In this document: positions 1 through 64,000 of the stretch, one piece after another | Layout of the letters: each line of letters begins with the position of its first letter | Position numbering within the stretch: position 1 is the first letter of the stretch | Origin: an uncultured bacterium | GTDB lineage: Bacteria; Joyebacterota; Joyebacteria; Joyebacterales; Joyebacteraceae | Length of the DNA stretch: 64,000 nucleotides | NCBI GenBank assembly: GCA_964399265.1 | Contig: CAYNQF010000001.1 | Span: 1,195-65,194 of the forward strand | Direction: 5' to 3' | The notes under the pieces: model-generated | What the model was told of the DNA's origin: nothing | The model's input: only the letters and a program-made list of their open reading frames with translations | The model's database searches: none | Made by a program: the position numbers and the translations under genes

Positions 1-1869
1 GGGCCAAACGTGCACTTCAATCAGAACACGTTCGTAGACGACCTGTGGACCCGGTACTACAGATGGGCTCTCTTCGCTGCGCCGTGGTTCCTCGACTACG
101 ATGTGAGCCCGAACCCGCCTCCGCGAGGCCGGCAGTTCACCTTCTCGCTGGACACCGAGTACCCGGGCCCGCACCCGTTCGACGGCGACTTCAGCGTGGG
201 CACATCGGCGTATGCCACTCTCATAGAGCAGGGCGACTACCAGCTGGCTTCGGGCGAGACGAGTCTGAAGGTCATCTCGGGCATCTCGACGACGGGAACG
301 TCCGGGAGCACGAGCTGGCAGGTGATAGCGCCGTGTGATGAGGCGCCGACGCCCGTGGTGCTTACCAACTACTCCTATGGTGTCGTGAGCGGGTCGTGCA
401 CGCACTACGCGAGTTACACCGATCAGATAGGCAATAACCCGAACGCGTCGGTGCAAGCCTCCTGGTATCCCAACACCATCGTCGTCGACATCGGGGGGAG
501 CGGGGACTACACGACCATCCAGCCCGCCATCAGTGCCGCGCCCTGTGAACACGACATCGTTCAGGTCGAGCCAGGGACGTACACCGGCACGCAGAACAGG
601 AACCTGGACTTCGGGACGAGGAACCTGACGCTCACGGCGACCGGCGGTCCCGGCGACACGTTCATCGACTGCGGGCTCTCGGGACGCGGCATCTATCTAC
701 ACGGCGGCCAGGACACGACGACGGTCATCAGCGGGTTCTCGATCGCCGCCGGGAAGCCCTCAGGAACGTTCACCTACGGTGGCGGCATCTTCTGTGACGG
801 CGCTTCGCCGAAGCTCTCGAACATGGCCATCGTCGAGTGCCAGGCCAACTACGGCGCGGGAATGGCGTGGATGGACGCCTCGCCGAGGCTCAGCGACGTT
901 CACTTCATACACAACACGGCGACCGACTACGGCGGAGGCATCTACGCGGTCAGGGACTCGATGGGGGGCAGGCTCGAGGACGTCTACTTTATGGACAACT
1001 CCGCCGGCGCGCTCGGCGGAGGTATCTACGACGTCTACAACACGTTCAGTCTCTACGACTGTTTCATCCATGGCAACTCGGCCGTGTTCGGGGGTGGGAT
1101 GTACATAGGGCGTTCGGCGCCCAACATCGTCCGCGCGCAGATCCAGTGGAACAGCGCGACCACCTCCGGCGGCGCGCTCTTTATCCCGTATGAGTCGGAG
1201 GCTGCGATCGCGCGGTCGAACATCATCCACAACACGACGGGCAACGCGAGCTACGGCGCCATTCAGAGCAACGACTCACAGCCCGTGATCTCGCAGTGCA
1301 TCATCGGGTACAACTGGGGCGGAGGAGGTGGGATCCGGTGCACAGGGACGAAGATGCCGACCACCTATCACAGCCTCTCGTATGCGAACGCCGGCGGAGA
1401 CAGCCTGTGCGGCACCCATCACGACAACCTCTTCCGCGACCCGTACTTCTGCGACGAGCCGGGCGAGGACCTCACGCTCCATTCCGACTCCCCGTGCCTG
1501 CCTTCCTACAACCCCTGGAGCGTTCAGATAGGCGTGTACGGTGACGGCGGATGCGGCTACGCCGGGGTCGACGAGGGAACGCAGGTGAGCGCGCTCTCCC
1601 TGAGCAGGCCCGCTCCGAATCCGACGCCCGGCAGCGTGTCGATAGACTACGAGGCTCCGAGGTCGTCCTCGTCGCTCCGCGTCGCCGTCTACGACCCGGC
1701 GGGACGGCTCGTGAAGGTCCTGACGGACGGCTCCCCGGACGCTTCCTCCGGGCGGCTAGTGTGGGACGGGACGGACTACAGAGGCAACGAGGTCGCCAGC
1801 GGCGTGTACTTCGTGCGCGCCACGTACGCGGGCGATACTGTGGCCCGCAAGCTTGTGGTGCTGAGGTAG
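1..1869 (+). CDS. 5'-partial secreted right-handed parallel beta-helix repeat protein with C-terminal T9SS/FlgD-Ig-like sorting domain (possible polysaccharide lyase-type fold)
   Basis: The ORF is in frame from the window edge with no upstream stop, so the N-terminus is missing. It carries repeated GGGIY / N-x-x-G beta-helix rungs. The C-terminal ~80 aa (LSRPAPNPTPGSVSIDY...VAVYDPAGRLVKVL...GVYFVRATYAGDTVARKLVVL) match the T9SS type-A CTD / FlgD Ig-like pattern. Confidence 0.65.
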   Translation, partial: GPNVHFNQNTFVDDLWTRYYRWALFAAPWFLDYDVSPNPPPRGRQFTFSLDTEYPGPHPFDGDFSVGTSAYATLIEQGDYQLASGETSLKVISGISTTGTSGSTSWQVIAPCDEAPTPVVLTNYSYGVVSGSCTHYASYTDQIGNNPNASVQASWYPNTIVVDIGGSGDYTTIQPAISAAPCEHDIVQVEPGTYTGTQNRNLDFGTRNLTLTATGGPGDTFIDCGLSGRGIYLHGGQDTTTVISGFSIAAGKPSGTFTYGGGIFCDGASPKLSNMAIVECQANYGAGMAWMDASPRLSDVHFIHNTATDYGGGIYAVRDSMGGRLEDVYFMDNSAGALGGGIYDVYNTFSLYDCFIHGNSAVFGGGMYIGRSAPNIVRAQIQWNSATTSGGALFIPYESEAAIARSNIIHNTTGNASYGAIQSNDSQPVISQCIIGYNWGGGGGIRCTGTKMPTTYHSLSYANAGGDSLCGTHHDNLFRDPYFCDEPGEDLTLHSDSPCLPSYNPWSVQIGVYGDGGCGYAGVDEGTQVSALSLSRPAPNPTPGSVSIDYEAPRSSSSLRVAVYDPAGRLVKVLTDGSPDASSGRLVWDGTDYRGNEVASGVYFVRATYAGDTVARKLVVLR

Positions 1870-1891
1870 AGGGCGCTTCGAGAGGTGTCCA

Positions 1892-3255
1892 ATGTGCGTT
1901 CCCAGAGGGGTTCGTGTCTCGGTCCTTGGCGGCCTGATCGCGTCGGCTGTGGTGTTGTCTCTCTCGCTATCCACGCGCGCGCAGAGCTCACATGAGCCGG
2001 CGCCCGGGAAGGACTATCCCGTGGTAGGTGAGGACGCGGCGTGGACGTGGTTCGGCGGCCCGAGGGCCGTGAGCTACGACGGCGAATTCCACAGAACGTA
2101 CACGGGGTGGATCTCCTCCAAGGGCGAGATCAAGATCGCCTCGATCGACCGGGACACGGGCGCGGTCGAGGTCAGCACGCTCTGGGTCGAGCAGGACGCT
2201 GACGACCACTCCAATCCGTCGATCCTCGTACGGCCGGACGGGCGCCTCATGGTCTTCTGCTCGCCCCATTGCTGGCGCGCGGTCCGCAACGCACAGGGTG
2301 GAAGAGTGGGCGGTATCTACTACCGCGTGTCGGAGCGTCCCGAGGACATCTCGTCGTGGGGGCCGCCGCAGGTCATGGACCAGAACGTGCCGGGCTCCTA
2401 CGGGTGGACGTACCCGAAGCCGGTGCAGCTGTCCGCTGAGAACGACAGGATCTACCTCTTCTGGAGGGGAGGGACCGGCAGCCCCATCCTCGCCATCTCG
2501 GACGACGGCGCCGAGTGGGTGTTGGGAGGGATCCTCATCGACACCGGTGAGAAGAGGCCGTACATGGTCATAGCCTCGAACGACGAGGACGAGATCCACA
2601 TAGCCTACACCCGCGCCCATCCCGACGAGAGTTCGGAGAACGGCATCTACTACCTCAAGTACCGTGACGGCGCGTTCGTCCGTGCCGACGGCAGCAAGAT
2701 CAAGGACATATGGGAGCTTCCGGCCGGCCCGAGTGAGTGCGACCTCGTCTACGACGGCTCGTCCTCCGGCAAGTCGTGGGTGTGGGACATAGCCTTCGAT
2801 GAGAACGGAGACCCGGTCATTGTCTACGCCGTCTTTCCGACAGAGGACGATCACCGCTACGAGTATGCCAGGTGGCGCGACGGTGAGTGGAAGACGACCG
2901 AACTCGTCGAGGGTGGACCGGCCTTCCCGCGCAGGGGAAATGGCGTCAGCCGTGAGCAGTACTACTCGGGCGGCATCGCGCTGGACCATTCCAACCCAGA
3001 CGTGGTCTTCCTCTCCAGGCTGGTCGACGGCGTCTATGAGATCGAGCGTTGGGAGACGACCGATCGTGGAGACACGTGGACCTCGCTGGCCGTCACCTCG
3101 GGCTCGACGTTCGACAACGTCCGTCCGGTCGTGCCGCTTCACCGATCTCCGGGAGATCCACTCGTCCTCTGGATGTCCGGCGTCTACTACAGGTACGACA
3201 TCTTCGGGACAGGCATCCGTCACATGCCGGACGGAGTGTCCGGGGTGGGTGAGTG

Positions 3256-3256
<1 letters not shown>
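1892..3256 (+). CDS. secreted BNR/sialidase-like beta-propeller protein (BNR_4-like)
   Basis: N-terminal signal peptide. A GAGAGGTG RBS sits 6 nt upstream of ATG 1892. Motifs HSNPSIL..DGRL recur like BNR_4-family blades. The stop overlaps the next start (TGATG). Confidence 0.5.
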
Positions 3257-5879
<2,623 letters not shown>

Positions 5880-5963
5880 GGACGGAACGACGAGCGGCCG
5901 CGCCGGAAGGTGAGGGGCGGTTCGCCACAGAGTGTCTGTCCAGCCCCGTCAGGGGCGTCGGAA

Positions 5964-6004
5964 GAAGAGGGGGGAAGGTCCTTCTTGGGCCATCCCCCCT
6001 CTTC
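5964..6004. terminator. bidirectional stem-loop in convergent gap (12-bp stem GAAGAGGGGGGA / TCCCCCCTCTTC with nested GAAGG/CCTTC)
   Basis: A perfect inverted repeat read directly from the sequence between the gdhA stop (5879) and the end of the minus-strand 1000-aa gene (6024). There is no clear U-tract. Confidence 0.45.
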
Positions 6005-6023
6005 ACGTTCTGCGGCGGTCGGG

Positions 6024-9000
6024 CTACTCGCTCGACGCGGCCGAGGCGATCGAGCGGCCGGGCTTGAGGACTATGCCGTGACCGGTCTTGCTGTTGATGG
6101 CGATCTCGAGCGGCTGGTCGAAACGGAGGTGACGTACGAACTCGGTCTCCCGCACCGCCGGCTGCGTGTCGAGCCAGCCGTGGTCGAGCATCGCCGAGGC
6201 GTCGTCGGGCGCGAGCGTGAAGTAGCCGATGCCGAACGAGGTGATGTTCTGGAAGAAGTGGGTGCCCTGCGACGGGTCGACCCTGATGTCCTCGAGCGGC
6301 GCCTCGACTATGCACTTCGTTCCGGAGATCTGTCCCCATTTTACGGGGATGCCGAGCCACGGGTCAGCGCTGCCCCAGCGACCCGGACCGATGAGAACGT
6401 ACGGATGCTCGCCCTTCAAGAGCGCGTTCATCTCGCCGATCTGGTCGGCTATCTGCTGGGTCTTCGAGCGGTCGAATGCCGGCGTCCTCACGTAGACGAT
6501 GTCGCGCACGCCTTCGATCAGCCCGTGCCCCAGCGCGCTCGCCGACACCGCCACCGCCGCCGCGGAGTCGACTCCCTCTACGTCGACGTCGTCGGTCGTG
6601 CCTCCGAATACGAGGGGGCGTATCTGGAGAAAGGCGAGGCTGTGTCTCTCGCTCTCGCCCTCGGCGAGGTTGACCGCGAACTCCATCTCGACGTGACAGG
6701 TGAACCCTGCCTTTCCGACCTCGAGCAGGAAGCGGAGCGCCTCAGGGAGCCGCACGACGTCGCCCGACAGGAGGCCCGCCATCGTGATGAGCGGGTTCCC
6801 GTCCTTGCGCAGTCCCTCGTAGACCCGGTCGTTAGCCGGGGAGTACGTCGAGGCGACCGGCGCCAGAGTCCCGTGTTCCTCAGCGACCTCCTTGCTCAGG
6901 AGAACGAGGTTACTCTCCGGCGCGTCGGACGGCGAGCCGACCGGACCCGGTAGCGAGAGGTCGAGAGCGTAAAACTCGCGTTGCGAGTTGTTGAGGTAGT
7001 CGCTGGTCGACGAGAACTGGTAGAGCCTGTTCGGGTGCGCAGGCGAGAACCGCACGGTCCTGCCGCCCTCGACGACCATCCTCCCGAGACCGAGCGCAAC
7101 CGAGGCGACGCCGTCCTCGGCCGACGCCCCCTTGACCGGATAGTAGTCATAGGAACGGGCCACGCCCGCCGCGTTCGGGTACAGGTAATCGCCGTGCCGG
7201 CGGCCCGCTATCTGCTGGATGATCACGGCCATTTTCTCTTCCTCGAGCCTGTTCGGCGTCGACTCTATGTAGCTCTTCGAGTCGGCCGAGTAGGTCGAGG
7301 CGTAGACCAGCCGCACCGCCCGCGACAGCTCATCGAGCCGGACCTCTATGTCCTCGTCCATGTTCGGGATCATGTAGGTGTCGTAGATGCCGGCGAACGG
7401 CTGGAACGAGGAATCCTCGAACAGACTGGAGGAACGCACGGCCAGCGGATAGCGTACGCGCTCGAGGAACGTCCGTAGCTCGTCGAGCGTGTCCTGCGGC
7501 AGCGGGGCGCGAAGGAATGCCTCCCGTATCTTGTCGTCGTCGGTCTCCGCCAACGCCCGCTGGGTGAGCCCCGACCTCTTCATGAACTCGTCGAAGACCC
7601 CCGTGGCGACCACGGCGCTTGGGGGAACCGAGATGTGTACACCATCGATTCTGTCCTCGATGTCGTAGGCGTTCAGCAGCGAGTTGATGAACGCGAGGCC
7701 GCGGCCCTTGCCGCCCAGCGAGCCGGTGCCTATGCGTGTGAACGAGGCGCCCGCCTCGAACGTGTCGCGCGAGAAGTCCTCCACCAGTCCGGCCCTCGTC
7801 TGGGTCCGGTAGTCCCTGACGCAGGAGATGAGATATTCGCGCATCTCCTGCGTCGAGCCGAACTCGTCGGTCGTCACGGGCCTTATGGCCTTGGCGATGT
7901 CGAATTCGGTCCGTGCCATGAGCCACGTCGAGAAGTCGTTTCGCGTGGCGTGGAGGACGAGCGACTCGTCGGGAACCCGCTCCAGCGCGTCCAGGAGCGA
8001 CTTCAGGTCGGTGGCGCGGGCGAGCTCGTTGCCCCGCTCATCGACGAATGTGAAGTCCCCGAACCCGAGGTGCTCGCGCATGAACCTGCGGACATCGTCC
8101 AGGAGCGTGGGTGAGGTCTTCTGGCAGAACGCGGCCCCGGCGTCGCCGGCCTCTATCGCGAGTTCCGCGTCCGACGACTGGACGAGCACCGGTGTGCGGG
8201 AGTCGGCCTCCTTGACCATCCTGGCGAACGCGATGCCGGCGCGCGGATACGACTTGCCTCCGCGCGGGAACTTGCCGTCTGCGATGACGCCCAGGAGGTG
8301 TTCGTGGGTCGCCTTGTAGATCTCCTCGGCGTCCTCATACGTCGAGGCGAGCAGGATCTTCGGGCGGGCGCGCATGCGCATGAGCTTCTGCATGCGGTTG
8401 ACACCCTCGGACATGAGCGCCTGCGTCTGCGCCATGATCTCGGCGTACAGCATGGGCAGGTACGATGAATAGAAGCGGACCGAATCCTCGATCAGGATGA
8501 TGCTCTTGACGCCTGCGAGATCGGCGTCGTGGTAGCTGTTCATCAGGTCCTCGGCCCACTTGATGATGGCTAGGAAGACCCTCGCGTCGCCGAGCCATAC
8601 GAAGATGCGGTCGATGCCGCCCCTGTCCGACCTCTCTTTGAGGAGCGACAGCTCGCGCGTGTCGTACGCCAGCAAGACAACGGGGATCTCGGGCGCGACC
8701 TCCCGTACCCGCCTGCTGAACTCGAAGACGTCCATCTCTCCGACGCGCGGCATCGTTATGATGAGGTCCGGGTTCGTGTCCGTTATCTCCTCGACGGCTT
8801 CCTCGGCCGTGGAGACGCGGACGATGGTGGGGGCGGACGAGAGGTTCAGCTCCTGGTACTCGGTGAAGAGCATCTCACCCAGGTTCCCGTCCTCCTGGAA
8901 GGTGAACGAGTCGTAGAGGCTCGAGACCAGCAGTATGCGCCTCACCCTCCACGGCATGAGGTCGGAGAACGGAACACGCTTACGCTCTATCCTGCCTGCC

Positions 9001-9026
9001 ACTTCCTCGAGCGGGCGATACCTCAA
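6024..9026 (-). CDS. tandem CheY-like receiver domains fused to PEP-synthase-like PPDK_N ATP-grasp domain; C-terminal region without recognisable phospho-His (SHAAI-type) mobile domain
   Basis: Two N-terminal receiver-like modules (LLVSSLYD..., IILIEDSVRF...). The PPDK_N hallmarks GGKGRGLAFIN and VRSSSLFEDS are present. TTG start at 9026 with an AGGAGG RBS 9 nt upstream. Confidence 0.7.
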   Translation of the reverse strand: MRYRPLEEVAGRIERKRVPFSDLMPWRVRRILLVSSLYDSFTFQEDGNLGEMLFTEYQELNLSSAPTIVRVSTAEEAVEEITDTNPDLIITMPRVGEMDVFEFSRRVREVAPEIPVVLLAYDTRELSLLKERSDRGGIDRIFVWLGDARVFLAIIKWAEDLMNSYHDADLAGVKSIILIEDSVRFYSSYLPMLYAEIMAQTQALMSEGVNRMQKLMRMRARPKILLASTYEDAEEIYKATHEHLLGVIADGKFPRGGKSYPRAGIAFARMVKEADSRTPVLVQSSDAELAIEAGDAGAAFCQKTSPTLLDDVRRFMREHLGFGDFTFVDERGNELARATDLKSLLDALERVPDESLVLHATRNDFSTWLMARTEFDIAKAIRPVTTDEFGSTQEMREYLISCVRDYRTQTRAGLVEDFSRDTFEAGASFTRIGTGSLGGKGRGLAFINSLLNAYDIEDRIDGVHISVPPSAVVATGVFDEFMKRSGLTQRALAETDDDKIREAFLRAPLPQDTLDELRTFLERVRYPLAVRSSSLFEDSSFQPFAGIYDTYMIPNMDEDIEVRLDELSRAVRLVYASTYSADSKSYIESTPNRLEEEKMAVIIQQIAGRRHGDYLYPNAAGVARSYDYYPVKGASAEDGVASVALGLGRMVVEGGRTVRFSPAHPNRLYQFSSTSDYLNNSQREFYALDLSLPGPVGSPSDAPESNLVLLSKEVAEEHGTLAPVASTYSPANDRVYEGLRKDGNPLITMAGLLSGDVVRLPEALRFLLEVGKAGFTCHVEMEFAVNLAEGESERHSLAFLQIRPLVFGGTTDDVDVEGVDSAAAVAVSASALGHGLIEGVRDIVYVRTPAFDRSKTQQIADQIGEMNALLKGEHPYVLIGPGRWGSADPWLGIPVKWGQISGTKCIVEAPLEDIRVDPSQGTHFFQNITSFGIGYFTLAPDDASAMLDHGWLDTQPAVRETEFVRHLRFDQPLEIAINSKTGHGIVLKPGRSIASAASSE

Positions 9027-9080
9027 GGCGGGAGACCTCCTGCGCGCCGCGCGGCGCGCGTGTGGCTCGCGGCTCAGAGC

Positions 9081-9110
9081 GGCTCGGCCCGGCGTTGGCC
9101 GGGCCGAGCC
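9081..9110 (-). terminator. perfect 13-bp GC stem (GGCTCGGCCCGGC / GCCGGGCCGAGCC) with 4-nt loop just downstream of transglutaminase-like gene B
   Basis: Read directly from the sequence. It sits between the stop of the 9120..11045 gene and the start of the 6024..9026 gene. An 18-bp GC palindrome lies at 9042..9059. Confidence 0.45.
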
Positions 9111-9119
9111 TGGTGTTAC

Positions 9120-11045
9120 CTAGACCTTCTTGAGCAGTATCAGGTTGTTTCTCGGAGCCGCGACACCGTCGGAAGCGGCCTTGAACGCCGCGTAGAGGTC
9201 GGTCGGGACCTGCATCTGCTTGATTACGACCTTCGCGCTCCAGGTGACCGTGTGCGTCTCCTTGTCCCACGAGCAGTCTATGCTCATGTCAGCGACGTCA
9301 CTCGTGGAGGATACCGCGTCGGGCAGCCTGACGACGTCGTAGCCCTCGGGTATGTCGAGGCTGACCGACAGGTCCGACTCGCTCTCGCACGGCATCTCGA
9401 ACGGATACCTGCGCTCGGCCAGCTTGGGATACATGTCGAACGACGCGAACTCGAACGGGAACCTGGGCACGCGCACGATCATCATGTCACCCTGCGGAAC
9501 CGCGAAGTCGGGGGCGTCAATAACCTGGCGAACCGTCACCGGAGCAGTGAGGTCGGCGAGGTCGGAGAGCGTCCGCTCGACGCTCTTCGCACCGGCGGAG
9601 ACGACGTTCGCATAACCGTCGAAGACCTTGCTCTCCTCGGAGTCGGTGGCGTCCTTGAGCGTCACGCGGGTCTTTCTGTCGAAGTACCCCGTCAACTCGC
9701 AGGCGGCCACGACGTCGGCCGAGCCATCGGGCGTGATCGCTATCTCCATCCACTTGTCGGCCTGGTTGTTCGCCGGCTCGAAGGCCGGGATCTTGACGAG
9801 TTCGCCCAAGCCTCCGTCCTTCACGACGAGAGCTGTATTCCCGTGGCCCCACCTCAGATACCCGTAGCGCACGTCGTCGAGCGACGGGTCGAGGAAATCG
9901 TATCCGCCCGCCGACGGGACAGCGACGAAGAGCCGGTCGAACTGCTTGAGCGTAGGCACGGATTCGACGAACCTGCCGCGCATCTGCTTGATCGCCGCCG
10001 GGTAGGCGTCTATGCCGGCCGCACGGAGCATACTGACCAGAAGGACCGCCTTGTCACGCGTGTCGCCGTACTTGTTCGCGAGCACGGTGGCAGCGTCGTT
10101 CGGCTCGTAGCCGCCCAGGCCGAGGGTCAGATAGACGTATCGAACGTTCTTCGCCACGTCCAGGAACAGCGTACGTATCTTGTCCGAGTCGGTCGTCGCG
10201 CCGGACGTCAGCTCCGCGACCCGCGCGGCGATCTCGCCGTCGGTCTGGACGTGCGGGTAGAAGACGTCCGCCATGAACGCGGCCGGATCATCCCACGATG
10301 TGTATGAGGAGAACATGACCGCGGGCAGAAGCTCGGACCGCGGCGGCATGTTGTCCTCCTCGACGAGGGCCGGCACGTCGTGCGTGGAGAACACCACGCT
10401 GCCGTCCTTTGCGTCCTCCTTGATCTCAACGTCGCCGAGCATCCCGGCCATCGTTGCGTATGTAGGCGTGTAGGCACCGGGCGGGTAGGAGAGCGTGAAC
10501 TCGGCGTTCAGAATGGGAGCCGTGCCGCCCATCGCCTCTATAGAGGAGAAGCTGCGGTCCGCGGCGGCCTTGGTGTTCTCGACCATCTGGAGGTCCATCG
10601 TGGAGCCCGGTCCTGCGACCGGGAACGAGATGACCTTCTCGAGGACGTTGGCGTAGATGGTTGCGCCCTCGAGGAACGACGGCGTGATGTCGTTGATGCC
10701 GTCCTCCTCTACGGGAACCTCTCTGCCCGACGATCTCACCGTGAGACCGTGAAGCATCTCGATCGTTGTGCGGTCGGTGTCGTAGTAGAACGACGGGTTG
10801 CTGTACTCCTCGCGCCCCATAAGGGTCAGGACGCGCGTGAGCCTGTTTCTCGTCGTCGTGAACGACCCGTCGTCGGCGACGTCGGTCATCTCCTGCAGGT
10901 AGAGAATGATGCCCGAGTCGTCCGGGTACTGCTCCTTGCCGGGCGCGTCCTTGATGAGCGCCTCGACGTCGACATTGCGCCACTGAGCGGCCGCAACCGA
11001 CGCCGCGAGGGCCAGGATGACGATCGCGCATAGTGCCTTCTTCAT
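9120..11045 (-). CDS. secreted DUF3857/transglutaminase-like family protein, catalytic Cys and His not conserved (likely inactive paralogue)
   Basis: Signal peptide MKKALCAIVILALAASVAAA. The core is GDTRDKAVLLVSMLRAAGIDA (Thr in the Cys position), with no His in the FxHG position but the Asp retained (YDFLDPS). The ATG follows the TAG of the upstream paralogue directly; AGGAGGG RBS. Confidence 0.7.
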   Translation of the reverse strand: MKKALCAIVILALAASVAAAQWRNVDVEALIKDAPGKEQYPDDSGIILYLQEMTDVADDGSFTTTRNRLTRVLTLMGREEYSNPSFYYDTDRTTIEMLHGLTVRSSGREVPVEEDGINDITPSFLEGATIYANVLEKVISFPVAGPGSTMDLQMVENTKAAADRSFSSIEAMGGTAPILNAEFTLSYPPGAYTPTYATMAGMLGDVEIKEDAKDGSVVFSTHDVPALVEEDNMPPRSELLPAVMFSSYTSWDDPAAFMADVFYPHVQTDGEIAARVAELTSGATTDSDKIRTLFLDVAKNVRYVYLTLGLGGYEPNDAATVLANKYGDTRDKAVLLVSMLRAAGIDAYPAAIKQMRGRFVESVPTLKQFDRLFVAVPSAGGYDFLDPSLDDVRYGYLRWGHGNTALVVKDGGLGELVKIPAFEPANNQADKWMEIAITPDGSADVVAACELTGYFDRKTRVTLKDATDSEESKVFDGYANVVSAGAKSVERTLSDLADLTAPVTVRQVIDAPDFAVPQGDMMIVRVPRFPFEFASFDMYPKLAERRYPFEMPCESESDLSVSLDIPEGYDVVRLPDAVSSTSDVADMSIDCSWDKETHTVTWSAKVVIKQMQVPTDLYAAFKAASDGVAAPRNNLILLKKV

Positions 11046-13028
11046 CTAGCCCTCCTCTTTCATGAGAATGACCTCACCCTTGACCGACCTTCCCGCCAGC
11101 CTGACCGCCTCTTTGAGCGCCTGGTAATCGGCGGGAGATATCTGGAACGAGTCGAGCGCCATCGTGCGGTCGTAGCGCACGGCCGGCGCCCCGTCGTTCT
11201 CGGAGGCGGGGAGGAACGAGTACTCCATCTTGAGGCCGATCGAGCCTTGCTGGAACTCGACGTCGTCCGGGAAGTTCCGGACCTTGAACCCTGCCGGTAT
11301 GTCGACGATACCCTCCTCCTCGACGCCCAGCGTCACGCCGAGCGCGATGGGGTACTTCCTCTCCTCGAGAGACACGAATCTGCCGAAGAGAATGCCCGAG
11401 AGTATGTCGAACTGGCCCGCCGCCGCCGGGACCCTGAACAGGCTGTATGGGTCGGCGTCCAGCATGTAGCCGTCGATCTCGTACGAGAAGTCGATCGTCA
11501 TCGGCTGATAGAGGTCCTCGTAGTCGGACACCGCGAAGTCGCTCATGACGGCGCCGGCGTAGAGCTGCTGCACCATGTTCTGCGCCATCATCTTCACCTG
11601 CTCGGGGCCCACCGAGCTTGCGATCGTGCGGAGGATCTCCTCGTACATGCCGCGCCCCGTGATCTTGACGCTCCCCTTGAGCGTCCCGTTGGCCGCGAGC
11701 GTCGAACGGTCGGTGATGACGCCGGAGTTCTCCGACGCCGGCACGTGCGGTGCCTGCTGGATGTCCTCGCCCTTCTCCGTGGCGATGAGCACCCACCTGT
11801 CACCCACGTAGGAGGCGTAGACCGAACGGCTCATCTCCATCGTCGGGTCGATGAACTTGTACGAGCCGTCGTCGCCTTTGATGGCCACGATGCCGTGTTC
11901 GAAGTAGACGGTCGGAATCTCCGTGTCGGTCTTCCTGCTCGGGTTGATGAAGACGACCCAGGCCGGGACGCCTATCTCCTTGAGCATCGTCACCATGAGG
12001 ACCGCTTTGTCCCTGCAGACGCCGTACTCCTTCTCGAGCGTGTACGCGGCGAAGTGCGGCTCGAGGAACATGCTGCGGTCCATCGCTATCCCCAGGTACC
12101 GCACGTTCTTGATGATCCAGTAATGGATCGCCTGGATCTTGTCTTCCTTCGTCTCGAGCCCGTCCGTCACCTCCGCCACAACGTCCCTGATCGAGTCCTC
12201 GACCACGCACTTGTCGTTCGAGATCTCCCACGCGTAGCGGGAGAGCTCCTCCCAGCTCTGGACCGTCGAGACGATGACTCGCGTGGCGACCTGCGCCATC
12301 GGGGCCATGCCGACCTCTGGCTCGATCTTGGGAGCGTTCTTGCGCGTCCACGTGTAGATCTTGTAGTCGCCCTCGGTCTTCTCCGAGAACTCGGCGTCAC
12401 CGTCCTTCACGATGTGCTTGAGGGGCATGTCCGCGGGGCCCTTGACGGTCACGGTCACGTCGATCATGGGCTCCGTGTACTGCATGAAGTACATGCCGTT
12501 GAAATTGTTGTCCAGGAGCGGCTCGTACTTCTCGTGGACCAGCGTCTCGACCGCGTCTCCGACCTCGAGGCCGGGGAAGACGATCGTCTTCTCGCGGAAG
12601 TCGGTCTCGTAGATATCCATGGCGGCGATGGCGGGAGGCGTGCCGTCGGTGATGAGGTCGTCGCCCACCACGATCTCAGTGCCGTCGACCTTGATGACCC
12701 GGGCCAGGATGACGTCCACGGTCCCGTACCGTCTGTGGTAGTTGAACGAAGCGTCGGCGTTTCTGTCGATGCCCTCTTCGGTCAGGATCTTGGTGAGGGA
12801 GTGTGAGTACTGCTCGTAGGCGCCGGACTCGTCGAACTCGACGTCGGTCTGGTCGAGCACCACGACGGAGTTGGCGTTCGGGTTGTCCTCCGCCTCCCCG
12901 GCCGCCGCCAGCAGCTCCAGGGCGTCGTCGAGCGCAAGCGGCTCGAGCGCCGCACCTGCCGCCTGGGCGAGCAGCGAGACGGCCAGAAGGGCCACCAAGC
13001 CCGCCAGACAGCGCATTCGGATACGCAT
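11046..13028 (-). CDS. secreted DUF3857/transglutaminase-like cysteine protease family protein with intact Cys-His-Asp triad
   Basis: Core GVCRDKAVLMVTMLKEIGVPA ... FEHGIVAI ... YKFIDPT. Signal peptide after ATG 13028, with an AAGGAG RBS 6 nt upstream. The longer ORF to 13109 is probably an over-extension. Confidence 0.7.
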   Translation of the reverse strand: MRIRMRCLAGLVALLAVSLLAQAAGAALEPLALDDALELLAAAGEAEDNPNANSVVVLDQTDVEFDESGAYEQYSHSLTKILTEEGIDRNADASFNYHRRYGTVDVILARVIKVDGTEIVVGDDLITDGTPPAIAAMDIYETDFREKTIVFPGLEVGDAVETLVHEKYEPLLDNNFNGMYFMQYTEPMIDVTVTVKGPADMPLKHIVKDGDAEFSEKTEGDYKIYTWTRKNAPKIEPEVGMAPMAQVATRVIVSTVQSWEELSRYAWEISNDKCVVEDSIRDVVAEVTDGLETKEDKIQAIHYWIIKNVRYLGIAMDRSMFLEPHFAAYTLEKEYGVCRDKAVLMVTMLKEIGVPAWVVFINPSRKTDTEIPTVYFEHGIVAIKGDDGSYKFIDPTMEMSRSVYASYVGDRWVLIATEKGEDIQQAPHVPASENSGVITDRSTLAANGTLKGSVKITGRGMYEEILRTIASSVGPEQVKMMAQNMVQQLYAGAVMSDFAVSDYEDLYQPMTIDFSYEIDGYMLDADPYSLFRVPAAAGQFDILSGILFGRFVSLEERKYPIALGVTLGVEEEGIVDIPAGFKVRNFPDDVEFQQGSIGLKMEYSFLPASENDGAPAVRYDRTMALDSFQISPADYQALKEAVRLAGRSVKGEVILMKEEG

Positions 13029-13305
13029 TTCCGCTCCTTTCATAAGAAAGCTCGGGTAATCGAGGATACTTCGATTGTTACAAACGCATAACAGGACACG
13101 ATTATGCACGCTACCGCTCCGACGGGCAAGTGGAGGCTCCGAGGCCCGGGCGAAGGCCCTTCAAGGTCTGCGCCGCGGGCCCTCACGCGCACACCTGAGG
13201 AAACCGGGGCGGTCGTCTTTCATGTGGGACGACGTCCTGTTATAGCATGCCCCGCGACGCGGGGCGGTCGGCCCCCGGCCGGGGACCGGCGAACCAGGAG
13301 GAACG

Positions 13306-14706
13306 ATGTCTGACAGGATGCTCACTCACTTCCGACGCGCTCACTTGGGGCATGTCGCAGCCGTCGTGGCGGTCGCGTTCATGGTGGGGCCGTTCGTCCT
13401 CACGTGCGTGGCGCAGGACGAGGCCGCTCCAGCGGCGCAGGGCGGGTACGACGTTCCGGTCCCGGCCTGGGTCGCGGGCGTGGCGACCGACCTCAAGCAG
13501 GAGTTCGTGATGGGCCTCGCCAGGCAGGCCGTCGAGATGGCGGAGTCGAGCGCGACCGAGGAGGTCAAGCTCCTCACCGATTCGTCCGACGGCATGGTTG
13601 CGGCCGCCAACAAGGTCGACGATACGATGAGTACGATCGGGACGATCGACTCCTCGTTCGGCATCCCCGGCATCTCGAGACTCGTGACCGCCGAGGGCGC
13701 CGTGCGCGACACGCTCTTCGGGTTCGTCGTGTGGCACGAGTCGGCCGCCGGGGAGAGCCGCGATATCGCTACGAACCTCGAGGCGGCGGTCGACAGGATG
13801 AAGGAACTGAGCCTCGCCGCCAGGTCGAACGCCCGCAAGCTCGCGGACAACGCCGCCGACGTGAGGGCCGCGCTGGCCTCCGAGGACTATGCGGGCATCG
13901 CGTCGTCGTCCGGTGTCGTCACGGAGGCCACGGACCAGCTCGGGCTCATCGCCGACGAGGCGGAGCAGGTCTCCGGAAGAATAGAGGAGATCGTCTGGAA
14001 GGTGCAGGACGGCGGAGGCTCGCCACTCGAGACAGAGTGGCAGCAGGTGCTCCTTGCCGTCAGCGACACGCGCCGGCTGGCGTCGAAGATCAGGCCCGCC
14101 CTGACGTCGCTGAGGGAGGGGAGTGGCGCGTCCGAAGCGCTCTCGGCGGCCCTGCAGGGCATGGTTGAGTCGATAGTCATCATGGACCGGGCCGTGGCGG
14201 ACGAGAGCGGTTCATTCCATTACCCGTCATCGCTCTTCGAGAGGGACGTGGACGTGGTGACGGCCCTCGAGAGGAGCGTGTCCGATAGCGACGGGACGGC
14301 TTTCCCGGAGGAGACCGCCTCTTCGATCCAGTGGCTCCTGGCCAAGGTCGCCATGGCCGAGCGCGCGCTCGCCGAGCGGGCCGTGGAGTACACGTCGACC
14401 CAGGTCGGCCGTGCCATGGACCGGCTCGAGGACAACTACAAGCGGGCCAGCGGCTTCGACAAGTCCTTGAGCGGCCGCGAGCGGATCGAGGCCTACGAGC
14501 CCGTCGACGCGGCCATGAGAGGCAACGCGGACCTGCAGGCGGCGCGCACCGCCGTCCGTGAGGCGCGGGTCACGCTCGACGCCGGCAAGTCCGATGAGTC
14601 CGCGGGCGCCGGTTCCCTGGGTTCTGCTCTTGAGAACTACCGTGATGCTTGGGTACACTCGATGACGGCGGGAGCCTCCGCCGTGAGATCGATGAAGTCC
14701 CTCTAG
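13306..14706 (+). CDS. hypothetical Ala-rich alpha-helical protein with N-terminal signal anchor
   Basis: AGGAGGAA RBS then ATG 13306. One N-terminal hydrophobic segment. The remainder is a low-complexity helical/coiled-coil-like sequence with no recognised domain. Confidence 0.5.
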   Translation: MSDRMLTHFRRAHLGHVAAVVAVAFMVGPFVLTCVAQDEAAPAAQGGYDVPVPAWVAGVATDLKQEFVMGLARQAVEMAESSATEEVKLLTDSSDGMVAAANKVDDTMSTIGTIDSSFGIPGISRLVTAEGAVRDTLFGFVVWHESAAGESRDIATNLEAAVDRMKELSLAARSNARKLADNAADVRAALASEDYAGIASSSGVVTEATDQLGLIADEAEQVSGRIEEIVWKVQDGGGSPLETEWQQVLLAVSDTRRLASKIRPALTSLREGSGASEALSAALQGMVESIVIMDRAVADESGSFHYPSSLFERDVDVVTALERSVSDSDGTAFPEETASSIQWLLAKVAMAERALAERAVEYTSTQVGRAMDRLEDNYKRASGFDKSLSGRERIEAYEPVDAAMRGNADLQAARTAVREARVTLDAGKSDESAGAGSLGSALENYRDAWVHSMTAGASAVRSMKSL

Positions 14707-14742
14707 GGCATACGGTAGCAGGGGCAGAGCTGGGGGAACACA

Positions 14743-15444
14743 ATGGTGCGTGGGGTCTTCTTCGACGCCGGCAACACGATCGTCTTCCCCGACTACGATA
14801 TCTATGTCGACATCGCGCGCTCTCTCGGGCGCGCGGTGTCGCATGAGCAGGTGGTCGACGCGGAGGCACGCGCGCGCGCCTCATTCGACAGGGCCGTGGC
14901 CGGGTCGAGCGGCGACGGCGTCTACGGCTTCTGGCCCGTCTACTACACGCCTTTCTACGAGCGCCTGGGGCTCACGGGAGCGCAGGTCGAGCGCGCCATC
15001 GAAATGACGCGCAGGGCCAACGACGAGGGGTTCGGCATCTGGCGGGTCCCTGTCGACGGGCTCGAGGAGACGGTGGACGCTCTCGTACGTCGCGGGCTCA
15101 GCGTGGGGATCATATCCAACTCGGACGGCAGGCTGGAAGCGCGGCTCGAAGGTATCGGTATACGCGATCTCTTCGACTTCGTGATAGACTCGGCCGTCGT
15201 GGGCGTCAGCAAACCGGCGTCAGCGATCTTCGGCCTCGCGGTCGAGGCGAGCGGCGTCCCCGCGGGGCAGGCGGTCTACGTCGGCGACTACTACGAAGTC
15301 GACGTAGTGGGCGCCAGGGGCGTCGGCATGACTCCGGTGCTGTTCGATCCGGTCGGCGCCTACCACGATGTCGACTGCGATACCATCGCCAGATTCGGCG
15401 ACATAGTGGGACTCGTGGACGGATGGAGGGGGGAGGGACGTTGA
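14743..15444 (+). CDS. HAD-superfamily hydrolase
   Basis: Motif I FFDAGNTIV, motif III GIISNSDGR, motif IV VYVGDYYEVDVVGA. Confidence 0.7.
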   Translation: MVRGVFFDAGNTIVFPDYDIYVDIARSLGRAVSHEQVVDAEARARASFDRAVAGSSGDGVYGFWPVYYTPFYERLGLTGAQVERAIEMTRRANDEGFGIWRVPVDGLEETVDALVRRGLSVGIISNSDGRLEARLEGIGIRDLFDFVIDSAVVGVSKPASAIFGLAVEASGVPAGQAVYVGDYYEVDVVGARGVGMTPVLFDPVGAYHDVDCDTIARFGDIVGLVDGWRGEGR

Positions 15445-16154
15445 GACAGCGGGAGATCACACACTCGGCGGCGCTGTTGATGGTCGGCATCGGCGGGGCG
15501 GCGCTGGCCTCGGCGCTGGTCGGCCAGGTCATCCCAGGCGTGCCCAGGCCCGCGCAGATCGTGATCCGGTTGTTCGTCCTCTACCTCGCCATCGTGGTGC
15601 ACGAGGTGTCGCACGGGTACGTGGCCAGCCTCCGCGGCGACCCGACGGCCAAGTCCATGGGGCGTCTGACGCTCAACCCCATCCCTCATATAGACATCTT
15701 CGGCAGCATAATCATTCCCGGCTTCCTCATCATCACCGGTTCGAACTTCGTGATCGGCTGGGCGAAGCCTGTTCCGATCGACATCAGGCGGTTCCGCGAG
15801 CCCCTGAAGGACTTCGCGATCACATCGCTTGCCGGTCCCGGCTCCAACTTCCTGCAGGTCATTGTCTACGCGCTCCTGTTCCGGTTCCTGGCTCCCAGCC
15901 TTCCGAACTGGTTCGGATTCCTCACCTTCTCAGGCGCGGCCATCAACCTGTTCCTCGGGTTCTTCAATCTGATTCCCATTCCGCCGCTCGACGGCTCGAG
16001 GCTCGTGGCCGCGGCGCTTCCAACGAATCTCGCCGTCCAGTATCTCTCCATTGAGCGGTTCGGGTTCATCATCGTCTTCGGGCTTCTGTGGCTCGGGGTC
16101 TTCAACCCGATCTTCTCGGTCATCTGGAGCCTGCTGCTCAGGATTCTCGGCTAG
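15423..16154 (+). CDS. M50-like (SpoIVFB/COG1994-type) integral-membrane zinc metalloprotease
   Basis: HEVSHG (HExxH) within a transmembrane segment; multi-TM. The start is ambiguous: ATG 15423 overlaps the upstream gene by 22 nt, and an alternative TTG lies at 15441. Confidence 0.6.
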   Translation: MEGGGTLRQREITHSAALLMVGIGGAALASALVGQVIPGVPRPAQIVIRLFVLYLAIVVHEVSHGYVASLRGDPTAKSMGRLTLNPIPHIDIFGSIIIPGFLIITGSNFVIGWAKPVPIDIRRFREPLKDFAITSLAGPGSNFLQVIVYALLFRFLAPSLPNWFGFLTFSGAAINLFLGFFNLIPIPPLDGSRLVAAALPTNLAVQYLSIERFGFIIVFGLLWLGVFNPIFSVIWSLLLRILG

Positions 16155-16186
16155 ACCTCATCGCTCAGCCTGTTTCCGACTCATGT

Positions 16187-16207
16187 TCGCGCGCTGTCGA
16201 CGCGCGA
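16187..16207 (+). terminator. stem-loop TCGCGCG-CTGTCGA-CGCGCGA downstream of the M50 gene
   Basis: 7-bp perfect inverted repeat with no U-tract; putative terminator only. Confidence 0.3.
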
Positions 16208-16423
16208 GAAAGTGCCCGACGTCCGGGCTCACCGGAGCGCGCCGTCCGGCACGTTCATTCTGAGTCCCGGCGGAACCTCGTCGCAGGTCCCGCATCTTAA
16301 TACATGGCACAGAAGAAGGCGCAGGGGCCTGCGAGCCCATTACACAACCTGGTGTGCGCGCATCATGCCTCGGGCTCGCGGGTTCCCTGAACCGAAGGCT
16401 GACGCACAAGGAGTGAGGCGAGG

Positions 16424-16663
16424 ATGAAGAGCGAGCAGGCAGCAGCCAGTCTGGACATGACGGGTTACTTCTGCCCCGAACCGGTCGTCCGTACGAACGA
16501 GGAGATTTCGAACGTCGGAGTCGGCGAGATCCTCGAAGTTACGGCGGACGACCCTTCATCCAAGCCGGACATCGAGAGTTGGGCCAGGAGAACGGGCCAC
16601 GAGCTGGTTTCGGTCGAGAACGATGACGGCGTGTTCAGGTTCCTGATCCGTCGGACGAAATAG
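16424..16663 (+). CDS. tusA: TusA-family sulfurtransferase (CPxP motif)
   Basis: YFCPEPVV motif. 79 aa with a two-layer alpha/beta pattern typical of TusA/SirA. Confidence 0.8.
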   Translation: MKSEQAAASLDMTGYFCPEPVVRTNEEISNVGVGEILEVTADDPSSKPDIESWARRTGHELVSVENDDGVFRFLIRRTK

Positions 16664-16843
16664 AGATATCGGTATACGCGTTTGCTATGGTGGGGGCGCA
16701 ATGTCCGAGATCGACCTGCGGCAGTTCGGGGGACACCGCTAAGTCGTGACCGGTGCGCCCCACTGTAGCGCTATGGGGCCGCGTACGGCGCCGCGACGAC
16801 AGACGAGAGCGCGCCCGCGCGGGAGCAGATTGGAGGAATGACA

Positions 16844-17212
16844 ATGGCCGAACGCAAGCGTATGCTCTACGTCCAGGCGTCGGGTATAGACACGCCCACG
16901 AGGCTCTACTCGCCGGTCGTGCTGGCCACGGTCGCGAAGTCGATGGACATGGACGCGACGGTCTACTTCCTGGGCCAGGGCATCACGGTCGTCAAGGCGG
17001 GGGAGGCCGACAAGATCAAGATCGGCGACTTTCCTGTCCTGTCGGATGTGATTGCCCGGGCCATGAAGGCGGGCGTGGAGTTCAAGGTGTGCGACCAGAG
17101 TTCCAGGCTGATGGGTCTCTCGAGCGGAGACTACATCGACGGCGTCGAGATAGTCGGTGCGGCCACGCTGAACGACCTGACGCTCGACGCTGACGGCGTG
17201 CTCTGCTTCTAG
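16844..17212 (+). CDS. DsrE/DsrF-like sulfur-relay family protein
   Basis: ~120 aa with the DsrE-like pattern (VYFLGQGITVV ... conserved Cys in FKVCDQS). ATG 16844 sits 6 nt after GGAGGA; ATG 16838 is too close to the RBS. Confidence 0.65.
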   Translation: MAERKRMLYVQASGIDTPTRLYSPVVLATVAKSMDMDATVYFLGQGITVVKAGEADKIKIGDFPVLSDVIARAMKAGVEFKVCDQSSRLMGLSSGDYIDGVEIVGAATLNDLTLDADGVLCF

Positions 17213-17247
17213 CTCGTGCATCAGCATTCAAGACGGAGGTCGTCCCC

Positions 17248-18444
17248 GTGTTCAAGGGTTTCCTCGACTATCAGTCCGGCTCGCCCGTCGACCCGCGGGT
17301 CGTCGAGGCGATGCTCCCGTACATGACCGAGCGCCATGGCAATCCCGCCATGCTTCACTCAGTCGGTGACATGAGTCGCCAGGCCGTGGAGGCCGCGCGC
17401 GCTCAGGTCGCCTCTTTCATATCGGCAGACCCCACGGAGATCTGCTTCACGTCAGGCGCCACTGAGGCCAACAACATGGCCCTGAAGGGCGCCGCCCTCA
17501 GGCTGCGCAAGAAGGGCAATCACATCGTCTCGAGCGTCATCGAACATCGCTCGATCATCACTCCTCTCAAGTACCTCCAGCGCGAGGGATTCGAGGTGAC
17601 GTCCGTGCCGGTCGACCGCGACGCGTTCGTCGACCCGGCGGCCGTCAGGGACGCGATTCGCGACGACACGATCCTGGTCTCGATCGGCATGGCCAACAAC
17701 GAGGTCGGAACGATTCAGGCCGCGGGCGAGATCGCGTCGATAGCACGCGAAAAGGGCGTGTTGTTCCACACCGACGCCGTTGCCGCAGAGGCGTGGATCC
17801 CGATCGACGTCAAGACGCTCCCGTTCGACCTCGTCACGCTTTCCTCCAACGATGTGTACGGACCCAAGGGCATGGGCGCACTCTATATAAGGAAGGGCAC
17901 GCGCATCGAGGCCATGATCCACGGCGGGGGGCAGGAGAGCGGGCTTCGCTCGGGCAGCGAGAACGTGCCGGGCATCGTCGGTTTCGGGAAGGCGGCCGAG
18001 CTGGCCGCGGCCGAGATGGAGTCGGACGTCGATAGGGTCAGGCCGATGCGGGACCGGTTGATCGACGAACTCCTGAAGATAGAGGACACGACGCTCAACG
18101 GGCCGCGCGAACGCAGACTTCCGGGGAACGCAAACATCCGGTTCGCCTACATTGAGGGAGAAGGATTGGTCCTCTTGCTCGACATGGAGGGCATCCAGGT
18201 AGCGAGCGGATCCGCGTGCTCGACGAAGACGCTGGAGCCCTCCTACGTCCAGATCGCGATGGGCATCAGGCACGAGCAGGCGCATGGCTCGCTCGAGTTC
18301 TCGCTCGGCCGCTGGACGACCGACGAGGACATAGACATGGTCCTGCAGGCGCTGCCGTCCATCGTGGACCGCTTGAGAAAGATGTCGGCGTTTAGGCCGG
18401 GCATGGAGTACGATAAGGACGAGTTCCGGAAGCACGAGCACTAG
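17248..18444 (+). CDS. IscS/NifS-like class-V aminotransferase-fold protein lacking the PLP-binding lysine (SSND in place of SGHK); catalytic-loop Cys retained (SGSACS)
   Basis: Collinear with IscS along its whole length. At the Schiff-base position the sequence reads DLVTLSSNDVYGPKGMGALY versus the canonical SFSGHKIYGPKG. GTG start with a GGAGG RBS. Confidence 0.8.
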   Translation: MFKGFLDYQSGSPVDPRVVEAMLPYMTERHGNPAMLHSVGDMSRQAVEAARAQVASFISADPTEICFTSGATEANNMALKGAALRLRKKGNHIVSSVIEHRSIITPLKYLQREGFEVTSVPVDRDAFVDPAAVRDAIRDDTILVSIGMANNEVGTIQAAGEIASIAREKGVLFHTDAVAAEAWIPIDVKTLPFDLVTLSSNDVYGPKGMGALYIRKGTRIEAMIHGGGQESGLRSGSENVPGIVGFGKAAELAAAEMESDVDRVRPMRDRLIDELLKIEDTTLNGPRERRLPGNANIRFAYIEGEGLVLLLDMEGIQVASGSACSTKTLEPSYVQIAMGIRHEQAHGSLEFSLGRWTTDEDIDMVLQALPSIVDRLRKMSAFRPGMEYDKDEFRKHEH

Positions 18445-18504
18445 GGGAAGCTCCAGGGCGTCTGCAGCACAGCGTCCCCCGGGTTGTGGCCCAGGAGGTA
18501 GATC

Positions 18505-18897
18505 ATGAACGAGGTTACCCCGAGCGTTCCGCCGCAGTCGGGCGGAGATGTTCAGTTCGTGCGTGAAGTGAGCGCGCCGCTCTATGCGGCCAGGGGCTGG
18601 ATGAAGCTCGTCGGCGTGCTCATGATCATCTATGGCGCGCTGATGGCCCTGACCATCGTCGGGATCATCGTGTGCTGGCTGCCGATCTGGATCGGCGTCC
18701 TGCTGCTGCGTGCCGCCAGCTCGGCAGAGATGGCACAGGTCTCCGGAGACAAGTTCCAGCTCGTCGAGTCGATGACGAAGCTCAAGACGTACTTCACCAT
18801 CTACGGCATTCTCGCCCTCGTCGGGCTGATCGCGGCCGCCATCGCTCTCATGGTGGGCGGGCTGGGCGCCATTACCGAGCTCATCCTGAACCGCTGA
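18505..18897 (+). CDS. small polytopic membrane protein (DUF-type, unknown function)
   Basis: GGAGG RBS then ATG; 3-4 predicted TM helices. A strong terminator follows the gene. Confidence 0.55.
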   Translation: MNEVTPSVPPQSGGDVQFVREVSAPLYAARGWMKLVGVLMIIYGALMALTIVGIIVCWLPIWIGVLLLRAASSAEMAQVSGDKFQLVESMTKLKTYFTIYGILALVGLIAAAIALMVGGLGAITELILNR

Positions 18898-18926
18898 CCG
18901 TACATGTGAGACGAGTTCGTCTTTGG

Positions 18927-18959
18927 GGCCGCCGGCTCGCTTCCGGCGGCCCATTCTTC
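18927..18959 (+). terminator. rho-independent terminator: 10-bp stem GGGCCGCCGG / CCGGCGGCCC, 7-nt loop, T-rich tail
   Basis: Perfect inverted repeat at 18927-18936 / 18943-18952, followed by ATTCTTCTTGCATTT. Confidence 0.7.
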
Positions 18960-18988
18960 TTGCATTTGGCTTGGTCATTTGGTAAATT
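18960..18988 (+). promoter_or_regulatory. sigma70-like promoter TTGCAT-17-TAAATT for the ArsR operon, with palindrome TTGGCCAA (18987-18994) overlapping -10 as candidate operator
   Basis: Hexamers and spacing read from the sequence; located 25-55 nt upstream of the arsR-family start. Confidence 0.45.
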
Positions 18989-19018
18989 GGCCAAGTATAC
19001 CCAGAACGGAGGTTGCGG

Positions 19019-19378
19019 ATGAACGAGGGGATAAGGCAGCGATACGAGGCCAGGGCCGGCGTCATGAAGGCGCTTGCGCACCCCAGCCGGCTCTACATCG
19101 TGGACGAGCTGTCGAGGGGCGAGAGGTGCGTCCACGAGCTTACCGACGCCATCGGCTCGGACATGTCGACCGTGTCAAAGCACCTGGGTGTCCTCAGGAC
19201 GGCCGGGATCGTGCGAGACGAGAAGCGCGGTTCGGAGGTCTACTACTCGCTCCGAATGGCATGCGTGCTCGACTTCTTCGGGTGTCTGGAGGCGGTCATG
19301 AACGGTGGCGATGCGGTGTCGTGCGCGTCTGCGGCGCGCGAGCCCGCGTCGACGCCACGGGCCGGGAGGACGACGTGA
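19019..19378 (+). CDS. ArsR/SmtB-family metalloregulatory transcriptional repressor
   Basis: wHTH signature HPSRLYIVDELSRGERCVHEL...VSKHLGVL. GGAGG RBS 9 nt upstream of ATG 19019. Stop overlaps the next start (TGATG). Confidence 0.85.
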   Translation: MNEGIRQRYEARAGVMKALAHPSRLYIVDELSRGERCVHELTDAIGSDMSTVSKHLGVLRTAGIVRDEKRGSEVYYSLRMACVLDFFGCLEAVMNGGDAVSCASAAREPASTPRAGRTT

Positions 19379-19860
19379 TGGCATTGACTTCGAGGCCCAC
19401 GCGGGGCGCGGCGACCGCGCTTGGTTTCGTCCTTGTCGCACTCGTCGCTCTGGCGCTGCTCGTGGGCTGCGGTGACACGGAGAAGGCGGCCGAGACCTCG
19501 GCCAGCGCCGGGTCCGGCGAGGCGCCCGGGCCGGCGAACGCCGGAAAGGCGTCCGAGTCGAATGCCGAGACGGCCGCGCTTCCGACGCTCCTCGACCTCG
19601 GGTCCGACAAGTGCGTTCCGTGCAAGGCAATGATGCCGATCATCGCGGAGATGCACGACACCTTCGCGGGGAAGCTGTCCGTGGAGTTCATCGACGTATG
19701 GAAGGACAGGGAGGCCGGGCAGAAGTACGGGGTGAAGGTGATCCCGACGCAAATCTTCCTCGACGCCGACGGGAACGAACTCTTCCGTCACCAGGGCTTC
19801 TTCTCGAGAGACGACATTCTGGCAAAGTGGCGGGAGCTGGGCTACGACTTCGGGCGGTAG
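19378..19860 (+). CDS. thioredoxin-fold lipoprotein (CVPC active site)
   Basis: Lipobox LLVGCGD. CVPCK CxxC motif with the cis-Pro motif VIPTQIF. GGGAGGA RBS. Confidence 0.7.
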   Translation: MALTSRPTRGAATALGFVLVALVALALLVGCGDTEKAAETSASAGSGEAPGPANAGKASESNAETAALPTLLDLGSDKCVPCKAMMPIIAEMHDTFAGKLSVEFIDVWKDREAGQKYGVKVIPTQIFLDADGNELFRHQGFFSRDDILAKWRELGYDFGR

Positions 19861-19884
19861 TCCGGCGGACGCCGGAGGTGAGAA

Positions 19885-20583
19885 GTGGTTGAGCTCTTCT
19901 CGACACTGAGCAGAGCCGTTGAGGGCGCTCCGGCAGTGGCGCTCGCGGCGTCGCTCGCGTGGGGCGTCCTGAGCGTCGTCCTGTCGCCCTGTCATCTCGC
20001 GAGCATCCCTCTCATCGTCGGGTTCATAGACGGGCAGGGGCGCATCTCGACGCGGAGGGCGTTTGGGATATCGCTTCTGTTCTCCGTCGGGATCCTGGCC
20101 ACCATCGCCGCGATCGGTGTGGCCACCGCCGTGGCCGGCAGAATGATCGGAGACCTAGGCCGCTGGGCCAACTACGGTGTAGCGATCATCTTCTTCGCCG
20201 TCGGACTGCACCTGCTCGGCCTTATCCCGATGCCGTGGTCGGGCCCCGGGCGTGTCGGCATGAGGCGGAGGGGTGCGCTCGCCGCCTTCGTGCTGGGGCT
20301 CGTGTTCGGCGTCGCCCTGGGGCCGTGCACGTTCGCATATATGGCTCCGATGCTGGCCGTTACCCTGCGGGTTGCTGCGACGAGTCTCGCCTACGGAGCG
20401 CTCTTGCTACTGGCGTACGGCGTCGGGCACTGCTCTGTCATCGTCCTGGCGGGCACGTTCACGGAGGTCGTGCAGAGATACCTGAACTGGACGGAGCGGT
20501 CCAGAGGCGCCGTCGTGCTCAGGAAGGTGTGCGGAGCGCTCGTGATGGTGGGCGGGGTATACCTTCTCATTACGGCGCACTAG
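19885..20583 (+). CDS. ccdA: CcdA/DsbD-like transmembrane thiol:disulfide electron-transfer protein
   Basis: Six TM segments with conserved Cys in TM1 (VVLSPCHLASIP). GTG start with a GGAGGTG RBS. Confidence 0.7.
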   Translation: MVELFSTLSRAVEGAPAVALAASLAWGVLSVVLSPCHLASIPLIVGFIDGQGRISTRRAFGISLLFSVGILATIAAIGVATAVAGRMIGDLGRWANYGVAIIFFAVGLHLLGLIPMPWSGPGRVGMRRRGALAAFVLGLVFGVALGPCTFAYMAPMLAVTLRVAATSLAYGALLLLAYGVGHCSVIVLAGTFTEVVQRYLNWTERSRGAVVLRKVCGALVMVGGVYLLITAH

Positions 20584-20593
20584 GGAGAGTCGC

Positions 20594-21892
20594 TTGAACT
20601 GGAAGATCGAGTGGAAGCCGCTCCTCATCATGCTCGCCGTCTTCCTGGCGGCGTTCAACCTGCCGGTCGGAACGGCGAGGTTCGACAATGCGCTCGTCGA
20701 GGCGTTCGCCCTCGTGAAGTGGTACGCGCGCGAGCACGTGGTCCTGTGTCTGCTGCCCGCCTTCCTCATAGCCGGGGCCATCGCCGCCTTCGTGCGCAAG
20801 GAATCGGTGATGAAGTACCTCGGCGCACGAGCGCCGAAGCCGCTCGCGTACGGTGTCGCCTCCGTATCCGGGTCGATCCTCGCTGTCTGTTCCTGCACTG
20901 TGCTGCCGCTCTTCGCGGGCATATACAGGATGGGGGCCGGCCTGGGACCGGCCAGCGCGTTCCTCTACTCGGGTCCCGCGATCAACGTGCTCGCCATCAT
21001 ACTGACGGCCCGCGTGCTCGGGCCCGAGCTGGGCCTCGCCAGGGCCCTGGGTGCGATCGGGTTCAGCGTGGTCATAGGACTTCTCATGCACGTCATCTTC
21101 CGTAAGGAGGAACTCGAGAAGGCCGACGCGCAGATGGCGATGCCGGAGCCCGAGCCCACGAGGCCGCTCTGGCAGAACGGCGTCTACTTCGCGATCATGG
21201 TGGCGATCCTCGTCTTCGCCAACTGGGGCAAGCCGTCGGCTCCGGACGGGCTCTGGGCCGCCGTCTATTCGGCCAAATGGGCTATTACCTCGCTTCTCGG
21301 CGTCGCGTTCGGCGTCGTCCTCATCCTGTGGTTCCGTTTGTCCGTGATGCGCGCGATGCTCGCGGCTCTGCCGCCCGTCGCGCTCGCGCTGCTGCTCCCG
21401 GGACAGCCGATCCTCGCCTTCGGCGCGGCCGTGGTCGGGCTCGGTGTCATCACCAGCACCGCCGGCGGAGAGATGGGCGAGTGGTTCGAATCGAGCTGGG
21501 GGTTCGCGAAGCAGATACTGCCGCTGCTCCTGATCGGCGTCATCGTGGCCGGACTGCTCCTGGGGAGGCCCGGACACCAGGGGCTGATTCCCTCCGAGTG
21601 GGTGGCGCGCTCGGTGGGCGGGAACTCGCTCGGCGCGAACCTCTTTGCATCGGTCGCGGGCGCGTTCATGTACTTCGCGACGCTCACTGAGGTGCCCATC
21701 CTGCAGGGGCTCATCGGCAGTGGCATGGGCAAGGGGCCGGCGCTGGCGTTACTGCTGGCGGGTCCGGCGCTGTCGCTTCCTAACATGCTCGTCATCAGAA
21801 GCATCATGGGAACTAAGAAGACGCTCGTGTTCGTAGGGTTGGTCGTCGCCATGGCCACGGTGACGGGGATGCTGTACGGCAGGTTCTTCTGA
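20594..21892 (+). CDS. permease of the UPF0718/DUF318 (YraQ-like) family
   Basis: Polytopic membrane protein with the paired-repeat architecture typical of DUF318. TTG start at 20594 after GGGAGAG. Commonly paired with the small thioredoxin-like protein that follows. Confidence 0.65.
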   Translation: MNWKIEWKPLLIMLAVFLAAFNLPVGTARFDNALVEAFALVKWYAREHVVLCLLPAFLIAGAIAAFVRKESVMKYLGARAPKPLAYGVASVSGSILAVCSCTVLPLFAGIYRMGAGLGPASAFLYSGPAINVLAIILTARVLGPELGLARALGAIGFSVVIGLLMHVIFRKEELEKADAQMAMPEPEPTRPLWQNGVYFAIMVAILVFANWGKPSAPDGLWAAVYSAKWAITSLLGVAFGVVLILWFRLSVMRAMLAALPPVALALLLPGQPILAFGAAVVGLGVITSTAGGEMGEWFESSWGFAKQILPLLLIGVIVAGLLLGRPGHQGLIPSEWVARSVGGNSLGANLFASVAGAFMYFATLTEVPILQGLIGSGMGKGPALALLLAGPALSLPNMLVIRSIMGTKKTLVFVGLVVAMATVTGMLYGRFF

Positions 21893-21903
21893 TGGAGGAA
21901 CAC

Positions 21904-22134
21904 ATGAAGGTTCAGATACTGGGTACCGGGTGCCCGAAGTGCAAGCAGCTCGAGGCGAACGCCCGCGCGGCGGTCGAAGAACTCGGCCTCGACTACGAGC
22001 TTGAGAAGGTCTCCGACATCAACGAGATCATGAAGTTCGGGATCATGATGACGCCCGGACTCGCCGTGGACGGTGTCGTGAAGTCGGCGGGGAAGCTCCT
22101 GTCGGTCGAGGATATCAAGAAGTTGCTCAAGTGA
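21904..22134 (+). CDS. small thioredoxin-like 'redox-active disulfide protein 2' family protein (CPKC)
   Basis: MKVQILGTGCPKCKQLE... is a textbook match to this ~77-aa family. GGAGGA RBS before ATG 21904. Confidence 0.8.
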   Translation: MKVQILGTGCPKCKQLEANARAAVEELGLDYELEKVSDINEIMKFGIMMTPGLAVDGVVKSAGKLLSVEDIKKLLK

Positions 22135-22153
22135 GGTTCGGGAGCGTGGAGGG

Positions 22154-22702
22154 ATGATGAGGTCGTTCCGTTACCTTGTGCTGACCGCCTCTCTGCTCAC
22201 CTGCTGTGCCGCGGTCGGTTTGGCCGACGAAGGAGTGTCCGCGCCCGCATCAGACACCGAGGCGGCGACGCATTCGCTGCCGGACTCGACCGGTGCGTCG
22301 CCGACCTCCGGCGCCGAGGCCGACTCCACGGCCCTCGACCGCGTCGTCGTTACCTATTTTCACAAAGAGTTCAGGTGCGAGATGTGCCTCGCGTTCGAGG
22401 CCAACTCGGAAGAGGCTCTTCGGACGGCGTTCCCGGGCGAGTTGGCGGACGGCCGTCTTGTCTGGCGCGTCCTGAACCTGGACGACAAGCAGAACACACA
22501 CTACGAGGACGACTACGGCCTGACGGAGCTCTCGCTCGTCGTGGCGGGGGAGCGCGACGGCGTCGTCGTGGAGTGGCGAACCCTCCCGGACATCTGGGGG
22601 CTCGTGGACGACAAGCAGGCGCTCATCGATTACGTTACGTACGAGGTGGGGAAGACGCTCGATAAGGTCAAGTACCGCGAATGGGCGGGAACCCGGAAGT
22701 AG
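22154..22702 (+). CDS. secreted hypothetical protein with CxxC motif (FRCEMC)
   Basis: Signal peptide. GGAGGG RBS. Last gene of the ArsR-family operon, immediately followed by a terminator. Confidence 0.5.
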   Translation: MMRSFRYLVLTASLLTCCAAVGLADEGVSAPASDTEAATHSLPDSTGASPTSGAEADSTALDRVVVTYFHKEFRCEMCLAFEANSEEALRTAFPGELADGRLVWRVLNLDDKQNTHYEDDYGLTELSLVVAGERDGVVVEWRTLPDIWGLVDDKQALIDYVTYEVGKTLDKVKYREWAGTRK

Positions 22703-22709
22703 CGGGAAA

Positions 22710-22740
22710 AGGGGCCTGGAACCGGCCCCTTTCTTTTTCT
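22710..22740 (+). terminator. rho-independent terminator AGGGGCC-TGGAACC-GGCCCCT followed by TTCTTTTTCT
   Basis: 7-bp stem, 7-nt loop and U-rich tail read from the sequence, 8 nt after the stop at 22702. Confidence 0.7.
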
Positions 22741-22741
22741 G

Positions 22742-22770
22742 TTGACGCCTGCACATACGTGCAGTAGCAT
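22742..22770 (+). promoter_or_regulatory. sigma70-like promoter TTGACG-17-TAGCAT upstream of lexA
   Basis: Near-consensus hexamers with exactly 17-bp spacing. Begins 2 nt after the upstream terminator. Confidence 0.5.
22750..22763 (+). promoter_or_regulatory. candidate LexA operator TGCAC-ATAC-GTGCA (Fibrobacter-type TGCNC-N4-GTGCA) inside the promoter spacer
   Basis: Exact match to the reported Fibrobacter succinogenes LexA box consensus. It lies between the -35 and -10 elements of the promoter preceding lexA. Confidence 0.5.
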
Positions 22771-23073
22771 GGTGCACAGATGGGCAGTAGGCGCCCGCGG
22801 CGGTTCGCGGCTCTCATGCATGAGCAGAAGGCCGCGCCGCCACTGCCCGTCGCTAAGCCATCAAGGCCGAGGTGTCAGGGCCGCGCGTTGGGCGGATAAC
22901 GTGGGAAATGGTCAGCTCGCGCGCCCGGTCCGGAACGAACGGGAATCCTGCGCGGCCCGCCTCGGCTTCTTTTTGAAAGGGGACCCGCGGCTGCGGTAGC
23001 GACGACATCGCGCGAGCATCATGCAGCTGCGGGCATTCTCTTGAACGGACGCATCCACCAGGAGCGAACCACA

Positions 23074-23706
23074 ATGACCATCCGGGACGATCTCTCGCAG
23101 GTTCAGAAGAAGATCCTCGAGTTCATCACCGAGAACATCCAGGACCACGACCGCTCGCCGACCATCCGCGAGATCGGGGAGGAGTTCGGCATCTCTTCGA
23201 CGAACGGCGTGCGCTACCACCTCAAGGTGCTCGAGGAGCGCGGGTATATAAAGAGGGAGCGCGGTATCTCGCGCGGCATCGAGTGGCGCGAGCATCACGT
23301 TCCGTCGCCCGCCCGTGCCAACGCGAGTGAGATACCGCTCGTGGGGCAGGTCGCGGCCGGCTCGCCCATCCTGGCGGTCGAGAACGTCGAAGGCGCGATG
23401 GCGGTCGACGAGATGTTCGGGACGAACGACGATTGCTTCGCGCTCCGCGTAAGCGGAGACAGTATGAAGAACGGCGGCATCTTCGACGGCGATATCGTCA
23501 TAGTGCAGCCGCAGCCAACCGCGAGGGCCGGCGATGTGGTCGTCGCACTAATAGATGAAGAGGCGACGGTCAAGACGTACACGCGATCGGAAGGCAAGGT
23601 CGTTCTCAGGGCCGAGAACCCGGACTACGACGACATCGTCCTGGACGCGCGCAGCGAGGACGCCAGGGTCTTGGGCAGAGTGGTCGGGCTAATGCGAAAG
23701 ATCTGA
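23074..23706 (+). CDS. lexA: LexA repressor (SOS regulator, S24 autopeptidase)
   Basis: N-terminal wHTH (LSQVQKKILEFI..RSPTIREIGEEFGISSTNGVRYHLKVLEERGYI). Cleavage-site AG in VAAGSP. Ser/Lys dyad in GDSMKNGGI ... KTY. GGAG RBS before ATG 23074. Confidence 0.9.
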   Translation: MTIRDDLSQVQKKILEFITENIQDHDRSPTIREIGEEFGISSTNGVRYHLKVLEERGYIKRERGISRGIEWREHHVPSPARANASEIPLVGQVAAGSPILAVENVEGAMAVDEMFGTNDDCFALRVSGDSMKNGGIFDGDIVIVQPQPTARAGDVVVALIDEEATVKTYTRSEGKVVLRAENPDYDDIVLDARSEDARVLGRVVGLMRKI

Positions 23707-23746
23707 CGCGGGGCCATGTCGCTGCTTTAACAAGCGAGAGGTTCAC

Positions 23747-24577
23747 ATGTACATTGCCGACGAAGCCAACACGAGAAGGAACGAGGCCGGCGCAAGTGCG
23801 GCCCGCCGGCGTTCCGGATCGCACGACTGGACCTCGGTGGCCGTGGCCATGCTCGCCACGTTCATCGTTATTGTCATGGCTCTGGGTGTTGCGGATGCTC
23901 GCGAGCCGGAGCGGGCCGATAGATCTGACACGGCGATAGAGAAGCTGTTCAAGGTCGACAGGCTTCACGAGGCTACGCGCGGGGAGATCGCGCTGCCGGA
24001 GCCGTCGCGCTCGGGCGGCCTCTCAGTCGAGGCGGCCATCGAGGGCAGACGATCGGTCCGGACGTTCACGGACGATCCCGTGACACTCGAGCAGCTCTCC
24101 CAGCTCCTGTGGGCCGCGCAGGGGATCACGGACAGGGATAGGTTCAGGCGCTCGGCCCCATCCGCCGGCGCCACGTATCCTATAGAGATATTCGTGGTGG
24201 CGGGGCGCATCGATGGACTCGAGCCCGGGGTCTATTGGTATGTGCCGTCGAGCCACACGATCAACCTGATCTCGGCCGGCGACCGGCGCCCGGAGCTCTC
24301 CGAGCAGGCTCTGTCCCAGTCGTCGGTGCTTAACGCGCCACTGTCGCTCGTCATAACCGGCGTCTACGAGCGGACTATGGAGAAGTACGAGGAGAGAGGT
24401 GTTCGTTACGTTCACATAGAGGTCGGAGCGGTCGCCGAGAACGTGTACCTGCAGGCGGAGAGCCTGGGACTGGGAACGGTCTTCGTGGGTTCGTTCTCGG
24501 ACGACGGCGTGCGCGACCTCCTTCACGCCGAGGTCTCTCCGCTCGGCATTATGCCTTTGGGGGTGCCCGCCAGATGA
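23747..24577 (+). CDS. membrane-anchored SagB-type dehydrogenase / nitroreductase-superfamily protein
   Basis: N-terminal TM helix followed by a nitroreductase-fold domain (RRSVRTF... / GAVAENVYLQAESLGLGTVFVG). Confidence 0.6.
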   Translation: MYIADEANTRRNEAGASAARRRSGSHDWTSVAVAMLATFIVIVMALGVADAREPERADRSDTAIEKLFKVDRLHEATRGEIALPEPSRSGGLSVEAAIEGRRSVRTFTDDPVTLEQLSQLLWAAQGITDRDRFRRSAPSAGATYPIEIFVVAGRIDGLEPGVYWYVPSSHTINLISAGDRRPELSEQALSQSSVLNAPLSLVITGVYERTMEKYEERGVRYVHIEVGAVAENVYLQAESLGLGTVFVGSFSDDGVRDLLHAEVSPLGIMPLGVPAR

Positions 24578-24924
24578 GACAGCGAACGACTCCGGGACAA
24601 CTCTGTAGAATTAAGGCTCCCAGACCAGGGGACGAGGAGCCGCGGGCCCGTGGTTACGACGTCGGTCCCGACGGGATGCTCAAGGACGTAGGAGAACCCG
24701 TGGCGGTCCTCGCCAGGTTCGGAAAGGGTCAGATCGACCCGCTCCGTTTCAAGTGGAACACCTGTGTTTACGACGTGGACCGCGTGAGCGGCAAGTGGGA
24801 GGAGCACGAGGGACAGTACAAGCTCTACTATTTCGGCGTCGTGACGAAGGCCGAGGATTACTACGAGCTCATCTACAGCACGAGGACGATGAGCTGGACG
24901 TTGTCCAGGACGGATAGCGATTGA
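24574..24924 (+). CDS. hypothetical small protein, translationally coupled (ATGA overlap) to the preceding gene
   Basis: The ATG at 24574 overlaps the TGA of the SagB-type gene. Coding-like composition; no recognised domain; the true start could be internal. Confidence 0.4.
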   Translation: MRQRTTPGQLCRIKAPRPGDEEPRARGYDVGPDGMLKDVGEPVAVLARFGKGQIDPLRFKWNTCVYDVDRVSGKWEEHEGQYKLYYFGVVTKAEDYYELIYSTRTMSWTLSRTDSD

Positions 24925-24940
24925 TGGTTGGAGGTGCGCC

Positions 24941-25432
24941 ATGAACGTCAGGATGCTGGCCCCGGACACAACGACCTGCTTCATGTACTACGAATCACCC
25001 ATCGGGCTCGTGGAGGTTGGCAGCACCGCGGGGGCCATCACATCGCTGTACTTCGTCGACGAGCGTCGTTCCGAGATGCTCAGGGACGAACTCGGCGAGG
25101 AGGCCGTGCGGCAGGTCGCCGAGTACTTTGAGGGCGGGCGCCGCGAGTTCGACGTTCCGGTGTCGCTAGGTGGAACGAAGTTCCAGAAGCTCGTCTGGAA
25201 CGAGCTTCTGAAGATATCGTTCGGCAACACCGTGTCGTACGGAGACATCGCCAAAGCGATAGGCAAGCCCACGGCGGTGCGCGCCGTCGGTGCTGCCAAC
25301 GGGCAGAACCCCATATCGATCATCATCCCGTGTCACCGCGTGATCGGGAACGACGGTCGCCTGACAGGTTACGGAGGGGGACTATGGCGGAAGCAGTGGC
25401 TTCTGAAGCACGAGGGCGGTCTGCTGCTCTGA
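24941..25432 (+). CDS. ogt: methylated-DNA--protein-cysteine methyltransferase
   Basis: Active-site PCHRV and helix-turn-helix NPISIIIPCHRVIG. GGAGGTG RBS. Confidence 0.85.
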   Translation: MNVRMLAPDTTTCFMYYESPIGLVEVGSTAGAITSLYFVDERRSEMLRDELGEEAVRQVAEYFEGGRREFDVPVSLGGTKFQKLVWNELLKISFGNTVSYGDIAKAIGKPTAVRAVGAANGQNPISIIIPCHRVIGNDGRLTGYGGGLWRKQWLLKHEGGLLL

Positions 25433-25443
25433 AGGAGAAGAAC

Positions 25444-26550
25444 GTGTCGGGCGACGGATCGAACGTCTACTGGAAGGAAGTCTACGACACGCTCGTAGCG
25501 AGCGTGCGTTTCAACGGCAAACACGGCGACATAGACGGCCATCTGTGCAGATTGTCGGAGTCGGTCGGTCCGCGCGCGCACGGCCACCCGTTCGTCCTCC
25601 ACAGGGGCGGGGGCGACATGGAGGTGTGCCTGCCGGTGACGGGGCCGCTCGACGACGACAGCAGCGGGGGACCCGCGCCTGGCGGGTCCCCCGAGATATC
25701 CTTCGGCACGCTCGGGGGCGCGGTCATGATGTGCGCTCCGTTCGAGGGCGACTTGGGTTCCGATGATACGGCGCGCTCGCTCGGGGAGGAGTTCGGAAGG
25801 CTCTGGCGTCACACGGTCGAGCATCACATCGGCGTCACCGAGGACCCCTGGCGCGAGGTCCTGCTCGATTACGAACCCGGCATTGCGGGCCTGTACAGGG
25901 CGGAGCTGCAGGTGCCGATGCTCCTTCCGAAATGGCTCGAGAGGCTCCGCGCCGGGCTCGACCGGTATGCCGGTGTGTCGGTGCGTCAGCACGTGCTGGG
26001 AGGAAGCGAGCGGCTCTACCCGTCTTCGAGTTCTTCCGAGAAGGTGACGTGGGTTAAGGGCGCGATGGCGCGCCTCGACGCGGCGGTCGAGGACGAGAAC
26101 AGGAGACGGGCCATCATGTGTGGATGTGCGCACGTCTATCCCGCCGCGCGCATCGCTGCGCTCAAGCGCGAGTACGAACGTCTCGGAAGCGTCGACGCAC
26201 TCCTCGAGTTCATCGCGAACGATCCGGGGTTCGACGTTGCGCCGTACTACCGCGACCCCGAGAGGTCCGGCAACGTCATCCTCATAGACAAGAACCCCCA
26301 GGAGCGTGAGAAGCACGCCGAAGCCACTGACCCATTCGTCAAACGCGCGGCGGCCTGCCACTGCCCGATCGTCAAGGCGGCCATACTCGCGGGCGAGAAC
26401 GTGTCGTTCACGTACTGCGGCTGCGGCACGGGATGGTTCAAGCCCGTGTGGGAAGCGATCCTGGAGGCGCCGGTCGACGTCATCTGCGAGGAGTCCGTCC
26501 TGCGAGGCGACGACCGCTGCAGGTTCGCCATCTACCTTCCGGAGGAATAG
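25444..26550 (+). CDS. hypothetical Cys-rich protein (motifs MCGCAH, CHCP, YCGCGTGW, RCRF in C-terminal half)
   Basis: GTG 25444 lies 11 nt after the ogt stop, preceded by AGGAGAAG. Stop is 1 nt before the fpg ATG. No family recognised. Confidence 0.5.
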   Translation: MSGDGSNVYWKEVYDTLVASVRFNGKHGDIDGHLCRLSESVGPRAHGHPFVLHRGGGDMEVCLPVTGPLDDDSSGGPAPGGSPEISFGTLGGAVMMCAPFEGDLGSDDTARSLGEEFGRLWRHTVEHHIGVTEDPWREVLLDYEPGIAGLYRAELQVPMLLPKWLERLRAGLDRYAGVSVRQHVLGGSERLYPSSSSSEKVTWVKGAMARLDAAVEDENRRRAIMCGCAHVYPAARIAALKREYERLGSVDALLEFIANDPGFDVAPYYRDPERSGNVILIDKNPQEREKHAEATDPFVKRAAACHCPIVKAAILAGENVSFTYCGCGTGWFKPVWEAILEAPVDVICEESVLRGDDRCRFAIYLPEE

Positions 26551-26551
26551 C

Positions 26552-27376
26552 ATGCCCGAGCTTCCAGAGGTCGCGTCGCGAGCTAAGGAGATGCAGAGGC
26601 TGCTCGTCGGGAAGACGATCCGCGACATCGAGCTCTTGCAGCCCAAGTGCCTGAACGTTCCGCCGGCCAGGTTCAAGAAGGCGCTCAGGGGCGCGGAGCT
26701 TCTGGGGACCTCGTACCACGGCAAGTGGCTCTTCACGGACACGACCAAGGGGCATCTGCTCATCAACCTGGGCATGGGTGGCGACATGCTGCTCGTGAAG
26801 GACGACGAGATTCCCGAGAAGCGTCAGGCCGTCTTCTACTTCGACGACGGGACCGCTCTCTCCATCCGGTTCTGGTGGTTCGGGTACGTTCACTACGCGG
26901 CCGAGGGCAAGCTCGGCTCGCACAAGATGAGCGGGAAGCTCGGTCCGAACGCGGTCGACGTCTCCAGAGACGAGTTCCGGGAGATGCTCCGCGGCAGGCG
27001 GGGCGCGGTGAAGACGTTCCTTCTCGACCAGGAGAAGATCGCCGGGATCGGCAACGCCTACGCGCACGACATCCTGTTCCTGGCGGGTCTCCATCCACAA
27101 CGAAAGCTCGACACGCTATCGGAGGACGAGGTCGACGGGCTGTGGCGGGGCATCCGCGACGGGCTCCTTCCGAGCCTCAAGAAGAGGGGCGCCTGGTACG
27201 AGCGGGACCTCAAGGGCAGACGCGGCGGATTCAAGATGGACGACATCCAGGTCGGCTACCTCGAGGGAGAGCCCTGCCCGACATGCGGCACGAAGATCGA
27301 GAAGCTCAAAACCGGAAGCACTTCTTCGTTCATCTGCCCGAAGTGCCAGGCGCTCAAGCCGAAGAAGAAGAGATGA
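26552..27376 (+). CDS. mutM: formamidopyrimidine-DNA glycosylase (Fpg/Nei family)
   Basis: N-terminal MPELPEV with catalytic Pro2/Glu3. H2TH region present. C-terminal zinc finger CPTCG...CPKCQ. GGAGGAA RBS. Confidence 0.85.
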   Translation: MPELPEVASRAKEMQRLLVGKTIRDIELLQPKCLNVPPARFKKALRGAELLGTSYHGKWLFTDTTKGHLLINLGMGGDMLLVKDDEIPEKRQAVFYFDDGTALSIRFWWFGYVHYAAEGKLGSHKMSGKLGPNAVDVSRDEFREMLRGRRGAVKTFLLDQEKIAGIGNAYAHDILFLAGLHPQRKLDTLSEDEVDGLWRGIRDGLLPSLKKRGAWYERDLKGRRGGFKMDDIQVGYLEGEPCPTCGTKIEKLKTGSTSSFICPKCQALKPKKKR

Positions 27377-27518
27377 GCCGCGACTCCGTAGACGTTCTGT
27401 TCGAGGACCCGCTCGCCGGGTCCCTCTGGAGCGCGGGGACAACGACGTTCTGGTCAGGCTGGAGGTGAAGGAGCCCCTCTTCGGGAGCGGCTTCTGGATG
27501 AGGCTGAGGTAGCGAACG

Positions 27519-28961
27519 ATGCTGGGACGACACCACAAGGAAGCGTCCGCGGGCGAGGTGCGCGACAGGCGCCTCGTCTTCCACGTCGACATGGACGCGT
27601 TCTTCGCGTCGGTCGAGGTGATGTGCCGACCGAAGCTGCGTGGCAAGCCGGTCATCGTCTGCGGCAAGCCGACGACTCGCAGCGTTGCGGCCGCGGCATC
27701 GTACGAGGCCCGGAAGTACGGCATCCGGTCCGGCATGTCGACCGTTGAGTGCTTCCGCCGCTGCCCCCACGTGGTAGCGGTCGAGGGCAATCCGGGGCAG
27801 TACATCTACGTTTCGCTCGAACTGCTGCGCATCTACAAGGAGTTCTCGACGATCGTCGAGCCCTACTCGATCGATGAGGCGTTCGTCGAGATGACCGGCA
27901 CGAAATGCAACTGGCAGAACTGCGAGGGCGTGGCTCTCGAGATCAAGGACAGGATAGGGAAGAGGTTCCCCGGACTTACGGCGACCATAGGCGTGGGCCC
28001 CAACAAGCTCGTGTCCAAGATGTGCGGCCACCTGAACAAGCCCGACGGCATAACGGTCATACGACCCGGCGGGTTCCTGGACGTGTTCGGCGAACGCAAC
28101 GTCACCGACATCTGGGGCGTAGGCGACAGAACGGCCCTCGCTCTTTCTATGATGGGCATGGACAACATTCGCGAGCTGTCGGAGCACCCGGTCTCGATGC
28201 TGCGTCGTCGCTTCGGCATCATGGGAGAGATCCTTCACATGATGGCCGTCGGTCGCGACGACACGCCCGTCGTGCCGTACTTCGAGGGCATGCCGGTCAA
28301 ATCGATGGGTCACGAACATACGCTCCCGGCTGACACGTGGGACATCGCCGAGGCGGAGAAGGTGTTGCTGCGTCTGTGCGACCAGGTTGCGCGACGGATG
28401 CGGAAGAAGGGATACCTGGGCGACGTCATCTCGATGCGTCTTAGGTTCAGCGACTTCGAGAGCATAGGCAGGCAGAAGAAGCTCAAGTTCTACACGGACG
28501 AGGAGCGCGTCATATACAAGGAAGCGCGCGAGCTTCTGCACAGGCACTGGAGGCCGGGACACTCGATCAGGCTGGTGGGCGTGAACTGCTCGGGTCTGGT
28601 GAAGGTGCCCGAGACGGTGCAGGTCGACCTCTTCCGTCAGAAGGAGGAGGACTCACACAGGAAGCTTCTGGCGGCCGTCGACGCGATCAGGGACAAGTTC
28701 GGCGAGAACGCCATAACGAGGGCGCGACTCGTCGACATCAATCGCAGGATGTGGGACGCCGGCCGCCGCGTCTCGGAGCCCAGGTTCCAGAAGATGTCGG
28801 TCGGAACGAGCGAGCGCCAGTACCACTCGATCATGGCCGGGTTCCACGACAACAAGGCGAACGTGGATACCGTACCGCTTCCACCCGGTCTTTCGTCGAG
28901 TCCGTTCGACATGCTGCGCCACCAGGACGCCGAGGATCTGAGCCGCGGAGGCATCGACTAG
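27519..28961 (+). CDS. dinB: Y-family DNA polymerase IV with ~100-aa C-terminal extension
   Basis: HVDMDAFFASVE catalytic motif. Little-finger region present. 480 aa, longer than typical DinB. Confidence 0.85.
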   Translation: MLGRHHKEASAGEVRDRRLVFHVDMDAFFASVEVMCRPKLRGKPVIVCGKPTTRSVAAAASYEARKYGIRSGMSTVECFRRCPHVVAVEGNPGQYIYVSLELLRIYKEFSTIVEPYSIDEAFVEMTGTKCNWQNCEGVALEIKDRIGKRFPGLTATIGVGPNKLVSKMCGHLNKPDGITVIRPGGFLDVFGERNVTDIWGVGDRTALALSMMGMDNIRELSEHPVSMLRRRFGIMGEILHMMAVGRDDTPVVPYFEGMPVKSMGHEHTLPADTWDIAEAEKVLLRLCDQVARRMRKKGYLGDVISMRLRFSDFESIGRQKKLKFYTDEERVIYKEARELLHRHWRPGHSIRLVGVNCSGLVKVPETVQVDLFRQKEEDSHRKLLAAVDAIRDKFGENAITRARLVDINRRMWDAGRRVSEPRFQKMSVGTSERQYHSIMAGFHDNKANVDTVPLPPGLSSSPFDMLRHQDAEDLSRGGID

Positions 28962-29014
28962 CGGCAGGCTCAGATGACACGAGCGTTCAGACCCGAGAGG
29001 CGTCAAACGGAGTG

Positions 29015-29941
29015 ATGGTGATAGACCTCCAGGATAAGCAGGGCGACCTCTTCCCCGAGATGCCACACGCGGGAGAGCATCAGATCGCCGACACGAACGG
29101 GGCGTACGACAGCAGCCCGGTCCCTCCCAACGTGCACCGTCTGGGGCGCCACGGCCGCATACGCGTCGGTACGTCCGGCTACAGCTTCGCCGACTGGATC
29201 GGCCCGTTCTATCCCCAGGGCACGCCCCGCAGCAAGATGCTCGACGAGTACGTCCGTCACTTCGACGTGGTCGAGATCAACTCGAGCTATTACCGGCTCC
29301 CGGACGCCAGGATGTTCGAGAGGATGGAAGAGAAGACACCGGACGGGTTCGAGTTCATCGTCAAGCTCTACAAGGGGATGACACACGAGATCGAGAGCGA
29401 CACGTCGATGTACCGTTCTCTGTCCGACGCGATCGCACCGCTTCGCGAGGCGCAGAAGTTCGGCGGGTATCTGGCGCAGTTTCCCTGGAAGTTCAAGAAC
29501 ACGCCGGAGGCGCAGGCCCACCTCGGCTTCCTGAGGGAGCACCTCGGTGGCGACTCGCTGTTCGTCGAGTTCAGGCACGACTCGTGGATGACGCCTGAGG
29601 TGTTCGAGTTCCTGCACTCCGAGGGGCTGGGGTACTGCTCGGTCGACGAGCCGAACCTGAAGGGCCTCATTCCCCCCGTGGCCCGCGCCACGACCGAGGA
29701 GGGTTACGTGCGGTTTCACGGTCGCAACTCCGTGAACTGGTGGGGGAAAGGCGGCGGAGACCGCTACGACTACGATTACAGCGACAGCGAACTCGGCGAG
29801 TGGGCGAAGAAGCTCGTCACCCTTGAGGACAAGGTCAAGAAGGTCTACGCTTTCTTCAACAACTGCCACGCGGGTCACGCCGCCAGGAACGCCGAGCTGA
29901 TGATCGAGATGCTCGGCAGCGAGCTGGGCGATCGGTGCTGA
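29015..29941 (+). CDS. DUF72 (YecE-like) family protein
   Basis: VGTSGYSFADW...FYP N-terminal signature. ATG 29015 after a GGAG-like RBS; the long upstream extension of the ORF is discounted. Confidence 0.75.
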   Translation: MVIDLQDKQGDLFPEMPHAGEHQIADTNGAYDSSPVPPNVHRLGRHGRIRVGTSGYSFADWIGPFYPQGTPRSKMLDEYVRHFDVVEINSSYYRLPDARMFERMEEKTPDGFEFIVKLYKGMTHEIESDTSMYRSLSDAIAPLREAQKFGGYLAQFPWKFKNTPEAQAHLGFLREHLGGDSLFVEFRHDSWMTPEVFEFLHSEGLGYCSVDEPNLKGLIPPVARATTEEGYVRFHGRNSVNWWGKGGGDRYDYDYSDSELGEWAKKLVTLEDKVKKVYAFFNNCHAGHAARNAELMIEMLGSELGDRC

Positions 29942-30014
29942 CGACCGCGCGCCACCGGAGAGCGCCGCCGGCGCCCTACGAATCCATGACGTTCGGGAGA
30001 CCGGGAGACCGCTG

Positions 30015-30404
30015 ATGGACCGGACGCGTCCTGATATGCTCGGATATTGCGGCATCTACTGCGGGCGGTGCGACATCCACGTCGCGTGCAAGACCGGAGA
30101 CACGGCCGGCCAGCAGGCGATCGCCGACTGGATAAACGAGCATCACGGTGCCAAATGCACGGCGGAGGAAATACGATGCAGCGGGTGCAAGGGGCCACTG
30201 GACGAACACTGGAGCGTGAGCTGCAAGGTCCGGTTGTGTGCCTCCGAGAGGGGCGTAACCACCTGCGTCGACTGCGGCGAGTATCCGGGTTGCGACACGC
30301 TCGAGACCTTCTACCGTGGAGGAGACTACGAGTCGGCCCGGAAGACCCTGGAGAGGATTCGGGAGATCGGATTGAACGCCTGGCTCGAGGAACAGGAGGG
30401 GTGA
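30015..30404 (+). CDS. DUF3795 Cys-rich domain protein
   Basis: CGIYCGRCDIH ... CSGCKG ... CVDCGEYPGC pattern. Confidence 0.75.
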   Translation: MDRTRPDMLGYCGIYCGRCDIHVACKTGDTAGQQAIADWINEHHGAKCTAEEIRCSGCKGPLDEHWSVSCKVRLCASERGVTTCVDCGEYPGCDTLETFYRGGDYESARKTLERIREIGLNAWLEEQEG

Positions 30405-30408
30405 CGAG

Positions 30409-31146
30409 GTGAACAGACGCCACCACATCGCGACGGCCATGGTGATGCTCGCGTCCCTCATGCTGCTCACGTGTATCACCGCGGAAGCGGACGACCAGAC
30501 GTCGAAGGGCCGCCCGGTCGTGCCGGGCTCCGTGCTCGACGCCCCTCCGGAGCATCCGTCGCCCGACGCTCACTATCTCATCTATCTGCACGGAGCCATA
30601 CTCGAGAGCGAGGGCCCCGACGCGGTGCACCCGCGCTTCGGCAGATACGAGTACTCGGCGATACTGGACTCGTTGGCCGTCAGGGGGCTCGTCGTCATAA
30701 GCCAACTGAGGGCGCAGGGCGCCGATCCGATCGATTACTCCAAGAGCACGGCGGAGTGGGTTAACACGATGATCCGCGAAGGTGTCCCGCCTGAGCACAT
30801 CACGGTCGCCGGTTTCTCGAAGGGCGGCGGCATAGCGATGGACATCTGCCGGCGCCTGTCCAACCCCGGCGTCAACTACGTCTTCATGGCGTGCTGTCCA
30901 AGGGCGATGCAGGACTGGCCCGAGGCCGACTACCGCGGGCGCATTCTCTCGATCTACGAAAAGAGCGACGATTTCGCCGGTTCCTGCCGAGAGGCCATTC
31001 TCGGCTCTGCCGACGCGCCGACTCCCGAGGGCATCGTGTTCAAGGAGATCGAGATAGACACCGGGCTCGAGCACGGCGCGTTCTACCGACCACGGCCCGT
31101 GTGGGTCGACCCGGTGGTCGGTTGGGCGATGTCGTCTCCCGAGTAG
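30409..31146 (+). CDS. secreted/membrane-anchored alpha/beta-hydrolase-like protein
   Basis: N-terminal hydrophobic segment. GFSKGG nucleophile elbow. GTG start 4 nt after the preceding stop, with a GGAGGGG RBS. Confidence 0.5.
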   Translation: MNRRHHIATAMVMLASLMLLTCITAEADDQTSKGRPVVPGSVLDAPPEHPSPDAHYLIYLHGAILESEGPDAVHPRFGRYEYSAILDSLAVRGLVVISQLRAQGADPIDYSKSTAEWVNTMIREGVPPEHITVAGFSKGGGIAMDICRRLSNPGVNYVFMACCPRAMQDWPEADYRGRILSIYEKSDDFAGSCREAILGSADAPTPEGIVFKEIEIDTGLEHGAFYRPRPVWVDPVVGWAMSSPE

Positions 31147-31151
31147 CGCTT

Positions 31152-33467
31152 ATGACCATCACCGATTTCCTCCAGAAGATACGGCACGACGGTTACTACG
31201 CCGGGCAGATCGCCCACGTGGAGACCGTTCCCTCCCGGGAGGCCGAGTACGGCGACCTCTCCGAGCCGCTCCCGGGACCGCTCGCCCGGGCGCTCGAGGC
31301 CGCCGGGATAGAGAGACTCTACTCCCATCAGGTGGACGCCATCGAGGCGGTCCGGCGGGGCAGGAACGTGGTCGTGGTGACCGGGACCGCTTCGGGGAAG
31401 ACGCTCTGCTACAACGTCCCCGTGCTCGAGCGTCTGCTCGCGAAGCCCTCGGCAAAGGCTCTCTACCTGTTCCCGACCAAGGCCCTGGCGCAGGATCAGG
31501 TCAAGTCGCTCACGAGGCTGGCCGGACTGGACACTGAGCTCATGGAGGTCGTCCGGACCGGCACGTACGACGGGGACACGACCCGCCACACGAGACGCAA
31601 GCTCCGCGACGAGGGGAACGTCATCCTCTCGAACCCGGACATGCTCCACGCCGGGATACTCCCATATCACGCCAAGTGGAACAGGTTCCTGAAGGACCTC
31701 GAGTACGTCGTCGTCGACGAGATACACACGTACCGCGGCATCTTCGGGTCGAACGTCGCGAACGTCCTCCGGAGGCTCAGGCGCGTGTGCGAGCACTACG
31801 GTTCGCACCCGCAGTTCATATGCTCGAGCGCGACGATCGCGAACCCGCGGGAGCTTGCGGAACGGCTGGTGGGTGAGCCGTTCGAGGTCGTAGACCGCGA
31901 CGGGAGCCCGCGTGGGACGAAGCACTTCGTGCTCTGGAACCCGCCGTACCTCGACGATACCAAAATGGAACGCAGAAGCTCCAACGTCGAGGGGCACTGG
32001 CTCATGTCCGAGCTGATCGCCGAGGGGTTCCAGACGATCGCCTTCGGCAGGGCTCGGGTCGTCGCGGAACTCATCTATCGCTACGCGAAGGACTCCCTGC
32101 GGAGACGGAAGCCCGAGTACGCGGAGAAGATCAAACCCTACAGGGGCGGCTACCTGCCCGAGGAACGGCGCGAGATCGAGAGGCAGCTCTTCTCGGGCGA
32201 ACTCATGGGGGTCGCCAGCACGAACGCCCTCGAGCTTGGCATCGACGTGGGTAGTCTGGACGCGGCGGTCATAGTCGGGTTTCCCGGCACGATAGCGAGC
32301 GTCTGGCAGCAGGCCGGACGGGCGGGACGCGCTTCCGACGAGTCGCTCGCGGTCCTGGTCGGATACAATGACCCCATCGACCAGTACCTCATGCGGCACG
32401 GGCGGTATTTCTTTATGCAGTCCCCCGAGAACGCGGTCATCGACCCCGGCAACAAGTATATTCTCGCGAACCACCTTCGCTGCGCGGCGTTCGAGCTTCC
32501 GCTCTCCGAGATGGACTACGACCTGTTCGGAGAGCTGGCGGAGCCGATCATTGACGTGCTCGACGAGGTGGAGGACCTGAACGAGATAGACGGGCGCCAC
32601 TACTGGGCGTCGACCGACTTCCCGGCGAGGGCGATGAACCTCAGGACCATCTCGGACAACACGTACACTATCGTAGACGTCGCTCGCGACAACGCGGTGA
32701 TCGGTGTGGTCGACGGTGTGTCCGCGCTCGAGCTGGTCTATCCGGAGGCCATCTACCTGCATGAGGGCGAGACCTACTTCGTCCGCGACCTCGACCTCGA
32801 GCAGAAGGTGGCCTACGTGGAGAAGAAGGAGGTCGACTACTACACCCAGCCGGTGTTGGAGTCGGCCATCCGGATCGGTGAGGCGACGGACTCCAGGGTG
32901 TGGAACGGGAACAACGTGTTCTTCGGCGACGCCACCGTCACCTGGGTGACGTCTGCGTTCAAGAAGATCAAGTTCTACCAGCTCGACTCCATCGGATGGT
33001 CGAATCTCGACCTGCCGCCGTTCCACCTGGAGACCAAGTCGCTCTGGGTGTCTCCCTCGAAAGAGGCGATGGACGCGGTCCGCTCCCAGGGACGCAATCC
33101 CGTCGAGGGACTGGTCGGAGTGCGCAACGTTGCGATATCGGTCCTGCCTCTCTTCTCGATGAGCGACCGCAGGGACGTGGGCGGTATCGTCGAGAGCGGC
33201 AACACCGGGAGCCCCACGATGTTCCTATACGACAGGTTCGAGGGCGGGCTCGGGTTCGTCGAGACGGGCTACCGCAACATCGGCGAGCTCCTGCGGGGGT
33301 GTCTCGACCTGGTCGAGGAGTGCGACTGCGAAGATGGATGTCCCTCGTGCGTCGGCCTGCCCATACTGAGGCCGCCCATTCAGCAGGACCCCGATGCGGG
33401 CGGCGCCTGGCCGATCCCGGACAAGGAGTCCGCGCGGCTGCTCCTCAGAGCGATGCTCGCGGCCTGA
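31152..33467 (+). CDS. mrfA: MrfA/YprA-like DEXH-box helicase with C-terminal DUF1998 zinc-Cys4 domain
   Basis: Walker A GTASGKT. DEIH box (VVDEIHTY). C-terminal CDCEDGCPSCVGLP. ATG lies 5 nt after the upstream stop. Confidence 0.8.
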   Translation: MTITDFLQKIRHDGYYAGQIAHVETVPSREAEYGDLSEPLPGPLARALEAAGIERLYSHQVDAIEAVRRGRNVVVVTGTASGKTLCYNVPVLERLLAKPSAKALYLFPTKALAQDQVKSLTRLAGLDTELMEVVRTGTYDGDTTRHTRRKLRDEGNVILSNPDMLHAGILPYHAKWNRFLKDLEYVVVDEIHTYRGIFGSNVANVLRRLRRVCEHYGSHPQFICSSATIANPRELAERLVGEPFEVVDRDGSPRGTKHFVLWNPPYLDDTKMERRSSNVEGHWLMSELIAEGFQTIAFGRARVVAELIYRYAKDSLRRRKPEYAEKIKPYRGGYLPEERREIERQLFSGELMGVASTNALELGIDVGSLDAAVIVGFPGTIASVWQQAGRAGRASDESLAVLVGYNDPIDQYLMRHGRYFFMQSPENAVIDPGNKYILANHLRCAAFELPLSEMDYDLFGELAEPIIDVLDEVEDLNEIDGRHYWASTDFPARAMNLRTISDNTYTIVDVARDNAVIGVVDGVSALELVYPEAIYLHEGETYFVRDLDLEQKVAYVEKKEVDYYTQPVLESAIRIGEATDSRVWNGNNVFFGDATVTWVTSAFKKIKFYQLDSIGWSNLDLPPFHLETKSLWVSPSKEAMDAVRSQGRNPVEGLVGVRNVAISVLPLFSMSDRRDVGGIVESGNTGSPTMFLYDRFEGGLGFVETGYRNIGELLRGCLDLVEECDCEDGCPSCVGLPILRPPIQQDPDAGGAWPIPDKESARLLLRAMLAA

Positions 33468-33553
33468 GTGCTTTTGCCTACGGTGCGGCCGTTCGGGGGC
33501 GTATAGTGGAGCGGAGAGGCATAGCAGGGAGCGGCACGGACGGGAGGACACAC

Positions 33554-34237
33554 GTGGAGTGGTTCAGGGATGACGTGGGGGACGGGGTGATAGCGGAGCA
33601 CGCGGTGGTCGGGTTCGCCTCCGCCAACTGCTACATAGTGGCCGACGAGAGGACCCGCGAGGCGGTCATTGTCGACCCGGGCGCCGACAGGCCCGAGGAG
33701 GTCGAGGGCATCGTTGCCGAGGTCAAGCGCCTTGGCCTCAGCCTGCGGTACATCCTGAACACACACGGCCATCCCGACCACATGTGGGGCAACGATCTGG
33801 TCAAGAGCGAACTGGGGGGCCAGGTGGTCATCCACGAGCTTGACGGGATGAAACTCACCGACCCTGACAGAAATAGCTCGACCCTCTTCGGCATGTCCGT
33901 CCGCGTGCGTCCCGCCGACAGGTTGGTGCGCGACGGCGACTCTGTCGACATCGGTGACGTCAAACTCAAGGTACTGCACACGCCGGGTCACAGCTCGGGT
34001 GGCGCCGCCTTCCTCGGCGACGGCTTCGTGCTGACCGGGGACACGCTCTTCGCCGGGTCGATAGGCCGGTCCGATCTGCCATGCTCGAGCGAGGACTCAA
34101 CGATAGCCTACGAGGTCCTCCTCGAATCGATAGGCAACAAGCTTCTTACGCTGCCCGACGAGACCCGTGTGCTGCCGGGCCACGGCCCCACGACCACGAT
34201 CGGCATCGAGCGCAGGACCAACCCCTTCCTGAGGTAG
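33554..34237 (+). CDS. MBL-fold metallo-hydrolase (glyoxalase II-like)
   Basis: THGHPDH motif plus downstream His/Asp ligands (HTPGHS, GD). GTG 33554 with a GGGAGGA RBS; the start is uncertain. Confidence 0.7.
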   Translation: MEWFRDDVGDGVIAEHAVVGFASANCYIVADERTREAVIVDPGADRPEEVEGIVAEVKRLGLSLRYILNTHGHPDHMWGNDLVKSELGGQVVIHELDGMKLTDPDRNSSTLFGMSVRVRPADRLVRDGDSVDIGDVKLKVLHTPGHSSGGAAFLGDGFVLTGDTLFAGSIGRSDLPCSSEDSTIAYEVLLESIGNKLLTLPDETRVLPGHGPTTTIGIERRTNPFLR

Positions 34238-34245
34238 CCCGGGGA

Positions 34246-35271
34246 ATGGAACTCAGGTACGAGGTCATAGAGCTGGTGCCGCGGTTCGTGTTCAGGACCG
34301 CGCGCACCACGAGCGCCTCGAGCGAGAGCGTCGTGGTTAAGCTCTCGGACGGGGAGCTGACCGGACTGGGGGAGGCGGCGCCGTCCAGGTTCTACGGCGA
34401 GACGACCGATACGGTCGTGGCCTATCTCGAACGGATGCGCCCCGCCGTCGAGCACTCCGTGCACGAGTCGGAGCTGATGTCGTACCTGACGTCGCGCGGA
34501 GGTCACTCGGACCCTGCTGCCCGCGCCTCGCTCGAGATCGCGGCTCATGACATGATGGGGAAACGCTACGGCGTCCCTCTGTGGAAGCACTTCGGCCTCG
34601 ACCCGGAACGAACGCCGGTGACGACGATCACCATCGGGATCGACGAGCCCGACGTCATGCTGGAGAAGGCGCTCGAGGCGAAGGGATATCCGCTCCTCAA
34701 GATCAAGCTCAACGCGGACACCGACCTGTCGATCGTCGAACGGATCAAGAAGGCCACCGGCGCGCGCTTGACCGTGGACGCCAACTGCGGATGGGACGTC
34801 GACAGCGCGATACGGAACGTCGCCGAACTTGCCCGGTTCGGCGTCGAGTTCGTGGAGCAGCCGGTCAAAGCGGACGACATCGAGGGACTGCGCCGCGTGA
34901 AGGAACGCTCGACGATACCTGTCTTCGCGGACGAGAGCTGCCCCACGAGCAGAGACGTATCGGCCGTCGCGCGGGCCGTGGACGGCGTCGTCATCAAGCT
35001 CATGAAGTGCGGCGGGTTCGTCGACGCCGTGGCTATGGCCGGCGAGGCCAGGCGACACGGTCTCGAAACCATGATCGGCAGCATGCTGGAGAGTTCCATC
35101 TCGATCACCGCCGCGGCGCACATCTCGCCGCTCATGGACTACGCGGACCTGGACAGCGTCTTCCTGCTGTCGAACGACCCCTATTCCGGGATGAAGATAG
35201 ACCACGGGCGGATTGTGCTCCCCGAGGGGCCGGGATTGGGCGTGAGCCCCGCCGAGGCCCGGGTTGCCTGA
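34246..35271 (+). CDS. enolase-superfamily enzyme (dipeptide epimerase / MR-MLE-like)
   Basis: KIKL lysine pair. Metal ligands D..E..D (TVDANCGW, EQP, ADES). N-terminal capping domain present. Confidence 0.75.
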   Translation: MELRYEVIELVPRFVFRTARTTSASSESVVVKLSDGELTGLGEAAPSRFYGETTDTVVAYLERMRPAVEHSVHESELMSYLTSRGGHSDPAARASLEIAAHDMMGKRYGVPLWKHFGLDPERTPVTTITIGIDEPDVMLEKALEAKGYPLLKIKLNADTDLSIVERIKKATGARLTVDANCGWDVDSAIRNVAELARFGVEFVEQPVKADDIEGLRRVKERSTIPVFADESCPTSRDVSAVARAVDGVVIKLMKCGGFVDAVAMAGEARRHGLETMIGSMLESSISITAAAHISPLMDYADLDSVFLLSNDPYSGMKIDHGRIVLPEGPGLGVSPAEARVA

Positions 35272-35301
35272 CGCCGTGAGGCTGACGCCGGAGGTGTGCA
35301 C

Positions 35302-38106
35302 ATGAGGACCGCCAAGGCCTCGTTCCTGCTGTTCCTGATCTCCCTGCTCGCGCTCGCTTCGTGTTCGACCCACGAGGAGTTCGTCGAGAGAAAGCTCGCC
35401 AGGGCCGACGAACTCGCCAAGCGACGGGACTACGCCGCCGCTCAGTCGCTCCTCGACTCAGCGCTGGACAGGTCGCCCGATGATGTCCGCCTTGCGCTCG
35501 GCAAGGCTGACATCCACATGATGGCACACGAGTACGACCGAGCCCAGGCCTGGTACAACGAGGCCATGGCCATCGACGACCGCAGTCTCGACGCCGTCGT
35601 CGGCAGGTGGGAGGCCATGCACGAGGCCGATCCCGACAGCGCCGTCTCGGCCGGGATCCTCGCCGAGGCGGACGCCCTTCTGGGCGTCGCCCCCGACAGC
35701 CTGTTCAATCTCTCCGCCTTCGTCGAGGCCTACTACATGCTGGACCGGTTGGACGACGTTGGCGACGAGGCCCGACTCCTGACAACGCTCTATCCCAAGA
35801 GCAAGTTCGCCGACGAGCTGATCAAGGAGGACATCGACTGGATAGGTGTGGAGCGCGACGACCAGACCAGGCTCGAAATGGCCAACGCTTTCCTCGAGGA
35901 CTATCCCGAGACCAGATGGCGGCCTCGTGCCCTCATGCTCAAGCTCGTTTCACTTCGGAGGCTCGGGAGGAACGACGAGGTGCTCGATGCCTGCCGGGAG
36001 TGGACGGCGGCGAACCCCGACGACCCCGAGGTCCTGAACGTCGCGGCGACCGAGATGGTGGCGGTCCGCAAGGCACCCGACGAGGCCGCCGCGCTGGCGC
36101 GGAGAGCCATAGAGCTTACGCTCAAGGATTGGTCCGAGGGTACGGAGGAGTCGCGGGAGGATTCGGAGGAGGCAGGCTACGGCGACGGAGAGCCGGGCGA
36201 GGGCGGAGCGGCGGAGAGGACGTCCGGCGACCCCTCTCACGACCAGGAACAGGATCTGGCGGGGTACTACCTCACGCTCTCGCGGGCACTCGTGCTCGCC
36301 CGCGACTTCCCGTCAGCGCTTCAGGCCGCGCGAGACGGGCTCGGAGTGCTCGACACGGGGCCCGACGAGGAAGAGACGGGCTCCGCGTGGCAGTTCGTGG
36401 CGGGGCAGGCGCTGGAGGGGCTCGTGAGTTACGAGGCCGCGTTCGACTCATACCTGGAAGCGATCATCGTCGGAGGGCGGCAGGACCGCTGGCCGGCAAG
36501 GGCGGACACGGCGATACGCGCGCTCTACGACCAGAGGTTCGCCGCGCGTTCGGGAGGGGCGCCGCTCGTCGAGTTCGCACGCGAGCGTCTGGAGTACGCG
36601 GGTCCGGTGTTCACGGACGTGACTGACGCCGTGGGCCTGTCCGGGCGCAACGAGTCGAGAATAGCGTGGGGCGACTACGACGGCGACGGCTACGAGGACC
36701 TTCTTCTGTCGGGCCGCGTGCTCATGAAGAACATGAGAGGCTCCGGGTTCGTGGATGTCACCGATGAGGCCGGAATAGGCGGGAGCGGGGCGAATGGTGG
36801 CGTCTGGGCCGACATCGACAACGACGGCGACCTCGACATGTACGCCACGTCCGGAGCCACCGAGGGGGACAAGACCGACAGGCTCTGGCGCAACGAGGGT
36901 GACGGCACGTTCGTCGACGTCACCGTGTCGGCCGGAGACGTCACCGACCACTACACGACCGAGGGAGCCGGGTGGGGCGACTTCAACTCCGATGGATACG
37001 TCGATCTCTACCTCGCCAGCTACGAGCGCCCACGCACCGAGACGTTTCAGGAATACGGCGTCGGCTACCCTGACATACTGTATGCGAACCGGGGCGACGG
37101 GACGTTTCACGACGTGACCCATACGATGGGGATCGTTCCGCCGTTCGGGAAGGACCTGTGCGGCCGTGGAGTCAACTGGGGCGACTACGACAACGACGGA
37201 GACCTGGACATCTACGTTTCCAATTACAGACTTCAGGAGAACTTCCTGTGGAGAAACGAGGGTGGCGCCGGGTTCGTCGACGTGGCGCCGCAGCTCGGCG
37301 TCTCCGGCAACGAGACCGACGGCTGGTGGGGCCACACGATCGGCTCGGAGTGGGGAGACATGGACAACGATGGCGACCTCGACCTCTTCTGCGCCAACCT
37401 GGCTCATCCACGCTACATAGAGGTATCGGACAAGTCCATGCTCTACAGGAACATGGTCGGGCGCGACGGTCGGTTCCACGGAGACTCTTTCATCGAGCGC
37501 AGAGCCGAGGCCGGCATCAAGTACGCCGAGACGCACTCGGACCCGTCGTGGGGCGACGTCGATAACGACGGCGACCTCGACCTGTTCATCACGTCCATAT
37601 ACCCTAACTGCGCGACCTTCCTCTACCTGAACGACGGCCACGGCGACTTCGCGGACGCGACGTGGCTGGCGGGCGTGAGGTCGTTCAACGGGTGGGGCGC
37701 CGCGATGTGTGACTACGACCACGACGGCGACCTCGACATAGGCGTGGCCAGCGCGTCCGGCTTCCACCTGTTCAGGAACGACGGTCTGGCGGCAGCAGCG
37801 GGCGGCGTGGAGAGCCACTGGCTCGAGGTGAAGTGCGTGGGGAGCCGCTCCAACGCGGCCGGCATCGGAGCGCGGGTGGTCGCGCGTTCGGGGCGAACCA
37901 CGCAATTGCGCGAGATAGAAGGGGGCAAGGGCACCACGAGCCAGCACGCCATGATCGCCCACTTCGGTCTTGGCGGAAGGGGCGGGCCGGTCGGTCTTGA
38001 GGTCAGGTTCCTGGGTGGGGCGACGGTCGTGCTAGAGGACGTCGCCGTCGACAGGTTGGTGACCATCGTCGAGCCGCTCGAAGCGGGGGACGGGGATTCG
38101 AAGTGA
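35302..38106 (+). CDS. secreted TPR + FG-GAP/VCBS repeat + ASPIC/UnbV (CRTAC1-family) protein
   Basis: Signal peptide, then N-terminal TPR-like helices, then multiple DxDGDGxxD FG-GAP repeats, then C-terminal ASPIC/UnbV (HFGLGG...VEVRF). GGAGGTG RBS; the start is ATG 35302 or GTG 35296. Confidence 0.7.
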   Translation: MRTAKASFLLFLISLLALASCSTHEEFVERKLARADELAKRRDYAAAQSLLDSALDRSPDDVRLALGKADIHMMAHEYDRAQAWYNEAMAIDDRSLDAVVGRWEAMHEADPDSAVSAGILAEADALLGVAPDSLFNLSAFVEAYYMLDRLDDVGDEARLLTTLYPKSKFADELIKEDIDWIGVERDDQTRLEMANAFLEDYPETRWRPRALMLKLVSLRRLGRNDEVLDACREWTAANPDDPEVLNVAATEMVAVRKAPDEAAALARRAIELTLKDWSEGTEESREDSEEAGYGDGEPGEGGAAERTSGDPSHDQEQDLAGYYLTLSRALVLARDFPSALQAARDGLGVLDTGPDEEETGSAWQFVAGQALEGLVSYEAAFDSYLEAIIVGGRQDRWPARADTAIRALYDQRFAARSGGAPLVEFARERLEYAGPVFTDVTDAVGLSGRNESRIAWGDYDGDGYEDLLLSGRVLMKNMRGSGFVDVTDEAGIGGSGANGGVWADIDNDGDLDMYATSGATEGDKTDRLWRNEGDGTFVDVTVSAGDVTDHYTTEGAGWGDFNSDGYVDLYLASYERPRTETFQEYGVGYPDILYANRGDGTFHDVTHTMGIVPPFGKDLCGRGVNWGDYDNDGDLDIYVSNYRLQENFLWRNEGGAGFVDVAPQLGVSGNETDGWWGHTIGSEWGDMDNDGDLDLFCANLAHPRYIEVSDKSMLYRNMVGRDGRFHGDSFIERRAEAGIKYAETHSDPSWGDVDNDGDLDLFITSIYPNCATFLYLNDGHGDFADATWLAGVRSFNGWGAAMCDYDHDGDLDIGVASASGFHLFRNDGLAAAAGGVESHWLEVKCVGSRSNAAGIGARVVARSGRTTQLREIEGGKGTTSQHAMIAHFGLGGRGGPVGLEVRFLGGATVVLEDVAVDRLVTIVEPLEAGDGDSK

Positions 38107-38921
38107 GCGCGGACACCGATGCAAGAGAGCGCGACGACGATCTCCGGAAGCGGCTTCACCGGCTGGGAGACGCGCCACGAGTGACGAAGCTCCGCGCCCG
38201 CAGCCGCCCCGCGGCGCTCGAGGACATGGACGGCGTGGTAGAGCGCGACGGCGTCCTCGTCGTGGAGCGCAGCGTCACGTCGCTGATGTCGCAACGCGCC
38301 AGCCGCGCCATCCTGGAGAGGACGGCGCGGGCACGGCGCGAGGCGGAACGCCGCGACGACGTCGACGAGGAGGTCAGGAATCTCCTCCTGAATCCGGGCG
38401 GCGCGCTCTTTCTGGACACGGAGACCACCGGACTCGGCAGCGCCATGGTATTCATGCTCGGTTCGATGCGCATCACCGATTCGGACATGGTCGTGAGGCA
38501 GGTGTTCGCTCGCGACTACTCCGAGGAGAGGGCACTGATTGACGCATGGACGGGGATGCTCGGCGGCGCGGACATGCTCGTCTCGTTCAACGGGAAATCG
38601 TTCGACCTCCCGGTGCTCCGGGACAGGGTCGGATACCACGGTCTCGATGTCGTTGATGAGCCCGCGCACCTCGATCTGCTCCACGTGTCGCGCCGCAGGT
38701 GGAAGGACGTGCTGCCCGATTGCCGGCTTCAGACGCTCGAGTGGAACGTCTGCCGCCGCAGGAGGACCGGCGACATCCCCGGCGAGGAGATACCGGCGGC
38801 CTATCACAGGTTCGTTCGCACCGGTGACCCGAGCGACATGCTCGCCGTCTTCCACCACAACGCGCTCGATCTGGTGACTCTGGCCGACATCGCGGCCGCG
38901 CTGGCCGCGCCCGCGGAGTGA
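38103..38921 (+). CDS. mrfB: MrfB/YprB-like RNase-H-fold 3'-5' exonuclease
   Basis: FLDTETTGLG, FNGKSFDLPVL, HLDLLHVSRRRW and HHNALDLVTL blocks are collinear with B. subtilis YprB. GTG start overlaps the preceding stop (GTGA). Confidence 0.75.
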   Translation: MSADTDARERDDDLRKRLHRLGDAPRVTKLRARSRPAALEDMDGVVERDGVLVVERSVTSLMSQRASRAILERTARARREAERRDDVDEEVRNLLLNPGGALFLDTETTGLGSAMVFMLGSMRITDSDMVVRQVFARDYSEERALIDAWTGMLGGADMLVSFNGKSFDLPVLRDRVGYHGLDVVDEPAHLDLLHVSRRRWKDVLPDCRLQTLEWNVCRRRRTGDIPGEEIPAAYHRFVRTGDPSDMLAVFHHNALDLVTLADIAAALAAPAE

Positions 38922-39133
38922 CCGGGCGGTCCGGCTCGCGAGTCGAAGCCCTGCGGAGGGCGGGACAAAGCCTGCGACAGAGCGGAGTTGTCGCCGTCAG
39001 AAATGAATGTGCACAACTCGTGGACAAGGTCGTGCGTAAGCGGTTGACTGCTTCTGACGGACGGTGGGTAACCTTCTGAGTCGTTGCAGCGTGCGGCCGC
39101 ACTCTCCGAACACACAACCCGGGAGGAGCTCGA

Positions 39134-40816
39134 ATGAGCGGTGGCAAGGTCTTCACGTTCATCGTCGGAGGACGGGCGGGCGCCGGCGCCAAGAAGGCGG
39201 GGGCGGTGGCCTCCGACCTCTTCGCGTCGATGGGGCGACACGTCTTCCAGATGGACGATTACCAGAGCCTCATCAGGGGCGGTCACAACTTCATCGCTTC
39301 GAGCACGTCCATCGGCCCGGTGCTGAGCCACTACATGAAGGCCGATCTGGTGGTCGCGCTCGACAAACGCAGTCTGGAAACCCATCGCGACAACATCAGA
39401 AAGGGCGGAGTGCTCGTCTACAACTCGGACGAGGCCGACGAGGAAGCGGCCGAGGGCACCGCGGCCGGCACGGTCGTGGGCGTTCCCATGACGACCGAGG
39501 CCAAGAAGCACACCGACCCCGAGCTCAGGCTTGGCCTGGCCGGTCCGGCGTCGCTCGCCGCCGTGCTCGGAATGTCGCACGACGAACTCGACGAACTCAT
39601 CAGGAAGGGCTATCGGAGAGACCTCGAACAGAACTTGCCGTTCGCCGGAGCGGTCTACGACGCCGTTGCGGCGAAGGCGGCCGGTACGTTCTCATTGGAG
39701 AAGGGCGAGGTCGAGCTGCCGATGCTCACAGGGAACGAGGCCATCGCGCTCGGCGCGTGTGCTGCCGGGCTTGACCTCTACTTCGCGTATCCCATGACGC
39801 CGGCGAGCACCGTGCTCCACTTCCTGGCCGCCCACGACGAAGCGCTCGGCGTCGACGTCATGCACCCGGAGAGCGAGATCGCAGCGATCAACATCGCGCT
39901 CGGCGCCGCGGCGATGGGAGCGCGGGCGATGGTGGGAACGAGCGGCGGCGGATTCGCGCTCATGGAAGAGGCCTTCTCGCTCGCCGGCATGGCCGAGGTG
40001 CCGATACTCGCCGTTCTCTCCTCTCGACCCGGTCCCTCCACGGGCGTTCCGACCTACACCGAGCAGGCCGATCTCAGGTTCGCGTTGAGCCAGGGCCACG
40101 GCGACTTCGCGAGGGTCGTCGCGTCACCCGGCAGTGTGGAGGAAGCGTTTGCGCTGTCCGCTGAGATGCTGGCGCTCGCGTGGGAGTTCCAGGTGCCGTG
40201 CATTCTGCTCACCGAGAAGCACCTCTCCGAGAGCAGGGTGACCGCGGACATCGACCCGTCCTCCGCGGCCTGGGCGACGCCGGTCATGCACGAGGGAGGG
40301 GACTACAAGCGTTACAGAGAGACCGACAACGGAGTGTCGCCCCTCCTGTTCCCGCCGTCTGGCGAACTCATCAAGTGGACCAGCTACGAGCACGACGAAC
40401 TCGGACTGACCACCGAGAAAGCGACCGAGGTCGCTCGCATGCACGACAAGCGCGCCCGAAAACTGCCCGCCATCATCGAGAAGCTGAAGGGCATGACGAC
40501 GGTCAGGCGCTACGGGAACTCGGGGCCCACCATCGTGACGTACGGCTCGACCACGCTGTCCGTACGCGAGGCGCTCCGCGCCTCCGGCATCGAGGCCACC
40601 GTGGTGCAGCCGGTCTATCTGCAACCGTTCCCTAAGTGGGAACTCAAGGACATCCGCGGCACGTCGCCGGTCGTCGTGGAGCAGAGCTGCAGCGGGCAGT
40701 TCGCCACTCTCCTGTCCGACAAGCTGGGGACAGAGCCCTCGGCCGTGATCAGGAAGTACGACGGACGACCCTTCGAGCCCGACGATCTGGCGGAGGAACT
40801 GCGTAAGGTCCTTTGA
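39134..40816 (+). CDS. korA: 2-oxoacid:ferredoxin oxidoreductase, fused gamma-alpha subunit
   Basis: N-terminal gamma-like domain, then an alpha domain with the TPP/transketolase-like fold (GNEAIALGA...YPMTP). GGGAGGAG RBS. Confidence 0.85.
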   Translation: MSGGKVFTFIVGGRAGAGAKKAGAVASDLFASMGRHVFQMDDYQSLIRGGHNFIASSTSIGPVLSHYMKADLVVALDKRSLETHRDNIRKGGVLVYNSDEADEEAAEGTAAGTVVGVPMTTEAKKHTDPELRLGLAGPASLAAVLGMSHDELDELIRKGYRRDLEQNLPFAGAVYDAVAAKAAGTFSLEKGEVELPMLTGNEAIALGACAAGLDLYFAYPMTPASTVLHFLAAHDEALGVDVMHPESEIAAINIALGAAAMGARAMVGTSGGGFALMEEAFSLAGMAEVPILAVLSSRPGPSTGVPTYTEQADLRFALSQGHGDFARVVASPGSVEEAFALSAEMLALAWEFQVPCILLTEKHLSESRVTADIDPSSAAWATPVMHEGGDYKRYRETDNGVSPLLFPPSGELIKWTSYEHDELGLTTEKATEVARMHDKRARKLPAIIEKLKGMTTVRRYGNSGPTIVTYGSTTLSVREALRASGIEATVVQPVYLQPFPKWELKDIRGTSPVVVEQSCSGQFATLLSDKLGTEPSAVIRKYDGRPFEPDDLAEELRKVL

Positions 40817-40843
40817 CGGAATCCTCCATGGGAGACGCCTGAA

Positions 40844-41689
40844 ATGACTAACAGAGACCTCGAAACCTACGCCGAGAACACGTGGTGTATGGGGTGCGGC
40901 AACTTCGGCATCCTGAACGCGGTCGGCGGCGCCGTGAAGCTTCTCGAGGAGCGGGGAGTTGGACGCGACCGTATCGTGATGACCGCCGGGATCGGGTGCC
41001 ATGCCAAGATCTTCGATTACGTGGCGCTGTCGGGGCTCTACTCGCTGCACGGACGCGCGATGGCGACGGCCCAGGGTATGAAGCTCGCAAACCCGGACCT
41101 CAAGGTCGTGGCGTTCTGCGGCGACGGAGACGCCTTCGGTGAGGGCGTCGCGCACATGATGCACGCCGCGAAGCGGAACGCGAACATCACCGTCGTCGTA
41201 CACGACAACGGCGTGTACGCGCTCACGACGGGGCAGCGCACTCCGACCAGTCCCCGCGGATTCGTGGGGCCCTCGACCCCTCACGGAAACCAGGAGGATC
41301 CGTGGAATCCTCTCGTGCTCATGCTCGAGGCCGGTGCGACCTTCGTCGCGAGGGGGTACTCGGGGAGGGTGGAGCAGCTGTCCGAGTTGATCGCCCAGGC
41401 GGTGGAGCACGACGGGTTCTCGTTCATCCAGGTCCTCCAGCCGAGCGTCACCTTTACCGACAGGTACGCCGAGTACAATGAGACGGTGAAGCCGCTCGAA
41501 GGCGGACCGCTTCCCTTCGACGAGGCGCTGGCGATGGCGCGGAAGACCGACGTGTTGCCCGTCGGCGTCTACTACCGCAGGAAGAAGACGCCGTACGAGA
41601 CCGAGCTCCTGGGGGAGCGCAACCCCTTCCGCGATCGCATGAGCCGGGAGGAGCGCATCGAGATGGTGAGAAAGGTGCTGGCCGGCTGA
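40844..41689 (+). CDS. korB: 2-oxoacid:ferredoxin oxidoreductase beta subunit (TPP-binding)
   Basis: CMGCGN motif and TPP-binding GDGD...N motif (GDGDAFGEGVAHMMHAAKRNANITVVVHDN). Confidence 0.85.
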   Translation: MTNRDLETYAENTWCMGCGNFGILNAVGGAVKLLEERGVGRDRIVMTAGIGCHAKIFDYVALSGLYSLHGRAMATAQGMKLANPDLKVVAFCGDGDAFGEGVAHMMHAAKRNANITVVVHDNGVYALTTGQRTPTSPRGFVGPSTPHGNQEDPWNPLVLMLEAGATFVARGYSGRVEQLSELIAQAVEHDGFSFIQVLQPSVTFTDRYAEYNETVKPLEGGPLPFDEALAMARKTDVLPVGVYYRRKKTPYETELLGERNPFRDRMSREERIEMVRKVLAG

Positions 41690-41780
41690 CCACGCGGTCG
41701 TTCGCTGTCGCGGCGCACGGCAGGCAACGAGTCGCGCCGGGCCGGCGGACAGCGCCTGAGGGTAGGAGCCCCGGGAGGTG

Positions 41781-42356
41781 ATGCCGGTGACGGTGAAGGA
41801 GACCATCGAGAAGAGAAGGGCGTACAGGTCCCTGGTGCCCGCGGACATTGACGACATGCTCGTGTCGGACCTCGTGGACTGCGCACGTCTGGCGCCGTCC
41901 TGCTACAACAATCAGCCGTGGAGGTACGTGTTCGTTCGGGAGCGGGAGGCCCTGGAGCGTGTATTCGTGGCGCTCTCAGACGGGAACAAGTGGGCCACTG
42001 CCGCCACGATGATCATCGGCGTCGCCAGCCGCTCCGACCTCGACTGCCGGATAGCGGGGCGGGAGTACTTCCTCTTCGACACCGGGATGGCCACCGCGTT
42101 CATCATACTGAGAGCCACGGAGCTGGGCCTTGTCGCTCATCCGATAGCCGGGTTCAGCGAGACGAAGGCCAAGGCGGCGATGCGCATTCCGGACGACATG
42201 CGCCTGATAGCGCTCGTGATCGTGGGCAAGCACTCGGACGTCATCGGACCGCTGCTCTCGGAGCACCAGGCCGAGGAAGAGCCGCAGCGTCCGGAGCGCA
42301 AGCCGTCGGGCGAAGTTGCTTTCGACGACCTATGGGGGGAGGCTTCCGATGACTAG
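41781..42356 (+). CDS. nitroreductase-family protein
   Basis: RRAYRS...CYNNQPWRYVFV FMN-binding signature. The start is ambiguous (GTG 41778, ATG 41781 or GTG 41787) relative to a GGGAGG RBS. Confidence 0.7.
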   Translation: MPVTVKETIEKRRAYRSLVPADIDDMLVSDLVDCARLAPSCYNNQPWRYVFVREREALERVFVALSDGNKWATAATMIIGVASRSDLDCRIAGREYFLFDTGMATAFIILRATELGLVAHPIAGFSETKAKAAMRIPDDMRLIALVIVGKHSDVIGPLLSEHQAEEEPQRPERKPSGEVAFDDLWGEASDD

Positions 42357-43122
42357 ATCAGCGGTCCGATTGAGCGAGCGCAGCGTCGTGGTGACGACGG
42401 CCCTCGCGCTTGCCGCGGCGTTTCTGTTCGCTTCTGCGGGATGCGCCGGAGGCGAGAAGGCCGACAATGAGCGTTCGGCGGCCGCGGACAGCCTCTCGGC
42501 CGGAGCGGCGTCGCAGGAGATGACAGAGTACGAAGGCATTCCCCTCAGCACGTACTACCGCGAGTACGACAACTCGATCAAGGGACCTCAGGAGATCGAC
42601 CTCGATACCTATAGGCTCGATGTCACCGGGCTTGTCGAGCACCCTCTCTCGCTTACCTACGACGAGGTGCTGGACCACGACCCGCAGACCAGGCTCCTGA
42701 CGCTTTTCTGCGTCGAGGGATGGCAGGAGAGACTGGTGTTCGAGGGCGTGAGACTGGCCGACGTGCTCACCGCGGCCGGGCCCAAGCCCGGAGTCAAGAC
42801 GATCATCTTCCGGGCCGCCGACGGCTACTCGACATCTCTGCCATACGATGACGTGGACAGGCTTGACCTGATGCTCGCCGCCAGGATCAACGGGTTGCCC
42901 CTGGACGCGATGCGCGGCATGCCGTTCCAGCTCGTGGCCGACACCAAGCAGGGCTACAAGTGGATCAAGTGGCTGACCTCCATCGAACTCTCGGACAAGC
43001 CGTTCTCGGGATTCTGGGAGTCCCGCGGGTACTCTAACGTGGCCGACGTTCAGAAGAGCCGTATAGAGCGTGAGGCCCGCCTCATAGAGGAGAGAGAGCC
43101 CTCGAGCCCAACGCCCGATTGA
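42349..43122 (+). CDS. sulfite-oxidase-family molybdopterin oxidoreductase (YedY/MsrP-like catalytic domain) lipoprotein
   Basis: Lipobox FASAGC. Mo-domain motifs (LFCVEGWQER..., GYKWIKW). Overlaps the nitroreductase gene by 8 nt. No twin-arginine motif seen. Confidence 0.7.
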   Translation: MTRSAVRLSERSVVVTTALALAAAFLFASAGCAGGEKADNERSAAADSLSAGAASQEMTEYEGIPLSTYYREYDNSIKGPQEIDLDTYRLDVTGLVEHPLSLTYDEVLDHDPQTRLLTLFCVEGWQERLVFEGVRLADVLTAAGPKPGVKTIIFRAADGYSTSLPYDDVDRLDLMLAARINGLPLDAMRGMPFQLVADTKQGYKWIKWLTSIELSDKPFSGFWESRGYSNVADVQKSRIEREARLIEEREPSSPTPD

Positions 43123-43260
43123 CGATTCCCACCGCGTGGTTTACTGTCCCAGTAATATCCGGGGGAGCCTAGGATGGGCCTCCCCGTGTCGGTTCCGTCT
43201 GCGGCGGACTCGCGCGCGGCAGTCACGCGCGTGCCGTCCCGGTCTCGCGCTGGAGGTGCG

Positions 43261-44103
43261 ATGAGGTCCACGTTCTTCTGTCATGTCTTCGCGGCGGCCA
43301 TGATCCTGGCGGCCACCGCCTCGGCCGCCCCCATAGTCGGCGCCAGCGCCAACACGCTTCCGGCGGGCCAGTTCATGATAGACGGGTGGTTCACCTGGCG
43401 GGACTACACATGTATGTACGAGGACAGCTCGGAGACCTGGTACACGTTGTCGTCGGAGCGGACGATCACCTCCGGCACGCTCATGCCGAGGGTGTGCTAC
43501 GGCTTGACCGACTGGGTCTCCCTTCGCGCGGGCGTTTCCATAGAGGACAGATACCGGGAGTTCAAGGACTTCGACGAGACCCGGTCGAGCACAGGCGTCG
43601 GTGACTTCGTTTTCGACCCAAAGATCAAGGTCTACCAGGGCGAGGAGGGATACCCACGCGCCTCGCTCATCGTCGGCGTGCGCATCCCCACGGGCGACAC
43701 CGAGGCCGACGTCCCGCTTTCGGACGGATCGACCGACTACGTCGCCGGGGCCGCTCTCACTCACAAGGCCGGAGACGTGACGACGCACGTCTGTCTCACG
43801 TACTGGCTGAACGGAGAGGGCGACGATGGAGCCGACGTCAAGGACGTGTGGGTCGGGAGCCTGTCGCTCGAGACCACGATAGACGAGAGTTGGTCAATGC
43901 TGTGGGAGGCGAAGGCGTACGCCGGGTCGGAGGATTCCGACTACCGGCGTCTCTACGCGTGCCCAGGTATCTCCTGGAACGGAGAGCACGCGACGGTGGG
44001 CCTGTCGGCCATGATATCGGCCTACCGCAAGGGCGACCCCGCGGTCAGCGCGTCCGATTTCGACTGGGCGCCGTACGTCCGCTACTACTACCGCTTCTTC
44101 TAG
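43261..44103 (+). CDS. putative outer-membrane beta-barrel protein
   Basis: Signal peptide, alternating amphipathic strands and C-terminal YYYRFF. GGAGGTG RBS. Confidence 0.5.
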   Translation: MRSTFFCHVFAAAMILAATASAAPIVGASANTLPAGQFMIDGWFTWRDYTCMYEDSSETWYTLSSERTITSGTLMPRVCYGLTDWVSLRAGVSIEDRYREFKDFDETRSSTGVGDFVFDPKIKVYQGEEGYPRASLIVGVRIPTGDTEADVPLSDGSTDYVAGAALTHKAGDVTTHVCLTYWLNGEGDDGADVKDVWVGSLSLETTIDESWSMLWEAKAYAGSEDSDYRRLYACPGISWNGEHATVGLSAMISAYRKGDPAVSASDFDWAPYVRYYYRFF

Positions 44104-44169
44104 ACGGTCTTCCGTGGGCCGCCCCGGCTCGCGGGAGGGCAGTTCCCCCCATCTGACGGAGGCGTTCTA

Positions 44170-44286
44170 ATGCCAGGACCGCTCGGTCTTCCGTGGTCGA
44201 CCTTCTCGGCGCTCCTCGTCGTCGCGGCGAGTATCGTGCTCTCAGTTGCGTGGGCGCTGATCGCCGTGAGAAGGGGACGGGAATGA
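44170..44286 (+). CDS. 38-aa single-pass membrane protein, putative small subunit of the downstream sodium:solute symporter
   Basis: Not in the ORF track. GGAGG lies 8 nt upstream of ATG 44170. The sequence MPGPLGLPWSTFSALLVVAASIVLSVAWALIAVRRGRE has a hydrophobic core. Its TGA overlaps the transporter ATG (ATGA). Confidence 0.45.
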   Translation: MPGPLGLPWSTFSALLVVAASIVLSVAWALIAVRRGRE

Positions 44287-45752
44287 GCAGCGTCGGCGTA
44301 TACACCCTCGTCATGGGCGCCTACCTCGTGCTGCTCGTACTGATGGGCGCTCTGATGGCGAGGCGGACCAGGAACGCTGAGGACTTCTACATCGGGGGGC
44401 GTCAGGTCGGCCCGTGGGTTACGGCGTTCTCGTTCGTGGCAGCCTACTTCAGTTCCGTGGTCATCGTAGGGGGAGGCGCGTTCGGGTACAGGTTCGGCAT
44501 GTCGACATTGTGGGTTGCCGCGTCGAACGTCCTGATCGGATGCACGCTGGTGTGGATCGTGATGGGCCGGAGGCTCTGGCAGTTCACGAAGCGCCTGAAC
44601 GCGATGACCATCCCCGGGTTCATAGGACGGCGGTACGGGGCGCGCGAGGCCGAGGTGATATCGGCCGTCATCATCTTCGCGTTCATGATCGTCTACAACG
44701 TGAGCGTGCTCGTCGGGATGGGTCGCATCATGGAAGGCCTGATGGACATCCCTTACACGACGGCCGTCCTGATATCCGGTCTGATCATACTCATCTACGT
44801 CTCGATCGGCGGTTACCTCGCGGTCGTCTGGACGAGCTTCGTTCAGGCGTGGATCATGATCTTCGGTCTCCTCCTGCTGGCGTTCGCCACGTTGCGCGCC
44901 GTCGGCGGGTTCGCCGCGGGGACGGCCGCGTTGGCGGCACTCGACAGGGGGTTCGTGAGCACGCCGGGCGTGTGGGGGTGGAGCGGGCTCCTGTCGTTCG
45001 CCCTCATCGTGAGCCTCGGCGTGTGGGGAATGCCGCAACTCCTGGTGCGCTTCTACTCAATGAAGAACACGAAGGTGCTGCGACTCGGGACGGTGCTCGC
45101 CACTCTCGGCGGGGCGATGGCGGTCCTGCCCTACATGACGGGCGCTCTGAGCAGGCTCGTTCTGCCTGCTCTGGAGAACCCCGACCTGGCCATCCCGATG
45201 CTCACCGAGCGCGTCCTGAACCCGTGGGGCGGCGCCGTCTTCCTCGCCGGCGTCATGGCGGCGGGGATGTCGACGTTCGCGTCCGTGCTCATCATCGTGA
45301 GCGGCGCCATCGTCAAGGACCTGCGCAGGGGAGTGACCCACGGAGAGCGCGCCGGTGGCGGTCCCGCGGCTCCGGGCGAAGAGAAGAGAGAGGTCCTCTA
45401 CGGCAGACTGGCGAGCCTTGGAGCGGGCCTGATCTCGCTCCTGATTGCATACAGACCTCCAGCGCTGGTCCTCGTCATAACGGCCTTCGCCTGGGCCGTG
45501 ATAGCATCGTCGTGTCTCTGGCCGGTCGTGCTGGGGGTCTACTGGAAACGCGCCACCAGGGCCGGCGTAACGTCGTCCATGCTCGTAGGTGCCGCGGTAT
45601 CGCTCGGCTGGATGGCGGCGGGCAAGCCGTTCGGCATACACGGGTTCATCCCCGGAGTGGCGTCCTCACTGGTCGTTCTCGTCGTCGTGAGTCTGGTGAC
45701 CAGGCCGCCGGCCAGGGCGATCATCGACAGGGCCTGGGGGACCGGAACTTGA
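44283..45752 (+). CDS. sodium:solute symporter (SSS) family transporter
   Basis: 13-TM SSS architecture. N-terminal DFYIGGRQVGPW...SYFSS signature. Confidence 0.85.
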   Translation: MSSVGVYTLVMGAYLVLLVLMGALMARRTRNAEDFYIGGRQVGPWVTAFSFVAAYFSSVVIVGGGAFGYRFGMSTLWVAASNVLIGCTLVWIVMGRRLWQFTKRLNAMTIPGFIGRRYGAREAEVISAVIIFAFMIVYNVSVLVGMGRIMEGLMDIPYTTAVLISGLIILIYVSIGGYLAVVWTSFVQAWIMIFGLLLLAFATLRAVGGFAAGTAALAALDRGFVSTPGVWGWSGLLSFALIVSLGVWGMPQLLVRFYSMKNTKVLRLGTVLATLGGAMAVLPYMTGALSRLVLPALENPDLAIPMLTERVLNPWGGAVFLAGVMAAGMSTFASVLIIVSGAIVKDLRRGVTHGERAGGGPAAPGEEKREVLYGRLASLGAGLISLLIAYRPPALVLVITAFAWAVIASSCLWPVVLGVYWKRATRAGVTSSMLVGAAVSLGWMAAGKPFGIHGFIPGVASSLVVLVVVSLVTRPPARAIIDRAWGTGT

Positions 45753-45875
45753 GTCCGGCGCGAGTGTCGTTGCTCTCGCTCCTCTTGACGTTGGGGGCGC
45801 GGTCGTGAATCAGGCGCGCATGCTGAGATTCCTTCTCATCATGAGCATCGTCCTCATCATTGCGGGCGTAGTCAG

Positions 45876-46826
45876 GTGTTCAATGGAGATCACGAGCCCA
45901 CGTCCGGAGAGCGGCGGGGCGGAGCAGAGCGAGCGGAGACAGGAAGAGGTGTGAAGAGAGTCAGCCGCGGCATCAGAAGACGAGCCATCAAGTGGACGAG
46001 GTCGGCGCGCTCTCTTGGACCCAGGGAGTACGGGCGTCTCGTCGACTACCACATACACACGAGACTCTGCGGCCACGCCGTGGGAGAGCCGGAGGACTAC
46101 GTAAGAGAGGCGATAGCGCGGGGACTCTCGGAGATAGGTTTCGCCGACCACATGCCGCTTCTCAGGATGCGTGACGACAGACTGACGATGGCTCCGGATG
46201 ATCTGCCTCGCTACGTGGACATGATCCGCGACCTTCAGGCGTCGGTCGACGAGATAGGCGTGAAGCTCGGTGTCGAGATGGACTATTTCTCGGGACAGAT
46301 GGACGAGATATGGGAAGTCGCGTCGAGGTTCGAGTTCGACTACGTGTACGGTTCGGTCCACTACATAGACGGATGGGGCTTCAGTGACAGCAGGCACCTT
46401 TCGAGCTACCAGGGCAAGGACCCCGACGAGACCTACGCGCGCTACTTCGACCTGTTCTGCGAGGCCGTGACAGAGGGAGGGTTCGACGTGATGGCTCACC
46501 CTGACCTCGTCAAGAAGCACGGTATCACTACGAGCCTCTCGCTGGACGAGATGTACCGGATGGCCGCCGGGGCGCTCGCTTCGGCCGACGTGGCCGTCGA
46601 GGTGAACACGTCCGGGCTTAGGAAGCCGGCGCTCGACATCTACCCGAGTCTCCCGTTCCTCCAGGCTTGCCGCGAACGGGGCGTGGCGGTGACGCTGGGT
46701 TCGGATGCGCACGCGCCGCGACAAGTCGGCATGGACTACGACCTCGCGCTGCGCCTGCTCAGGCGGGCCGGCGTGGCCGAGATCGCGACATTTGAGTCAC
46801 GCAGAAGGACGATGCGCAGCCTATGA
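45876..46826 (+). CDS. PHP-family histidinol-phosphatase (HisJ/HisK-like)
   Basis: DYHIHT...GFADHMP...HYIDGWG metal-binding His/Asp motifs. The true start is probably downstream (e.g. GTG 45951). Confidence 0.7.
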   Translation: MFNGDHEPTSGERRGGAERAETGRGVKRVSRGIRRRAIKWTRSARSLGPREYGRLVDYHIHTRLCGHAVGEPEDYVREAIARGLSEIGFADHMPLLRMRDDRLTMAPDDLPRYVDMIRDLQASVDEIGVKLGVEMDYFSGQMDEIWEVASRFEFDYVYGSVHYIDGWGFSDSRHLSSYQGKDPDETYARYFDLFCEAVTEGGFDVMAHPDLVKKHGITTSLSLDEMYRMAAGALASADVAVEVNTSGLRKPALDIYPSLPFLQACRERGVAVTLGSDAHAPRQVGMDYDLALRLLRRAGVAEIATFESRRRTMRSL

Positions 46827-48307
46827 ACGACGAACTGCACGCAACACCCCCGGCAAGCCCGCCCGAGCCCGCGGAGCCGGTGTCACAGAAGCCGGACGGG
46901 CACGAGTCCGGGATCGGACCCGAGGCCGTGGAGGAGCGGGCCATCAATCCGCTGGCCGCCCTCACCATGGTCCTGGTCTTCCCGGCGCAGACGTTCAGGC
47001 GCCTGATGCTCAGGCCGAACTGGATAGTGCCTTTGCTCTTCGTGATCCTGTCGGTCCTGGTGAGGCGCATACTGACGGTGCAGACCGGGTTCATGGACGA
47101 GGTGTTGCGGGACCAGGCCGTTCTGACCGGAGGGGCCATCGCCGACCTCAGGAGCGCGGCGATGGTCTTCAGCGTAGTGACGGCCCTCGTGTCCGTGCCG
47201 GTCGTGACGGTGATCCAGACCCTCTTCCTGATGCTTTTCGCCAGGGCGTTCGGCGGAAGCGCCAGGTTCCAGAGCGCGTTCTCGGCGGTTGCGTATGCGT
47301 CGGTGCCCGTCGGCGTGGGGGCGCTGGCGCTGTCGGCCCTGCTTCCACTCACACACTCGGCGACGCTCGGAGCCAACCTGGCGGCGCTCCTGCCCGCGAA
47401 CAGCAGCCCCTTTCTCGTGAGTCTCGGCATGGAGCTGGACCTCTTCTACCTGTGGTTCTTCGTCCTTCTGGGCATCGCGGCGGTCCCCGTCTTCGGGCTC
47501 CCGAAGCCGCGCGCGAGGCTCGCCGCCGCTGTCTTCGCGGTCTTCTTCGTGCTGGTTATGAGCTGGATAGGCTCCGGGTCTCCGGCGGAGGGCGAGAGCC
47601 CACTCCACGGATGGAAGACCGTGGATACAGAGGAGGTCTCGATGCACTTCCCGGAGGACACGCCCGGCGAAGTCGTGGACGAGGCCATTCTCGCGGCCGA
47701 CTCGGCGGTGGAACGGACGCGCGGAGTCGTGGGGGCGTCCTTCGGACGAATAGACTGCTACGTGTATCCGTCCTTGGGAGAGAAGACGAGAATCACCGGC
47801 AACGCCGCCCTCGCGAACCGTGTCGCATGGGCGGACGCCGTGCACGTGGCCTGGGAGGGGCACGCCGAAGTGGAGCTTGCCAGGGAAGTGGCCAGGGTGG
47901 GCGGTGCGCGGGCGCTCGGCAGGATGTATAATCCGTTCCTCGCGGACGGTCTGGCCGTCTACGTGGGACGCCTGGTCGCCGGAAAGCCTGTTGCAGAGGT
48001 CGCGGCGGAGTTGCATATTGAAGGTTCACTGCCGGATCTCAGCACCCTGGTCGATCCGGCCATGTACACCGCCACGCGGGGCACGATCGGTGATGCGGCC
48101 GCGGGTTCGTTCACCTCGTTCATGTTGGACGACCTGGGCCGCGAGTCGTACAGGGAGTTGTATTCCTACGTGTCGCGCACTCAGGTCCCGGCGAGGGGGG
48201 CGCTCGAGCGTGCGTTCTCGGACTCCCTCGGCACCATCGAGCAGAGATGGACTTCGTATATCATGCAGCATGCTGCGACACCCGGTGACCCGCCGCCGGC
48301 CGACTGA
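46823..48307 (+). CDS. Yip1-domain membrane protein with C-terminal soluble domain of unknown function
   Basis: Five TM helices in the Yip1 arrangement after a Pro-rich N-terminus. The C-terminal ~250 aa have no recognised motifs. Confidence 0.5.
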   Translation: MNDELHATPPASPPEPAEPVSQKPDGHESGIGPEAVEERAINPLAALTMVLVFPAQTFRRLMLRPNWIVPLLFVILSVLVRRILTVQTGFMDEVLRDQAVLTGGAIADLRSAAMVFSVVTALVSVPVVTVIQTLFLMLFARAFGGSARFQSAFSAVAYASVPVGVGALALSALLPLTHSATLGANLAALLPANSSPFLVSLGMELDLFYLWFFVLLGIAAVPVFGLPKPRARLAAAVFAVFFVLVMSWIGSGSPAEGESPLHGWKTVDTEEVSMHFPEDTPGEVVDEAILAADSAVERTRGVVGASFGRIDCYVYPSLGEKTRITGNAALANRVAWADAVHVAWEGHAEVELAREVARVGGARALGRMYNPFLADGLAVYVGRLVAGKPVAEVAAELHIEGSLPDLSTLVDPAMYTATRGTIGDAAAGSFTSFMLDDLGRESYRELYSYVSRTQVPARGALERAFSDSLGTIEQRWTSYIMQHAATPGDPPPAD

Positions 48308-48321
48308 GAGGAGAAGCGACA

Positions 48322-49002
48322 TTGGGAACGGGATTCTTTACGAGCGTGGGTCAGTCGGGGTTCGTTGGGCAGGCTATCGTGATCCTGCTGCTCTTCGTAT
48401 CCATATACTCCTGGGCCATCATCTTCCAGAAGCAGGGCATGTTGAGACGCGCCGTCAGGAGATCGGCGGCTCTGCGTGAGCAGTTCGAGAGCGACCCCGA
48501 CGGCACGATCAACCACTACGCCGACCGGAGTCGCTTCGAGGACTCGCCGTTCGCGGCGGTGCTCGACGCGGCGCTCCACGAGCTGTCTCTTCTCCTTGGT
48601 CGTGGTGGTTCCGCTCAGGCAAGAGGAGAGCTGTCGATGGTGCACGTCGACGGCGTCGAGCGGAAGCTTGAGAGCACCGTCTCGGAGCAGGCCATCGAAC
48701 TCAAGAAGTACCTGATCGTCCTGGCGACGACGGCCGGAGTGGCCCCGTTCGTCGGCCTCTTCGGAACGGTGTGGGGCATCATGAAGGCGTTCGCGGCGAT
48801 GTCGGTCACCGGGAGCGCCAGCATCAGCAGTGTCGCGCCCGGCGTGTCGGCCGCGCTCACGACCACGGTAGCGGGCCTCGCGGTCGCCATACCGGCGCTC
48901 GTGGGCTACAACTATCTGATGAGCAAAGTCCGCACGCTGACCATCGGGATGGAGAACTTCTCCTCCGACATCATCATCACGATCGAGCGGAACTTCGGCT
49001 AG
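48322..49002 (+). CDS. tolQ: MotA/TolQ/ExbB proton-channel protein
   Basis: Three TM helices with the TTAGVAPFVGLFGTVWGIM signature. TTG start. Confidence 0.8.
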   Translation: MGTGFFTSVGQSGFVGQAIVILLLFVSIYSWAIIFQKQGMLRRAVRRSAALREQFESDPDGTINHYADRSRFEDSPFAAVLDAALHELSLLLGRGGSAQARGELSMVHVDGVERKLESTVSEQAIELKKYLIVLATTAGVAPFVGLFGTVWGIMKAFAAMSVTGSASISSVAPGVSAALTTTVAGLAVAIPALVGYNYLMSKVRTLTIGMENFSSDIIITIERNFG

Positions 49003-49022
49003 TCGCCGGGAGAGGTCGCGAG

Positions 49023-49430
49023 TTGAGACGAAGACGACGCGACTACGATGATGACGTGGTGCACGAGATCAACGTGACGTCACTGGTCGACGTCACGATG
49101 ACGCTGCTTATCATCTTCATCATTGTGGCGCCGATGATAGAGCAGGGCATCGACATCAATCTGCCTTCGGCCGAACCGAAGCGGGTGGACGTGGCGGACG
49201 TGATCACGATATCGGTCACGGAGAACGAGCGCGTCTATCTGGAAGGACAGCGCGTGACCATGGAAGAGCTGGAGGATCGTCTGGCCAACATCAGAGCCGC
49301 GCGCGAGGACGTCGCGGTACTCATCAAGGCCGACTCAGACCTCCGATACGGCCGCGTGGTTGACGTGCTGAACACTGTGAGGAACGCGGGCATCTTCAAG
49401 CTGGCGATGGCCACGAAGCCGCCCGAGTAG
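49023..49430 (+). CDS. tolR: ExbD/TolR biopolymer transport protein
   Basis: RRRRR...EINVTSLVDVTMTLLIIF N-terminus. TTG 49023 after a GGGAGAGG RBS. Confidence 0.75.
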   Translation: MRRRRRDYDDDVVHEINVTSLVDVTMTLLIIFIIVAPMIEQGIDINLPSAEPKRVDVADVITISVTENERVYLEGQRVTMEELEDRLANIRAAREDVAVLIKADSDLRYGRVVDVLNTVRNAGIFKLAMATKPPE

Positions 49431-49444
49431 GCAGGACGGAAGCC

Positions 49445-50161
49445 ATGGGACGCGTCCTCTTCATATCGGCTCTGGTGCACGTCATCGTGCTGGTGGCGCT
49501 GCCGTTCATACCGGCGCTGTCGCGTCACTACGACGCCGCGCTCGACACCTACACCGTCGAGCTGGTCGACGTTCCGTCGCAGCCGGACGTGCCTCCGGCC
49601 GTGGAGGAACCCGCTCAGCAGGAAGCCGCGGTCGAGGAGCCCGCGCCGACCGAGGAGAAGGAAACGATCCCCGAGGAGCCGAAGGCCAAGCCGAAGCAGG
49701 TGGTGCTCAAGCCTCCCGCGGCCAAGCAGGAGAAGTCGTTGGAGGAGCGGCTCCAGGAGCGGCTCGGCGCACAGGACCGGAAGCGTCCGCAGGAGAGTCA
49801 GGAGCAGCCGAAGCCGAAGACGGAGTCCGCGCCGGCCCAGACGAGCACGGCGCGCGTGTCGGCGTCGCGATTCCCGTACGGCTGGTATCTGGCGGTCGTG
49901 CAGGGCAAGGTCAGCTCCAACTGGTCGCAGCCGAGCGCCAGGCTCATAGTCGAGGACTCGCTGACGACCTCGGTCGCGTTCACGATAGCCAGGGACGGTT
50001 CGGTGCGGGACGTCAGGGTCTCACGTTCCTCCGGACGGTCGACGGTGGACCAGTCGGCGGCCAAGGCCGTGCGAGACTCGGCGCCCTTCCCGCCGTTGCC
50101 CGACGACTACCGCGAGAACACGCTCCAAGTGACCATCGACTTCACTATATTGAAGGAGTAG
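49445..50161 (+). CDS. TonB_C-domain protein in TolA position (TolA/TonB-like energy transducer)
   Basis: N-terminal TM anchor, Pro/Glu/Lys-rich linker, and a C-terminal TonB-type domain (YPxxA...G.V.V.F.I...G.V). Confidence 0.65.
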   Translation: MGRVLFISALVHVIVLVALPFIPALSRHYDAALDTYTVELVDVPSQPDVPPAVEEPAQQEAAVEEPAPTEEKETIPEEPKAKPKQVVLKPPAAKQEKSLEERLQERLGAQDRKRPQESQEQPKPKTESAPAQTSTARVSASRFPYGWYLAVVQGKVSSNWSQPSARLIVEDSLTTSVAFTIARDGSVRDVRVSRSSGRSTVDQSAAKAVRDSAPFPPLPDDYRENTLQVTIDFTILKE

Positions 50162-50192
50162 CGATACTCCGCGGGTAGAGAGGAGCAACGAG

Positions 50193-51503
50193 TTGCTCTT
50201 GAGGATCCGATTCCTCGCCACGCTCACAGTTGCGGTCGCGCTCGCGGCGGTATTCACGCCGTCCGGCGTGAGCGCGCAGGGCGTCAGGCTTCACATCGAG
50301 AAGGGGTTCGGCGAGAAGGTCATCATAGCGGTCCCGCTCTTCGAGGGGACGGGGACCGGCGGGGCGAGCGCCGAGGGCGTGAGAGAGGTGCTCACCTTCG
50401 ACCTGGCCAACTCAGGTTATTTCGACGTGTTCGAGAACACCGAGTTCGTCGATGAGACGGAGGCCGACGACAGGCTGACCGGACGGATCGCCTTCCCGGA
50501 GTGGCTGGCCCTCGGGGCCGAGATCCTTGTGAAGGGCGAGTTCCATTCCGGCCTGTCGGAGTTCTGGCTCGAGGCCACGGTCTACGACCTCGGGCAGGGA
50601 AGGGCGATCTTCGGCCGCAGGTACGAGGGCGGACCGGACGAGTGGAGGGCGGCCGTTCACAAGCTGTCCGACGACATCATCAAGAGGCTGACGGGTGAGG
50701 ACGGCATCGCGCAGACCAGGATCGCTTTCGTGTCGAACGCTAGTGGCACGAAAGAGATCTACGTGATGGACTACGACGGAGGCGAGAGGCGCAGGATAAC
50801 GCGGGACAGCCAGATGGCGATCTACCCCGCGTGGTTCCCGAACGGTGAGCGCATTGCATACACGAACTTCAGGGGGTCGCGCCAGGAGATCGACGTGGTG
50901 GACGTCCGTTCGGGGGCGACGCAGAGGCTGACGTCGTTCCCGGGCCTCGACGCGTTCCCGGCCGTATCGCCCGATGGACGGGACATTCTGGCGACTCTGT
51001 CCCGCGACGGCAATCCTGAGATCTACAGGTTCAAGGCGGACGGGTCGGGGGCGAAGCGCCTGACCTACGGAAGGAGCACGGAGTCGTCACCCTGCTGGTC
51101 TCCCGACGGAAGGCGCGTGGCCTTCGTCTCGGACCGGTCCGGCAGCCCCCAGGTGTACGTCATGAGCTCGACCGGGGGCACGGCGGAACGCGTGACGTTC
51201 CAGGGTACCTACAACACGTCTCCCGACTGGTCTCCCAAGGGCAACCTGATCGCGTACACCTCGAGGATCGAGGGCGTCTTCCAGATCTGCACGGTGGACA
51301 TTGAGACGAAGGAAGTGGTCAGGCTCACGACTGGTCCGCAGCAGAAGGAGGACCCGACCTGGGCTCCCGACGGGAGGCACGTGGCCTACAGCGTGAAGTC
51401 TGGAGGCAAATCAGACCTCTATATGCTTGACATCTATGAGCAAGAACAGGTCAAATTGACGAGTGGCTCTGGGGACTACCTGAGCCCAGCTTGGTCTCAC
51501 TAG
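50193..51503 (+). CDS. tolB: Tol-Pal system beta-propeller protein TolB
   Basis: N-terminal TolB domain plus repeated WSPDG propeller blades. TTG start after AGAGGAG. Confidence 0.85.
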   Translation: MLLRIRFLATLTVAVALAAVFTPSGVSAQGVRLHIEKGFGEKVIIAVPLFEGTGTGGASAEGVREVLTFDLANSGYFDVFENTEFVDETEADDRLTGRIAFPEWLALGAEILVKGEFHSGLSEFWLEATVYDLGQGRAIFGRRYEGGPDEWRAAVHKLSDDIIKRLTGEDGIAQTRIAFVSNASGTKEIYVMDYDGGERRRITRDSQMAIYPAWFPNGERIAYTNFRGSRQEIDVVDVRSGATQRLTSFPGLDAFPAVSPDGRDILATLSRDGNPEIYRFKADGSGAKRLTYGRSTESSPCWSPDGRRVAFVSDRSGSPQVYVMSSTGGTAERVTFQGTYNTSPDWSPKGNLIAYTSRIEGVFQICTVDIETKEVVRLTTGPQQKEDPTWAPDGRHVAYSVKSGGKSDLYMLDIYEQEQVKLTSGSGDYLSPAWSH

Positions 51504-51533
51504 GACGAAGGACTTCTGTGGAGGAGGTTCCAG

Positions 51534-52064
51534 ATGCGGAGAGTCGCCGTTCTCATGCTTGCTGCGGTCCTCGTTGTCGGGGCGATGTTCCTGCTCCCCG
51601 GTTGCGCCGGGAAGAAGCCGGTCACGGAGACGATAACTGACGAAGGCATGTCAGAAGACGCGAGTGCCCTGACCGGCGAGGATCTGCCGCTCACGGACGC
51701 TGGCGACACCATCTACGTGGAGCCGCTTTCGTCCGCCTTCGAGAACATCCATTTCGACTTCGACAAGTACGACATCCGGCACAGCGATGAGGCGATACTG
51801 CAGGGCATAGCCGAGTGGCTCAAGGACAACGACAACGTCTCGCTGCTCATCGAGGGCAACTGCGACGAGCGCGGCACCAACGAGTACAACATGGCACTCG
51901 GCGAGCAGCGCGCACTCGCCGCCAGGCGCTATCTCGTTGGTCTCGGCATTCCTGCGGAGCGGATCACCACCATCAGCTACGGTGAGGAGCGTCCGCTCGA
52001 CCCGAGGAGCAACGAAGAGGCCTGGGCGAAGAACCGCAGGGACCACTTCACCGTCTCCGAGTAG
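51534..52064 (+). CDS. pal: peptidoglycan-associated lipoprotein (OmpA-family)
   Basis: Lipobox LLPGCAG. OmpA domain NxxLGxxRA (NMALGEQRALAARRYL). Confidence 0.85.
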   Translation: MRRVAVLMLAAVLVVGAMFLLPGCAGKKPVTETITDEGMSEDASALTGEDLPLTDAGDTIYVEPLSSAFENIHFDFDKYDIRHSDEAILQGIAEWLKDNDNVSLLIEGNCDERGTNEYNMALGEQRALAARRYLVGLGIPAERITTISYGEERPLDPRSNEEAWAKNRRDHFTVSE

Positions 52065-52147
52065 GCAAGCCAGGTGATCGCATCGCTCCGGCCGCACTTC
52101 CGCCCGGGATGCGCGTCGGAGCGGTGCGTTAGACGGAGGGACGACCA

Positions 52148-52801
52148 TTGAGACGAAGCTCCGGTTCGCGCAGGGGCGGTCCGTCCACCGGCTTCCGTTT
52201 CCCCGCGGGGCTCATTGTTCTTGCGATCGCGCTCATGGGCCTGACGCAGAGCGGGTGCGGCACGGGCGGTCTGGCGGTCAAGAAGGACGTCTGGGAAGCA
52301 CAGGACGATTTCGAGAGGCGGCAGGCCGGCCTGTCCGAGAAGGTGCTGCAGCTCGAAGGACGGATCACCGCGATCGAAGAGGAGATGCAGGTGCTCCGCC
52401 ACGCCATCGACGACCTCTCGAAGCGGCTTTCGGACGTCGACGGGGAGCTTTCTCGTGGTCTCGAGGCCATTCGCAACGGCCAGCAGCAGCTGGGCATAGA
52501 GCTCGAAGGCCGCATCCGCAACGTGGACCAGGAGCGAGCCAGCGATCGGGACGATGTCCTCGGGCGGTTCGAGATCATGCTGGAAGAAGTCACGGCGGAG
52601 AACAAGAGCCTCCGCCAGGACCTCGAGGCCCTGAGGTCGGCCGTGGCGACCGGCTACGCGCACACGGTCGAGCGCGGCGAGACGCTGGCCAGCATCGCGG
52701 CGAAGTACGGGGTGACGGTCCAGGAGATAGCGGCCGCGAACAACATCACGAACCCAAACCTCATCGCAGTCGGTCAGGAACTCATCATTCCGCAGCACTA
52801 G
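52148..52801 (+). CDS. coiled-coil lipoprotein with C-terminal LysM domain (CpoB/YbgF position)
   Basis: Lipobox LTQSGCG, a long coiled coil, and a LysM domain ([31 protein letters not shown]). TTG start after GGAGGGA. Confidence 0.6.
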
Positions 52802-52844
52802 GCGGATCGGCCGGGACCGCGGGACATCGAACTCGAGATGAGAA

Positions 52845-52876
52845 GAAGGCCCTCCTCGGAGTCGGGGAGGGCCTTC
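52845..52876. terminator. bidirectional terminator: perfect 11-bp stem GAAGGCCCTCC / GGAGGGCCTTC, 10-nt loop
   Basis: Read directly from the sequence in the convergent gap between the LysM gene (+) and the 52905..53732 gene (-). Confidence 0.55.
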
Positions 52877-52904
52877 CTGTATGCAGTGTTGATCCGAGCC
52901 GCGG

Positions 52905-53732
52905 CTACGCCCGCGCGTCGCGCGTCGGGTCGAATTCGAACGTCGGGTCGACCTCGCGCAAGAGCCGCGCGCTCTCCGCCAGTCGGTCGCGGAGCCCCTC
53001 TTCGTGTGAGCTCATCCACGCGTGGTAGACGTCCAGGAACTCGTTTCTGCGCTCCTCGATCAGTTCCTCGCGGCGGATATCGTCGATCGAGCGTTCGAGG
53101 TGGAACAGCTCGCCCTCCGAGTAGCGCCGGATGAAGTTCAGGTACTGCCCGCGCATGTGCATGAGTATGGTCACGTAGCTCTCAATGCCCTCTGAGAGCT
53201 TAGCCAGAGTTTCAGTCATCGACGTAGTGCCGTGTCCGATCCTGGTGGCGTACGAGGACGCGAGCGCGTAGTAGCTCGCGGCCCTGGTGATGTAGACGGT
53301 CTTCGGAACGTGGAAGACGGAGCGGTGGTGGCAGTGGCGCTCGTCGAACACGTCGAAGACCGCGACCGACATGAGCAGATAGTCGCCGTTCGCCTTGTAT
53401 ATCTCGTACTTCTGGCGGTCGGTGTCGCAGTCGGCTATCATGCGGAAGAGATCGGAGTCGTCCAGACACACCAGTCGACCGGTGCGCATCAGATACTTCG
53501 GCTCGATGTGAGAGTTCAGAAGATGCGCGAGGTAGACGTTGACGTCCTCGTCGTAGAACTCCGTGTTGGACTCGAGCCCCGTCTGCACCCTTGAGTGCAG
53601 AAGGCAGTTCAGCATGAAGAAGTACGACGTCTGGACGTCGGCGTCGGTCTCGAGCTTTCTCAGAGGCCCGCGCCGTCCGGTGCTGCGCGGTGCGGAGACC
53701 TTGGTTGTTCCTCTAGTCCGGCGCTTGACCAT
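52905..53732 (-). CDS. hypothetical protein (no recognised domain; basic N-terminus; locally lower GC)
   Basis: Long ORF with coding-like composition rich in K/Y/F/N/I, unlike the antisense shadow ORFs. Bracketed by a terminator and a divergent AT-richer promoter region. Confidence 0.45.
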   Translation of the reverse strand: MVKRRTRGTTKVSAPRSTGRRGPLRKLETDADVQTSYFFMLNCLLHSRVQTGLESNTEFYDEDVNVYLAHLLNSHIEPKYLMRTGRLVCLDDSDLFRMIADCDTDRQKYEIYKANGDYLLMSVAVFDVFDERHCHHRSVFHVPKTVYITRAASYYALASSYATRIGHGTTSMTETLAKLSEGIESYVTILMHMRGQYLNFIRRYSEGELFHLERSIDDIRREELIEERRNEFLDVYHAWMSSHEEGLRDRLAESARLLREVDPTFEFDPTRDARA

Positions 53733-54064
53733 GCACGTCCTCTACTGGATGCGAAGCGATGCGGTTGACGACCCGAAAAAGCAAGTCCCGTGCCACGGCA
53801 ACGGCGGTGAACGATTCGCCAGTCACGAAGGCGGCCTCGCCGCCGGCATTGGAGCCGCCTCTCGAAAGGTCCCTTGCGACGGGGCTTCCAGGGCGGCATG
53901 CTTCGGGACCGGGGGTTTGTCAGTGCATGGACCGTGCGCAAACGAGAGGAGAGTCAGTTACTTCATGCTAAACTGTTGTGTCTGTGATTGCGTATCGTCA
54001 GACGTCTCCCGATGCCGCCGGGTCGTGCGGTGTGGCGGGGCGGGCAGCGGGACAGGAGGTCCAG

Positions 54065-54850
54065 ATGCGAGTGGCCGTGGTGCAGACGAGGCCCAAGTTC
54101 GGTGACGTTCCGGGGAACATGGAGAGGGCGATGTCGATGGTGCGGTCGGAGCGCGCGGACCTATACGTGCTGCCGGAGCTTTGTCTGTCGGGCTACGTCT
54201 TCGAGTCTCGTGACGAGGCGAGGAGACTGGCTCAAGAGCCCGGCGACCGGCTGTTCGACGGCGCGGCCGCGTTCTCAGCCGAAAGCGGGGCGGCCGTCGT
54301 GATGGGATTCGCCGAGGAGGACGGGGAGAGGCTCTACAACTCCTCGATCCTGCTGGCTCCGGATGGCAGGCGCATGGTCTACAGAAAGGTCCAGCTCTTC
54401 TGGGGTGAGAAGAAAGTCTTCGAGCCTGGGGATCGTCCACCGGAGGTGGTCGAGGCCGTCGGCGCCAGGCTCGGCATGATGATCTGCTTCGACTGGATAT
54501 TCCCCGAGGTTGCGCGCACGCTGGCTCTTGCCGGGGCTCAGATACTCTGCCACTCGGCCAATCTGGTGCTTCCGTACTGCCAGGAGGCAATGGTAACGAG
54601 GTGCCTTGAGAACCGGGTCTTCGCGGCCACCGCGAACCGCGTCGGCAGGGAGCGGCGAGCCGGTCAGGACCTCTCTTTCACGGGCATGTCCGAGGTCGTT
54701 GCTCCGGACGGCAAGATACTCGCGCGGGCCGGCGGCGACCGGGAGGAAGTGCTGGTCGTGGAGGTCGACCAGTCGAGGGCCGACGACAAGACCCTTACGC
54801 CAGCGAACGACCTGTTCGGGGACAGGCGGCCCGACCTCTACAGGCTCTGA
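54065..54850 (+). CDS. carbon-nitrogen hydrolase (nitrilase superfamily)
   Basis: Glu-Lys-Cys triad context: LPELCLSGY, YRKVQLF, MMICFD. Confidence 0.8.
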   Translation: MRVAVVQTRPKFGDVPGNMERAMSMVRSERADLYVLPELCLSGYVFESRDEARRLAQEPGDRLFDGAAAFSAESGAAVVMGFAEEDGERLYNSSILLAPDGRRMVYRKVQLFWGEKKVFEPGDRPPEVVEAVGARLGMMICFDWIFPEVARTLALAGAQILCHSANLVLPYCQEAMVTRCLENRVFAATANRVGRERRAGQDLSFTGMSEVVAPDGKILARAGGDREEVLVVEVDQSRADDKTLTPANDLFGDRRPDLYRL

Positions 54851-54952
54851 CCGGCCGCCGCAGGGCGGCCTTGCGGCCCACTGGCATGTTCCTTGCAGAA
54901 TTCCTGCGCCGACGGGGCATGCCTGATGTCCGCAGCCCTGTGAATCTGTCAT

Positions 54953-55948
54953 GTGTCGGCGCGCGATCAGGCGCGCGGAACGAGCGAGGTCCCTTTGCAG
55001 CGCTCCGGTCCCAGCATAGAGGTCAAGATCGTCCTCCTGGCGGCGTGCGTAGTGGTCGTTCAGGATCTCGTCCTGCTCGCGATGTACCTCGCGGGGGCGT
55101 CGGCAACGACCATCCAGGCGACGTTGGGCGCAGTGCTCGTCTTCGCGGTGGTGGTGGCGGCCGTGTGGGGCAACGCCGTCGCCCGGGCGATAAGGCGTCT
55201 CTCCAGGGCATGCTTCGTCGCCGATCGGGGCGACATCCACGTTCTCACGGAGCCGGACAGGACCGATGAGATCGGCGAGCTCAACGACGAGATCAACCGC
55301 CTCATCGTCTCGCTGCGATCCCTCAAGAGCGCCGAGTCCGAGCTGGCCTCGGCGAGCGCGGTCACGGAGGCCGCCACCGAGTCGGCTCCGGGCGCGCTCC
55401 ACGCGGCGCACGAGGTGGTGGTCGCGCTCAAGGAACTCAAGGAGGGCGCGGCAGCGGAGGCCGACATAATGAGGAGGGTCGCCGGCTCTCTCGGCGAGGC
55501 AAGGACCCTTCTCGAGCAGGTGGCGGGACACGTCGAGGGAGGCATGCGGGACGACGACATCGTGTCGAGGCTTCACGCGCTCGGAGGGGGAGCGCGCGAG
55601 GCGGAGCTGCTGGCTGACGCAGTGGTCGACGAGGCGGCCCGTGCCGACATCGACGAGATGGCCCTTGCGAGAGCGGTCAACGGGCTCCGGGCGTCCGTGC
55701 GGACGATCTCCGACGCGGCCGGTGACGCGGCAAGGCTGCTCGAGCAGAGAGCCGCGGACGCGCGCGCCGCGAGCAAGGCCCTGACGAGACTCGCGGAGGC
55801 GGAGTCCGGCAAGTCCGACGCCGCCCGCGTGGCGGAACTCATGAGCCGCAGCGCCTCCCAGGGGTTCAGCGAAGCGTCTCGGCTGGCCGCCTTGCTCCGC
55901 AGGCTCGGTCTCGTTCTGGAGGCGTACGAGCAGAAGCGCAGGCTCTGA
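54953..55948 (+). CDS. two-TM membrane protein with HAMP-like domain and Ala-rich coiled coil (no output domain)
   Basis: Two TM segments, a HAMP-like DEIGELNDEINRLIVSL, then low-complexity helical sequence. GTG start. Confidence 0.5.
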   Translation: MSARDQARGTSEVPLQRSGPSIEVKIVLLAACVVVVQDLVLLAMYLAGASATTIQATLGAVLVFAVVVAAVWGNAVARAIRRLSRACFVADRGDIHVLTEPDRTDEIGELNDEINRLIVSLRSLKSAESELASASAVTEAATESAPGALHAAHEVVVALKELKEGAAAEADIMRRVAGSLGEARTLLEQVAGHVEGGMRDDDIVSRLHALGGGAREAELLADAVVDEAARADIDEMALARAVNGLRASVRTISDAAGDAARLLEQRAADARAASKALTRLAEAESGKSDAARVAELMSRSASQGFSEASRLAALLRRLGLVLEAYEQKRRL

Positions 55949-56784
55949 GCGGAAGGACGGCCTCTACCGAAGTGCGGCGCCGGCCGCGTCGTCCGGCCGT
56001 ACACGATGTTCACACTCACGCGGGCCTCTTTGGGCCCGCTTTCTCGTTCTCAGGTGGGGACTCTGCTCCAAGACGTTGCGCACAGGTAACTTGTGCGCCC
56101 GGAGAGGACGAGGGGTCGCGGCCGGTGTGCCGTGGCACGACCGTTGCTCGACGACGCGCACGGATGTGCGTCTCGGAGGAGAGCGAAGGGCCGGCGGGCA
56201 CTACCGGCGTTTGCGGAGGCGCCGGGTCGGTTGTGCGGTGCGGTGAGGGGTGAGCCGGCCGGTTCTCGCTCCTCCATTCCGGAGGGAGCACGCGGGCCAT
56301 GAGCGGGGAAGACCTCGGTTTGGAGATGATAGAACGGTCCGCCGTCGCTGTGCTTCGACCGGGGCTGTCGGTCGCGGTCAGCGGCGATCGTGCCGGCATC
56401 GGGGCAGGCGAGGAGAGCGGACCGCCCGCTACGGCGACGGTCACCCTGACCGCTGGCCCCGGGATCGGGAAACGGGCGTCCCGACGGCTGCGGCTGACGC
56501 CGGGACGCCGCTCAGTCCTGCTCTCGCTGTCCCGGTGCCTCGCCGAGTGCGCGATGGATCTAGGACTCGGCGCGTCGGTCTGCCGCCCCGGCACGTCCCC
56601 GAGCACGGCATTCCTCGCGATGACAAGGGACTGGTCCGAGAGACAGCGCGGCCTCCGCGAGGCCGGCGCGAGAGCGTGGACCGAAACGCCTTGAGCGGCA
56701 CCTCCCCACGTGTGACAATGCGAGTTCCGCCGATCGCCGCGCGCGCAGACTACGGGGCCGCGCTTCTTCGACAGGGGGAACCGC

Positions 56785-58431
56785 ATGCCGGAACATCTGT
56801 CGTCGCTCACCGACCAGTACCTTTCCTTCATTGCAGAGCGCAGGCCGGTCGGCGCCACCTACCTTGGACTGCATACCAGAGACGGCGAACTCGGCGAATT
56901 CTCGCTCGACGCTCTCCGCGACGAGAGGGACATCCTGGACCGGTTGCTGAGCAGGCTGGAGGCGCTGGGTCTCGACCGCGCCGACACAGGAGACAGGGTC
57001 GACGCCACGGTTCTTCGCAACGCGCTCCGCTCGGCCATATTCCACCACGACGTGCTGAGATACCACGAGCTGGACCCCGGCTATTACGTGGGCGCCGCTC
57101 TCTACGGGTGCAACCAGCTTCTTATGCGTGACTTCGCGCCGCTAGGTGAGCGTGTGGAGTGCTTCGCGTCGAGGCTGCGCGAGGTGCCGGGCGTGCTCAA
57201 CGCGTGCGAGGACAATGTGAAGAGCCCGCCTTCCGTGTTCGCCACGGTCGCGGCGGAGATGGCTCGCGGTGGTGTTCGACTACTGAGCGAGGTGGTCCCG
57301 AGGCTGGGCGACGAAGTACCGGCGATGGCGACGGCTCTCGGGGAGGCAGCGTCGTCGGCGTCTGACGCCTTCGAGACGGCTGCCGCGCGTTTCGATGAGC
57401 AGGCCGAAGCGTCGGAGGTTCCGTTCAGCATAGGCCGCGAGGCGTACGACTGGATGTGCCGCGAGTTGCACCTTCTCGATCTTGACGCCGAGGACGTCCT
57501 GGAGATCGGGCGCGGAGCGGTCGACGACACGACACGGAGAGTGGAGGAGGTGGCCGCGGAGATAGATGCCTCCACCGGATGGCGCGAGGTCCTGGAGCGT
57601 CTGCAGAAGAACCATCCGGACGCGGAGGGTCTGAGAGACCACTACGCCTCCGAGATGGCGCGCGCACGCGAGTTCGTCCTGGAGCGCGGGCTCGTGACTA
57701 TACCCGAGGGCGAGTCTCTCGAGGTCGTCGACACGCCGACCTTCCTTCGCACCATACTGCCGTACGCGGCATACGGTCCTCCCGGGCCGTTCGAGAAGGA
57801 GCAACAGGGGTTCTTCTACGTCACGCCGGTCGACGCCTCGGCGAGCGCGGAGCAGCAGGAGCGCCAGCTGATGGGGCACTGGGTCGACAACATCCGCGTG
57901 ATAGCTCTCCACGAAGGATACCCCGGGCACCACGTGCAGCTCGTCCGCGCCAACGGCGTCGAGTCGGTGACACGGAGGCTCGCCGGCAGCAACCTGTTCA
58001 TCGAGGGATGGGCGCTGTACTGCGAGGAGATGATGCGTGAGGCCGGTTTCTTCGTCGACGCTCCCACGAGGCTTTGCCAGCTTGCCGCGACGCTCTGGAG
58101 GGCCGCTCGTATCGTCGTGGACGTCGGCCTGCAGTGTGGAGGAATGTCGCTGGACGAGGCGGCAGGCTACATGGTCTCACGCGCGGGACTGCGGCCCGAC
58201 AAGGCCGAGGCCGAGGTCAAGAGGTACGCGTCGCATCCTACGCAGCCCTCGAGCTACCTCCTGGGCAAGATGGCGATCATGTCGATCCGCGAGAGGTACG
58301 AATCCTCATTGGGCGCCGCGTTCGAACTCAGGGAATTTCACGACAGGCTCCTTGACCTTGGGAGCGTCCCGCCCAGGCTGGCCGAACTCGAACTGGGTCT
58401 GTCGGATCCGGCGACGGGAGGGCAGCCGTGA
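56785..58431 (+). CDS. DUF885-family protein (HEGYPGHH zinc-motif, peptidase-like)
   Basis: HEGYPGHH motif and family-typical N-terminal YLGLHTRDGEL. AGGGGGAA RBS. Confidence 0.75.
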   Translation: MPEHLSSLTDQYLSFIAERRPVGATYLGLHTRDGELGEFSLDALRDERDILDRLLSRLEALGLDRADTGDRVDATVLRNALRSAIFHHDVLRYHELDPGYYVGAALYGCNQLLMRDFAPLGERVECFASRLREVPGVLNACEDNVKSPPSVFATVAAEMARGGVRLLSEVVPRLGDEVPAMATALGEAASSASDAFETAAARFDEQAEASEVPFSIGREAYDWMCRELHLLDLDAEDVLEIGRGAVDDTTRRVEEVAAEIDASTGWREVLERLQKNHPDAEGLRDHYASEMARAREFVLERGLVTIPEGESLEVVDTPTFLRTILPYAAYGPPGPFEKEQQGFFYVTPVDASASAEQQERQLMGHWVDNIRVIALHEGYPGHHVQLVRANGVESVTRRLAGSNLFIEGWALYCEEMMREAGFFVDAPTRLCQLAATLWRAARIVVDVGLQCGGMSLDEAAGYMVSRAGLRPDKAEAEVKRYASHPTQPSSYLLGKMAIMSIRERYESSLGAAFELREFHDRLLDLGSVPPRLAELELGLSDPATGGQP

Positions 58432-61112
58432 AGAGAGTCGTTCTGGCGAACGGGCTTCGTCTCATCATCAGGCAGATGCGCTCGGCGCCCGTTGTGGCGC
58501 TCAATCTCTGGGTAGGGTCCGGGTCGGCCGATGAACCGGGGGACCTCTCCGGAATATCGCATTTCATGGAACACCTGCTCTTCAAGGGCACCGACGACGA
58601 GAACGGAAGGCGCGTCGAACTCGCCACTCAGGTCCACGAGGCGGGAGGTTACCTGAACGCGGAGACCGGCTGCGACCACACGATGTACTACCAGGTCGTG
58701 CCGAGCGACGGTTGGCGCGAGATCCTGGTAGCTTCGATCCGGGCCGTCTCGGAGCCCGCGTTCGTTGAGTCCGAGGTCGAGGCGGAGCGCGCCGTTGTCG
58801 TCGAGGAGGCGAGGAGCGGAGAGAACGACCCCTCCGTTTTCGTGTGGAGGAGGCTTCTCGAGACCGCGTTCCCGGGCCGTCCTTGCGGAAGGCCCGTCGT
58901 CGGGACCGTCGAGAGCGTGTCGCGCATCACGGTGGACGACCTCAAGGCTCACCACGAAACATACCACAGGGGAGGCAACCTCGTTCAGGTCGTCGTCGGC
59001 GACGTCGACGAAGAAGAAGCTGTCGAGTTCGCCTCCGGCGTACTGCGCTCGCTACCCGGCGGGGAGCCGGCGGCTCGTCGGGCGGGCGCCGGTCGGACGG
59101 GAGGGCTCCGGTCGCTCACATTCGAGGGCGGCGTCGAGCAGCCCTACGTCGCCGTGGCTTTCGACGGACCCCACGCGCTCCACGAGGACGTGCCGGCGCT
59201 CGACGCACTCTGCGGGCTCCTGGGGACCGGGCACAGCTCGCGGCTGTGGCGTTCGATGCGGAGCGGCGACGGCTCGGTGAGCGACATAGGTGCAGGCCTT
59301 GTCGCGCACAGGGACTCCGGTCTGGTGGTCGTGCGCGCGGTCGCCACCGGGGCCGACACCGACCACATCGTCGAGGGCATGTTCCGTGAGTGCGAACGGC
59401 TCCGGCACGAGCGTCCGTCTGCCGACGAGATGGAGAAGAACCTGAGGAGGCTCGAGTCGGCATACGTGCTGGAGCACGAGACCGCCGACTCGATCGCGCG
59501 GACGCTTGGATACTTCGAGATGCTGGGCGATTGCGCCTGGGCAGAGGAGTATGTGGACAGGCTGGCCCGGGTCGGCCCTGGCGACGTCGTGAGAGCGGCC
59601 GGTCGCTACCTCGATCCCGAGACGGCCACGGTCATCTGCTACGTACCGGGGCGGGCGGGAGGCAGGCCGTCCGACCGCACTGCGGCAACGCGTGCGCTGG
59701 TGGAGAGGGTGGAGGGCGCCGCGCCGTCCGCTCTCAGGGAGACCGGGGTGGGCGAGTGGTCACCTCCTTCTTCATTCACACGCCCTGACGTTCTGGGAGA
59801 GAGCACCGACGTGTCCTCCGCCAGGCTGTCGATGCCGGGCGGTGGTACGATCGTGGCGCGGCGGTCCGGAGCGCTGCCGCTCGTCTCGCTGACGCTCGGG
59901 TTCCGCGGCGGTTTTCTGGAAGAGCCTGACGGCAAGGCCGGACTCACGTACCTGACGCAGAGGATGTGCCGGGAGGGCACCGGCGGCAGGACCGCCGACC
60001 AGATATCGGATGCCATAGAGGGACTGGGGACCGGGCTCGCCTTCGCCGTCGAGCGGGACGGCATGGGGGCCGGCCTCACGGTGATGTCGAAGCATCTCGA
60101 TGCGGCCGCTCTGGTCTTGGGCGACGTGCTGGTCGATCCGGCCTTTCCGGACGAGAGGCTGGACCTCGCGAAACTGCAGGTCGCTTCCGAGATACGCGAG
60201 ATCGACGACCACCCCATCCGCCGGGCGCTCAGGATGCTCTTGCCCCTCGCGTTTCCGGGGCTTCCTCACGGCCGTCCGACGAGGGGGTACTACGACACGA
60301 TATCCTCGATGACCTCACAGGAACTACGCGGATGGCACCGCCGGGTCTGTGTGCTTGATCACCTGTACGCGTGCGTCGCGGGCGACGTCTCTCACGAGCG
60401 GGCGGTCGAGGTCGTCTCCCGGGCGCTCGACGGCCTGCCCGCCTCTTGGGAAGGGCCCGCCTCGACCACGGGAGGGGAGGAGCGCGACTTGAGCGTGCCC
60501 AGTGCGTCCGCGCCTCGGCGCCGACACGACGATGATGCGGTCTCGCGCCCCGACGGGTCGGATGAGAGCGAGCTGCCGGGCTCGCCCCAGTCAGTGGTTG
60601 CGATAGCGCTCCCAGGGCCCGTTGGGGGAACGCGTGAGGCCGTTGTGTGCAGGCTCATTGTGAGAGCGCTGTCGACGATCGGGGGACGATTCTGGCGTTC
60701 GCTCCGCGAGAGGCCTCCACACGCCTACTATGTCGGAGGGACACTGCTGGCCTACCGGGACGCGGGCTCCACGATCGCCTACGCCACCTCGGCGCCGGGC
60801 ACGGAAGAAGCTGTCATCGAGGGCCTGGCAGCCGAGTTCTCGAGGCTGGCCGCCTCCGGACTCGAGCCGGACGAACTGGAGAGGACGAAGAAGCAGCTCG
60901 CCGGCACCCTGGAGATATCGCTCATGAGGGGAGCCGCACGATCGGCCACTTATGCGATGGCGGAAGTGATGGGGGCCGGTTACGAGTACGTGGAGCGGAT
61001 GTCGAGCGAGGTCGCGACGATCACGAACGATGAAGTCGTGAACGTGGCGACCTCGCTTCTGGAACCGTCATCGGGCTTCGCCCGGGTCGTGCTTCGCGGC
61101 AGGCCAACCTGA
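58428..61112 (+). CDS. M16-family (pitrilysin-like) zinc peptidase, fused two-half architecture
   Basis: Inverted zinc motif HFMEHLLFKGT...E. Two M16 / M16_C halves. GTG start overlaps the DUF885 stop (GTGA). Confidence 0.8.
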   Translation: MKRVVLANGLRLIIRQMRSAPVVALNLWVGSGSADEPGDLSGISHFMEHLLFKGTDDENGRRVELATQVHEAGGYLNAETGCDHTMYYQVVPSDGWREILVASIRAVSEPAFVESEVEAERAVVVEEARSGENDPSVFVWRRLLETAFPGRPCGRPVVGTVESVSRITVDDLKAHHETYHRGGNLVQVVVGDVDEEEAVEFASGVLRSLPGGEPAARRAGAGRTGGLRSLTFEGGVEQPYVAVAFDGPHALHEDVPALDALCGLLGTGHSSRLWRSMRSGDGSVSDIGAGLVAHRDSGLVVVRAVATGADTDHIVEGMFRECERLRHERPSADEMEKNLRRLESAYVLEHETADSIARTLGYFEMLGDCAWAEEYVDRLARVGPGDVVRAAGRYLDPETATVICYVPGRAGGRPSDRTAATRALVERVEGAAPSALRETGVGEWSPPSSFTRPDVLGESTDVSSARLSMPGGGTIVARRSGALPLVSLTLGFRGGFLEEPDGKAGLTYLTQRMCREGTGGRTADQISDAIEGLGTGLAFAVERDGMGAGLTVMSKHLDAAALVLGDVLVDPAFPDERLDLAKLQVASEIREIDDHPIRRALRMLLPLAFPGLPHGRPTRGYYDTISSMTSQELRGWHRRVCVLDHLYACVAGDVSHERAVEVVSRALDGLPASWEGPASTTGGEERDLSVPSASAPRRRHDDDAVSRPDGSDESELPGSPQSVVAIALPGPVGGTREAVVCRLIVRALSTIGGRFWRSLRERPPHAYYVGGTLLAYRDAGSTIAYATSAPGTEEAVIEGLAAEFSRLAASGLEPDELERTKKQLAGTLEISLMRGAARSATYAMAEVMGAGYEYVERMSSEVATITNDEVVNVATSLLEPSSGFARVVLRGRPT

Positions 61113-61168
61113 CCCGTGGGGCGGCGTTCGTCCGAGATGCTCGCCCGACTCGCCGCGTTCCCATGCGG

Positions 61169-61194
61169 CTGAGCCGGGAACCGAAGTGGCTCAG
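61169..61194. terminator. stem-loop CTGAGCC...GGCTCAG with interleaved alternative pairings (GGGAAC/GTTCCC, GAGCCGGG/CCCGGCTC) at convergent junction
   Basis: Inverted repeats read from the sequence; overlaps the stop of the minus-strand DUF2723 gene. Confidence 0.35.
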
Positions 61195-63857
61195 TTCCCG
61201 CCCGGCTCGCTCTGTCGGGCCATGCCCTCTTCGACCGCCTGCCGGAACTCCTCCGGGGCGTACCTCTGCCAGAGTTCGACCAGGCGATCGAGCTTCGCCT
61301 CGTCTCCCAGGCGCTGGTAGATCGACAGCAGCGCCGGGTAGATGTCCGACCTGTCGGGGACCTTCCTGAGAGCGATCTCGTAGGCATCTCTGGCCGTCTC
61401 GTAGTAGGGAAGCGCCTCGTCGGCGTTGCCCTGCATCTCTATCTTCTCGGCCATCATGAGATTGACCCCGCCGTAGCGGATCCAGCCGTCCATGTTGTCC
61501 GGCTGCGAGGTGACGACCCTCTCCGCCAGCGGCAGCGCCTTCTCCGGCTGGTAGAGCCTGGCCGCGTAGATGGCCACGAGTCCGTTCAGCGCGGGCGTGT
61601 AGTTGGGCGCGAACTTCAGCGATATGTCGTAGAGGCGGACGGCTTCACCGACGTTGGGCGGCGTCTTCGCCATCTCGGCGAAGCCCAGTCTCGAGAACCC
61701 GGCGGCGTAGTTCGTGATGAGCCGCGCGGTCGCGGGCCCCTTGTAGATCTCGTCCATGACGCGCCAGCCATCGTCGACGTCGATGATGCTGTCGTAGCGG
61801 TAGTTCTCGAAGCAGTTCTCGTACGTCCTCTCGATGTCGATCTGGTGTCTCTCCGCCTTCTTCACGAGCTTGAAGACCATGCCCTCGAGTCGGAGATTGT
61901 CGTAGTAGCCAAGGAAGTCGTCGACGGTCACCGCGAAGTAGATGGGACGCTGGAAGTTGTCCTCCCGGATGATGTCGTGCACGACGATGTCCTTGAGAGA
62001 GATCAGCTTCGGTTCTCCCGTGTCGGGGTCGCGCGCCCAGTAGGGATGCATGCGGTCGATCTCGTCATAACTGAAGCTCATCGGCACGCCGCGCTCCTTG
62101 AGCTGCGTCACGTACCAGTTGATCTGAACAAGAGACAGGTTCACTATGTCGACGTCCGGCCGAATGTGTTCGACCTGCTGCAGATACCAGAGCGGGAACG
62201 TGTCGTTGTCGCCATTGGTGATGAGCAGCGCGTCCTTGTCCAGGAAGTTGATCATGTTCCAGCCGTAGTAGTACGCGACGTAGTTCCCTCTTCTGTCCAT
62301 CTCGTGGTAGTGCCTGACCATCGGAAGGAACGCGAAGGCGATGAGGGCGGCGGCGAGGACGATCTGATAGGTCCTGCCTATCTTGCGTCCCCACTCGACG
62401 ATCGCCCCGGCGCCTATGCCGACCCAGATCCCGATGCCGACGTACGCCGGAACCCAGAAGTACTCCCTGGGCCTCACCTCGTGGTCTGAGATGTTCATGT
62501 AGAACAGGAGTGCAACGGACGCCATCGCGAACGCGATGAGCATCATCGTGAACGTCCTCTTGTCCTTGCGGGCGTGGACCACGGCGCCCCACGCGGCCAG
62601 GAAGAGCGGCCAGATCGTGAACTGCGGCTTGAAGTACGACCACAGGATCTTGAACTGGTTCGAGAACGGCGTGCGCCTCGGGAAGAATCTCATCGGCTCG
62701 TACTGCTTGCGCTGCATCACGTCGAGGACGAGTCTCCACGTGTGCGGGTTCGACTCATTGATGGCGGGCTTGAGCCGGGCCCTGACCAGGAGATACGCGT
62801 GGACCGACAGTGCGAGCGCACCCAGAACCACGACGGCCAACACGATCCTCGCGGGCACCTCCGGGCTCTCGATCACCTTGCGCTTAACGAAGTAGTCGAA
62901 CAGCGCGAGACTCAGGAACGTGGCCGCCAGAAGCCCCACGTAGGCCCCTGCAGTAGCGCCTCCCTGAAGGCTTCCGACGCCGAACGCCGCGCCTATCCCT
63001 ATGATGGCGAACGTGGCACGCAGCCACGTGGGCATGGGCGCTACGTTCGCCTGCTCAACGCCGCGCTTCCGCAGCTGGCGCGCGACGGCCTTCGGCTTAG
63101 GCCACAACGAGGGGACGGCGTAGAAGACCGTCGAACCAAGCCAGATGAGGCCCAGGGCTATCGCTCCCTCGGAGGAGTGCTTCGTCATCATCACAAAGGA
63201 GAACACGAACGGGAGCCCAAGGAGCACCGTTCCCAGGAAACTGCGTTCGAACAGGATGATGAAGACGAGGAACGCGGGGGCCCAGAGGAGGCAGCCCATG
63301 TGGACGCCGACGCCGAGGGCCAGCAGGTAGATAATGAAGTAGAGGCGTCGCCTGTCGCGCGGCACGTCGTGCAGCTCGGACCACCGGAGCGTCATCCACA
63401 GCGTCACCGCCATTATCAGGATGTTGGTCGCGTAGACCTCGGCCTCGAGCGAGTTCTCCCAGAAGCTGAACGAGAAAGCGGTCACGACGCACGCCGTTAT
63501 GCCTGCCACGTAGGTCGGGAAACCCTCGGAGAACGACGTGACCTGACCCTCCCAGCGCTTGGCCATCTTCGCGATCGCCAGGTAGATGAAGACGATGGCC
63601 AGGCTGCCGGCCAGGATCGACGTGAAGTTGACCGCCTGGGCAACGTTGGGGAAGGGGAGCAGCGCGAAGAGCCTGGAGATGAGCGTGTACACGGGCGATC
63701 CCGGGGGATGCCCCACGCCGAGGATGTCGCCGACCGCTATGAACTCGCCGTTGTCCCAGAACGCTACGGTAGGCGCCGTCGTCCTCAGGTACACGATGAT
63801 CGAGAGCGCCCCGAGCGCCCATGCGATTATCCTGTTGGTTCTCTCGTGCTGGTACAT
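61191..63857 (-). CDS. DUF2723 (TMEM260-like, glycosyltransferase-39-like) polytopic membrane protein with C-terminal TPR repeats
   Basis: N-terminal FWDNGEF...GVGHPPGSPVY signature and more than 10 TM helices. C-terminal TPR-like helices. GAGGAG RBS. Confidence 0.7.
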   Translation of the reverse strand: MYQHERTNRIIAWALGALSIIVYLRTTAPTVAFWDNGEFIAVGDILGVGHPPGSPVYTLISRLFALLPFPNVAQAVNFTSILAGSLAIVFIYLAIAKMAKRWEGQVTSFSEGFPTYVAGITACVVTAFSFSFWENSLEAEVYATNILIMAVTLWMTLRWSELHDVPRDRRRLYFIIYLLALGVGVHMGCLLWAPAFLVFIILFERSFLGTVLLGLPFVFSFVMMTKHSSEGAIALGLIWLGSTVFYAVPSLWPKPKAVARQLRKRGVEQANVAPMPTWLRATFAIIGIGAAFGVGSLQGGATAGAYVGLLAATFLSLALFDYFVKRKVIESPEVPARIVLAVVVLGALALSVHAYLLVRARLKPAINESNPHTWRLVLDVMQRKQYEPMRFFPRRTPFSNQFKILWSYFKPQFTIWPLFLAAWGAVVHARKDKRTFTMMLIAFAMASVALLFYMNISDHEVRPREYFWVPAYVGIGIWVGIGAGAIVEWGRKIGRTYQIVLAAALIAFAFLPMVRHYHEMDRRGNYVAYYYGWNMINFLDKDALLITNGDNDTFPLWYLQQVEHIRPDVDIVNLSLVQINWYVTQLKERGVPMSFSYDEIDRMHPYWARDPDTGEPKLISLKDIVVHDIIREDNFQRPIYFAVTVDDFLGYYDNLRLEGMVFKLVKKAERHQIDIERTYENCFENYRYDSIIDVDDGWRVMDEIYKGPATARLITNYAAGFSRLGFAEMAKTPPNVGEAVRLYDISLKFAPNYTPALNGLVAIYAARLYQPEKALPLAERVVTSQPDNMDGWIRYGGVNLMMAEKIEMQGNADEALPYYETARDAYEIALRKVPDRSDIYPALLSIYQRLGDEAKLDRLVELWQRYAPEEFRQAVEEGMARQSEPGGN

Positions 63858-63867
63858 CGATTCTCCT

Positions 63868-64000
63868 CTAGGTTCCGGAGCTCTCGGATGACGGCGGTTT
63901 GAGAAGCTGGGTCAGCCTGTCTCTCAGCGCCTGAACCGGCAGCCCTCTCGATATCTGTCCTGCGAGTGCCAGCGAAAGCTCCCCCGTCTCCTCGGACACC
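63868..64000 (-). CDS. 3'-terminal fragment of an unidentified gene continuing beyond the window
   Basis: Open frame from the window edge to TAG at 63868 (...GQISRGLPVQALRDRLTQLLKPPSSESSGT*), directly upstream of the DUF2723 RBS. Confidence 0.35.
   Translation of the reverse strand, partial: VSEETGELSLALAGQISRGLPVQALRDRLTQLLKPPSSESSGT

What the first reader, a model, noticed from the sequence alone, without database searches (positions are those of the whole stretch)
6024..9110. Two receiver domains fused to a PPDK_N ATP-grasp domain without the phospho-His swivel domain, preceded by strong hairpins
The 1000-aa protein has two CheY-like modules followed by a PEP-synthase / pyruvate-phosphate-dikinase nucleotide-binding domain (GGKGRGLAFIN, VRSSSLFEDS). 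I could not find the GG(R/M)TSHAAI-type mobile His domain; the C-terminal ~300 aa are unassigned. This suggests a phosphorylation-regulated ATP-grasp enzyme or kinase rather than a genuine PEP synthase. Its 5' region carries a perfect 13-bp GC hairpin (9081-9110) and an 18-bp GC palindrome (9042-9059), between the upstream stop and a TTG start. This could be a terminator plus an attenuator or operator.
Basis: partly seen in the sequence, partly recalled or inferred. Interest (0 to 1): 0.5.

Follow-up and report, generated by a model that had tools for sequence, protein, structure and literature searches.

The report
Receiver-controlled phospho-histidine dikinase linked to glutamate dehydrogenase
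This 1000-residue protein belongs to a large, unstudied bacterial family: a two-component receiver fused to an ATP-driven phosphoryl-transfer engine that does keep a very divergent phospho-histidine carrier domain, and its gene sits next to glutamate dehydrogenase in many phyla, which suggests an unrecognised control system for that enzyme.

Summary
The ORF (6024-9026, minus strand, TTG start), the PPDK_N ATP-grasp domain, two CheY-like modules and both GC hairpins are real.

- Only the second receiver is functional-looking. E180, D250, S/T284 and K303 are invariant in 78 homologues. The first receiver is a pseudo-receiver.
- The hairpins are not a conserved feature of this gene. An 89%-identical relative has a 1-nt gap there, and an 83% relative has a different hairpin.

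The main new result is gene context. A glutamate dehydrogenase gene lies within 500 bp of the homologue in 50 of 77 species-representative genome loci, from more than 12 phylum-level groups, in four orientations. A second GDH type sometimes takes its place. A receiver-less paralogue pairs with that second type.

Best model: an orphan response regulator whose output is an ATP -> His923 -> acceptor dikinase acting on GDH or its reaction. I found no literature on the family. The function is inferred, not shown.

The parts
6024..9026 (-). Gene for the 1000-aa protein. Order of parts: pseudo-receiver, receiver, DUF5752/OrfY-like domain, PPDK_N ATP-grasp, divergent swivel His domain.
   Evidence: ORF; domains; >7900 homologues; family present in at least 596 GTDB species representatives.
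8514..8945 (-). REC1 (aa ~28-171), a pseudo-receiver. It has the (beta-alpha)5 fold but S35/S36 replace the acidic pair, T91/M92 replace the acceptor Asp, and there is no Lys after beta5.
   Evidence: Secondary structure; weak Pfam Response_reg hit on aa 66-121; residue counts over 78 sequences, never Asp at positions 91/92.
8067..8510 (-). REC2 (aa ~173-320), a receiver with a full phosphorylation site: E180/D181, D250 (codon 8277-8279) at the end of beta3, S284 at the end of beta4, K303 after beta5. It has an extended alpha1 insertion.
7722..8066 (-). Middle domain (aa ~321-435), DUF5752/OrfY-like, with the motif RNDFSTWL. Its function is unknown.
   Evidence: Pfam DUF5752 is weak (17.9 bits). 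Some homologues carry a precomputed PF19027 hit. The profile hits PDB 4cso 'ORFY protein' at E=1.9e-5.
6600..7721 (-). PPDK_N ATP-grasp nucleotide-binding domain (aa 436-809). Catalytic motifs are invariant: GGK440xR442G, R531-S532, E537-D538, Q604, E780/E782, Q801.
6027..6599 (-). C-terminal domain (aa 810-1000), a divergent swivelling phospho-carrier domain plus a beta extension. Invariant motifs are G-P-G-R-W-G (880-885) and P-S-Q-G-(S/T)-H923-F-F-x-N. The His923 codon is 6258-6260.
9081..9110 (-). Perfect 13-bp GC hairpin with a 4-nt loop, starting 9 nt after the stop codon of the upstream gene (9120-9122). Probably a terminator-like or transcript-stabilising hairpin for the upstream gene.
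   Evidence: No T-tract. Not repeated elsewhere in the window. Absent or different in close relatives.
9036..9059 (-). 18-nt GC palindrome (9042-9059) directly abutting the Shine-Dalgarno sequence AGGAGG (9036-9041) of the gene.
   Evidence: Sequence. Folds as a 7-bp stem. Not conserved in L001 or L002.
4518..5879 (+). gdhA, NADP-specific glutamate dehydrogenase (453 aa), convergent with the gene. It is the conserved genomic partner of the family.
   Evidence: NCBIfam PRK09414, 760 bits against a cut-off of 536. Adjacency statistics.
5954..6012 (.). Strong hairpin between the two convergent stop codons (gdhA 5879, target 6024). Likely a bidirectional terminator.
   Evidence: Fold z = -3.9. It also appeared as a chance hairpin match in Rfam.

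Best explanation
The gene encodes an orphan response regulator whose output is a dikinase of the PPDK / PEP-synthase / rifampin-phosphotransferase mechanistic class.

Shown here by computation:
- The domain order is pseudo-receiver, then a receiver with a complete Asp250 site, then a DUF5752/OrfY-like domain, then an ATP-grasp domain closest to that of rifampin phosphotransferase, then a very divergent C-terminal swivel domain.
- The swivel domain has an invariant (S/T)-His923 that opens a helix.
- Glutamate dehydrogenase genes are the conserved neighbour of the family across many phyla.

Inferred from the chemistry of this enzyme class:
- The ATP-grasp domain transfers phosphoryl from ATP to His923, forming AMP.
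- The swivel domain carries the phosphoryl group to an acceptor.
- Phosphorylation of Asp250, by an unlinked histidine kinase or a small phosphodonor, switches this activity on or off.

Inferred from gene context:
- The acceptor or partner is glutamate dehydrogenase itself, or less likely a ligand of its reaction. The protein would then adjust ammonium assimilation or glutamate catabolism after translation in response to a signal.

The two 5' hairpins are a local, non-conserved terminator or stabiliser structure after the upstream gene. They are not a dedicated regulatory element of this gene.
For: Architecture:
- Pfam PPDK_N, E=1e-37.
- REC2 residues E180, D250, S/T284 and K303 are invariant in 78 sequences of 38-82% identity. 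They sit at canonical strand ends.
- The REC2 profile's six best PDB hits are receivers.

Swivel domain:
- The C-terminal model has pLDDT 88.
- His923 is 78/78 and is preceded by S or T in 76 of 78. It is the first residue of helix 923-930.
- The domain followed a PPDK_N domain in all eight other proteins examined, including ~585-aa proteins made only of ATP-grasp plus this domain.

GDH link:
- A GDH gene lies within 500 bp in 50 of 77 GTDB species loci, and in 44 of the 64 loci with at least 2 kb on both sides. It lies within the flanks in 59 of 77.
- In metagenome loci the figure is 28 of 63 adjacent.
- Orientations vary: upstream same strand, downstream convergent, upstream divergent, downstream same strand.
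- The loci come from Eisenbacteria, Acidobacteriota, Bacteroidota, Ignavibacteria, Gemmatimonadota, Myxococcota, Actinomycetota, Proteobacteria and others.
- In L028, L039 and L079 a different GDH type (~30% identity) is adjacent instead. Its archaeal/GdhB-like character was checked for L039 and L079.
- The receiver-less paralogue lies directly downstream of a ~428-aa GDH of that second type in L086 and L092. Motif scans point to the same arrangement in L093 and L145, but it was not verified there.
- No other neighbour is widely conserved.

Hairpins.
Against: - Foldseek against the PDB found nothing.
- HMM searches against the PDB and Pfam found nothing.
- hhalign against the E. coli PpsA His domain gave probability 0.2.
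- I could not superpose coordinates to verify that His923 occupies the catalytic position.
- No member of this enzyme class is known to phosphorylate a protein (my knowledge). The characterised members I know of act on small molecules or glucans.
- Gene adjacency does not say whether GDH is the target, a sensor, or merely co-regulated.
- 18 of 77 genome loci have no GDH within the flanks.
- No cognate kinase is linked: HK-like neighbours appear in 3 of 80 loci by a low-sensitivity search.
- There are no experimental data on any family member.
Confidence: 0.5

Rival explanations
1. Self-contained His-to-Asp relay. The ATP-grasp domain loads His923, and the swivel domain passes the phosphoryl group to Asp250 of the protein's own receiver. 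The protein would be an unconventional, ATP-grasp-driven 'histidine kinase plus receiver'. Its phosphorylated N-terminal half would then bind and regulate GDH or another partner.
For: Both an invariant His923 and an invariant, complete Asp250 site are in one chain. No cognate histidine kinase is linked. Receivers are known to accept phosphoryl from phospho-His donors (established two-component chemistry, my knowledge). Some database entries are even named 'histidine kinase'.
Against: Receiver-less ~585-aa paralogues keep the His motif and are also GDH-linked. The ATP-grasp/His module therefore has an acceptor other than a fused receiver. I know of no precedent for a swivel domain feeding a receiver.
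Confidence: 0.15
2. Small-molecule dikinase. Like RPH, PigC/HapC or HpeHI, the enzyme phosphorylates a metabolite. Here it would be one connected to the GDH reaction (2-oxoglutarate, glutamate or a derivative), and the receiver tunes flux.
For: The characterised relatives of the ATP-grasp domain that I know of phosphorylate small molecules or glucans: RPH (PMC4844700) and HpeHI (PMC12167813). The best NCBIfam partial hits are RedH, PigC and PEP synthases. The DUF5752-like domain or the C-terminal beta extension could bind a ligand.
Against: No domain resembling a known substrate-binding domain is present (no PEP/pyruvate barrel, no RIF-binding domain). Two paralogous dikinases each pair with their own GDH type in one locus. 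That pattern fits protein-specific recognition better than a shared metabolite.
Confidence: 0.2
3. One reading: an ATP-grasp kinase or ligase that works without any phospho-His carrier. The C-terminal region would be an unrelated domain.
For: There is no Pfam PEP-utilizers hit and no canonical GGxTSHAAI motif. Foldseek and profile searches give no link to swivel domains.
Confidence: 0.08
4. The two 5' hairpins form a dedicated attenuator or operator that controls this gene.
For: The structures are strong. The palindrome abuts the Shine-Dalgarno sequence. An 18-bp perfect palindrome could in principle bind a dimeric regulator.
Against: The whole spacer is missing in the 89%-identical orthologue, and the 83% orthologue has a different hairpin. 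There is no Rfam match, no promoter-like site and no repeat elsewhere.
Confidence: 0.1

Closest known systems
Rifampin phosphotransferase (RPH; PDB 5hv1/5hv6; PMC4844700), with the related PigC/RedH/HapC ligases and the two-component HpeHI dikinase (PMC12167813)
   Different: There is no RIF-binding or substrate-binding domain between the ATP-grasp and swivel domains. The swivel domain is undetectable by sequence (PSQG[ST]HFFxN instead of GGxTSHAA). The N-terminal half is pseudo-receiver + receiver + DUF5752. The genomic partner is GDH, not an antibiotic or pigment pathway.
PEP synthase / pyruvate phosphate dikinase (PpsA, PPDK)
   Different: No PEP/pyruvate-binding TIM-barrel domain is present. 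PEP synthase NCBIfam models score 58 bits or less against cut-offs of about 600-1060. The protein is therefore not a PEP synthase.
Response regulators with enzymatic outputs and tandem receiver/pseudo-receiver modules (e.g. PleD; comparison from my own knowledge)
   Different: The output is a dikinase, not a cyclase, phosphodiesterase or methylesterase. The pseudo-receiver comes first. Pfam does not recognise REC2 at all.
Glutamine synthetase adenylyltransferase GlnE (analogy only, from my own knowledge)
   Same: The idea is the same: a dedicated covalent-modification enzyme that tunes an ammonium-assimilation enzyme in response to nitrogen or carbon status.
   Different: There is no sequence or fold relationship, the chemistry differs (phosphoryl rather than adenylyl), and modification of GDH is not shown here.

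Membership tests
PEP synthase / PPDK (PEP-utilising dikinases) | PPDK_N ATP-grasp nucleotide-binding domain | tested here: met
   Pfam PF01326, E=1e-37, aa 436-809. Catalytic residues are invariant.
PEP synthase / PPDK (PEP-utilising dikinases) | PEP-utilizers mobile domain recognisable by sequence (PF00391, GGxTSHAA motif) | tested here: not met
   No Pfam hit in the protein or in 24 C-terminal homologue segments at E<=10. Profile against the PDB gave none. hhalign against the PpsA His domain gave probability 0.2.
PEP synthase / PPDK (PEP-utilising dikinases) | Swivelling beta/beta/alpha phospho-carrier fold with a conserved His at the start of a helix | tested here: inconclusive
PEP synthase / PPDK (PEP-utilising dikinases) | PEP/pyruvate-binding TIM-barrel domain (PF02896) | tested here: not met
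   No Pfam or NCBIfam coverage beyond aa 460-654 of PEP synthase models. No unassigned region is long enough.
RPH / PigC / HpeHI small-molecule dikinases | RPH-like ATP-grasp domain plus a C-terminal swivel His domain | tested here: met
RPH / PigC / HpeHI small-molecule dikinases | Dedicated substrate-binding domain homologous to the RIF-binding domain | tested here: not met
   NCBIfam RPH, PigC and RedH models align only to aa 460-654. The ATP-grasp domain is followed directly by the swivel domain.
Response regulator receiver (REC) | (beta-alpha)5 CheY fold | tested here: met
Response regulator receiver (REC) | Acidic pair, acceptor Asp, Thr/Ser and Lys at canonical positions | tested here: met
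   REC2: E180 78/78, D181 74/78, D250 78/78, S/T284 78/78, K303 78/78. REC1 does not meet this: S/A at 35-36, T/S/I at 91, T/M/N at 92, no Lys.
Response regulator receiver (REC) | Phosphorylation of the Asp by a cognate histidine kinase | not testable with these tools
   No linked kinase: 3 of 80 loci have an HK-like neighbour. Biochemistry is needed.
DUF5752 / OrfY family | Sequence match to PF19027 / PDB 4cso | tested here: inconclusive
   The window protein scores 17.9 bits against a cut-off of 23. Many homologues carry PF19027. The family profile hits 4cso at E=1.9e-5 with a shared RNDFSxWL motif.
Intrinsic (Rho-independent) terminator | GC-rich hairpin followed by a U-tract | tested here: not met
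   The hairpin is present, but the tail is GCUCUGAGCC and the terminator scan did not call it.

The most novel reading that the evidence does not exclude
The family would be a dedicated covalent-modification system for glutamate dehydrogenase. A phospho-histidine swivel dikinase phosphorylates GDH protein (or docks on it) under control of a two-component receiver. Paralogous dikinases are specialised for the two GDH types. This would be the first protein-directed member of the PPDK/PEPS/RPH enzyme class, and a widespread counterpart for GDH of GlnE-type control of glutamine synthetase.
Probability: 0.25. Interest if true: 0.85.

Novelty: new variant of a known kind. Interest (0 to 1): 0.65.

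Why it matters
Post-translational control of bacterial NADP-GDH is poorly understood compared with glutamine synthetase.

From memory, and not verified here, reversible in-vivo inactivation of GDH has been reported in Bacteroides without a known mechanism.

This family has at least 596 hits among GTDB species representatives. Its C-terminal domain matches 1006 clusters at 50% identity. Its only widely conserved neighbour is GDH. That gives a concrete, testable candidate regulator.

The result also extends the PPDK/RPH dikinase class in two ways:
- to a receiver-controlled form;
- to a swivel domain so diverged that current HMM libraries miss it. Many database entries are therefore labelled only "PEP/pyruvate-binding domain-containing protein", or wrongly "histidine kinase" or "NarL/FixJ response regulator".

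Tried and rejected
Searches on the C-terminal domain that gave nothing:
- Pfam on the whole protein and on 24 C-terminal segments.
- HMM profile against PDB sequences.
- Foldseek against the PDB, with no hit better than E=0.015 and rmsd ~15 A.
- hhalign against the E. coli PpsA His domain, probability 0.2.

Literature searches found no paper on this family or on a GDH link. The terms tried were PPDK_N + response regulator, pyruvate-binding domain + GDH, receiver + PEP synthase, DUF5752, GDH + dikinase + receiver, gdhA + PEP synthase + neighbourhood, OrfY, and GDH inactivation in Bacteroides.

Hairpins:
- REP-like repeat rejected, because there are no extra copies beyond chance.
- Known RNA family rejected.
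- Canonical terminator or promoter not called.

Other negatives and limits:
- Linked histidine kinase rejected, 3 of 80 loci (low sensitivity).
- Other conserved neighbours: none beyond GDH. The next best is a LuxR-type regulator in 11 of 80 loci.
- GDH residues specific to linked GDHs: 18 positions differ from E. coli GdhA. With one outgroup this is not informative, so I did not use it.
- A genuine PEP synthase was considered and rejected.
Full report
**Observation**

The ORF 6024..9026 on the minus strand encodes 1000 aa from a TTG codon. An AGGAGG lies 9 nt upstream. Residues 1-23 (MRYRPLEE...FSDLMPWRV) are conserved in homologues. The TTG start is therefore right, and the 977-aa version of the identical protein in the databases (P0001) is probably called 23 codons short.

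Pfam finds PPDK_N at aa 436-809 (E=1e-37). It finds only a sub-threshold Response_reg hit at aa 66-121 (26.7 bits against a cut-off of 30.2) and a weak DUF5752 hit. It finds no PEP-utilizers domain. NCBIfam models for PEP synthase, RPH, PigC and RedH align only to aa 460-654, with scores far below their cut-offs.

The 13-bp perfect hairpin at 9081-9110 and the 18-nt palindrome at 9042-9059 are as described. The hairpin is the longest of only six perfect hairpins with stems of 9 bp or more in the window.

**The two receiver modules**

I extracted 78 family members from GTDB species representatives, 38-82% identical to the query. In these:
- REC2 keeps E180 (78/78), D181 (74/78), D250 (78/78), S/T284 (78/78) and K303 (78/78).
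- In the model D250 closes beta3, S284 closes beta4 and K303 follows beta5. These are the canonical positions.
- A profile of REC2 ranks six receiver domains first in the PDB and aligns D250 with their acceptor Asp, though only at E 0.05-0.6.
- REC1 has S/A/C at positions 35-36 in place of the acidic pair, T/S/I at 91 and T/M/N at 92 in place of the acceptor Asp, and no Lys after beta5.

REC1 is therefore a pseudo-receiver.

**The C-terminal 190 residues**

- no Pfam hit in 24 homologous segments;
- no PDB hit with a family profile;
- no hhalign signal against the E. coli PpsA His domain;
- nothing with Foldseek.

The structural evidence points the other way.
- The domain models confidently on its own (pLDDT 88).
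- The lower hits include aconitase/LeuD, RraA, transferrin-receptor apical and chaperonin apical domains.
- From my own knowledge, the extra C-terminal domain of 2e28 is of the PEP-utilizers type, and the lower hits are the other members of the "swivelling beta/beta/alpha" fold.

Within the domain, the motif P-S-Q-G-(S/T)-H-F-F-x-N is essentially invariant. His923 is 78/78 and is preceded by S or T in 76 of 78. His923 is the first residue of helix 923-930, after a flexible Gly-containing loop that follows a beta strand. From memory, this is the arrangement of TSH in PPDK, Enzyme I and RPH.

The domain matches 1006 clusters at 50% identity (E<=1e-10). In each of the eight other proteins I examined it follows a PPDK_N domain. 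These include ~585-aa proteins that consist only of ATP-grasp plus this domain. They also include 1500-1650-aa proteins with two such modules.

I conclude, at about 0.8 probability, that a highly diverged phospho-His swivel domain is present. The evidence is structural similarity of moderate strength plus motif position and strict domain coupling. I could not superpose coordinates.

**Other domains**

The segment aa ~321-435 belongs to DUF5752. A family profile hits PDB 4cso ("ORFY protein, transcription factor") at E=1.9e-5 through a shared RNDFSxWL motif. I found no paper on its function.

**Genomic context, the main new finding**

In the window the gene is convergent with an NADP-specific glutamate dehydrogenase gene at 4518-5879 (NCBIfam PRK09414, 760 bits).

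The protein family is very widespread. More than 7900 proteins were retrieved. The 80 kept loci are labelled as Eisenbacteria, Acidobacteriota, Bacteroidota, Ignavibacteria, Calditrichia, Gemmatimonadota, Myxococcota, Bdellovibrionota, Zixibacteria, Krumholzibacteria, Fibrobacteria, Actinomycetota, Phycisphaerae, Chlorobiota, Gamma- and Alphaproteobacteria and a Syntrophomonadaceae MAG.

A tblastn search with the window's GDH gave these counts:

| Loci with a full-length homologue | Total | GDH within 500 bp | GDH within the flanks |
|---|---|---|---|
| GTDB species representatives | 77 | 50 | 59 |
| GTDB, at least 2 kb on both sides | 64 | 44 | 51 |
| Metagenome contigs | 63 | 28 | 35 |

A single-copy gene would be expected within 8 kb of a given gene in well under 1% of genomes of several Mb. 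That figure is an estimate, not a computed control.

The arrangement varies among the GTDB loci with a GdhA-type neighbour within 500 bp:
- 32 upstream on the same strand;
- 6 downstream and convergent, as in the window;
- 5 downstream on the same strand;
- 3 upstream and divergent.

In several loci the adjacent gene is a different GDH type, about 30% identical to GdhA. In the first tally these were L028, L039 and L079. NCBIfam confirmed the archaeal/GdhB-like character for L039 and L079.

No other neighbour is broadly conserved. Histidine-kinase-like neighbours occur in only 3 of 80 loci.

The two transglutaminase-like genes upstream in the window are shared only with close relatives and not with the more distant ones looked up.

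**Paralogous pairs**

Locus L092 carries four genes on one strand:
1. a full-length receiver-dikinase (991 aa);
2. a GdhA-type GDH (451 aa);
3. a second ELFV-family dehydrogenase (429 aa);
4. a receiver-less dikinase (596 aa).

The same pair, a ~428-aa GDH followed by a receiver-less dikinase, occurs in a Terriglobia genome (L086). The L086 and L092 proteins are 64% and 57% identical respectively. L086 also has the GdhA plus full-length pair. Motif scans suggest the same arrangement in L093 and a partial one in L145, but I did not verify those.

So the catalytic ATP-grasp/His module itself, not only the receiver half, is tied to GDH. Different paralogues go with different GDH types.

**Mechanism**

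Shown computationally: the domain order, the conserved catalytic residues and the GDH linkage.

Inferred from the enzyme class (RPH: ATP + substrate -> AMP + Pi + phospho-substrate through a His on a swivel domain, PMC4844700; HpeHI, PMC12167813):
- the ATP-grasp domain loads His923;
- the swivel domain delivers the phosphoryl group to an acceptor.

Inferred from two-component logic: phosphorylation of D250 gates this activity. REC1 and the DUF5752-like domain would act as adaptor or ligand modules.

Inferred from context: the acceptor or partner is GDH. I favour the GDH protein over a shared metabolite for two reasons. No known substrate-binding domain is present. Paralogous dikinases also pair one-to-one with distinct GDH types. 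This preference is weak, because no protein-directed member of this class is known to me.

**Hairpins**

The 13-bp hairpin starts 9 nt after the upstream gene's stop codon and lacks a U-tract. The palindrome abuts the Shine-Dalgarno sequence.

Comparison with close relatives:
- In the 89%-identical orthologue (L001) the upstream stop and the TTG start are 1 nt apart, so the whole spacer is absent.
- In the 83% orthologue (L002) a different 10-bp GC hairpin occupies the spacer.

There is no Rfam match and no repeat elsewhere in the window.

The most economical reading is a lineage-specific terminator-like or transcript-stabilising hairpin. It would partly uncouple the gene from the upstream genes. 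It is not a conserved attenuator or operator. Transcript mapping would be needed to say more.

A separate strong hairpin at 5954-6012 lies between the convergent stop codons of gdhA and this gene. It looks like a bidirectional terminator.

**Verdict**

- The physical observations are confirmed.
- The key negative claim (no swivel His domain) is most likely wrong.
- The regulatory reading of the hairpins is unsupported.
- The protein is not a PEP synthase. It is a receiver-controlled variant of the RPH-like dikinases and belongs to a large uncharacterised family.
- The conserved, multi-arrangement linkage to two types of glutamate dehydrogenase is absent from the literature I could search. It makes the family a concrete candidate for a GDH control system.
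- Novelty: new variant of a known kind. Interest: 0.65.

Noticed in passing
L092:4792-12986 (metagenome contig Ga0164313_10000009); L086:14985-18166: L092 carries a tandem cluster: full-length receiver-dikinase, GdhA-type GDH, a second ~429-aa GDH type, and a receiver-less 596-aa dikinase. L086 (a Terriglobia genome) has the same second pair. This suggests paralogous dikinase-GDH pairs.
   Followed up: partly
window 5954-6012: A strong GC hairpin (fold z -3.9) lies between the convergent stop codons of gdhA (5879) and the target (6024). It is probably a bidirectional terminator. It also appeared as a chance 'mir-1249' match in Rfam.
   Followed up: partly
window 8958-9026 (first 23 codons): The identical protein in public databases (P0001) is 977 aa and so starts at Met24. 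Conservation of residues 1-23 and the AGGAGG before the TTG indicate that the deposited start is 23 codons too short.
   Followed up: yes
proteins P0125, P0136, P0143 (1523-1654 aa): These proteins contain two PPDK_N plus divergent-swivel modules in tandem. One also has a C-terminal nucleotidyltransferase (NTP_transf_2) domain. They represent other architectures of the same catalytic module.
   Followed up: no
window 9120-13109 (-): Two consecutive DUF3857/transglutaminase-core-like genes (641 and 687 aa) lie directly upstream. In L001 the second one ends 1 nt before the target's start codon, so the genes are probably co-transcribed there. The synteny is seen in the close relatives looked up but not in more distant ones.
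   Followed up: partly
database names of homologues: Family members are variously named 'histidine kinase', 'DNA-binding NarL/FixJ family response regulator', 'CheY-like chemotaxis protein' and 'DUF5752 family protein'. None of these describes the architecture. No DNA-binding or HATPase domain was detected in the window protein.
   Followed up: partly
GDH genes next to family members: GdhA-type GDHs linked to the family are unusually similar across phyla. Their median pairwise identity is 72%, against 58% to E. coli GdhA. This could reflect a distinct subfamily or joint transfer with the dikinase gene.
   Followed up: no
window 1892-4335 (+): Two ORFs overlap by 4 nt. By synteny with L002 they correspond to a BNR_4 gene (460 aa there) and to an 826-aa BNR_4 + Glyco_hydro_88 gene. 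The window's second ORF is only 360 aa, so it may be shorter or called differently here.
   Followed up: no

Follow-up and report, generated by a model that had tools for sequence, protein, structure and literature searches.

Two genes lie end to end on the minus strand and encode exported, paralogous proteins of the DUF3857/transglutaminase-like type. The upstream gene, A, has an intact Cys-His-Asp triad, and the downstream gene, B, has a degenerate one. They were studied in a 64-kb window (the whole stretch of DNA that was analyzed, 64,000 nucleotides from an uncultured bacterium), in which no further copies of A or B were found and in which Rfam and tRNA scans gave no matches. The features of the locus are listed below in the order of transcription.

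13101..13129, minus strand: promoter-like −35 and −10 elements (TTGCCC, 17 nt, CATAAT), lying some 70 nt before gene A begins; a consensus match alone
11046..13028, minus strand: gene A, 660 aa, including its TAG stop; exported DUF3857 and transglutaminase-like protein with intact triad
12948..13028, minus strand: gene A signal peptide, residues 1-27 (MRIRMRCLAGLVALLAVSLLAQAAGA, next residue A), read from the sequence
12324..12827, minus strand: gene A DUF3857 beta-sandwich, residues 68-235 (PF12969, E 1.9e-26)
11847..12185, minus strand: gene A transglutaminase-like core (PF01841 at residues 282-366)
12015-12017, 11895-11897 and 11847-11849, minus strand: gene A triad, Cys338, His378 and Asp394
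11051..11057, minus strand: gene B Shine-Dalgarno sequence GAGGAGG, within the final gene A codons (K-E-E-G)
11043..11048, minus strand: TAG/ATG junction, the A stop (11048-11046) touching the B start (11045-11043)
9120..11045, minus strand: gene B, 641 aa, including its TAG stop; exported paralogue with degenerate triad
10986..11045, minus strand: gene B signal peptide, residues 1-20 (MKKALCAIVILALAASVAAA, next residues QW), from sequence and heuristic
10368..10874, minus strand: gene B DUF3857, residues 58-226 (PF12969, E 1.4e-17)
9888..10223, minus strand: gene B pseudo-active-site core, from Pfam and alignment to A
10059-10061, 9933-9935 and 9888-9890, minus strand: gene B former triad, Thr329 (ex-Cys), Arg371 (ex-His) and Asp386
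9081..9110, minus strand: GC-rich, 13-bp hairpin beginning 10 nt past the gene B stop; terminator-like, with no U-tract

The junction and transcription of the two genes

Gene A starts with an ATG that has a GGAG 8 nt on its 5' side, and the protein P0001 is 100% identical to its product across 660 aa. At the 3' end of A the sequence reads AAA GAG GAG GGC TAG ATG AAG. The original prediction held that the ATG of B adjoins the TAG of A and that the RBS of B lies within the A coding sequence, and the junction confirms both. This arrangement, GAGGAGGGC TAG (ACG) ATG, was kept in all 22 of the 22 Eisenbacteria loci compared. Judged from the sequence, such an abutment has the geometry typical of translational coupling.

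The promoter-like site is the sole one on the minus strand upstream of A; two such sites were seen in the region, with 1.1 expected by chance. No promoter-like or terminator-like site was found at the A/B junction. The 93-nt spacer after B has a folding energy of −57.3 kcal/mol (z −4.4), and hairpins like the one 3' of B are present at many Eisenbacteria loci, though not at all of them. Co-transcription of A and B, whose absence would have told against the original prediction, is predicted here: the genes share a strand, 0 nt separate them, the RBS of B lies within A, and a hairpin is found solely after B.

We also considered programmed read-through of the TAG to give an A-B fusion and rejected it. 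The frame that the two genes share comes solely from the TAG-ATG abutment. B retains a signal peptide of its own, which has no counterpart in natural fusions of the two proteins, and in 21 of 21 loci B, too, ends in TAG, as do 14 of the 40 long open reading frames of the window.

Domains and active-site residues of A and B

Both proteins had been described as carrying signal peptides and sharing one architecture, and this description holds. Signal peptides were judged by eye and with a crude heuristic; each N terminus runs from a positively charged n-region through a hydrophobic core to an end of the AxA type. By the heuristic, 80 of 84 A orthologues have a signal-peptide-like N terminus. Some B orthologues carry a lipobox, and residues 2-20 of B form a low-confidence N-terminal helix in its AlphaFold2 model. 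Beyond the signal peptide, both proteins have a DUF3857 domain and a transglutaminase-like core, and BLASTP aligned them over their full length as paralogues (24% identity, E 4e-41).

The Pfam models that had been suggested as a check gave a divided answer. DUF3857 (93.6 bits in A and 64.7 in B; gathering cut-off, 24.6) and Transglut_core (46.7 and 38.4 bits; cut-off, 23) were above threshold in both proteins. DUF3858 (PF12970) was not, with 11.8 bits in B and no match in A against a cut-off of 27; relatives score 20 to 27 bits. The B model (pLDDT 92.8, pTM 0.88) superposed as a whole on PDB 3kd4 with a TM score of 0.86, and because of this match DUF3858 in B is supported at the level of the fold, not of the sequence.

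The motifs GVCRDKA, FEHG, and IDPT, noted earlier in the upstream copy, were confirmed as the sites of Cys338, His378, and Asp394. The triad was intact in 115 of 115 gene A homologues and kept in every A gene or fusion N half examined. Alignment paired YGVCRDKA of A with YGDTRDKA of B, YFEHGIV with QFDRLFV, and FIDPT with FLDPS, and gene B has no intact Cys-His-Asp triad, with T329, R371, and D386 at these positions. The earlier description of B as having Thr for Cys, no His, and a retained Asp is right for the Thr and the Asp; the His site is not simply missing but holds a conserved Arg or Lys. Among 110 B homologues, the Cys column contained T in 88, Y in 10, S in 4, P in 3, A in 2, W in 2, and C in 1 (109 without Cys), and the His column R in 84, K in 7, S in 5, H in 4, L in 4, Q in 3, A in 2, and T in 1 (106 without His). 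Across lineages, the ex-Cys position may be T, Y, S, P, A, W, I, L, G, E, D, N, or sometimes C, and across phyla R, K, A, Y, W, D, S, or Q stands at the ex-His position, His being nearly always gone.

That B is still an enzyme, either with Thr329 as its nucleophile or with a relocated Cys or His, seems very improbable to us. Thr does occupy the Cys position in 88 of the 110 close homologues, with the Asp kept, and C449, C553, C591, and H265 are conserved within the Eisenbacteria. The nucleophile and base positions are highly varied across phyla, however, the C halves of A-B fusions lack all three triad positions, and outside the Eisenbacteria other residues take the place of the four additional Cys and His. 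The search across phyla for an alternative conserved catalytic Cys or His found none, in agreement with the view of the second copy as degenerate.

What is conserved in B surrounds the lost nucleophile. Residues 327-332 form a signature, G-D-x-[RK]-D-K, in which D328, [RK]330, and D331 flank the former Cys and are all invariant across phyla; for D328 and D331 this was so in 45 of 45 B proteins. A pseudoenzyme is an enzyme homologue that lacks catalytic residues and yet is conserved and folded (PMC5106787, PMC10211241). B, with its catalytic residues lost, its sequence conserved, and its fold confidently predicted, falls under this definition.

B is also under purifying selection, slightly faster evolving than A, for which identity was higher than for B in 45 of 45 loci (by a mean of 5.7 points). 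A recent tandem duplication that left B as an incipient, decaying pseudogene would account for tandem paralogues of which one has lost its catalytic residues. Yet A and B are just 24% identical, B is an intact open reading frame in more than 100 lineages (47 to 81% identity within a phylum) and is present in other phyla, and its model is a confident one. Conservation already refutes this explanation, and we give it next to no weight.

Recurrence and fusion of the pair

The original prediction had proposed looking for paired active and inactive copies in related genomes, and such pairs recur widely. Of 73 assessable genome loci, drawn from about nine phyla, 70 had A together with B (50 split, 18 fused, and 2 merged by a frameshift); in the reverse check, A lay directly upstream of B in 27 of 27 assessable metagenome loci. 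The 50 split pairs came from Eisenbacteria, Aminicenantes, Gemmatimonadota, WOR-3, and other groups; in each, the gene preceding B on the same strand is an A gene whose triad is intact. Their junctions take the form of a TAG/ATG abutment, an ATGA overlap, or a gap no longer than 12 nt. On this count of loci, the A-B pairing is old and near-obligate. No neighboring gene conserved across phyla was found that could hint at a substrate, synteny being confined to single phyla. In Eisenbacteria the neighbors are a divergent gene of 466 aa and, downstream, one encoding response-regulator receiver (REC) and PPDK_N domains. Those in Lentisphaeria are an MBL-fold hydrolase with pyrK and pyrD.

The 18 fused loci come from Lentisphaerota, Verrucomicrobiota, Planctomycetota, and Kiritimatiellia and encode single proteins of about 1260 to 1320 aa. 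These have one signal peptide, an N half with Cys-His-Asp, and a C half that lacks all three triad positions and starts past the position of the B signal peptide; the linker between the halves is short and well conserved. The combination of a Cys-His-Asp N half with a degenerate C half was present in 46 of 48 two-module cluster representatives. A model of a fused protein (pLDDT 90.4) contains two copies of the three-domain unit, its pTM of 0.68 being weakly informative on how the halves pack. Three further candidates were not accepted as fusions. L041 and L044 of Aminicenantes have an Arg/Pro/Gly-rich, junk-like stretch and a B signal peptide between the modules and are treated as probable frameshifts or assembly errors, and P0118 (1090 aa) is instead an A-type protein with a large insertion.

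Because the same pair occurs in many phyla and is fused in some, A and B very probably work together. It is unlikely that they are two independent exported proteins, with B a free-standing binding or structural (lectin-like or adhesin-like) protein that lies beside A through shared regulation alone and forms no complex with it. Independent binding roles are often gained by pseudoenzymes (PMC5106787, PMC10211241), B carries a separate signal peptide and, in some orthologues, a lipobox, and the B-like, Cys-less protein of PDB 3kd4 was crystallized alone. Independence does not sit well, however, with the near-universal stop/start abutment or overlap in split pairs (triad-keeping genes of the B clade are gapped) or with repeated fusion of the modules in four phyla. 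Moreover, no B without an A was seen among 27 assessable loci, and the branching of the A subtree matches that of the B subtree in neighbor-joining trees, which were built without support values.

The triad-keeping members of the B clade bear on the history of the pair. Four B-clade proteins (L128, L129, L130, and P0361) have the full triad, so B is not dead everywhere. A few such triad-keeping genes still sit after an A gene, with gaps of about 65 and 300 nt, and since they keep the triad and yet follow A, the pair is older than the loss of the triad. That loss looks lineage-specific. Ancestrally, both members of the pair may have been active, each on its own substrate, instead of one being catalytic and the other an adaptor. 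Active relatives also occur alone, in Acidobacteriota (L054, L056, and L060) and as the solo gene P0238, so in principle the fold needs no partner. Such solo relatives often have N-terminal TPR repeats, which is suggestive of substrates that are proteins and of an accessory module for binding.

A proposed mechanism and known systems

We propose that A and B make up a two-module exported thiol enzyme in which A would be the catalytic module and B its non-catalytic partner, a reading to which we assign a probability of about 0.65 and in which we infer the association, the chemistry, and the substrate. The triad states, the junction, the recurrence, and the fusions all support the enzyme and pseudo-enzyme pair first suggested for this locus, the physical association of the two being the inferred part. 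A single mRNA for A and B would be transcribed from upstream of A. A ribosome ending A at the TAG would re-initiate at the adjoining ATG, with the Shine-Dalgarno sequence inside A, and re-initiation would hold the A:B ratio near 1:1. Each protein would then be exported by Sec through its own signal peptide, and the two would associate outside the cytoplasm. There A would provide the sole functional Cys-His-Asp site, carried by its transglutaminase or papain-like core. B, a full-length three-domain copy minus nucleophile and base, would be kept as a non-catalytic partner for stabilization or for substrate recruitment or positioning, probably acting through the conserved pseudo-site helix. The reaction would most likely be cleavage of a peptide or isopeptide bond, less likely cross-linking, and the target a protein or peptide that is secreted or belongs to the envelope.

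B might instead be an inhibitory or latency subunit, tethered or co-exported and pseudo-substrate or prodomain-like, that holds A inactive until a signal arrives. It is common for exported cysteine proteases and transglutaminases to be produced in latent form, conserved acidic residues stand at the pseudo-site of B, and the evidence of gene order, junctions, and fusions serves this explanation equally. No sequence feature points specifically to inhibition, though, the halves of the fusions are joined by a short, well-conserved linker, and B keeps more than an inhibitor would require, with all three of its domains complete; we consider an inhibitory B improbable.

A broader version of the proposed two-module enzyme is a good deal more tentative, and we hold it to be possible rather than probable. 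The pair may be a previously unrecognized, ancient, exported cysteine enzyme, heterodimeric or fused and pseudo-dimeric, whose range extends from Eisenbacteria to Victivallales of the gut. The second subunit would once have been active, would have lost its triad independently in several lineages, and would now be a substrate-handling half like the M16 alpha subunit. If this is true, the wider DUF3857 superfamily (~29,000 clusters) would consist mostly of enzymes for processing envelope proteins, each dependent on a non-catalytic accessory module in the form of a dead paralogue or of TPR repeats.

The DUF3857/transglutaminase-like family is a large one; a profile search gave 29,109 representative clusters (E up to 1e-3, 50% identity). 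One of its major branches would be a fixed unit of live enzyme and dead paralogue, split or fused. Such live/dead pairing would explain why 3kd4, the sole crystal structure of the family, has no catalytic Cys. The branch also offers a natural series from catalytic subunit to pseudoenzyme: both members active, Cys kept and His lost, and the whole triad lost. Our literature search found nothing on the A-B pair and no functional work on DUF3857/transglutaminase-like proteins, only incidental mentions (DUF3857, DUF3858, 3KD4, BDI_1141, and PF12969). These were a lolA neighbor in Xanthomonas, an entry in a Tannerella outer-membrane-vesicle proteome, and a profile hit in a vasohibin paper.

Among the known systems closest to A and B is BDI_1141 of Parabacteroides distasonis, annotated as a "putative protease"; Pfam DUF3857 and DUF3858 were built on its structure, PDB 3kd4. 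It is shorter, at 506 aa, and, like B, lacks the catalytic Cys; it is a structural-genomics entry for which the literature search found no functional study. The periplasmic BTLCP enzymes LapG and HvyA belong to a different family, and neither A nor B matched its Pfam model. They are small, single-domain proteins without DUF3857 or DUF3858 and without a dead paralogue as partner. Pseudoenzymes of the transglutaminase fold are known from eukaryotes (erythrocyte protein 4.2, Rad4/XPC as against PNGase, and yeast Cyk3), where they are cytosolic or membrane-skeletal; unlike B, they are not encoded beside an active paralogue and have no partnership with it.

In their organization, the M16 peptidases offer a parallel. 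M16 pairs are made from two genes (M16B) or as one fused pseudo-dimeric chain (M16A and M16C). In the mitochondrial processing peptidase, alpha and beta subunits combine a catalytic protein with a non-catalytic homologue that aids substrate binding (PMC3673636). This enzyme and the bacterial M16B heterodimers resemble the proposed A-B unit in joining a catalytic subunit to a homologous, non-catalytic one, but M16 enzymes are zinc metallopeptidases of unrelated fold and chemistry, and the likeness is one of analogy alone. Within the superfamily itself, the solo "YGDC" DUF3857-transglutaminase proteins share the three-domain module of A and B, keep the triad intact, and branch between the A and B clades in an unsupported neighbor-joining tree. 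They differ from A-B in having one catalytic module, to which many add TPR repeats as the accessory rather than a dead paralogue.

Layout of the A-B locus

Genes A and B are two long minus-strand ORFs arranged in tandem.

Features of the locus and its neighbors
13129-13101, minus strand: promoter-like match, the only minus-strand candidate upstream of A
13028 (ATG) to 11048-11046 (TAG), minus strand: gene A, 660 aa
11045 (ATG) to 9122-9120 (TAG), minus strand: gene B, 641 aa
From 10 nt past the B stop, minus strand: 13-bp GC hairpin, from folding of the 93-nt spacer
6024-9026, minus strand: gene downstream of B for a 1000-aa cytoplasmic protein with REC and PPDK_N domains
13306-14706, plus strand: 466-aa gene divergent from A, encoding an N-terminal hydrophobic segment

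A GGAG sequence lies 8 nt upstream of the gene A start. The A/B junction reads AAA GAG GAG GGC TAG ATG AAG, placing the Shine-Dalgarno sequence of B (GAGGAGG) in the final codons of A and the A stop against the B start, as the original prediction had described. This junction is of the translational-coupling type, and the geometry of the locus would impose a single transcription unit on A and B. The 93-nt spacer after B (folding energy, -57.3 kcal/mol; z, -4.4) holds two hairpins and sets B apart from the REC/PPDK_N gene. No tRNA gene or Rfam family at gathering score was found anywhere in the 64-kb window (1-64000).

TAG was the stop codon of both A (23/23) and B (21/21) in the Eisenbacteria genome loci examined (L001-L026), constant despite protein identities of 50 to 85%. 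Among the long ORFs of the window, stop usage was TGA 24, TAG 14, and TAA 2.

The gene downstream of B combines a response-regulator receiver domain (REC) with a PEP-synthase-like ATP-binding domain (PPDK_N). In 19 Eisenbacteria loci (e.g., L001, L009, and L012) this gene comes after B, in some cases only 1 to 5 nt past the B stop. Within this phylum it may be part of the A-B operon; its position beside the pair is not kept in other phyla. The divergent 466-aa gene, which had no significant match in Pfam or NCBIfam, adjoins gene A in 24 loci of Eisenbacteria and could reflect mere conserved synteny or encode a partner or substrate specific to this lineage.

Triad states of the two proteins

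Identical 660-aa and 641-aa proteins are present in NCBI, both on one 71-kb contig, and close relatives of both are annotated there as Candidatus Eisenbacteria MAGs. The two had been proposed to be paralogues with signal peptides and a common architecture, and this held. DUF3857 and Transglut_core scored above the Pfam gathering thresholds in both proteins, while the third expected domain, DUF3858, was not significant by sequence in either. A and B aligned over their full lengths (24% identity; E = 4e-41), and each N terminus has a positively charged n-region, a hydrophobic core, and an Ala-rich c-region, predicting export of both. An AlphaFold2 model of B (pLDDT, 92.8; pTM, 0.88) is a compact three-domain protein past residue 20, with residues 2 to 20 forming a low-confidence helix. 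In some Eisenbacteria orthologues of B (e.g., L005 and L010), a lipoprotein box (LLVGC or LLAGC) replaces the plain signal peptide, which suggests that B can be membrane anchored in some lineages.

The alignment also confirmed the predicted triad states. A has Cys338 (YGVCRDKA), His378 (YFEHGIV), and Asp394 (FIDPT), and B has Thr329 (YGDTRDKA), Arg371 (QFDRLFV), and Asp386 (FLDPS) at the same positions. One active site is predicted to be live and the other dead. When the triad columns were counted over full-length database homologues, Cys, His, and Asp were retained in 115 of 115 A homologues. The corresponding columns in B were T88 Y10 S4 P3 A2 W2 C1 (Cys), R84 K7 S5 H4 L4 Q3 A2 T1 (His), and D107 N3 (Asp). 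P0238, the sole match of the B search with a full triad, is a distant solo gene and was rejected as a true B.

B might instead be catalytic through other residues. The remaining Cys and His residues of the window B (H265, C449, C553, and C591) are conserved inside Eisenbacteria only, so no relocated catalytic residue was found, and we regard this alternative as highly unlikely. In B proteins from several phyla, the residues next to the lost nucleophile (D328, [RK]330, and D331) are invariant (45/45). The resulting B signature is G-D-x-[RK]-D-K; that of A is G-[VI]-C-R-D-K. In 45/45 loci, A was more similar to its window copy than B was to its own (mean difference in identity, 5.7 points); B is therefore constrained, somewhat less than A. 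Set beside this constraint, the notion that B is a decaying duplicate is hardly credible.

Recurrence, fusion, and history of the pair

We scanned one genome per species with an A-family pattern and scored the loci with our own A and B profile HMMs. The 80 loci recovered came from many lineages: Eisenbacteria, Aminicenantes (some labelled Eubacteriales or Clostridia), Gemmatimonadota, WOR-3, Acidobacteriota, Lentisphaeria and Victivallales, Verrucomicrobiota, Planctomycetota, and Kiritimatiellia.

Arrangement of A and B in the 80 loci
Split, A followed by B, same strand: 50
Fusion, A and B in one ORF: 18
Frameshift-like merger of A and B: 2
Solo A (FGVCRDV subfamily of Acidobacteriota): 3
Truncated at a contig end, left out of the assessment: 7

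Split-pair junctions were always tight: GAGGAGGGC TAG ATG or TAG ACG ATG in 22/22 Eisenbacteria loci, mostly ATGA overlaps in Aminicenantes, and gaps of ≤12 nt elsewhere. In the reverse test, metagenome contigs were scanned with a B-family pattern and only loci with enough upstream sequence were counted; an A gene with the Cys-His-Asp triad lay directly upstream of B in 27 of 27, and none was without A. Paired active and inactive copies thus recur, a point that the original prediction had marked for checking. The two merged loci, L041 (5964-9459) and L044 (5973-9777) from Aminicenantes MAGs, were rejected as natural fusions. In their single ORF, an Arg/Pro/Gly-rich, junk-like stretch joins A to B with the B signal peptide still inside, and they are probably frameshifts or assembly errors.

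In PVC-group phyla, both modules occur in one protein of 1260 to 1320 aa. The N half, which has the triad, fits the A profile. In the C half, the match to the B profile begins at about position 38-45, just past the B signal-peptide site, and all three triad positions are lost (e.g., the former Cys helix reads GYGDSADRA). A short hydrophilic linker joins the halves. When one fusion was used as the query of a protein search, hundreds of relatives were recovered, and the best 120 were almost all of 1220 to 1330 aa. An intact N half with a degenerate C half was found in 46 of the 48 two-module proteins among the best 145 B-profile cluster representatives. In an AlphaFold2 model of the fusion P0354 (1172 aa; 119-sequence alignment; pLDDT, 90.4; pTM, 0.68), the series of beta-sandwich, helical/core, and alpha-beta domains is present twice. 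The modules co-occur strictly and in fixed order, fused in some phyla. That B functions independently, forming no complex with A, is an alternative that we consider unlikely alongside this pattern.

In neighbor-joining trees without support values, all A sequences (split genes, fusion N halves, and solo genes) formed a single clade, the A and B subtrees mirrored each other, and solo "YGDC" enzymes, whose triad is intact, branched between them. Some B-clade genes, e.g., those in loci L128 (1352-3364), L129 (1509-3446), and L130 (1476-3413), keep a full triad (YGDC...F[DK]H) and have an A gene upstream, across wider gaps of about 65 and 300 nt. L129 and L130 pair YGVCRDKA in A with YGDCRDKV...QFDHILL in B over a 65-nt gap. 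These genes look like the state before triad loss, and since they still follow A, the pair would be older than the loss of catalysis. Another triad-keeping B-clade protein, P0361, is on a short contig, and B proteins of WOR-3 and locus L047 keep the Cys and have lost the His (CDD, CWS, or CSD at the triad positions). On this unsupported tree, triad loss in B looks lineage specific and probably occurred more than once.

In P0409 and P0422 (about 1220 aa) and in proteins such as P0414 and P0400 (about 800 to 850 aa), a solo active-type "YGDC" DUF3857-transglutaminase module is preceded by N-terminal TPR repeats spanning about 190 or about 600 residues, a third architecture of the superfamily.

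Proposed role and known relatives

The triad states, recurrence, fixed order, and fusions all support the original reading of an enzyme with a pseudoenzyme partner. A and B would associate about 1:1 outside the cytoplasm, where A may cleave or transfer, in a thiol-dependent manner, a peptide or isopeptide bond of a secreted or envelope protein. As the noncatalytic partner, B would hold or present the substrate through its conserved pseudo-site, or stabilize A. In solo active-type relatives, TPR repeats frequently stand in place of a second module, as would fit an enzyme that acts on a protein and has an accessory module for binding. B could also be an inhibitory or latency subunit; the same pairing and conserved pseudo-site count in favor of this reading, which strikes us as unlikely, slightly more so than independent function.

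The B model matched PDB 3kd4 (BDI_1141; E = 5e-37; TM, 0.86), which has Thr-Pro at the expected Cys position (YGTPLE) and is nearer to B than to A by sequence. The only solved DUF3857/DUF3858 structure is therefore of the dead type, a pseudoenzyme-type member despite its deposition under the name "putative protease." Protein 4.2 and Rad4/XPC, known pseudo-transglutaminases, also matched in the fold comparison, and the DUF3857 beta-sandwich resembles M1 aminopeptidase N-terminal domains and Ost1/ribophorin I. The closest functional analogues of A are LapG and HvyA (PMC3032545, PMC4241560); A lies outside their family.

Enzyme-pseudoenzyme pairs as a general concept were already known, as was the DUF3857/transglutaminase-like family; searchable literature yielded nothing on DUF3857/DUF3858 function or on A-B pairing. 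The finding widens from one locus to a module, split or fused, that extends to about nine phyla. Active/inactive pairs of M16 peptidases likewise occur split or fused. Such pairs, e.g., MPP alpha/beta (PMC3673636), are the closest working analogy to A-B, in an unrelated fold.

What the first reader, a model, noticed from the sequence alone, without database searches (positions are those of the whole stretch)
16424..18444. IscS-like protein missing the PLP lysine, immediately downstream of TusA and DsrE-like genes
The 398-aa protein is collinear with IscS/NifS but carries Asn-Asp where the His-Lys of the SGHK(I/F)YGPKG motif should be. The Gln in the HVDATQ motif is also replaced. The persulfide-loop Cys (SGSACS) is retained. 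Without the Schiff-base Lys it cannot be a conventional PLP desulfurase. A similar Lys-to-Asp, PLP-free IscS has been described in Archaeoglobus fulgidus, where it serves as an Fe-S scaffold partner. Here it sits in apparent operon with a CPxP TusA and a DsrE-like protein. That points to a sulfur-relay or cluster-assembly module using a non-catalytic IscS homologue in a bacterium.
Basis: partly seen in the sequence, partly recalled or inferred. Interest (0 to 1): 0.65.

Follow-up and report, generated by a model that had tools for sequence, protein, structure and literature searches.

The report
Lysine-less IscS with TusA and DsrE
This bacterial operon encodes a catalytically dead relative of the cysteine desulfurase IscS next to two sulfur-carrier proteins; the trio is a cut-down copy of a four-gene cassette widespread in anaerobic archaea and bacteria, and it suggests where these organisms get sulfur for iron-sulfur clusters.

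Summary
Window 17248-18444 encodes a 398-aa IscS homologue with SSND in place of SGHK (Asn201-Asp202). Gln183 and the substrate Arg354 (E. coli numbering) are also lost. The persulfide-loop Cys324 is kept.

Its best solved relative is A. fulgidus IscS (PDB 4EB5; 55% identity, same SSND motif). Published work shows that protein has no desulfurase activity.

The protein type is therefore known. It is common in archaea and also occurs in several bacterial phyla.

What I did not find in the searched literature is the gene context. In 120 SSND-type loci the usual order is tusA-dsrE-iscS(ND)-iscU. TusA was present in 82 of 90 evaluable loci, DsrE in 57 of 90 and IscU in 89 of 103. In 119 Lys-containing control loci TusA and DsrE were each found 0 times.

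The window comes from an Eisenbacteria-type lineage. There the cassette has lost iscU, with none within 10 kb in relatives, and a DUF5362 gene follows iscS. All four genes are under strong purifying selection (dN/dS 0.05-0.14).

Best reading: a PLP-independent persulfide relay (DsrE/TusA to the IscS Cys loop) feeds Fe-S assembly or another sulfur acceptor. This mechanism is inferred, not shown.

The parts
16424..16663 (+). tusA: 79-aa TusA-family sulfur carrier, active-site Cys17 in the CPEP motif (nt 16472-16483)
   Evidence: Pfam TusA E 4e-24. Below the NCBIfam TusA equivalog cut-off (60 < 78 bits). An AAGGAG ribosome-binding site lies upstream. dN/dS is 0.054 against L054. TusA sits upstream of SSND-type IscS in 82 of 90 evaluable loci. 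CPxP is present in 85 of 93 cassette TusA proteins.
16684..16769 (+). Conserved 86-nt rod-like RNA hairpin in the 174-nt tusA-dsrE spacer; function unknown
   Evidence: Conserved at the same position in L054, L080 and L121. RNAalifold gives 31 pairs, 2 of them with compensatory changes. MFE is -42.7 kcal/mol, z = -2.9. It is single-copy in the window and found in only 3 syntenic loci. No Rfam family matches.
16838..17212 (+). dsrE-like: 124-aa DsrE-family sulfur carrier, DsrE3-like, with the conserved active-site Cys85 (nt 17090-17092)
   Evidence: Pfam DsrE E 1e-16. The closest solved structure is 3MC3 (S. solfataricus SSO1125) at E 4e-14, with the Cys aligned; the second Cys of 3MC3 is absent. 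The Cys is conserved in 62 of 64 cassette DsrE proteins. dN/dS is 0.09.
17248..18444 (+). iscS(ND): 398-aa Lys-less IscS homologue. It carries SSND at aa 199-202 (nt 17842-17853), HTDAVAA at aa 174-180 and the Cys-loop SGSACS at aa 320-325 (Cys324; nt 18205-18222). Arg354 (E. coli numbering) is replaced by Glu.
   Evidence: It is 55% identical to A. fulgidus IscS and 45% to E. coli IscS. It keeps 100 of the 111 positions that are at least 90% conserved in the other SSND-clade members. dN/dS is 0.065.
18505..18897 (+). DUF5362 small membrane protein, the last gene of the operon in this sublineage and an accessory one
   Evidence: Pfam DUF5362 E 7e-23. Present after iscS(ND) in L054, L060 and L121 but absent in L122-L124. 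dN/dS is 0.135.
18926..18952 (+). Terminator-like GC-rich hairpin (10 G-C pairs) followed by a T-rich tail; likely end of the tusA-dsrE-iscS-DUF5362 transcript
   Evidence: The ArsR-led cluster starts downstream at 19013.

Best explanation
The locus is an operon, tusA-dsrE-iscS(ND)-DUF5362. Its central protein is a non-catalytic, PLP-free member of the IscS family and belongs to the same clade as A. fulgidus IscS.

The protein keeps the IscS dimer fold and the mobile Cys324 loop, but it cannot make a persulfide from cysteine.

The proposed mechanism is as follows. Sulfane sulfur from an inorganic or low-molecular-weight source (polysulfide, thiosulfate, or sulfide plus an oxidant) is picked up by the DsrE3-like protein and/or TusA on their active-site cysteines. 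It is then passed by trans-persulfidation to the IscS(ND) Cys loop. This is the reverse of the E. coli IscS-to-TusA direction. From there it is delivered to an acceptor.

In the ancestral and most common form of the module the acceptor is IscU, encoded immediately downstream, and the system builds Fe-S clusters without a cysteine desulfurase. In the Eisenbacteria-type lineage of this window the iscU gene is no longer adjacent. The acceptor must therefore be an IscU or other scaffold encoded elsewhere, or a different sulfur-requiring pathway.

Shown here: loss of the catalytic residues, family membership, conserved and clade-specific gene linkage, and purifying selection. Inferred: direction of sulfur flow, sulfur source, and the acceptor in this lineage.
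For: The catalytic residues Lys206, His205, Gln183 and Arg354 are all replaced, while Cys328 is invariant in 101 of 101 clade members.

The top PDB hit is A. fulgidus IscS 4EB5/4HVK (E 6e-137) at 55% identity. That protein is reported to lack desulfurase activity and to ligate the [2Fe-2S] cluster on IscU through its Cys.

Gene order in 120 SSND loci: tusA-dsrE-iscS-iscU is the commonest (35 complete), followed by tusA-iscS-iscU (26).

Among loci with enough flanking DNA, TusA was present in 82 of 90, DsrE in 57 of 90 and IscU in 89 of 103. Among 119 Lys-type control loci TusA and DsrE were each found 0 times (0 of the 67 evaluable) and IscU in 48 of 90.

P0144, a Lys-less variant with SSA nested in the clade, also sits in tusA-dsrE-iscS-iscU. 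The nearest Lys-type relative, P0124, sits in iscR-iscS-iscU.

The active-site cysteines of the cassette TusA (CPxP) and DsrE proteins are conserved.

The window protein keeps the IscU-contact helix (YIEGE) and the C-terminal RLRxxS segment (E. coli interface).

dN/dS is 0.05-0.14 for all four genes. A terminator follows DUF5362.

A Pyr_redox_2 flavoprotein follows the cassette in 21 loci, which could supply reducing equivalents.
Against: No biochemical test was possible, and linkage does not give the direction of sulfur transfer.

This lineage has no iscU within 10 kb. Two relatives (L061, L110) have iscS(ND) without tusA or dsrE. The protein therefore has a role that does not strictly need adjacent partners.

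The E. coli TusA-IscS salt-bridge residues (TusA R27/R31; IscS W45/E49) are not conserved here. The binding mode therefore cannot be transferred by homology.

The published view of A. fulgidus IscS is that free sulfide suffices and that IscS only supplies a ligand.

The control set came from a different collection (metagenome contigs rather than species genomes). The TusA and DsrE profiles were built from cassette members.
Confidence: 0.55

Rival explanations
1. IscS(ND) acts only as a scaffold partner. It is a structural partner that supplies the fourth Cys ligand to a cluster on IscU, and the sulfur comes from free sulfide. TusA and DsrE are co-transcribed for another purpose, such as buffering or detoxifying reactive sulfane sulfur or thiosulfate handling, and they do not transfer sulfur to IscS(ND).
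For: This is the published model for A. fulgidus IscS. MIS and SMS systems are reported to use sulfide. The E. coli-type TusA-IscS contact residues are not conserved.
Against: It does not explain why TusA (91%) and DsrE (63%) are tied specifically to the Lys-less clade and never to Lys-type IscS in the control. It also does not explain why the link survives across archaeal and bacterial phyla. In this window there is no IscU to be a partner of.
Confidence: 0.2
2. The relay is redirected to a target other than Fe-S clusters. In the Eisenbacteria-type lineage the tusA-dsrE-iscS(ND) trio has been uncoupled from Fe-S assembly. It serves instead as a sulfur hub for another product (tRNA thiolation, molybdenum cofactor or thiocarboxylate carriers) or for handling sulfur or arsenic-sulfur species. 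IscS(ND) would act as an adaptor that presents a persulfide.
For: iscU is absent from the window and from 10-kb flanks in relatives that share 73-82% protein identity. The lineage forms a separate deep branch (bootstrap 100/100) with its own C-terminal extension. In all relatives examined the operon lies next to an ArsR-thioredoxin-CcdA-(ArsP)-Trx_3 cluster, followed by ArsC and Acr3 in relatives. E. coli IscS is a multi-acceptor hub.
Against: No acceptor gene (ThiI, MnmA, MoeB/MoaD, ThiS/ThiF) occurs in the window. The neighbouring synteny extends to plainly unrelated genes (HAD, M50, DUF3857), so adjacency to the ars-like cluster may be inherited gene order only. The IscU-contact segments remain conserved.
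Confidence: 0.17
3. The protein is still an enzyme. It binds PLP non-covalently, or another cofactor or metal in the old pocket, and catalyses a different reaction.
For: The pocket residues T76, H104, E156, D180 and S203 are invariant in 101 of 101 clade members. The Asn-Asp pair itself is nearly invariant. This is more than a dead site would be expected to keep.
Against: The A. fulgidus protein is reported to lack desulfurase activity. Arg354, which holds the substrate carboxylate, is replaced by varied residues (L/E/Q/V/M). Nested variants with SA, GP or NS at positions 205/206 exist.
Confidence: 0.06
4. The gene is a decaying pseudogene, or the Lys loss is an assembly or sequencing artefact.
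For: None beyond the loss of catalytic residues.
Against: The ORF is intact and full length. The same motif occurs in 119 of 120 homologues from independent assemblies. dN/dS is 0.065. The clade spans archaea and bacteria.
Confidence: 0.01

Closest known systems
Archaeoglobus fulgidus IscS (IscS2; PDB 4EB5, 4EB7, 4HVK; D199K variant 4R5F)
   Same: It is the top PDB hit (E 6e-137) with 55% identity over 375 aa and the identical SSND(I/V)YGPKG motif. Gln183 and Arg354 are lost and the Cys loop is retained. The two fall in the same clade in the NJ tree. A congeneric genome (Archaeoglobus sp., L078) has tusA directly upstream of iscS-iscU.
   Different: The window protein is bacterial and lies on a separate deep branch (about 55% identity to all other clade members) with a C-terminal extension. 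Its gene is followed by DUF5362 rather than iscU. It is preceded by both tusA and dsrE, whereas the Archaeoglobus locus shows tusA only.
MIS (minimal ISC; MisS-MisU) Fe-S biogenesis system, including M. acetivorans IscS1/IscU1 (MA0808/MA0807)
   Same: It is an IscS-family protein of the two-gene archaeal/anaerobe type. M. acetivorans IscS1 also lacks the PLP lysine. [quoted passage not shown]
   Different: MIS is defined as an active desulfurase plus a scaffold. Here the desulfurase is dead and the scaffold gene is missing from the locus. In the papers I could search, TusA and DsrE are not listed as part of MIS.
E. coli IscS-TusA sulfur relay (PDB 3LVJ)
   Same: The same two protein families are involved, with a Cys-loop to CPxP-Cys persulfide transfer geometry as precedent.
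   Different: In E. coli, PLP-active IscS is the donor and TusA the acceptor, and the genes are unlinked. Here IscS cannot generate sulfur, so any flow must run towards it or past it. The interface residues W45, E49 (IscS) and R27, R31 (TusA) are not conserved.
DsrE3/TusA sulfane and thiosulfonate carrier pairs of sulfur oxidisers (sHdr- and Dsr-associated; PDB 3MC3)
   Same: The DsrE-like protein is closest to 3MC3 with the active Cys aligned. A DsrE-type protein is paired with TusA in one operon, as in the sulfur-transferase cascades described in PMC11094781.
   Different: No sHdr, Dsr, Sox or rhodanese genes occur in the window. The second Cys of DsrE3A is absent. The partner is an IscS homologue, which points to biosynthesis rather than dissimilatory oxidation.

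Membership tests
PLP-dependent class I cysteine desulfurase (IscS/NifS) | Aminotransferase class-V fold | tested here: met
   Pfam Aminotran_5 E 1e-71, full length. Collinear with IscS structures.
PLP-dependent class I cysteine desulfurase (IscS/NifS) | Schiff-base lysine (E. coli Lys206) in the S-x-H-K motif | tested here: not met
   Asp202 occupies this position and Asn201 replaces His205.
PLP-dependent class I cysteine desulfurase (IscS/NifS) | Gln183 (PLP O3' contact) and Arg354 (substrate carboxylate) | tested here: not met
   Ala and Glu in the window. Neither position is ever Gln or Arg in 101 clade members.
PLP-dependent class I cysteine desulfurase (IscS/NifS) | Persulfide-forming Cys on a mobile loop (Cys328) | tested here: met
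   SGSACS, Cys324; invariant in the clade.
PLP-dependent class I cysteine desulfurase (IscS/NifS) | Score above the curated equivalog cut-off (NCBIfam NifS, IscS) | tested here: not met
   TIGR03402 480 < 530.75. NF010611 432 < 548. TIGR02006 423 < 643.
PLP-dependent class I cysteine desulfurase (IscS/NifS) | PLP content and cysteine desulfurase activity | not testable with these tools
   Needs purified protein.
A. fulgidus-type Lys-less IscS clade (SSND) | Asn-Asp at the His-Lys position, with Gln183 and Arg354 also lost | tested here: met
   The same state occurs in 119 of 120 closest homologues.
A. fulgidus-type Lys-less IscS clade (SSND) | Groups with the clade to the exclusion of Lys-type IscS | tested here: met
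   In an NJ tree with the motif columns removed, the clade contains no Lys-type representative in 70 of 100 bootstraps, which is moderate support. The window keeps 100 of the 111 positions that are at least 90% conserved in the other clade members.
A. fulgidus-type Lys-less IscS clade (SSND) | iscU immediately downstream (IscS-IscU complex partner) | tested here: not met
   There is no IscU in 64 kb by tblastn or Pfam and none within 10 kb in relatives. IscU is present in 89 of 103 other clade loci.
A. fulgidus-type Lys-less IscS clade (SSND) | Absence of PLP and of desulfurase activity; Cys ligand to the [2Fe-2S] cluster on IscU | not testable with these tools
   Known only for the A. fulgidus protein.
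tusA-dsrE-iscS(ND)-iscU cassette (defined here) | tusA and dsrE directly upstream of iscS(ND) on the same strand | tested here: met
   Window gene order. The same pattern occurs in 82 of 90 (TusA) and 57 of 90 (DsrE) loci, against 0 in controls.
tusA-dsrE-iscS(ND)-iscU cassette (defined here) | iscU as the fourth gene | tested here: not met
   DUF5362 occupies that position.
TusA | TusA fold with Cys in the CPxP motif | tested here: met
   Pfam TusA E 4e-24; C17-P-E-P.
TusA | Equivalog-level match to E. coli TusA (tRNA thiolation relay) | tested here: not met
   NF001423 60 < 78 bits. YedF 54 < 79 bits.
DsrE family (DsrE3-like) | DsrE fold with the conserved active-site Cys | tested here: met
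   Pfam DsrE E 1e-16. The Cys aligns with that of 3MC3 and is conserved in 62 of 64 cassette DsrE proteins.
DsrE family (DsrE3-like) | Second conserved Cys of DsrE3A / assignment to a named DsrE subgroup | tested here: not met
   No second Cys is present in the aligned segment. There is only a weak sub-threshold DsrE2 hit (30 < 210 bits).
MIS system (MisS + MisU) | Active cysteine desulfurase paired with an IscU-type scaffold | tested here: not met
   The catalytic residues are absent and no scaffold gene is in the locus.

The most novel reading that the evidence does not exclude
tusA-dsrE-iscS(ND)-iscU would be a distinct, ancient and widespread route of Fe-S cluster biogenesis in anaerobes (Bathyarchaeia, Asgard archaea, Hadarchaeota, methanogens, Archaeoglobi, Actinomycetota, Desulfobacterota, Aminicenantes and others). 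In this route sulfur enters as protein-bound persulfide from a DsrE/TusA relay instead of from cysteine through PLP chemistry. The Lys-less IscS would be a dedicated persulfide shuttle rather than a degenerate enzyme. Its strictly conserved ex-PLP pocket (His104, Asp180, Asn205, Asp206) might have acquired a new ligand-binding role. The Eisenbacteria-type operon in this window would then be a derived form that feeds a non-adjacent or different acceptor.
Probability: 0.4. Interest if true: 0.8.

Novelty: new variant of a known kind. Interest (0 to 1): 0.6.

Why it matters
How anaerobes with a desulfurase-dead IscS, or with no desulfurase at all, obtain sulfur for Fe-S clusters is still open. 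Reviews state that the sulfur source and electron donors of the minimal MIS and SMS systems are unclear.

The clade-specific linkage of TusA and DsrE to the Lys-less IscS names concrete candidate sulfur donors. In many loci a flavoprotein reductase and a reductase-like IscU extension are also linked. The question therefore becomes testable with four small soluble proteins.

There is also an annotation problem. Every named homologue I saw is called 'cysteine desulfurase' or 'PLP-dependent enzyme'. Metabolic reconstructions of these MAGs would then wrongly infer cysteine-based sulfur mobilisation.

The IscU-less form in this window shows that the dead IscS is retained under strong selection even without its usual partner gene. 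Its role therefore may be broader than 'IscU ligand donor'.

Tried and rejected
- Looked for an alternative alignment register that would restore a Schiff-base Lys. Rejected: the alignments to 4EB5 and to Lys-type structures are ungapped.
- Searched the whole window for IscU, SufC, SufS or a second IscS by tblastn, and ran Pfam on all about 54 genes. None was found.
- An exact-protein look-up of the window protein for its source contig returned nothing. A cluster look-up gave no names. The Eisenbacteria assignment therefore rests on named homologues.
- The genome-wide question of a second, canonical desulfurase or an iscU elsewhere in this MAG could not be answered.
[quoted passage not shown] Inconclusive: the key salt-bridge residues are not conserved.
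- Considered a functional link to the downstream ArsR-thioredoxin-CcdA-ArsP cluster. Not supported: the synteny is confined to one lineage and extends to unrelated genes.
- Ran Rfam on the window and on the tusA-dsrE spacer. No family was found.
- Searched the literature for a description of the tusA-dsrE-iscS-iscU linkage (papers read). None was found in the held library.
- Did not predict the structure. A 55%-identical crystal structure exists, and the tool does not expose side-chain geometry.
Full report
**What is in the sequence**

The stated interval holds three co-directional genes.
- tusA runs from 16424 to 16663 (79 aa). Its active-site Cys17 lies in a CPEP motif, and it matches Pfam TusA at E 4e-24.
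- A DsrE-family gene runs from 16838 to 17212 (124 aa; Pfam DsrE E 1e-16).
- An IscS-like gene runs from 17248 to 18444 (398 aa; Aminotran_5 E 1e-71).

Each gene has a GGAG-type ribosome-binding site. A fourth gene follows at 18505-18897 and encodes a DUF5362 small membrane protein. After it comes a 10-G-C-pair terminator-like hairpin at 18926-18952. The transcription unit is therefore most likely tusA-dsrE-iscS-DUF5362.

The IscS homologue reads LSSNDVYGPKG where IscS has SGHK(I)YGPKG. Asn201-Asp202 take the place of His205-Lys206 (E. coli numbering). HTDAVAA replaces HVDATQ, so Gln183 becomes Ala. SGSACS with Cys324 is kept.

Arg354, which binds the substrate carboxylate, is Glu.

The HMMER alignments to both Lys-less and Lys-containing solved structures are ungapped through the motif. 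No other register supplies a Lys.

The protein scores below the curated cut-offs of every NCBIfam IscS/NifS equivalog.

The change is not an artefact. 119 of the 120 closest database homologues (70-100% identity, not selected by motif) carry SSND and one carries SSNE. dN/dS against the closest relative (L054, 92% identical) is 0.065 for iscS, 0.054 for tusA, 0.09 for dsrE and 0.135 for DUF5362.

**Which family it belongs to**

The best match among all solved structures is A. fulgidus IscS (4EB5/4EB7/4HVK; E 6e-137). It is 55% identical over 375 residues and has the same SSND motif. The engineered D199K variant 4R5F is the second hit. E. coli IscS is 45% identical.

The literature held here states three things about the A. 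fulgidus protein (PMC7585200; PMC13066941):
- It lacks desulfurase activity because the catalytic lysine is replaced by aspartate.
- In the (IscS-IscU)2 structure it supplies a Cys ligand to the [2Fe-2S] cluster on IscU.
- M. acetivorans IscS1 shares the lysine loss.

**How widespread the family is**

- About 90 hits were archaeal. They include Bathyarchaeia, Asgard lineages, Hadarchaeota, Thermoplasmatota, methanogens and Archaeoglobi.
- About 30 were bacterial. They include Actinomycetota/Thermoleophilia, Deltaproteobacteria/Thermodesulfobacteriota, Aminicenantes, Stahlbacteria, Spirochaetota and Eisenbacteria.

Conservation across 101 full-length members:
- Cys328 is invariant, as are the pocket residues T76, H104, E156, D180 and S203.
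- Gln183 is never Gln, and Arg354 is never Arg.

In a search of 1.84 billion 50%-identity representatives, the whole SSND clade collapses into essentially one representative. About a dozen other Lys-less representatives also appear.

In an NJ tree with the motif columns removed, all SSND sequences fall in one group. Three nested Lys-less variants (SA, GP, NS) join them, and no Lys-type sequence does. Bootstrap support is moderate at 70/100.

**Origin of the window**

The window's protein groups with L054, L060, L061, L080 and L110 on a separate deep branch, about 55% identical to all other members. A bootstrap test using the window with L054, L060 and L110 gave 100/100 support. Named homologues are labelled Candidatus Eisenbacteria or Effluviviaceae. 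The window (65% G+C) therefore most likely comes from that phylum.

**The gene context is the main result**

I called ORFs in the 120 loci and searched them with the window's TusA and DsrE and with E. coli IscU. The dominant order is tusA-dsrE-iscS(ND)-iscU (35 complete examples). Next is tusA-iscS(ND)-iscU (26). Most other patterns are the same cassette cut by the end of a tile or contig.

I then counted only loci with enough flanking DNA and used profiles built from the cassette proteins.

| Neighbour | SSND-type loci | Lys-type control loci |
|---|---|---|
| TusA upstream | 82 of 90 | 0 of 67 |
| DsrE upstream | 57 of 90 | 0 of 67 |
| IscU downstream | 89 of 103 | 48 of 90 |

The control was 119 loci with a Lys-type S[GA]HK motif, taken with the analogous pattern from metagenome contigs. 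It came from a different collection, which is a limitation.

Two spot checks agree with the census:
- P0144, a nested Lys-less variant with SSA, sits in tusA-dsrE-iscS-iscU.
- P0124, the nearest Lys-type relative, sits in iscR-iscS-iscU.

The active cysteines are conserved in the cassette partners. CPxP is found in 85 of 93 TusA proteins, and the DsrE Cys in 62 of 64. An Archaeoglobus genome (L078) has tusA directly upstream of iscS-iscU. [quoted passage not shown]

I found no paper in the searchable library that describes or interprets this linkage.

**How the window differs from the canonical cassette**

No IscU, SufBC, SufS or second IscS exists anywhere in the 64 kb. Relatives at 73-82% protein identity keep the same neighbourhood:
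- PPDK_N, two DUF3857 genes, an unknown gene, HAD and an M50 peptidase lie upstream.
- tusA, dsrE and iscS(ND) follow, with DUF5362 in some relatives.
- ArsR, thioredoxin, CcdA, ArsP (in some) and Trx_3 come next, followed in relatives by ArsC and Acr3.

None of these relatives has iscU within 10 kb. Two further relatives (L061, L110) have iscS(ND) directly after the M50 peptidase gene, with no tusA or dsrE.

The Eisenbacteria-type lineage therefore carries a reduced form of the cassette. Even so, the protein keeps 100 of the 111 positions that are at least 90% conserved in the other clade members. These include the helix (YIEGE) and the C-terminal RLRxxS segment that contact IscU in E. coli.

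**Most likely mechanism**

Shown:
- The catalytic apparatus for C-S cleavage is gone while the Cys loop is kept.
- The protein belongs to a clade whose characterised member has no desulfurase activity.
- The clade is specifically and persistently linked to two persulfide or thiosulfonate carrier families whose active cysteines are intact.
- All components are under purifying selection.

Inferred: sulfane sulfur is captured on DsrE and/or TusA, passed to the IscS(ND) Cys loop and delivered to IscU. In this lineage the acceptor would be an IscU or other acceptor encoded elsewhere. This would replace PLP-dependent mobilisation from cysteine.

The precedents are E. coli IscS Cys328 to TusA Cys19 transfer and the DsrE3-TusA cascades of sulfur oxidisers. 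The DsrE here is closest to 3MC3.

The direction of flow, the sulfur source and the acceptor in this lineage are not established. I put 0.55 on this reading.

**Rival explanations**

- IscS(ND) only donates a ligand and TusA/DsrE do something else (0.2). This does not explain the clade-specific linkage.
- In this IscU-less lineage the relay is redirected to a target other than Fe-S clusters (0.17).
- The protein has a residual or new enzymatic or ligand-binding function in the conserved ex-PLP pocket (0.06).
- The gene is a pseudogene or an artefact (0.01). This is excluded.

**Comparison with known systems and novelty**

- As a protein, this is a new bacterial member of the known A. fulgidus-type Lys-less IscS clade.
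- It fails the defining tests for a PLP-dependent desulfurase.
- It fails the definition of MIS, which requires an active desulfurase and a scaffold.
- At the level of the module, TusA and DsrE coupled to a dead IscS looks like a variant of known sulfur relays that has not been described in what I could search. The IscU-less Eisenbacteria form is a further derivative.

I rate it 'new variant of a known kind', with interest 0.6. The protein itself would not surprise a specialist. The conserved cassette gives a concrete, testable answer to where sulfur comes from in desulfurase-dead minimal ISC systems.

Noticed in passing
window 16684-16769 (+): A conserved 86-nt rod-like hairpin lies in the unusually long (174 nt) tusA-dsrE spacer. 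It is present at the same place in L054, L080 and L121, absent in L122 (27-nt spacer) and different in L123 and L060. Two pairs show compensatory changes, z = -2.9. It is single-copy and matches no Rfam family. It might be a processing, stability or regulatory element inside the operon.
   Followed up: partly
L045 5347-6129 (-), L021 6740-7567 (+), L036 1401-2195 (-), L001 5321-6118 (-): About half of the IscU genes in the cassette (Asgard archaea, Aminicenantes, Stahlbacteria, Deltaproteobacteria, Actinomycetota) encode proteins of about 260-270 aa. These have an N-terminal IscU domain plus a C-terminal domain of about 130 aa that weakly resembles the NAD(P)H-binding domain of pyridine-nucleotide disulfide oxidoreductases (Pfam Pyr_redox E about 2e-3) and lacks GxGxxG. 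M. acetivorans IscU1 (24 kDa) is probably of this type.
   Followed up: partly
L030 3274-4539 (+) and 20 other SSND loci: A Pyr_redox_2 flavoprotein of about 420 aa (E 5e-32) lies just downstream of iscU in 21 loci from archaea and bacteria. It is a candidate electron donor or persulfide/polysulfide reductase for the cassette. It is not present in the window.
   Followed up: partly
L067 4000-4650 (-) and 13 other Asgard loci: A corrinoid (B12-binding, DxHxxG) protein gene lies directly upstream of the cassette in 14 Asgard-archaeal loci.
   Followed up: no
window 17248-18444; clade alignment: The former PLP pocket stays strictly conserved (T76, H104, E156, D180 and S203 are invariant in 101 of 101 members; Asn-Asp is near-invariant) although covalent PLP binding is impossible. 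This hints at a structural or new ligand or metal role.
   Followed up: no
L061 3812-5074 (-), L110 3921-5192 (+): In one Eisenbacteria sublineage iscS(ND) directly follows the M50 peptidase gene, with no tusA, dsrE or iscU nearby. The Lys-less IscS is thus kept as a stand-alone gene.
   Followed up: partly
window 19013-22134 (+): Directly after the operon lie genes for ArsR, a lipoprotein thioredoxin, CcdA/DsbD_TM, an ArsP_1 permease and Trx_3. In relatives (L121-L124) the cluster continues with a low-molecular-weight phosphatase-type ArsC and an Acr3/SBF transporter. In the window these two are missing and LexA follows. The adjacency to the sulfur-relay operon is conserved in this phylum only.
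   Followed up: partly
P0130, P0150, P0155, P0164, P0179, P0188, P0235, P0268: Several other IscS-family representatives outside the SSND clade also lack the Schiff-base Lys (M, T, R, L or S at that position). Some keep Gln183 and Arg354. This suggests independent losses of catalysis in this family.
   Followed up: no
database names of P0006-P0120: Every named homologue of this Lys-less clade is called 'cysteine desulfurase' or 'aminotransferase class V-fold PLP-dependent enzyme'. This is probably a systematic misannotation that affects sulfur-metabolism reconstructions of many MAGs.
   Followed up: no
window 39134-41689 (+): A two-subunit 2-oxoacid:ferredoxin oxidoreductase (POR/POR_N plus TPP_enzyme_C) is encoded here. 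It is an Fe-S-dependent enzyme typical of anaerobes, consistent with a low-oxygen lifestyle for the source organism.
   Followed up: no
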